A stretch of 20,000 nt of DNA from an uncultured virus (IMG/VR IMGVR_UViG_3300042508_000149) (Duplodnaviria; Heunggongvirae; Uroviricota; Caudoviricetes). Below, piece after piece: positions 1-20,000 of this stretch (its first letter is position 1; every line of letters starts with the position of its first letter). Under the pieces are notes generated by a model that saw only the letters and a program-made list of their open reading frames with translations, searched no databases and was not told the origin of the DNA. Both the position numbers and the translations under genes were made by a program. The stretch is from the IMG/VR virus record IMGVR_UViG_3300042508_000149; one strand, given 5' to 3'.

Positions 1-1800
1 GCCTCTGTGTCGGAATCGATATCTACGGCGGTGAGCGTATCAGAGTCAACTAGCAAATCAGTTTCGCTATCCCAAAGTATTTCAGCTTCAACAAGCACGT
101 CACAATCGATCTCTAAATCAACATCGTTGTCGCAAAGTTTAAGCACATCTGTTTCACAAAGTGAATCAGTATCAAAATCAACAAGCCTTTCTACTTCACT
201 TAGCAATTCAATATCAGCATCCATAAGCACTTCAGAGGCGGTTTCCAAATCAGTTTCTTTTTCACAAAGCGTTAGTTTGTCAACGTCTCAAAGCGAGTCG
301 GTATCTAAAGCAACAAGCATTTCGGCTTCTGTAAGCGCATCGACCTCGGCATCAACATCACAAAGTATTAGTTTGTCGCAGGAAGTAAGCAAACAGATCG
401 CAATATCGCAGAGCACATCGCAAAGCATAGCCCTGTCGCAAAGCCTCTCTCAATCGCAGGCGGTATCGGTTTCTGCGTCCGTTTCAGAGTCTGTATCTAA
501 GTCAGTCAGCACATCGCTTTCACTCAGCCAGTCAACATCTGCCGCGCTAAGCACATCTGTATCCCAAAGCCTTATCCTCAGTCAAAAAATGAGCGAAGAT
601 ATTGTTCGTGGCCTATCAATATCCGCATCGCTAAGCGCGTCCGAATCAGTCTCTCAATCAGTATCGAGATTGGTCTCTGCTTCTATTAGCACAAGCCAAT
701 CCGCTTCAACGTCGCTATCTCTTTCCGAGTCAATTTCAAAAGCAACGCAACTATCTATCTCTAATAGCTTGAGTGCTTCTACTTCTGTCAGTCAGTCACA
801 GTCATTATCTGCTTCACAGTCTGTGTCAAAAGCTCTATCTCAAAGCGTAAGTCAATCGCTTTCTTTAAGCGAGTCAGTCGCTCAAAGCATTAGCCAGTCA
901 TTATCACTATCAGCTCTCCAGTCACAGTCATTAAGTGTTAGCGAACAAATTGAGAGAGATAGGGCGGTTGGTATATCAATTTCCAATTCATTAAGTCAAT
1001 CAGTATCGTTAGAGGCTAGCAAGTCACAGTCAATTTCAATTAGCACATCGACCCAGCAGTCAATCAGCAACTCGGTGTCTTTGTCAGAAAGCGTTTCAAT
1101 ATCAACATATTTAAGCCAAGAAGTTTCGAGGCAGACATCGCTTAGTCAATCCCTTAGCACGGCAAATAGCTTGTCATTGAGCTTGTCACAAAGCCAATCG
1201 CTAAGCCAAAGCCTGTCACAGACACAGACTGTTTCTATTACCCCTTCAATTACACAGACGGTTTCGGTTACGGAAACCATTTCACCAACGGCAACGGTAG
1301 CCCCGTCAGTCACTGAATCAATCACTCAGACGGTTACGCAATCGGTCACTGAATCAATTACTGAGGTAGTCACACAAAGCCTTACTGAGACACTGACGCC
1401 AAGCATTACCGCAACGATCACTCAGTTGCCAACATTAGCGCCAACAATTACAGCTTCAGCAACCATTACTCCAAGTATTTCTGTAACGGAGACATTTACG
1501 CAAACGCCATCGCTAACGATGGTTATCACGACCACATCGTTGCCGCCTGTAACGACAACGATTACCATCCCTCTGGTAACGACTACGGAGCCTGTAACCA
1601 CGGAGCAAGTAACGACGATTACCATACCTCCGGTTACGCCTCCTCCAACTTCAGGAACGATACCCCCTGTAACGACGCCAGCGATTAGCATCCCCGAGCA
1701 AACAACAACCGCGCCAGTGACCACATTACCAGTCACAACGGCGCCGGTTATATCAGCAACAACAACATCAAAGCCACCGACGACTACATCAAAGCCTGGT
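1..1800 (+). repeat. Protein-level low-complexity repeat: S-X tract (about 1-1220), T-X tract (about 1220-1530), PT/TT mucin-like tract (about 1530-1800)
   Basis: Seen directly in the translation, with recurrent sub-motifs SQS, SESVSK and PPVTT. The DNA is not an exact tandem repeat because synonymous codons vary. Confidence 0.9.
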
Positions 1801-2064
1801 GGTTTGCCTTTCCCAGTATTTGGTATTCCAGCCGCCACCGGGCAGCAGAAAACTTACGTTGATTACGCACAGCCCAACGTGCTAGCACCAGAGTTTGGGC
1901 CATTTGATTTATTCAAGGCGCCCAGCTACTTGCGTCCTTTGCAAGATACTGGCAACTTTGGGTTAGCCGCACTATTAGGAGCCGCAAATGCGAAGCAGTC
2001 GGGGGATGGGAATAATCAATCCCAGCAAAATGCCGAAGGCCAAGGTCAAGCCCCGAAGGGATGA
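1..2064 (+). CDS. Serine-rich repeat / mucin-like protein (5' truncated by window edge); probable virion-associated protein
   Basis: Frame is open from base 1 (GCC TCT GTG TCG = A S V S), so the true start lies upstream. About 400 aa of S-X dipeptides, then T-X dipeptides, a Pro/Thr-rich segment and a non-repetitive C-terminus. Stop TGA at 2062-2064. Co-oriented with the structural genes. Confidence 0.8.
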   Translation, partial: ASVSESISTAVSVSESTSKSVSLSQSISASTSTSQSISKSTSLSQSLSTSVSQSESVSKSTSLSTSLSNSISASISTSEAVSKSVSFSQSVSLSTSQSESVSKATSISASVSASTSASTSQSISLSQEVSKQIAISQSTSQSIALSQSLSQSQAVSVSASVSESVSKSVSTSLSLSQSTSAALSTSVSQSLILSQKMSEDIVRGLSISASLSASESVSQSVSRLVSASISTSQSASTSLSLSESISKATQLSISNSLSASTSVSQSQSLSASQSVSKALSQSVSQSLSLSESVAQSISQSLSLSALQSQSLSVSEQIERDRAVGISISNSLSQSVSLEASKSQSISISTSTQQSISNSVSLSESVSISTYLSQEVSRQTSLSQSLSTANSLSLSLSQSQSLSQSLSQTQTVSITPSITQTVSVTETISPTATVAPSVTESITQTVTQSVTESITEVVTQSLTETLTPSITATITQLPTLAPTITASATITPSISVTETFTQTPSLTMVITTTSLPPVTTTITIPLVTTTEPVTTEQVTTITIPPVTPPPTSGTIPPVTTPAISIPEQTTTAPVTTLPVTTAPVISATTTSKPPTTTSKPGGLPFPVFGIPAATGQQKTYVDYAQPNVLAPEFGPFDLFKAPSYLRPLQDTGNFGLAALLGAANAKQSGDGNNQSQQNAEGQGQAPKG

Positions 2065-2263
2065 CACGGACTTTACGCAATACGCGGAGGGAGGCAAGGT
2101 GAATGAAGCTGGTAATTACACCAAGCCAACCATGCGTAAAAAACTTTTTAATCAGATTAAGAGCGCCGCTGTTCAAGGTACCGGCGCTGGAAAATGGTCA
2201 GCCAGAAAAGCACAGCTCTTGGCTAAGCGTTACAAAGAGCGTGGCGGCGGGTATACTTCATGA
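1988..2263 (+). CDS. Small basic phage protein; C-terminal half resembles the N-terminal half of DUF5872-type proteins
   Basis: AGGAG RBS at 1977-1981, ATG at 1988. Motifs YAEGG, NYTKP and GKWSARKAQLLAKRYKERGGGY. ATGA overlap with the next gene. Confidence 0.8.
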   Translation: MRSSRGMGIINPSKMPKAKVKPRRDDTDFTQYAEGGKVNEAGNYTKPTMRKKLFNQIKSAAVQGTGAGKWSARKAQLLAKRYKERGGGYTS

Positions 2264-2505
2264 AAGCACCGCAACAATCATTAAAAGCTTGGACGGAACA
2301 AAAGTGGCGAACCCGAAGCGGTAAGCGTTCGTCTGATACAGGTGAGAGGTATTTACCAGAAGCTGCAATAAAATCGTTATCGCCACAGGAGTATGCTGCT
2401 ACAACCAGAGCCAAGCGAGAAGGTAAGGCAAAAGGAAAGCAATTTGTAGCGCAGCCTAAAGCAATAGCCAAAAAGGTTGCACCGTTTCGGAAGGTAGGAA
2501 AATGA
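2260..2505 (+). CDS. Small basic phage protein resembling the C-terminal half of DUF5872-type proteins
   Basis: ATGA-coupled on both sides (2260-2263 and 2502-2505). Motifs QQSLKAWTEQKWRT, ERYLP and GKQFV. Confidence 0.8.
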   Translation: MKAPQQSLKAWTEQKWRTRSGKRSSDTGERYLPEAAIKSLSPQEYAATTRAKREGKAKGKQFVAQPKAIAKKVAPFRKVGK

Positions 2506-3473
2506 CTACGTCAGGCACAACTTCATTCAATCCTAACTTAAACGAATGTGTTGAAGAGGCATACGAAAGGTGTGGTCGTGAATTACGTTCGGGCTACGAT
2601 CTGAGGACCGCCCGTAGGTCGCTTAATCTTTTGCTCACGGAGTGGTCTAACCGCGGGGTAAATCTATGGACCATGGAGCAGGGTGCAATACAGCTCTATG
2701 CCAATCAAATTACTTACCCTTTACCGATTAATACGGTTGACCTGGTGGAAACCATCATCCGCACAGGAGAGGGGCAGAACCAGACGGATATTAATATCAG
2801 CCGGATTTCGGTAAGTACATACTCCACCATACCAAATAAGCTAGCCACGGGCAGGCCTATTCAAATTTACATAGACCGACAGGGTGGACAGACCTATGTT
2901 TTCACAGGCACGTTGGCCGCTAATATCACATCCTCTGCTACGACAATACCGATGTCTAGCCTCGCAGGGATACCATATGCAGGATATGCAAACATTGGAT
3001 CGGAGACGGTTTATTACTACGGTACTTCAACCCAAGCCGAGAATGTGGCAACGGGCACTTCAGCTTATGCAACGCTAGACAATGTTGTCCGCGGGCAGAA
3101 CAACACAACGGCTGCTGCTCATTCTTCAGGCGCAACGGTAAGCAATACCAAGTTTCCTAATGTAACGGTATGGCCAGCCCCGGATCAGGGTTCCATCTCT
3201 ACGCCTTATTACACACTGGTTTACTGGCGGATGCGTAGGATGCAAGACGCAGGGAATGGTGTGAACGTGGAGGACATTCCCTATCGATTCCAAGAGGCAC
3301 TTATATCAGGGCTTGCATATAAGCTGTCTATGAAAGTAGAGGGCGGCTTGGAGAGGATGGCCATGCTAAAGGCTCAGTATGATGAGTCATGGGATCTGGC
3401 GGCAGGCGAAGATCGCGAGAAAGCGCCTATCAGGTTTGTGCCAAGGCAGTCATTCTTGGGCGTGAACTTCTAA
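2502..3473 (+). CDS. Putative head-to-tail adaptor / tail tubular protein A-like virion protein with an inserted beta-rich domain
   Basis: 323 aa ORF with RS beginning EEAYERCG..SGYDLRTARRSLNLLLTEWSNRGVNLWT, a central GRP..Y..DR / VWPAPD and C-terminal DIPYRFQEALISGLAYKL. This pattern is typical of podophage adaptor-type proteins. Position in the structural operon agrees. Confidence 0.65.
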   Translation: MTTSGTTSFNPNLNECVEEAYERCGRELRSGYDLRTARRSLNLLLTEWSNRGVNLWTMEQGAIQLYANQITYPLPINTVDLVETIIRTGEGQNQTDINISRISVSTYSTIPNKLATGRPIQIYIDRQGGQTYVFTGTLAANITSSATTIPMSSLAGIPYAGYANIGSETVYYYGTSTQAENVATGTSAYATLDNVVRGQNNTTAAAHSSGATVSNTKFPNVTVWPAPDQGSISTPYYTLVYWRMRRMQDAGNGVNVEDIPYRFQEALISGLAYKLSMKVEGGLERMAMLKAQYDESWDLAAGEDREKAPIRFVPRQSFLGVNF

Positions 3474-3899
3474 ATGCCTAATCAGTTTGCCAGTGGAAAG
3501 TTTGCTATCGCCCAGTGCGATAGGTGTAATTTTCGCTATAAACTAAAGCAGCTCAAGGTGCTTACAATTAAAACCAAGAATGTTAATATCTTGGTATGCC
3601 CAGAATGTTGGGAACCTGATCAGCCGCAGTTGCAGCTTGGCATGTTTCCCATTTCCGATCCGCAGGCCGTAAGGAATCCACGTCCCGATTCCAACTCGTA
3701 TTACCAGTCAGGCTATAACGGGATGCAGACCAACTACACGATAGGGACAGACCCTTTATATACGGGCGTTCCGCTTGAAGGAAGCCGGGTTATAGAATGG
3801 GGCTTCAATCCAGTTGGTGGCGCAAGATCTTTTGATTATGGCATGACCCCCAATCACTTGGTGGGGCAGGCCCTGTTAAACAGTGTATCAGCCTCCTAG
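3474..3899 (+). CDS. Conserved phage protein with two CxxC motifs (putative Zn-binding)
   Basis: Starts immediately after the upstream TAA. Contains CDRC and CPECWEPDQPQL, then DPQAVRNPRPD. Confidence 0.75.
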   Translation: MPNQFASGKFAIAQCDRCNFRYKLKQLKVLTIKTKNVNILVCPECWEPDQPQLQLGMFPISDPQAVRNPRPDSNSYYQSGYNGMQTNYTIGTDPLYTGVPLEGSRVIEWGFNPVGGARSFDYGMTPNHLVGQALLNSVSAS

Positions 3900-3908
3900 G
3901 AGCAAGTG

Positions 3909-4079
3909 ATGAAAGATGATATCAAGCAAGACAAAAAGACAGCCGCCGCTGCGGTGCATAAGCATGAAAAAGCAATGCACCCTGGTAAGCCATTGACCAA
4001 GATGCGTAAGGGCGGCCCTACATCAGAAATGATGAAGAAGATGGGACGCAATCTTGCACGCGCACGTAATCAGGGGTAA
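3909..4079 (+). CDS. Small basic hypothetical phage protein, 56 aa (not in supplied ORF track)
   Basis: AGGAG RBS at 3898-3902, ATG 3909, TAA 4077-4079. Translation MKDDIKQDKKTAAAAVHKHEKAMHPGKPLTKMRKGGPTSEMMKKMGRNLARARNQG. It fills the gap between two genes almost exactly. Confidence 0.8.
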   Translation: MKDDIKQDKKTAAAAVHKHEKAMHPGKPLTKMRKGGPTSEMMKKMGRNLARARNQG

Positions 4080-4082
4080 GTT

Positions 4083-4343
4083 ATGGCCAAGTATTCAATG
4101 AAGCAGGGCGGCAAAGAAGTCGGTCCTGCATCGGTATACGCTGAACCGCATACCATGGCGGGCGCAAAAGTTGTTGCATCGCCAAACCCCGGCAAAGAGA
4201 TGCCCTATAACATGGTGAAGGATTGGCAACCGACCCATGGTGTAGCCATGAACCCCAATAGTCAAGTGAAGACTTCTGGTATTAAGATGCGTGGTGCCGG
4301 GGCTGCGACCAAAGGTACGATGTGCCGGGGTCCAATGGCTTAA
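4083..4343 (+). CDS. Small basic hypothetical phage protein
   Basis: 86 aa, starting 3 nt after the previous stop. N-terminal MKQGG and C-terminal GIKMRGAGAATKG motif, of a kind seen in small structural-module proteins of aquatic phages. Confidence 0.75.
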   Translation: MAKYSMKQGGKEVGPASVYAEPHTMAGAKVVASPNPGKEMPYNMVKDWQPTHGVAMNPNSQVKTSGIKMRGAGAATKGTMCRGPMA

Positions 4344-4352
4344 GGAGCCAAC

Positions 4353-5024
4353 ATGAACTGGGGCCAGCTTAAGACTGCGATACAAGATTATTGCGAAACG
4401 ACGTTTGAGACGGTAACGCTCCAGACGTTTGCCAAGCAGGCAGAGCAACGAATCTTCAATTCCATTCAGTTTCCGTCGCTACGGAAAAACGTAGTTGGAA
4501 CCTGCACGATTAATAATCGGTATCTTCAGGCGCCCACGGATTTTCTTGCACCCTATTCACTGGCGGTTATTGATGCAGGCGGCGCTTACAAGTATCTGCT
4601 TAACAAAGATGTGAACTTTATTCGTGAGGCGTTCCCAGCGCCCACGGGTTCTGGCAATACAGGCGAGCCTTATTGCTATGCAATCTTTGGACCTGATTCG
4701 ACCGATGAGAAAGAGTGGGTGTTTTTACTTGGGCCAACGCCTGACGCTGCATACAGTGTAGAGCTGCATTACTTCTACTATCCAACATCGATTGCGGCAA
4801 CAGATACAGATGCCAATACGACGTGGCTTAGTGATAACTTTGATTCAGTGCTTTTGTATGGCTGCCTGGTAGAGGCTTACACCTTCCTGAAGGGTGAGCC
4901 AGACATGATTCAAAACATCACAGGTAGATACAAAGAAGCACTTGCTCTTGCTAAGCGTCTTGGTGACGGCCTTGACCGCCAGGATGCATATCGTTCTGGG
5001 CAGGTTCGGGATAAGGTGGTGTAA
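4353..5024 (+). CDS. Putative phage adaptor / head-completion virion protein
   Basis: TAAGGAG RBS at 4341-4347. 223 aa with LKTAIQDY..F..QAEQRI, P.DFL, GPTPD..Y.VELHYFYYP and LLYG.LVEAY.FLKG motifs typical of adaptor-like proteins. Confidence 0.7.
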   Translation: MNWGQLKTAIQDYCETTFETVTLQTFAKQAEQRIFNSIQFPSLRKNVVGTCTINNRYLQAPTDFLAPYSLAVIDAGGAYKYLLNKDVNFIREAFPAPTGSGNTGEPYCYAIFGPDSTDEKEWVFLLGPTPDAAYSVELHYFYYPTSIAATDTDANTTWLSDNFDSVLLYGCLVEAYTFLKGEPDMIQNITGRYKEALALAKRLGDGLDRQDAYRSGQVRDKVV

Positions 5025-5452
5025 TGGCAATCATTCAAACCCTGACAACAAGCTTCAAAGTAGAGCTGGCTCAGGGCTTGCATAACTTCACTGCGAGTAC
5101 TGGCGATGTCTTTAAGATGGCCCTCTACACAGCCAACGCTGATCTTGGTGCCTCGACGACTGCTTACACAGCAGCGGGTGAATCCAGTGGAACCAATTAC
5201 ACGGCCGGCGGGATTGCACTCACAAACATCACGCCAACCTTTCAAGGAACTACTGCTTACTGGACGTTTGATACCGCCACATTCACCAACGTGACTTTGA
5301 CGACAAATGGCGCATTGATATACAACTTTACCAATGGAAATCGATCTGTAGCGGTATTAAACTTTGGGGTGAATATCACAAAATCGGGACAGGATTTGGT
5401 GATTACATTTCCGGCGGCAGATGCAACCAATGCAGTTTTAAGGATTGCTTGA
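5024..5452 (+). CDS. Conserved virion structural protein (tail-associated, beta-rich)
   Basis: TAATG overlap with the previous gene. Motifs TSFKVEL..G.HNF, FKMALYT, GTNYTAGG..L, GALIYN and AVAVLNFG. Lies directly upstream of the tail-fibre genes. Confidence 0.7.
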   Translation: MAIIQTLTTSFKVELAQGLHNFTASTGDVFKMALYTANADLGASTTAYTAAGESSGTNYTAGGIALTNITPTFQGTTAYWTFDTATFTNVTLTTNGALIYNFTNGNRSVAVLNFGVNITKSGQDLVITFPAADATNAVLRIA

Positions 5453-5453
5453 T

Positions 5454-5546
5454 ATGTGGACGCAAATTACCACGACGCAGGTAGCTAGCTGGGGCGGTAT
5501 CACACCCGGTGTTACGACAACTTGGACGCAGGTGGTAACGACATGA
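5454..5546 (+). CDS. 30-aa Trp/Thr-repeat micro-protein (not in supplied ORF track)
   Basis: ATG 5454, 1 nt after the previous stop, with AAGGA at 5440-5444. Translation [30 protein letters not shown]. Its TGA (5544-5546) overlaps the tail-fibre ATG (5543) as ATGA. Confidence 0.65.
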
Positions 5547-7843
5547 CCGTTAATTACACAACCCTACTTAAGCTAGCCCAGCCCGTAAACGGGACGGAAG
5601 ATGGTACGTGGGGCACCACGGTTAATGATGCGCTCACTGCGCCAGTTGATGTTGCTATTGGCGGCTCGATATCCATCGATGTCACGGGCGGTAATGTCAC
5701 ATTAAGTAACGGAGATGGTTCGGCTAGTAACGAGGCGCGTTATGCCGTGCTTTTAATAACTGGTACGCCAGGAGTTAGCCGAAATGTTGTAGCGCCAGGC
5801 GGATCAGCAAGCCGTAGTTGGTATATCGTAAAGAATGGTTCTGATGCTGCAATTGTTGTTAAAGCTTCCGCGACCACAGGTGTAACGATTACATCAGGCT
5901 CTGAGGCGGTCATTTATTGGAACGGATCCGACTATGTAGCAAGTGGTGTTATTGGGCCAGCTTCTTCAACAGACAACGCGGTTGCAAGATTCGATGGAAC
6001 CACAGGTAAGGTTATCCAAAACTCTGCGGTAACCATCGCGGATACTACGGGCGATATCACAGGCGGTAAGTACAACAAGGTAACAGTCACTGCTCCAGCA
6101 ACCGGTTCGACGCTTACGATAGCTGATGGAAAGACGTTCACTGCAAGCAATACGGTAACGCTCTCTGGAACAGATGGTTCCACCATGGCTTTTGGCGCTG
6201 GTGGTACGGTAGCCTATACGTCAGATAAGCTATCTGCGTTTGCGTCAACCACTTCAGCAGAATTGCGTGGAGTCATATCAGATGAAACAGGCACGGGCTC
6301 ACTAGTATTTGCAACGAGTCCGACACTTGTTACGCCAATACTTGGAACGCCAACATCCGTAACGCTCACAAATGCCACGGGATTACCCTTGTCTACCGGC
6401 GTCACCGGTACGCTCCCTTATGGTAATGGCGGTACAGGATTAAGTTCACTTGGGTCTGCGCTTCAGGTTCTGCGCGTTAACTCTGGTGCTACGGCGCTGG
6501 AATACGCAACTATCAGCGCAGGCGACGTATCTGGACCAAGTTCGTCTACCGATGGTCAGATTGCATTATTTGATGGAACTACTGGCAAGCTTATTAAAGC
6601 AGCTACAACCACAGGTCTTGTGAAGGCCACGTCAGGTGTTCTAGCAGCAGCGGTAAGCAGCACGGATTACGCACCTGCAACGACCGGTACGAGCGCCCAG
6701 CTTTTAGCCAATAACGGTAGTGGTGGTTTCAGTAATGTCACAGTTGGTTCTGGGTTAACACTCTCTGCTGGCACGTTATCCGCATCGGGTGGTAGTGGAA
6801 CCGTGACACAGGTGGCGCAGACGTTTACCGGTGGTTTGATTTCGGTGGCCGGATCGCCAATTACATCATCCGGCACGCTAGCGTTGAGTGTTGCAGGAAC
6901 ATCCGGTGGTTTGGTTTATTTCTCTGGGTCATCAACCTGGGCAAGCTCTGGCGTATTGGCCGCAAATGCTCTTATGGTTGGTGGCGGAGCCGGGTCGGCT
7001 CCAAGCACGGTAACAACAGGGACGGGCGTTGTAACGGCTCTTGGTGTAAATACTGGATCCGCTGGGGCATTTGTTGTTAATGGTGGTGCTCTAGGTACAC
7101 CAAGTTCAGGTGCGGTAACTAACCTTACTGGCACGGCTTCAATCAATATTAACGGTACGGTAGGAGCAACAACACCGACAACAGGGGCGTTTACGACGCT
7201 TTCCGCCTCTTCGACTACGACGTTATCCGGCCTTACAGCAAGTACCGCGTTAGCTTTAGATGCAAGCAAAAACATTGTTAGCGTTACTAACACAGGTACG
7301 GGTAATAATGTTTTGGCTACATCGCCGGTACTTACAACGCCAAACCTTGGCACTCCATCAGCGGTTACGCTTACTAACGCCACGGGGCTTCCGTTATCTA
7401 CTGGCGTTACCGGTAATCTGCCAGTTACCAACCTTAATTCAGGAACCGGTGCGTCATCAACGACGTTTTGGCGCGGTGATGGCACATGGGCTACGCCTGC
7501 CGGCGGTGGCGGCACACCCGGCGGGTCTGATACTCAAATTCAATTTAATAGTTCAGGGTCGTTTGGTGGCAGCGCAAACTTTACATGGGATGGTACGAAC
7601 GTACAGATTGGCGCGACAGGAGCCTTACGTTTTGCTGATACAGATTCGAGTAATTATGTTGCTTTCAAATCACCGGGTACGGTAGCTACCAATGTAACTT
7701 GGACGTTGCCAAGTGCCGATGGGTCAAACGGCCAGTTTTTGAAAACAAATGGATCTGGAACCCTTTCTTGGGCAACGGCTAGCGGAGGTGGTTCAAGCAC
7801 TGGAGGCAACATTTATATGGCTAACACTTACGGAGCTTTTTAA
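5543..7843 (+). CDS. Tail fibre protein (766 aa; start revised from TTG 5522 to ATG 5543)
   Basis: G/T/S/A-rich. N-terminal anchor-like motif L.L..P..G..DGTWG.TVN, internal repeats, and fibre motifs [37 protein letters not shown] coupling supports the 5543 start. Confidence 0.8.
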
Positions 7844-7845
7844 TC

Positions 7846-8328
7846 ATGGCTGTTACAGCAACCCCAATTTTTGTACAAACGCCAAATGTTGGCGCGTTGA
7901 ATGCTGTTCTTTCAACAGCAATGACAAACACTAAAGCATTTGATGGAACTGAGACTGCTGGAACAGGAATGGTCTTATGCTTCACGGCAGGTGCGGATGG
8001 CGCAAGGATAGATCAGATTAATTGCAGGCTCGCTTCTACAAATGGAGCAACCGCATCGGGAACAAGCAATGCGACCGTGGTAAGGTTTTGGCTCAATAAC
8101 GGCTCTGCAAATACAACGGCTGGAAACAATATCTTCATTGGTGAGGTTGCAATTCCTGCTACAGCAGTCACTGCTTTAGGAACGTCAGCGTTAACTGTTT
8201 ATCCGTTCTCTATAGCAACGGGTGGATTGAACATTCCAGCTACTTATCGTGTGTACGCAGGTCTTACGGTGGCCGCAGGTGGCACTAACATTGGTATAGC
8301 TGTATCGGCTCTCGGAGGGAATTACTAA
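7846..8328 (+). CDS. Tail-fibre-associated hypothetical protein
   Basis: GGAG RBS upstream; 160 aa, beta-rich. Lies between the fibre and the Gly-rich gene, with TAATG coupling to the latter. Confidence 0.65.
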   Translation: MAVTATPIFVQTPNVGALNAVLSTAMTNTKAFDGTETAGTGMVLCFTAGADGARIDQINCRLASTNGATASGTSNATVVRFWLNNGSANTTAGNNIFIGEVAIPATAVTALGTSALTVYPFSIATGGLNIPATYRVYAGLTVAAGGTNIGIAVSALGGNY

Positions 8329-9527
8329 TGAACTCATTGCAGCCATCGGCGTTTAACCTTGCGCCACCGCCGACGCTGCAATGGCAGCCGGTACAAATAA
8401 ATAATTTTTACGCCGTAGCTGGAAGAGCCTACCCAGTCAATACGACAAGCGGAGTAATTACAGCAACGCTGCCACTTGATCCTTCTCCTGGCGACTTGGT
8501 CACTTTTACTGATTATGCTGGAACCTTTGCTACGAATGGGTTATCCATCAATCCAAACGGGTCAAAAATAAATGGCGCAGCAACTCTTTTTAGCGTTGTT
8601 GGGAAAAGGCAGTCTGTACAAATTGTTTACACAGACGAAACACAAGGCTGGATAACATATGCAGCCGTATCCTCAGAAGTTCTTTTTGGTCCTCCTGCCA
8701 CGGTAGAAGTTCTGGTTGTTGCTGGCGGCGCATCTGGTGGTACTTCATACGGCGCTGGCGGCGGCGCTGGTGGCTATCGAACAAACTCATCTTTCTCAGT
8801 TGCCGCTGGAACAAGCTATACCGTTACCGTTGGTGGTGGCGGCGCAGCGAGAACATCCGGCTCCGCTCAAGGGGCCAATGGCTCAGATTCCGTTTTTAGT
8901 ACCATTACATCTTCTGGCGGTGGCGGTGGCGGGCCAGTCAATAATAACGGATCAAATGGAGGCTCAGGCGGCGGTGGGGGTGGCTGGATTAGCGCTCCTG
9001 CTGGAGCTGGCGGATCAGGAAATACACCTTCCACATCACCAAGCCAAGGTAATAATGGGGGCGCTGGATTTACTGGTGGTGGGAATCGTGGTGCTGGTGG
9101 TGGTGGTGGCGCTGGGGCTGTTGGAACTGCTGGTAATACAACGTCAGGTGGAGCAGGAGGTAATGGATCGGCCAACTCAATAACAGGTCCTTCTGTCACT
9201 TATGCAGGTGGCGGAGGCGGTGGAAATATTGGCTCTGGAAATCCTGCGTCTGGTGGAACAGGGGGTGGTGGAACAGGAGGCGGAACCGGAACATCGGGTA
9301 CAGCAGGTACTGCTAACTTAGGCGGTGGCGGTGGTGGAACAGGTGATATTTCCGGCGGAAGCGCGAGTGGTGCTGGTGGTAGTGGTGTAGTAATTATTGC
9401 CTATCAAAGTTCCTTTGCTAATTTAACATCAATAGGCGCAGGGCTGACTTATTCGCTTGATACCTCAACACGCTCTGGATACAAAGTTTATAAGTTTACT
9501 GCCGGAACTGGCACGATCTCATGGTAA
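8328..9527 (+). CDS. Glycine-rich domain protein (tail-fibre tip / adhesin-like)
   Basis: N-terminal Y.VNTTSG.IT.TLP..PS.GD.V...DYAGTF domain, then VEVLVVAGG.SGG, GAGGGAGGY, YAGGGGGG, ANLGGGGGG and GGSGVVII motifs characteristic of phage Gly-rich domains. Confidence 0.8.
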   Translation: MNSLQPSAFNLAPPPTLQWQPVQINNFYAVAGRAYPVNTTSGVITATLPLDPSPGDLVTFTDYAGTFATNGLSINPNGSKINGAATLFSVVGKRQSVQIVYTDETQGWITYAAVSSEVLFGPPATVEVLVVAGGASGGTSYGAGGGAGGYRTNSSFSVAAGTSYTVTVGGGGAARTSGSAQGANGSDSVFSTITSSGGGGGGPVNNNGSNGGSGGGGGGWISAPAGAGGSGNTPSTSPSQGNNGGAGFTGGGNRGAGGGGGAGAVGTAGNTTSGGAGGNGSANSITGPSVTYAGGGGGGNIGSGNPASGGTGGGGTGGGTGTSGTAGTANLGGGGGGTGDISGGSASGAGGSGVVIIAYQSSFANLTSIGAGLTYSLDTSTRSGYKVYKFTAGTGTISW

Positions 9528-10117
9528 CTCACGGTCTTTTTGCTCAACCCGTAAGCATGTTTGAACGTCAAATTACTGACGAGGAAAAAGCATTGATTAT
9601 GGGCTTAGACACAAGGCCAAATATGGGGAACATGACATCAACAGATAATTTCGTTTTACGTCGCACCGGCCTTACTGATTTACGATCATGGATTGAGGAT
9701 TGTATTGCTGAATATTTCAAAGCAACTGTCAATCCGAGACATGATGTAAGTTTGAGAGTCACGCAAAGCTGGGTGAACTATAGCGACCAAGGTCAATACC
9801 ACCACAAACATGCTCATCCTAATTCGTTGGTTTCTGGCGTGTTTTACGTGCAAACAAATCCTGATGACCGCATCTATTTTTATCGCGCAGGCTATCAGCA
9901 AATCAAACTGCCTACATTGGAGTGGAATACATGGAACTCTGAAAGCTGGTGGTTTGAGGCTATTACGGGGCGATTGATTTTATTCCCTTCAAGTCTTGAA
10001 CATATGGTTCCAACGGTTGAGGGTGAACAGACTAGAGTTTCTCTATCGTTCAATACGTTTCCGGTTGGCATGGTGGGCGAGGAAATGGATTTAACTGGGC
10101 TAAGGCTGGAGGCATAA
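9521..10117 (+). CDS. Putative 2OG-Fe(II) oxygenase (TIGR02466-like)
   Basis: SWVN....G.YHHKHAHPNSLVSGVFY, GRLILFPSSLEHMV and R.SLSFN give an HxH...H metal triad and an RxS 2-oxoglutarate-binding motif of the double-stranded beta-helix fold. Confidence 0.85.
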   Translation: MVTHGLFAQPVSMFERQITDEEKALIMGLDTRPNMGNMTSTDNFVLRRTGLTDLRSWIEDCIAEYFKATVNPRHDVSLRVTQSWVNYSDQGQYHHKHAHPNSLVSGVFYVQTNPDDRIYFYRAGYQQIKLPTLEWNTWNSESWWFEAITGRLILFPSSLEHMVPTVEGEQTRVSLSFNTFPVGMVGEEMDLTGLRLEA

Positions 10118-10489
10118 ATGGCTCATTACGCATTGTTAGATAAAAACGGAATTGTCGTTCAAGTCATTACTGGCAAAGACGAGAACGAAGGTATTTATGA
10201 TTGGGAGCAATGGTATTCAGCCGAAACAAGACTGACTGCTAAACGCACTAGCTACAACACTTATGGCGGCATCCACCGTCTCGGTGGCGTACCTTTCAGA
10301 AAAAATTATGCTGCTATTGGAGATAAATACGATGCAGAGCGTGATGCTTTTGTTTCTCCACAACCCTATCCTTCTTGGCTTCTCAATGAACAAACTTGCG
10401 TATGGGAGCCACCAGTAGCGATGCCTGATGATGGCAAGCTGTATCAGTGGGATGAAGCAACAACAAGCTGGGTGGAAGTAAATGCCTGA
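10118..10489 (+). CDS. Conserved phage protein, possibly tail-fibre assembly/chaperone
   Basis: GGAGG RBS upstream. MAHYALLD....V.QVI, RTSYNT, FRKNYA..G..YD..RDAF..PQPYPSW.L....C.WEPPV.MP.DG..Y.WDE....W is a recognisable family usually found beside Gly-rich genes. Confidence 0.7.
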   Translation: MAHYALLDKNGIVVQVITGKDENEGIYDWEQWYSAETRLTAKRTSYNTYGGIHRLGGVPFRKNYAAIGDKYDAERDAFVSPQPYPSWLLNEQTCVWEPPVAMPDDGKLYQWDEATTSWVEVNA

Positions 10490-10640
10490 TCAAATCATCA
10501 AACTAGAACTTACCATCCAAGAGGTTAACCATCTGCTTTCGCTTATGGGTAACTTACCTTTTGTACAGGTTGCTCATTTGATAGCTAAGATTAAAGAGCA
10601 AGGCGAGCCCCAAGTAACACAGGAAATTAGTGAGCCCTAG
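10482..10640 (+). CDS. Small hypothetical phage protein, 52 aa (not in supplied ORF track)
   Basis: ATG 10482 overlaps the previous gene end; TAG 10638-10640. Translation MPDQIIKLELTIQEVNHLLSLMGNLPFVQVAHLIAKIKEQGEPQVTQEISEP, an amphipathic helix-turn-helix-like pattern. It fills the intergenic gap. Confidence 0.75.
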   Translation: MPDQIIKLELTIQEVNHLLSLMGNLPFVQVAHLIAKIKEQGEPQVTQEISEP

Positions 10641-10642
10641 CC

Positions 10643-11059
10643 GTGGACGACAAAACCCACGAACTAGCGGTTCTTAAAGCACAAGCCAAGATCAGGCTTG
10701 AAGAGCTTAAAGCACAAGACTCGGCCAAAGAAGTAGCAGGCAAAGCCATCGGTGAAGATGGCTTACTGTATATCTTCCTAATCGTGCTTGTGGGTGTTGG
10801 CGCATCGTTATTCCTTGAAGGTGAAAAGATTGCTGCTGTCATGGGTTTGCTCGGTGCATCACTGACTGCACTCATTCAAATGCTAAACGGTATTGCTGGC
10901 ACTGCTGCGAAACAGGAAAGGCCAGAGTTTGAGGTCATCAAAGATTTGATCCACCGTCTTGACAAGCTAGACCGTGCCGAGCAACCCATGCAAGTGGACG
11001 TTGAAGGAAGCAAAGTCACGGTCAAAAAAGGCGCAGATCAAATTACCGCAAAGGGGTAA
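10643..11059 (+). CDS. Two-TM membrane protein, possible holin/antiholin
   Basis: GTG start. Hydrophobic segments GLLYIFLIVLVGVGASLFL and IAAVMGLLGASLTALIQML. Directly upstream of a holin-like gene and the lysozyme. Confidence 0.55.
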   Translation: MDDKTHELAVLKAQAKIRLEELKAQDSAKEVAGKAIGEDGLLYIFLIVLVGVGASLFLEGEKIAAVMGLLGASLTALIQMLNGIAGTAAKQERPEFEVIKDLIHRLDKLDRAEQPMQVDVEGSKVTVKKGADQITAKG

Positions 11060-11061
11060 TC

Positions 11062-11565
11062 ATGCTCTCACTTCTCTCCACCCTTGGTGGGTTGCTGATC
11101 TCAGGCTTGCCAAAGCTACTTGATTACTTCCAAAACAAAGCCGACCAAGCCCATGAGCTTGAACTTGCAAGGATGCAGTCAGAGCGTGAACTCGCGCTTG
11201 CTAAGGAAGGTTACATTGCCCAGCAGCGTGTGGAAGAGATCCGCACCGACCAGATCGCTATGCAAACTGACGCTCAAATGACAGTTGCAGCACTGGATCA
11301 CGACAAGCAGATTATTGAGAAGTCTAGCAAGTGGGTGGTGAATTACATTGGTACGGTGCGGCCTAACGTCACTTACTTGCTCATCTTGGAACTCATTGCT
11401 ATCAACGCTGTGCTTGCGTATTACGTTTGGCAGCACCCGCACCTTGTGCAGAACATTGACGATCTGATCCGAGTCAGCGCCATTATCTTTTCCGACGATG
11501 AGATGGCAATGCTTGGCGGCATCATTGGATTTTGGTTCGGCTCCCGTAGTTGGCAGAAAAAATGA
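11062..11565 (+). CDS. Putative holin (3TM / GTA-holin-like)
   Basis: Hydrophobic N-terminus, coiled segment, W......VRP.VTY followed by a TM, and C-terminal MLGGIIGFWFGSRSWQKK. ATGA-coupled to the lysozyme. Confidence 0.65.
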   Translation: MLSLLSTLGGLLISGLPKLLDYFQNKADQAHELELARMQSERELALAKEGYIAQQRVEEIRTDQIAMQTDAQMTVAALDHDKQIIEKSSKWVVNYIGTVRPNVTYLLILELIAINAVLAYYVWQHPHLVQNIDDLIRVSAIIFSDDEMAMLGGIIGFWFGSRSWQKK

Positions 11566-12077
11566 AGACCGGGCAGGCTGGCATTGACTTGATGCACAGT
11601 TTTGAAGGTAAGAGTCTTAAACCTTATTTATGCCCTGCTCATATTTGGACGATTGGTTACGGCCACGTTTTATACCAAGATCAGATCAAGTTACCTGTAT
11701 TGAGGAAAGATGGCTATACCGGCATCCTTCGCAAGGACTACCCGCTCGCAGCCCAAGATAATCGCGCTTGGACGCAAGAGGAGATTGATCGCCTTTTTGA
11801 GGATGATCTCGTCCGTTTTGAACGCAGTGTTCTTAGAATGTCTCCTAATCTTGCTGGCCGTCAGTCAAGCTTCGACGCTGTGGTCAGTTTTGCGTTCAAC
11901 GCTGGACCTGGGCGTTATCAAAGCTCTACGATAAGAATGAAGAACAATCGCGGTGACTATGAAGGCGCAGCAGAAGCGTTTATGATGTGGACTATGGGCG
12001 GCGGCAAAGTGTTACCGGGATTGGTGCGCCGCCGCAGAGCTGAAAAAGCGTTGTACCTACGGGGTGAATTTAAATGA
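11562..12077 (+). CDS. Phage lysozyme / endolysin (GH24 family); start revised to ATG 11562
   Basis: FEG.SLKPYLCPA.IWTIGYGH gives an E-x8-C-x5-T catalytic triad. Also FDAVVSFAFN.G and W..GGGKVLPGLVRRR.AE..LY. ATGA overlap with the holin stop. Confidence 0.92.
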   Translation: MKTGQAGIDLMHSFEGKSLKPYLCPAHIWTIGYGHVLYQDQIKLPVLRKDGYTGILRKDYPLAAQDNRAWTQEEIDRLFEDDLVRFERSVLRMSPNLAGRQSSFDAVVSFAFNAGPGRYQSSTIRMKNNRGDYEGAAEAFMMWTMGGGKVLPGLVRRRRAEKALYLRGEFK

Positions 12078-12759
12078 GTCCTTTGCGTTTGTCCCAGTAC
12101 GCTTTCTTGGCCGCAGCTAATTTAGCGCGGTATTCAGGTGTATCAAAAGCAGCGCGTTTAGCCGCATACTCAGGTGAAGCCATCGTTGCCTTAAGGCGTT
12201 CTTTACGTTGGGCTAGAGCTACTGGGTCGGACATTTTTTCTCTGCGTTTGCCTTGTGCGTCTCGGATACCTTCAATCCGTTTGGCATCGAACTCGGGGTC
12301 TTTGCCGTTGCGCTCTCCCCAAGACTTCATGTGTTCATTCTTTAATAAATTTGCACGCAACACTTCTTTTGTTGACTCTGTGAGATCTCGTGTTTTACCA
12401 ACTCTTGGGTCTATGGTTGCAGTTCGGTACTCAGGTGTTTTCCAAAGATCAACAAGTTTTTGTTTTGTTTCGTCACTGGTTTTATGAAACTCACCACCAG
12501 CAGATATATTGGTCAAAGTACCGCCGTCCCTGATGCGGCCAAACTTTGCTATGAACATTTGCTCCATGGACTTAGCTTCATCGGCGTTTGCAACAGTATG
12601 TATTTCAACAACAACCGAATCAGCTCCAAGATCAGCAAGTTTTTGCAAACATCCTTTGTTGCGATGGCACTTTGCCTTGGGGTTAGTCCTTCCAAGGGTG
12701 CTACCCATGCCAACATAAAAAGGGACGCCATTTGGGTCTTTCCAAATATAAACGTACAT
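12070..12759 (-). CDS. Free-standing GIY-YIG (homing) endonuclease, 229 aa; start revised from 13026 to ATG 12759
   Basis: MYVYIWKD....PFYVGMG....R, conserved E (EAKSMEQMFI) and N (LTNISAGGE), followed by NUMOD3-like TSDETKQKL / LTESTKEVLR and a basic helical tail. GGAGA RBS lies 5 nt upstream of the ATG on the - strand. Confidence 0.85.
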   Translation of the reverse strand: MYVYIWKDPNGVPFYVGMGSTLGRTNPKAKCHRNKGCLQKLADLGADSVVVEIHTVANADEAKSMEQMFIAKFGRIRDGGTLTNISAGGEFHKTSDETKQKLVDLWKTPEYRTATIDPRVGKTRDLTESTKEVLRANLLKNEHMKSWGERNGKDPEFDAKRIEGIRDAQGKRREKMSDPVALAQRKERLKATMASPEYAAKRAAFDTPEYRAKLAAAKKAYWDKRKGLI

Positions 12760-12794
12760 GGTGTTCTCCGTGTTAAGGTAGGAGAATTTTAGCA
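12760..12794. promoter_or_regulatory. Divergent control region: two opposed RBSs forming an inverted repeat plus a candidate extended -10 promoter for the endonuclease
   Basis: TTCTCC (12764-12769) and GGAGAA (12781-12786) form an inverted repeat with an 11-nt loop. The - strand reads TGcTAAAAT (complement of 12786-12794), a TGn plus 5/6 match to TATAAT. Confidence 0.5.
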
Positions 12795-14941
12795 TGCCAT
12801 TGCAAAAAATACTTGCAAAACCAGGATGCAATCGCGAAAACACGAGATACACCAACGAAGGTGGGTGGTACTCATCAGATAAGGTGCGTTTTCGCCAAGG
12901 AACGCCAGAAAAGATTGGCGGGTGGGCGCGTATCTCTGTCAATACTTTCCTTGGAACATGCCGATCATTATGGAACTGGGTGACTCTGACAGCCAACAAT
13001 CTGATGGGCGTTGGAACCAGTGACAAATACTATATAGAGAGCGGTGGCGCATACAATGACATAACGCCGTTGCGGCAATATAACTACACGGCCACGCTGA
13101 CCAATCCTTTTAGTACAACGAGTGGCGATGCAACTGTGTCGGTGAGTGACACGGCGCATGGTGCAACGGCAGGCGATCTTGTTTATTTTTCCGGTGCCAC
13201 CACGGTAGGCGGCATTCCGGCGGCTGAACTAAATACACGTCATGTCATTACGTCCATTACTGACGCAAACACGTATGTAATTACTGTCACTACAACGGCA
13301 TCGAGTACAGCCTCTGGCGGAGGAACGGTTACCGCCGAGTATTACATTGATGCTGTATTGCTTGGGAACAATCCTTTTGCAACGACAAACGGATCTACCA
13401 CGGTTACCGTCACTGCTGCTACACATGGCGGACAGACAGGCGACTACGTTACGTTTTCAGGTGCGACAACAGTTGCCGGACTGGATCTGAATAACGAATA
13501 CAAGATTACAGTAACCAATGCAAGCGCCTATACCATCACTGCTGCAACGGCCGCCAATGCCACAACCAGCGGCGGCGGGTCTTCCGTCAGGGCTGAGTAT
13601 CAAATAACCATCGGCCCCGCCTCTCAAGTGGCGCAAGTTGGCTGGGGCGCAGGCGGGTGGGGTTCTGGCCTTTGGGGTGGTGTTGGTGTTTTTGTGCCAG
13701 ATGCTATGCGCCTTTGGTCGGCTATGAATTTTGGAGAGGATTTGGTATTTGGTCCTCGTGGCGGTGGCGTCTATTACTGGGATGCAACCAATGGATTGCC
13801 AACACGTGGCGTCAATATTGAAACGCTACCAGGCGCATTAGACACGCCGGTAATTCAAAACCTAGTTTTTGTTTCAGATATTTATCGGTTTGTGTTTTGC
13901 TTTGGCGCAAATGATACTGGTACTACGACACAAGATCCTATGCTCATACGCTGGGCTGACCAGGAGTCTGTAACAGATTGGCTCCCATCTGCCGCCAATC
14001 AGGCTGGATCGCTGCGCCTTTCTCATGGGTCAAAGATTATTGCTGTCGCACAAACACGCCAAGAGATCTTGGTATGGACGGACACGGCGCTTTATTCCTT
14101 GCAATACCTAGGCGCTCCTCTTGTATGGGGTGCTCAATTGCTGGGCGACAACATCTCCATTGTTGGCCCTAATGCAGTATCGGTCGCTACGGGCATAGCC
14201 TTCTGGATGGGTGTTGATAAGTTTTATATGTATGACGGACGGGTGCAAACGCTTCAATGCGACCTGCGTAAATACGTTTACCAAGATATAAATTCCACGC
14301 AGTATCTCCAATACTTCTCTGGCACCAACGAGGGGTTCAATGAGATATGGTGGTTTTACGCATCGGCTAGCAGCAACGATATTGATAGGTACGTTGTCTA
14401 CAATTACCTTGAGCGTATTTGGTATTACGGCACTATGGCCAGGACCGCTTGGGTAGATGCTGGGTTGCGTGATTATCCAGTGGCCGCTACCTACAGCAAC
14501 AACTTGGTAAATCATGAGTATGGTAACGACGATAATGTTACTGGAGAGCCGCAAGCAATTAATGCTTACATAGAATCAGCAGAGTTTGATATTCAAGACG
14601 GCCACAATATTGGTTTCGTATGGCGCGTTCTGCCGGATATTACGTTCAGCGGAACCAGCCAATCTAATCCAAATCCAGCGGTAACCATGACGCTTATCCC
14701 GATGATGAACTCAGGATCTGGATATAACAGTCCGCAGTCTCTTGGTGGATCAAGCTCGGCGGCGGTTGCTCGCACAACGACGACCAACATAGAGCAGTTT
14801 ACTGGGCAGGTGTATGTAAGGGTGCGTGGCCGCCAGTTAATCTTTAAGGTTGAGTCAACAGACCTTGGCAGTGCATGGCAACTTGGATCTCCGCGGTTCG
14901 ATATCCGTGGGGACGGTAGAGCTACCGGGAGAGGTGCGTGA
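12794..14941 (+). CDS. Tail nozzle / tail tubular protein B-like (DNA stabilisation) protein with two inserted repeat domains
   Basis: AGGAG RBS at 12780-12784. 715 aa; N-terminal EGGW...DKVRFRQG.PEKIGGW, propeller-like aromatic beta repeats (GVYYWD, PMLIRWADQE, EILVWTD, AFWMG, FNEIWWFY) and C-terminal RVRGRQ...W.LG.PR.D. Precedes the ejection genes. Confidence 0.75.
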   Translation: MPLQKILAKPGCNRENTRYTNEGGWYSSDKVRFRQGTPEKIGGWARISVNTFLGTCRSLWNWVTLTANNLMGVGTSDKYYIESGGAYNDITPLRQYNYTATLTNPFSTTSGDATVSVSDTAHGATAGDLVYFSGATTVGGIPAAELNTRHVITSITDANTYVITVTTTASSTASGGGTVTAEYYIDAVLLGNNPFATTNGSTTVTVTAATHGGQTGDYVTFSGATTVAGLDLNNEYKITVTNASAYTITAATAANATTSGGGSSVRAEYQITIGPASQVAQVGWGAGGWGSGLWGGVGVFVPDAMRLWSAMNFGEDLVFGPRGGGVYYWDATNGLPTRGVNIETLPGALDTPVIQNLVFVSDIYRFVFCFGANDTGTTTQDPMLIRWADQESVTDWLPSAANQAGSLRLSHGSKIIAVAQTRQEILVWTDTALYSLQYLGAPLVWGAQLLGDNISIVGPNAVSVATGIAFWMGVDKFYMYDGRVQTLQCDLRKYVYQDINSTQYLQYFSGTNEGFNEIWWFYASASSNDIDRYVVYNYLERIWYYGTMARTAWVDAGLRDYPVAATYSNNLVNHEYGNDDNVTGEPQAINAYIESAEFDIQDGHNIGFVWRVLPDITFSGTSQSNPNPAVTMTLIPMMNSGSGYNSPQSLGGSSSAAVARTTTTNIEQFTGQVYVRVRGRQLIFKVESTDLGSAWQLGSPRFDIRGDGRATGRGA

Positions 14942-15576
14942 TTTATTTAGATAGTCCGCAGCCGCCAAACCTGCCATATGCTCCGCAGCAATGGAGCCCT
15001 CAATATCAAGAGCAGTTGAATAACGCGCTACGTCTTTACTTCAATAGACTAAGCAATGCGACGCAGTTTTTGCTGGGGCCTGATGGCGGCAGGTTTATGA
15101 GCAATCCGTTTGGTGCATGGTCAAGCGACTCTGATCAGACTGCTAGTAGTACGACTGTTGCGTATGCGATTACGTTTGATGTAACGGATGTGGCAGACAG
15201 CGTTTACCTTGCTAATAGCTCTCAGATGACTGCCACGTATCCTGGGGTCTACAATTTGCAATTTAGTATTCAGTTTGCAAATACAGACACACAGATACAT
15301 GATGTGGATGTATGGGCGGCTATAAATGGCTCTAACCTGTCGAATTCCAATTCTCGCTTCTCCGTGCCAAATAGCCATGGCGGGGTCGATGGCCACACAA
15401 TTGCTGCTTTAAATCTTTTCCTTACTATGCAATCGGGTGATTATGTGGAGCTTTATTGGTGTACCGACAATACGGGTGTACGTATTGAGCACATAGCGGC
15501 GGCTTCATCACCAACCAGGCCTGCGACGCCATCAGTGATAGCGACTATGGCCTTTGTTTCATCAGTACCGGAGTAA
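14938..15576 (+). CDS. Tail-associated protein with N-terminal helix and C1q/TNF-like C-terminal domain
   Basis: GTGA overlap with the previous stop. P.LP.AP..W...Y..QLN..LRLYFN.L N-terminus, then PGVYNLQFSIQF...L..GDYVELYW, a jelly-roll C1q-like signature. Confidence 0.6.
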   Translation: MIYLDSPQPPNLPYAPQQWSPQYQEQLNNALRLYFNRLSNATQFLLGPDGGRFMSNPFGAWSSDSDQTASSTTVAYAITFDVTDVADSVYLANSSQMTATYPGVYNLQFSIQFANTDTQIHDVDVWAAINGSNLSNSNSRFSVPNSHGGVDGHTIAALNLFLTMQSGDYVELYWCTDNTGVRIEHIAAASSPTRPATPSVIATMAFVSSVPE

Positions 15577-15579
15577 ATC

Positions 15580-16515
15580 ATGGCGGATGATATCTACAGC
15601 GACTACGACCTAGAAAACACAAGCGATCCGTACGGTACTGGTAGCACGGATTATGGTGGCTTGGATATAGGAACCACGTCAGGTGGTGGTACTAACTGGT
15701 CATCCATATTTGGTGGCGATAATATCCTCACCAGATTCTTGTCAGGGAATGCTACTGGTGGCGATAAGGCGCTAGCAACACTTGGTTTCGGAATAGCATC
15801 ACTTGTTTCTGCGCTAAGAAACAAACCGCCGGCAGTGAAGATGCCCGTCTACAAAGAAGCCCCGGTATATAACCGCGCTCTTACTGCGCCCATGCTTCCC
15901 CCGCAGCCGGCCCCACAGAAGTCTGCTTCTGGGCAAAACATCTACCAGCCCATGGTTGGGTTGCCATTGTTCTTTAACCCCAATCCTTTCCAGTTCAATC
16001 CTACGGAAGCTGCGAAACGATACGGCCCTACACAGCAAGAAATCGCAGCAGGTCAACAAGGTTATTCACAGGGACTTGAGCGTTTATATCAGTCATTAGG
16101 TACGCAGCCTGGTATTGCTTTTGACTCTGGCGCAGCGACCGGTAATACAACTACCGGAGGAACGGACACTTCCGGCGGCGGCTTGGCAGGCGGGGGCTCT
16201 ATAGACGATATATTGGTTGGTTATGCTGAGGGCGGTGATGTTGCGGAGGGAAGGTATTTACGTGGTGCAGGCGACGGTATGTCTGATGACATCCATGCAT
16301 TTATTGATGGCGGATCTACCGGTGAGCATCAGCCTGCGCGTCTTGCACGCAATGAGTTTGTGATACCTGCTGATGTGGTATCAGATCTTGGTAATGGTTC
16401 ATCCGATGCTGGGGCAGAAGCGTTGTACGAAATGATGGAGCGTGTACGCAAAGCCAGGCATGGAACGGATAAGCAGCCGCCTGCGGTTAAACCAAGTAAG
16501 GTGATGCCTGCATGA
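15580..16515 (+). CDS. Putative internal virion / ejection protein with conserved C-terminal G.GDG.SD.I.A...EFV module
   Basis: GGAG RBS upstream. Low-complexity N-terminal part; C-terminal YAEGG..GRYLRGAGDGMSDDIHA...PARLARNEFVIPADVVSDLGNGSSDAGA..LY.MM.RVR. Confidence 0.6.
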   Translation: MADDIYSDYDLENTSDPYGTGSTDYGGLDIGTTSGGGTNWSSIFGGDNILTRFLSGNATGGDKALATLGFGIASLVSALRNKPPAVKMPVYKEAPVYNRALTAPMLPPQPAPQKSASGQNIYQPMVGLPLFFNPNPFQFNPTEAAKRYGPTQQEIAAGQQGYSQGLERLYQSLGTQPGIAFDSGAATGNTTTGGTDTSGGGLAGGGSIDDILVGYAEGGDVAEGRYLRGAGDGMSDDIHAFIDGGSTGEHQPARLARNEFVIPADVVSDLGNGSSDAGAEALYEMMERVRKARHGTDKQPPAVKPSKVMPA

Positions 16516-16880
16516 CACCTTTTGATCAAGAGTGGAATAGGTGTAGCCAGTGGCTACAGGCCGCGCTTGATCATGCAGGGAACTTGTTTTCGTTAGATGA
16601 TGTAAAGGCTGCTGTACTAAGGGGTGAGGCGATCTTCCTGCCGGGTTTAGACGCAGCGGTTATTGCAGAGATTCGGGTCTACCCGCAGAAAAAGATTTAC
16701 AACTGCTGGCTTGCTGGCGGTAGCTTAGAGGAACTCAAGCTTGCCTTTGCGCCTGCTGTACGCTGGTATGCAAAGAAGGCTGGATGTGATGCAATTACGA
16801 TCCAAGGACGACCCGGTTGGCGGCGTGTATTTAACATGCGTGAGCGGGGCGTAGTCTTAACTGAAGAGGTGGTCAAATGA
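16512..16880 (+). CDS. GNAT-fold (acetyltransferase-like) protein of the ejection module
   Basis: ATGA-coupled on both sides. EI..YP.KK....WLAGG.L.EL.......YAKKAGC..I.IQGR.GW.R pattern. Confidence 0.55.
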   Translation: MTPFDQEWNRCSQWLQAALDHAGNLFSLDDVKAAVLRGEAIFLPGLDAAVIAEIRVYPQKKIYNCWLAGGSLEELKLAFAPAVRWYAKKAGCDAITIQGRPGWRRVFNMRERGVVLTEEVVK

Positions 16881-17626
16881 GCCTGGGCGGACCTTCAACA
16901 ACTGTTACGCAAAGCGCACCAGAGTATCAACTTCCGTATATCTCTGACCTGTATCGCATGGGTCAGCAGATTGCCTATACACCCTATACGCCATACACGG
17001 CGCCAAGGACAGCCGAGACATCCGGCTTGTACCAGCAAGGCGTTGAAGCTGCACAGCAAACCGCCATGGCGCCCGGCATTCTTGGCAACATCAATGTAGG
17101 TGGCCAGAACGTCGGTGTCATGCAGGCTTACATGAATCCTTACCAACAAGCGGTAACGGATGTGGCCAAGCAGGCGGCAGTGCGCGACTATCAGACGGGT
17201 CTTACTAACTTACGTAGTCAGGCTGCATCACGTGGTGCGTTTGGCGGTTCTCGCCAGGCGATCATGGAATCAGAGGCCATGCGTAATTTAGGTACACAAC
17301 TTGGCAATATTCAAATGCAGGGATCTGCCGCGGCGTTTGACAAGGCAGGCCAGCTTTACCAGCAAGATCTTGCGTCTCAACAGCAGAAGGCGCAGACCTT
17401 GCAGCAGCTTGGATTAGCAGATGAGGCAAGACGCCAGCGCGATCTTGATCTGATGTATCAGGAGTTTGAGAAGCAGCGTCTTTATCCACAGACGCAGGCA
17501 GAGGCTTATAAGTCAATTATCTTTGGCCAGCAGCAGTCGCCCACGGCGTCTTACTACAATGCGCCGGCCAACCCATTTGTGCAAACGCTTGGTCTTGCTG
17601 GATTGCTGTACGGAGGAATGCGATGA
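16877..17626 (+). CDS. Putative DNA transfer / ejection protein
   Basis: GAGG RBS upstream. Gln/Ala-rich helical protein with STTVTQ..PEY..PY, YMNPYQQAV, GAFGGSRQAI and a hydrophobic Gly-rich C-terminus (LGLAGLLYGG). Confidence 0.65.
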   Translation: MSLGGPSTTVTQSAPEYQLPYISDLYRMGQQIAYTPYTPYTAPRTAETSGLYQQGVEAAQQTAMAPGILGNINVGGQNVGVMQAYMNPYQQAVTDVAKQAAVRDYQTGLTNLRSQAASRGAFGGSRQAIMESEAMRNLGTQLGNIQMQGSAAAFDKAGQLYQQDLASQQQKAQTLQQLGLADEARRQRDLDLMYQEFEKQRLYPQTQAEAYKSIIFGQQQSPTASYYNAPANPFVQTLGLAGLLYGGMR

Positions 17627-19179
17627 CTACAACCATGGCTCAACCGGGCCTAGCCCCAGACATTAACTTGTTTGAGGCAATGGATATCTTCAAGAACTTT
17701 CCTGATGAAGAGCTTCCTAACTATCGCAACGATCCTAAGCTAGCCCTTGTTGCAGCCGCCGAGATGGATCGGCGTTTGCGTATCCGCAAGGATTTTGAAG
17801 CTAAGCAGCAAAAGCCTTCTGGCCCGATTATTGATCAGCTACAACAGCAGTTGCTTGCACCGCCGCAACCCATGGGTCAGCCTATGCAGCCCATGGCACA
17901 ACCTATGGCTCAGCCTGAGATGCAGCAACCACAACAAGGTCTCGGGGCGCTTGTTCCTGGTATGGCGCAGGGCGGTCCAGTTGCGTTTCAGTTTGGCGGC
18001 TTGCTAGCGGACCCAAGGTCAGGCATATACCCAAAAGAAACTGACGAAGATCGCAAGCGCAAGGCAGCAGAGCGACTTGCCCAAGTAGAACAGCAGTTAA
18101 AGAACCCTAACCTTCCCGGTCAGGCTAGCGCTATCCTTGCAACAGAAGCTGCAAATCTTAGAAAAGAGGTTGCTGCTGAGCAACCTAAACCTGCTCCTGC
18201 AAAAGAGCAGCCTAAGCCTGCTGAGCAAGGCGCTGACATCAATTCGCTCATCGCTCAATTAGCAAAGCTTCAGCAGGCACAGCAGCAACCCGCTGCACCC
18301 GCCCCAGTGGATCTCAAGGGATTAGAAAGGCTCGCTTCTGCTTTTATGCCCGCCCAAGTTCCTGTCATGTCCATGGAGGAAAGGCGCAAGCAGGCAGAGG
18401 AAGAAGAAAAGTACTTAAAACAAAAATTTCCTGACACAGTCAGTCCTTTGGCCGATCAGCTAGCCGCAGAGGTTGGTCAGCAAGTATCTCCCGAAGAAGC
18501 AAAGCGCCGAGCCTTCATGAAGGCTGGTATCGCTGGTCTTGGTTACACAGGCCGCGACTTTGGCGCTGGTCTTGCCGGTATGCTTGAAGGATACGAAGGC
18601 ACAAAGCAATCTGTTGAAGCTGCAAACAAAGAAGCTAAGACACTTGCACTGAAAGCACGTCTTGCCAATGAGCAGTACAAAGACGCGATCAAGCGGAAGG
18701 ATTATGAATCTGCACGTAAGTACGCAGATGAAGCCGCGGAAATTCAGGCTGCTAAAGTAGAGGCTCAGAACAAAGCCAAGCTTGGGAAGCTCGGTGTTAT
18801 GGGTGCCATGCAGGATCTTATGACGCCTAAGAAGGCGGCTGGGGCTGGAGCAACTTCCGGCATGCCAAAGTTTGGAGATGCTGCACGCATTCGCAAAGAT
18901 GCTGTTGAGGCTGCACAGCCAGAGTTGCGAGATCTTGAGAAACGCTACGATGAAGAATCTAGCCGGTTCCATTCGGCCCTTGGATTTGGGAAGCGTGGTA
19001 CAAGCTGGCGTAACGATCCAAAAGAGATGGCTAAATTTGAGAGTGAGAAAGAAAACATCATTCAAAAATATGAGAGGCGCCTGTATCCTACGGTTGGCGC
19101 AGATCAGGGTGTAACAACGCTGACGCCGCAAATGATGGAAGCAATTAGGGAATACGTTAAAAAACAAAGCGGCAAATAG
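17623..19179 (+). CDS. Putative internal virion / ejection protein (helical, coiled-coil)
   Basis: GGAGG RBS upstream, ATGA overlap. 518 aa, A/E/K/Q-rich, with QPM repeats, MAQGG / FQFGG motifs and a Gly-rich hydrophobic hairpin (AGIAGLG...FGAGLAG). Confidence 0.6.
   Translation: MTTTMAQPGLAPDINLFEAMDIFKNFPDEELPNYRNDPKLALVAAAEMDRRLRIRKDFEAKQQKPSGPIIDQLQQQLLAPPQPMGQPMQPMAQPMAQPEMQQPQQGLGALVPGMAQGGPVAFQFGGLLADPRSGIYPKETDEDRKRKAAERLAQVEQQLKNPNLPGQASAILATEAANLRKEVAAEQPKPAPAKEQPKPAEQGADINSLIAQLAKLQQAQQQPAAPAPVDLKGLERLASAFMPAQVPVMSMEERRKQAEEEEKYLKQKFPDTVSPLADQLAAEVGQQVSPEEAKRRAFMKAGIAGLGYTGRDFGAGLAGMLEGYEGTKQSVEAANKEAKTLALKARLANEQYKDAIKRKDYESARKYADEAAEIQAAKVEAQNKAKLGKLGVMGAMQDLMTPKKAAGAGATSGMPKFGDAARIRKDAVEAAQPELRDLEKRYDEESSRFHSALGFGKRGTSWRNDPKEMAKFESEKENIIQKYERRLYPTVGADQGVTTLTPQMMEAIREYVKKQSGK
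17866..17937 (+). repeat. Short QPM-type peptide repeat (QPMGQPMQPMAQPMAQPEMQQPQQ)
   Basis: Imperfect CA(A/G)CC(C/T)ATG units in the DNA, visible in the translation. Confidence 0.7.
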
Positions 19180-19187
19180 GGGGCGAA

Positions 19188-20000
19188 ATGCCTATCGTAA
19201 ACATCCCCAACCTTGGGCGGTTCCGCATTCCCGAGGGTGTATCCGATGAAGAGCGTGATCAGCTAATCCGTGGTTTAGTGGATATGTCCGGGGTCCAGCC
19301 CAAAGGACCGCAAGGGATTGGAGAAGTATTTAGCAACGCTGTTGCCAGAGGTGCCAAGCAAATGCTTGTGGGCACAGCATATGATTTGCCTGCTCTAGGA
19401 TTAGCTGGCCTTGCAAAGCTAGGCTTTGGTGGTGCAGAAGAGAAAGCACTGGAGTTTTTAGGAAAAGGCGCCCAGCGTTATGCGGCTATTGAGCAGGAGC
19501 TTCCCACTCAATATAGAGATGTAACCAAGCTAGAAGGCCCTGGCCAATACCTTGGTTTTGCGGTTGAGCAGGCTGGCCAAGGTTTGCCTAGTATTGCTTC
19601 TGCCCTGCTGCCTGGCGGTATTGCGGCCGCCACCGGGCGGGGTGCTTCAAGGAAGATTGCACAAGAAGCGGCAGAGACAGCCCTACGCAGCGGTGTCACC
19701 AGAGAGGTTGCTGAGCGCATAGGCGAGAAGGCTGCACAGGATGCACTTGCTGGCCGCGCCGGATTGGCGATGATGAGTTCATCGTATCTACAGACAGCGC
19801 CAGAATCATTCCGCAATATCTTTGAAGAAACAAAACAGCTAGAGCCTGGTCTTGCGTTGGCCACGGGCTTGGCTAACTCATTCATCGAGAGTTATATACC
19901 CGGCAAGATCCTTGGCGATCTTGGTCTGTATGGCCGCACCAAGCTAGTAGAGAAAGCCCTTGAGCGTGGTGGCTTTACCAAAGAAGCACTGCGTATCGGT
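19188..20000 (+). CDS. N-terminus of a large internal virion / ejection protein (3' truncated; not in supplied ORF track)
   Basis: AGGGGG RBS upstream, ATG 19188, frame open for 271 codons to the window end. MPIVNIPNLGRFRIPEGVSDEE... followed by Gly/Ala-rich hydrophobic helices, as expected for the largest ejection protein. Confidence 0.75.
   Translation, partial: MPIVNIPNLGRFRIPEGVSDEERDQLIRGLVDMSGVQPKGPQGIGEVFSNAVARGAKQMLVGTAYDLPALGLAGLAKLGFGGAEEKALEFLGKGAQRYAAIEQELPTQYRDVTKLEGPGQYLGFAVEQAGQGLPSIASALLPGGIAAATGRGASRKIAQEAAETALRSGVTREVAERIGEKAAQDALAGRAGLAMMSSSYLQTAPESFRNIFEETKQLEPGLALATGLANSFIESYIPGKILGDLGLYGRTKLVEKALERGGFTKEALRIG

Follow-up and report, generated by a model that had tools for sequence, protein, structure and literature searches.

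A 2,417-residue phage protein with a serine-rich stalk, its probable affiliation to ejection proteins and a candidate mucin-type glycosyltransferase

Gene context and architecture of the giant protein

The window, the whole stretch of 20,000 nucleotides analysed here, corresponds to C1:16369-36368 (minus strand) of a virus record of 46,412 nt with a completeness of 73% (CheckV). It begins with a single open frame of 687 codons on the plus strand (1-2064) whose 5' end is open. The start codon, in the recovered upstream sequence, precedes the window by 5,189 nt (C1:41558), and the complete ORF encodes a protein of 2,417 amino acid residues (C1:34305-41558, minus strand; L001:4306-11559, minus strand), in the following termed the giant. 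The initial annotation had described an ORF of at least 687 aa with S-X dipeptides, T-X dipeptides and a Pro/Thr stalk; this ORF is confirmed as the end of a real gene. Upstream of the giant are encoded the major capsid protein, a GIY-YIG endonuclease and small basic proteins. Adaptors, tail fibres, a lysozyme, the nozzle, ejection-type proteins and finally a polyvalent protein of 2,084 aa follow downstream (Table 1). This copy of the giant precedes the adaptor, and the position in clade A is beside the capsid genes and outside the ejection cluster. According to the adaptor, the closest cultured phages are HTVC023P, DSL-LC04 and CRP-901/902 (38-45% identity). HTVC023P-type and CRP-901/902 podophages resemble this genome in the adaptor and have a similar gene order but the adaptor-side slot of HTVC023P and CRP-902, unlike that of this genome, holds no annotated giant. 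The source runs of the stretch represent chiefly lakes, lagoons, rivers and aquaculture. A host search in GTDB matched merely contigs of 50-61% identity, in two unrelated MAGs, and a promoter scan gave a result at chance level.

Table 1 Features of the giant and of neighbouring genes. Positions refer to the window unless prefixed, residues to the giant
Feature	Residues	Position	Strand	Basis
Giant, C-terminal 687 aa		1..2064	+	ORF and recovered upstream sequence
Giant, upstream part: small helical repeats; short PTTT stalk	150-175 (PTTT stalk)
Giant, conserved core: alpha/beta part, then Gly/Ala-rich hydrophobic hairpin	~250-430 (~250-345; ~345-400)
Giant, helical region	after the hairpin
S-X tract (591 aa)	1548-2138 (in window: 1731-2138)	1..1224	+	Ser phase count
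T-X tract (105 aa)	2139-2243	1225..1539	+	in-phase Thr 33 + Ser 14 of 52
Thr/Pro mucin-like stalk (87 aa)	2244-2330	1540..1800	+	T 34%, P 22%
Conserved C-terminal motif, DYAQP subtype of the clade-wide P[NS]YLRP..G[LI]xAL		1801..1986	+	relatives
Small basic gene with own Shine-Dalgarno sequence, phrog_17747		1988..2263	+	AGGAG at 1977-1981
311-aa protein with C-terminal AxGG / G-x-G-D-G-x-S-D (GDG) domain, a tape-measure C-terminal motif		15580..16515	+
249-aa putative DNA-ejection protein (gp7-like)		16877..17626	+	phrog_4287 (E 7e-5)
2,084-aa polyvalent ejection-type protein, start (ART-PolyVal, LPD39, PLxRFG)		19188..20000	+
324-aa PF11397 GT60-like glycosyltransferase		C1:10011-10985 = L002:10011-10985	plus	Pfam

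The giant consists of a non-repetitive part (aa 1-1547), a long Ser/Thr-rich stalk and a tail of 87 aa (aa 2331-2417). With 866 residues of S/T-rich sequence it stands apart from the runner-up among the 179 ORFs compared (141 residues). The motif at its C-terminus is a candidate packaging or anchoring element. Hydrophobic segments were found at aa 354, 377 and 1153 (KD 1.4-1.65), and the sequence shows no evident signal peptide. The giant and the small basic gene overlap by 77 nt, as first described. Because the latter has its own AGGAG, the last ~25 residues of the giant are a by-product of the overlap; for the same reason a frameshift or read-through fusion was rejected.

Authenticity of the locus and age of the S-X tract

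Serine-rich repeat (SRRP) adhesins carry a KxYKxGKxW signal peptide and a C-terminal LPxTG wall anchor. Neither motif matched anywhere in the full 2,417 aa by regular expression, nor did the NCBIfam models for the anchor and the signal, and the recovered N-terminal part, which includes the core, is likewise free of KxYKxGKxW. No 19-mer beyond aa 1171 reaches KD 1.3, in line with the initial description of a protein devoid of LPxTG and transmembrane anchor. Beside the giant no GtfA/GtfB or accessory Sec gene was found, the neighbours being phage genes, and PF00534 and PF00535 had no match in the record (73% complete). The NCBIfam models NF033849 and MSCRAMM gave compositional matches, all far under the cut-off. 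The likeness to Gram-positive adhesins noted at the outset thus holds for the S-X composition and fails for LPxTG, KxYKxGKxW, accessory Sec and GtfA, and an identity as such an adhesin was rejected.

An assembly chimera is refuted by three observations. One is the 8,180-nt match of contig L003 to G000 (96.3%), which runs from the tract across the junction and the adaptor into the tail genes. A contig from an independent run bridges the junction at 1900-2100 and revealed no chimeric join. The third is the presence of an S-X giant on 17 other contigs. All 30 bins of the region are covered by contigs from four runs, each of a different study; RNA-library contigs among them are no proof of transcription. 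Among 80 adaptor-bearing relatives, 67 have an ORF of at least 200 aa in the slot before the adaptor, 41 of them complete (1,207-2,849 aa). An S-X tract of at least 100 aa occurs in 17 of these 67 ORFs, and all 17 fall in the 25 with a DYAQP-type C-terminus (0 of the 42 others). These relatives, the morphogenesis neighbours, L003 and the independent contig together support the original view that the giant is phage-encoded. A 58-kb metagenome contig (L309) also bears an S-X giant, and five more long contigs end short of the adaptor.

Within the S-X tract, serine is found 231 times in one phase and 23 times in the other, a bias equalled in 0 of 10,000 shuffles; in the first 408 residues of the window alone it occupies 172 of 204 positions of one phase. 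The X residues are predominantly L, V, Q, T and I. Tandem Repeats Finder (TRF) detected merely five short arrays, none longer than 69 nt, and Ser is encoded by all six of its codons, which led us to reject a recent DNA tandem expansion. Ten pairs of relatives were compared by phase. L003 and L006 are nearly identical to the giant and the alignments of five more divergent pairs are possibly out of register, leaving three moderately diverged relatives as informative. Against L266, L289 and L306, identity was 100/120, 111/119 and 109/120 in the Ser phase and 62/119, 85/119 and 88/119 in the X phase, respectively, and Ser was retained across TCN/AGY codon switches. The few tandem repeats, the use of six Ser codons and the conservation of the Ser phase above the X phase indicate an old tract under selection.

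Affiliation with ejection proteins

Direct profile searches with the giant yielded one sub-threshold match in Pfam, none in PHROGs and only compositional matches under the cut-off in NCBIfam. Its conserved core defines a family of 343 representatives (E ≤ 0.001). Since S-X, T-X or PTS tracts are present in just 19 of the 150 representatives listed, the stalk is accessory. In a distant subfamily of 80 loci, the core gene follows directly after the nozzle in 53 and after a longer nozzle in 3; a nozzle is not visible in 16, and 8 show another order. The core gene is located there mostly ahead of the homologues of the GDG-domain and gp7-like proteins (Table 1) and frequently carries the GDG domain itself as a fusion, a domain also fused to giant homologues in other clades. 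The GDG domain matched the tape-measure protein gp16 (PDB: 8ZDO) with an E-value of 1.6e-10, and 7 of 12 members matched PHROG tape-measure families. The 'DNA ejection' family phrog_598 was detected at the C-terminal end in 2 of 70 scanned representatives, and six further locus proteins and P0128 returned no hit.

A structural model of the core (pLDDT 73.8, pTM 0.46) consists of an alpha/beta part plus helical hairpins. At E ≤ 0.001, Foldseek matched the model to no entry of PDB or BFVD, and the best VIA hit (Z = 6.1) lies on a short helical piece; the model thus assigns the core neither to a new nor to a known fold. The base of the core tree is poorly supported, so that one origin of S-X tracts is indistinguishable from several.

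The synteny of the family after the nozzle and the fusions with tape-measure and ejection domains suggest that the giant is probably an internal, ejected protein and no surface fibre. Of the two locations considered in the initial annotation, internal protein and filamentous decoration, the former is therefore the better supported. The giant resembles P22 gp7/gp20/gp16, T7 gp14-16 and tape-measure proteins in the position of its family, in its Gly/Ala-rich hydrophobic helices and in the fusion of its homologues to phrog_598 and to the tape-measure motif. In contrast to these podophage proteins, it has no direct profile or fold match, has moved beside the capsid genes, is hypervariable in length (1,207-2,849 aa) and carries a mucin-like stalk. 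We consider it a displaced member of an internal ejection set.

A GT60-like glycosyltransferase in the same genome

The initial annotation had suggested a search for phage glycosyltransferases elsewhere in the genome, and one was found. A protein of 324 aa, encoded on the strand opposite to the giant ~5.4 kb past the end of the window and ~23 kb past the end of the giant, affiliates with PF11397 (E 4e-57; 194.6 bits against a cut-off of 21) and with phrog_24687. Residues D91/H93 and E205/E206 are invariant among 46 homologues, and we take them to fill the roles of the DxH and GEE motifs of ppGalNAc-T-like GT-A enzymes. In the structural model (pLDDT 90.6) the first strand begins at residue 3, which leaves no room for a leader or a transmembrane helix in the predicted protein. 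The top matches listed by Foldseek were all polypeptide GalNAc-transferases (E 3e-10, TMq ~0.52-0.63); a ricin/lectin domain is absent, and the transferase profile matched no sequence in PDB. The enzyme looks intact and, as modelled, folds like polypeptide GalNAc-transferases. The likely enzyme for the giant is a GT-A mucin-type (GT60-like) transferase and not a GtfA/B.

PMC8724618 describes GT60 enzymes as initiating mucin-type O-GlcNAc in Dictyostelium and Trypanosoma cruzi. The phage protein shares with these CAZy GT60 enzymes and with the GT27 ppGalNAc-transferases the PF11397 domain, the DxH/GEE motifs and the ppGalNAc-T fold, again with no lectin domain. It differs in its length of 324 aa and its predicted solubility, with no Golgi anchor, and its donor and acceptor are predictions. 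Other phage GT-A enzymes hypermodify DNA and adjoin 5mYOX/methyltransferase or ThyS genes, according to bioRxiv 2023.12.21.572611; its main text does not mention GT60, and its supplementary tables may name related enzymes. No base-modification gene was found among the flanking ORFs scanned in our record (73% complete, ~27% missing).

Co-occurrence of stalk and enzyme

Wherever both loci are visible, S-X tracts occur only alongside the PF11397 enzyme. In clade A, this applies to the single enzyme-bearing (GT+) genome (G000), whereas none of the five enzyme-free genomes (G011, G038, G023, G020 and G040) has an S-X tract; the direct table gives p = 0.17. Of 19 relatives retrieved in this clade, two were too short to show the slot behind the polyvalent gene; 6 of the other 17 carry the enzyme gene there as a clean insertion of ~920 nt. 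The GT+ genome G006 overlaps L016 at 99.98% over 5,117 nt. L016 bears the DYAQP / S-X-type C-terminus; its contig stops short of the stalk, and its nearest relatives, L266 and L008, have S-X. Looser overlaps agree, pairing GT+ G044 with S-X-bearing L064 (93%) and GT-negative G077 with L025/L027, which are free of S-X. GT+ genomes form one clade for the gene of the 249-aa ejection protein and are mixed for the exonuclease and the nozzle; the presence of the transferase hence tracks the alleles of ejection genes and neither of the other two.

In clade B (80 loci, 66 analysed with a nozzle end) the enzyme is encoded between the nozzle and the giant in 17 loci, and only 7 of the 14 junctions between both genes stay in frame with no further stop, which also speaks against a read-through fusion. 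S-X tracts are present in 5 of 7 GT+ and in 0 of 21 slot-negative loci with a complete giant (28 in total); because two of these five are near-duplicates and all GT+ loci belong to one subclade, the nominal p of 2e-4 is too favourable. The near-complete genomes G052, G053 and G054 of this clade were searched as whole records and gave no PF11397 match. In G047 from clade C, a GT60 gene follows the portal and the giant has 307 aa of T-X.

Counter-cases exist as well. Two of the seven complete GT+ giants of clade B have no S-X tract, and GT+ G048 and G074 bear merely shorter Thr-rich stretches. T-X or PTS stalks occur without PF11397 in several records, including the complete G095, G099 and G123. 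A Pfam scan of 63 ORFs (170-900 aa) from G099 and G123 detected no glycosyltransferase, G109 has a GT2 after the portal in place of PF11397, and 0 of 49 further records, most of them fragments, matched PF11397. As S-X is absent from all 80 loci concerned, only the link between the enzyme and S-X survives. The GT+ genomes form one subclade per clade and the core tree is weak at its base; the counts are therefore not independent and rest on few lineages. A hydroxyproline route via the 2OG-Fe(II) oxygenase (9521-10117) is unsupported, the gene being present in GT+ and GT-negative genomes alike.

Proposed function and alternative readings

A mucin-type enzyme of its own and a long Ser/Thr stretch suggest that the virus may sugar-coat its injection machinery. 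We propose, at roughly even chances, that the giant is a head-internal, ejected protein whose Ser/Thr stalk is O-HexNAc-glycosylated in the host cytoplasm by the GT60-like enzyme; stalk glycosylation by this enzyme, taken by itself, we also consider evenly balanced. The soluble transferase would take host UDP-HexNAc and modify the alternating Ser/Thr residues, the sugar probably being alpha-GlcNAc. Such a coat would keep the alternating polar/hydrophobic, aggregation-prone tract soluble, extended and protease-resistant. The giant would be packaged with the other ejection proteins via its conserved C-terminal motif and be ejected upon infection, when the Gly/Ala-rich hairpin would enter the envelope and the stalk would act as a hydrated tether or brush at the entry site. 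Fully extended, the stalk of 783 aa would span ~260-300 nm, far more than the thickness of the envelope. The stalk of the polyvalent protein may be modified too. In a more far-reaching version, to which we give less than an even chance, freshwater podophages build a glycosylated ejectosome: a single GT60 would coat hundreds of Ser/Thr residues on injected proteins and thereby plant a mucin of ~0.3 micrometres at the entry site, with enzyme and substrates inherited as a split module that survives tail-region recombination between them.

An unlikely but serious alternative is that the giant is internal and ejected while its stalk is an unmodified low-complexity spacer. The enzyme would then act elsewhere, on the polyvalent protein or on host proteins, and its co-segregation with S-X would reflect a fit to the same ejection alleles. 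Just past the window the polyvalent protein has a 185-aa Pro/Val/Thr stalk (its aa 336-520) with 20 Thr and 7 Ser, and Pro-flanked Thr is the classic mucin-type acceptor. The transferase gene overlaps the 3' end of the polyvalent gene on the opposite strand, and GT+ alleles of the polyvalent protein are more Pro-rich (maximum 0.33-0.38 versus 0.22-0.28 per 60 aa, in records covering the stalk). This stalk may therefore be a rival or second acceptor. The stalks of complete relatives with no detected glycosyltransferase and the scarcity of such tracts in the core family point in the same direction. Against a mere spacer, the clade B enzyme lies directly before the giant and away from the polyvalent gene, S-X was seen in no GT-negative record, and Ser is kept through TCN/AGY switches.

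It is improbable that the giant forms an external glycosylated filament, a 'phage mucin' anchored to head or neck by its C-terminal motif and serving as a hydrated brush that aids adhesion, slows sinking or protects from grazers. Such a filament would agree with the capsid-adjacent genes around the clade A copy, with an order of tip, stalk and anchor that recalls surface proteins, with hypervariable N-termini, one of which (L054) bears a GDSL hydrolase, and with the known phage glycans, located on capsid and tail tube (PMC12619734, citing Freeman 2023). However, homologues have their place in the ejection cluster, with fusions to tape-measure or DNA-ejection domains, Pfam, PHROGs and NCBIfam detect no fibre, Ig or lectin domain in the giant, and the core is modelled as alpha/beta plus helical hairpins.

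Still less probable is a non-virion protein held by its hydrophobic hairpin on or in the envelope of the infected cell, for superinfection exclusion or as an anti-predator coat. Besides the three hydrophobic segments, weak DUF4214-like repeats in relatives (E ~1e-3, under the cut-off) fit such a protein, as does one of two weak leads among the Atlas rows for the giant, DUF637 (0.90, low recognition), the other being crAss cargo (0.81). The missing signal peptide and the location in a morphogenesis operon speak against it, and the synteny and fusions of the family indicate a virion protein. A chimera or captured bacterial adhesin, for which only the compositional NF033849 and MSCRAMM matches speak, or a DNA-modifying enzyme unrelated to the giant, as the DNA-hypermodifying phage GT-As might suggest, is highly improbable given the 17 S-X contigs with the giant in the same slot, the contig bridging the junction, the resemblance of the enzyme fold to peptide transferases, the GT60-free main text of the preprint and the base-modification genes absent from the ORFs scanned.

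Relation to known glycosylation systems

The glycosylation we propose for the giant has a parallel in the SRRP adhesins, which share the long S-X dipeptide tract and, if the proposal holds, a cytoplasmic cognate O-GlcNAc transferase (PMC8498110). In contrast to them, the giant lacks KxYKxGKxW, LPxTG, accessory Sec and the GT4 enzymes GtfA/B. Its gene is one of phage morphogenesis, the sequence outside the repeats places it in a phage ejection family, and its candidate enzyme is a GT-A (PF11397). Modification of own virion proteins by phage-encoded glycosyltransferases is known from mycobacteriophages (PMC12619734 and PMC11600133, citing Freeman 2023), where the sources describe tandem glycosyltransferases acting on the C-termini of capsid and tail-tube proteins. 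Here, a single mucin-type enzyme, hundreds of sites and an internal, ejected protein are proposed instead. Phage-encoded virion glycosylation as such is therefore known, and the mucin-type coating of an injected protein would be new. Neither a GT60 phage enzyme nor a glycosylated ejection protein was found in the full-text literature, in which subscription journals are mostly uncovered.

If the proposal is true, the mucin-type modification of an injected protein would bring a post-translational layer into DNA delivery, and mucin-type O-glycosylation, described so far from eukaryotes, would extend to phages. A soluble candidate polypeptide HexNAc-transferase of 324 aa, with an acceptor of several hundred sites, could also serve as a glycoengineering tool. 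Such glycosylation would further give a job to the PF11397 genes of viral contigs, in which this domain is common (at least 616 confirmed stretches).

Motif and domain fusions in virion-region genes

In a raw motif count, the pattern [YFM]-x-x-G-G was present in seven genes of this virus, in some of them in two or three copies. The pattern is similar to the beginning of the tape-measure C-terminal motif and, judged from sequence, may represent a head-packaging signal. In relatives, a GDSL/SGNH hydrolase domain is fused either to the N-terminus of a giant (a homologue of this virus's Ser/Thr/Pro-repeat protein) or to a protein with the tape-measure-type GDG domain, and these fusions suggest deacetylation of envelope polysaccharides.

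Accessory genes in this virus and other phages

In phage G109, a GT2-family transferase follows the portal gene, the slot occupied in the clade C phage G047 by GT60, the PF11397 glycosyltransferase; G109 also encodes a giant with PTT repeats and a cassette of epimerase, PfkB and kinase genes. G048 and G074, both complete GT60 phages and unrelated, carry Thr/Pro-rich stretches within ejection-type proteins, and in larger unrelated phages GT60 homologues adjoin (G/T/S)n- or PTNT-repeat proteins (L162, L169, L172, L177, L184).

Between nozzle and giant, some clade B phages encode a FabF-like ketoacyl synthase that may acylate ejection proteins. In some relatives an HNH-like ORF is inserted directly behind the stop codon of the giant, probably also in L008 and L266. 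The basic ORF between lysozyme and nozzle in the window had no Pfam match and by eye looks like a homing endonuclease. Lastly, the stalk-bearing, PF11397-free relative G099 encodes both an adenylosuccinate-synthetase-like protein and an HD phosphohydrolase, a pair typical of phages with 2-aminoadenine (Z) DNA.

Locations of the features discussed
Feature	Location	Remark
[YFM]-x-x-G-G genes	window 1988-2263, 4083-4343, 15580-16515, 17623-19179	
[YFM]-x-x-G-G genes	L001:11569-13234	three, upstream of giant
GDSL/SGNH-giant fusion	L054:1749-8453	
GDSL/SGNH-GDG fusion	L488:12335-14440	
GT2 and epimerase/PfkB/kinase (G109)	L490:3075-3830 and L488:674-3626	
Thr/Pro-rich stretch	G048 16965-20276	L338/L339
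Thr/Pro-rich stretch	G074 20189-21910	L351
FabF-like gene	L193:9639-10751	profile match, E 2e-29 (L193 copy)
Similar to L193 gene	L194, L214, L233, L234, L249, L252-L254, L256, L260	
HNH-like ORF	L016:240-600	
Basic ORF, 318 aa	window 12070-13026	minus strand
Adenylosuccinate-synthetase-like and HD phosphohydrolase genes (G099)	L483:13393-14598 and 16292-16852
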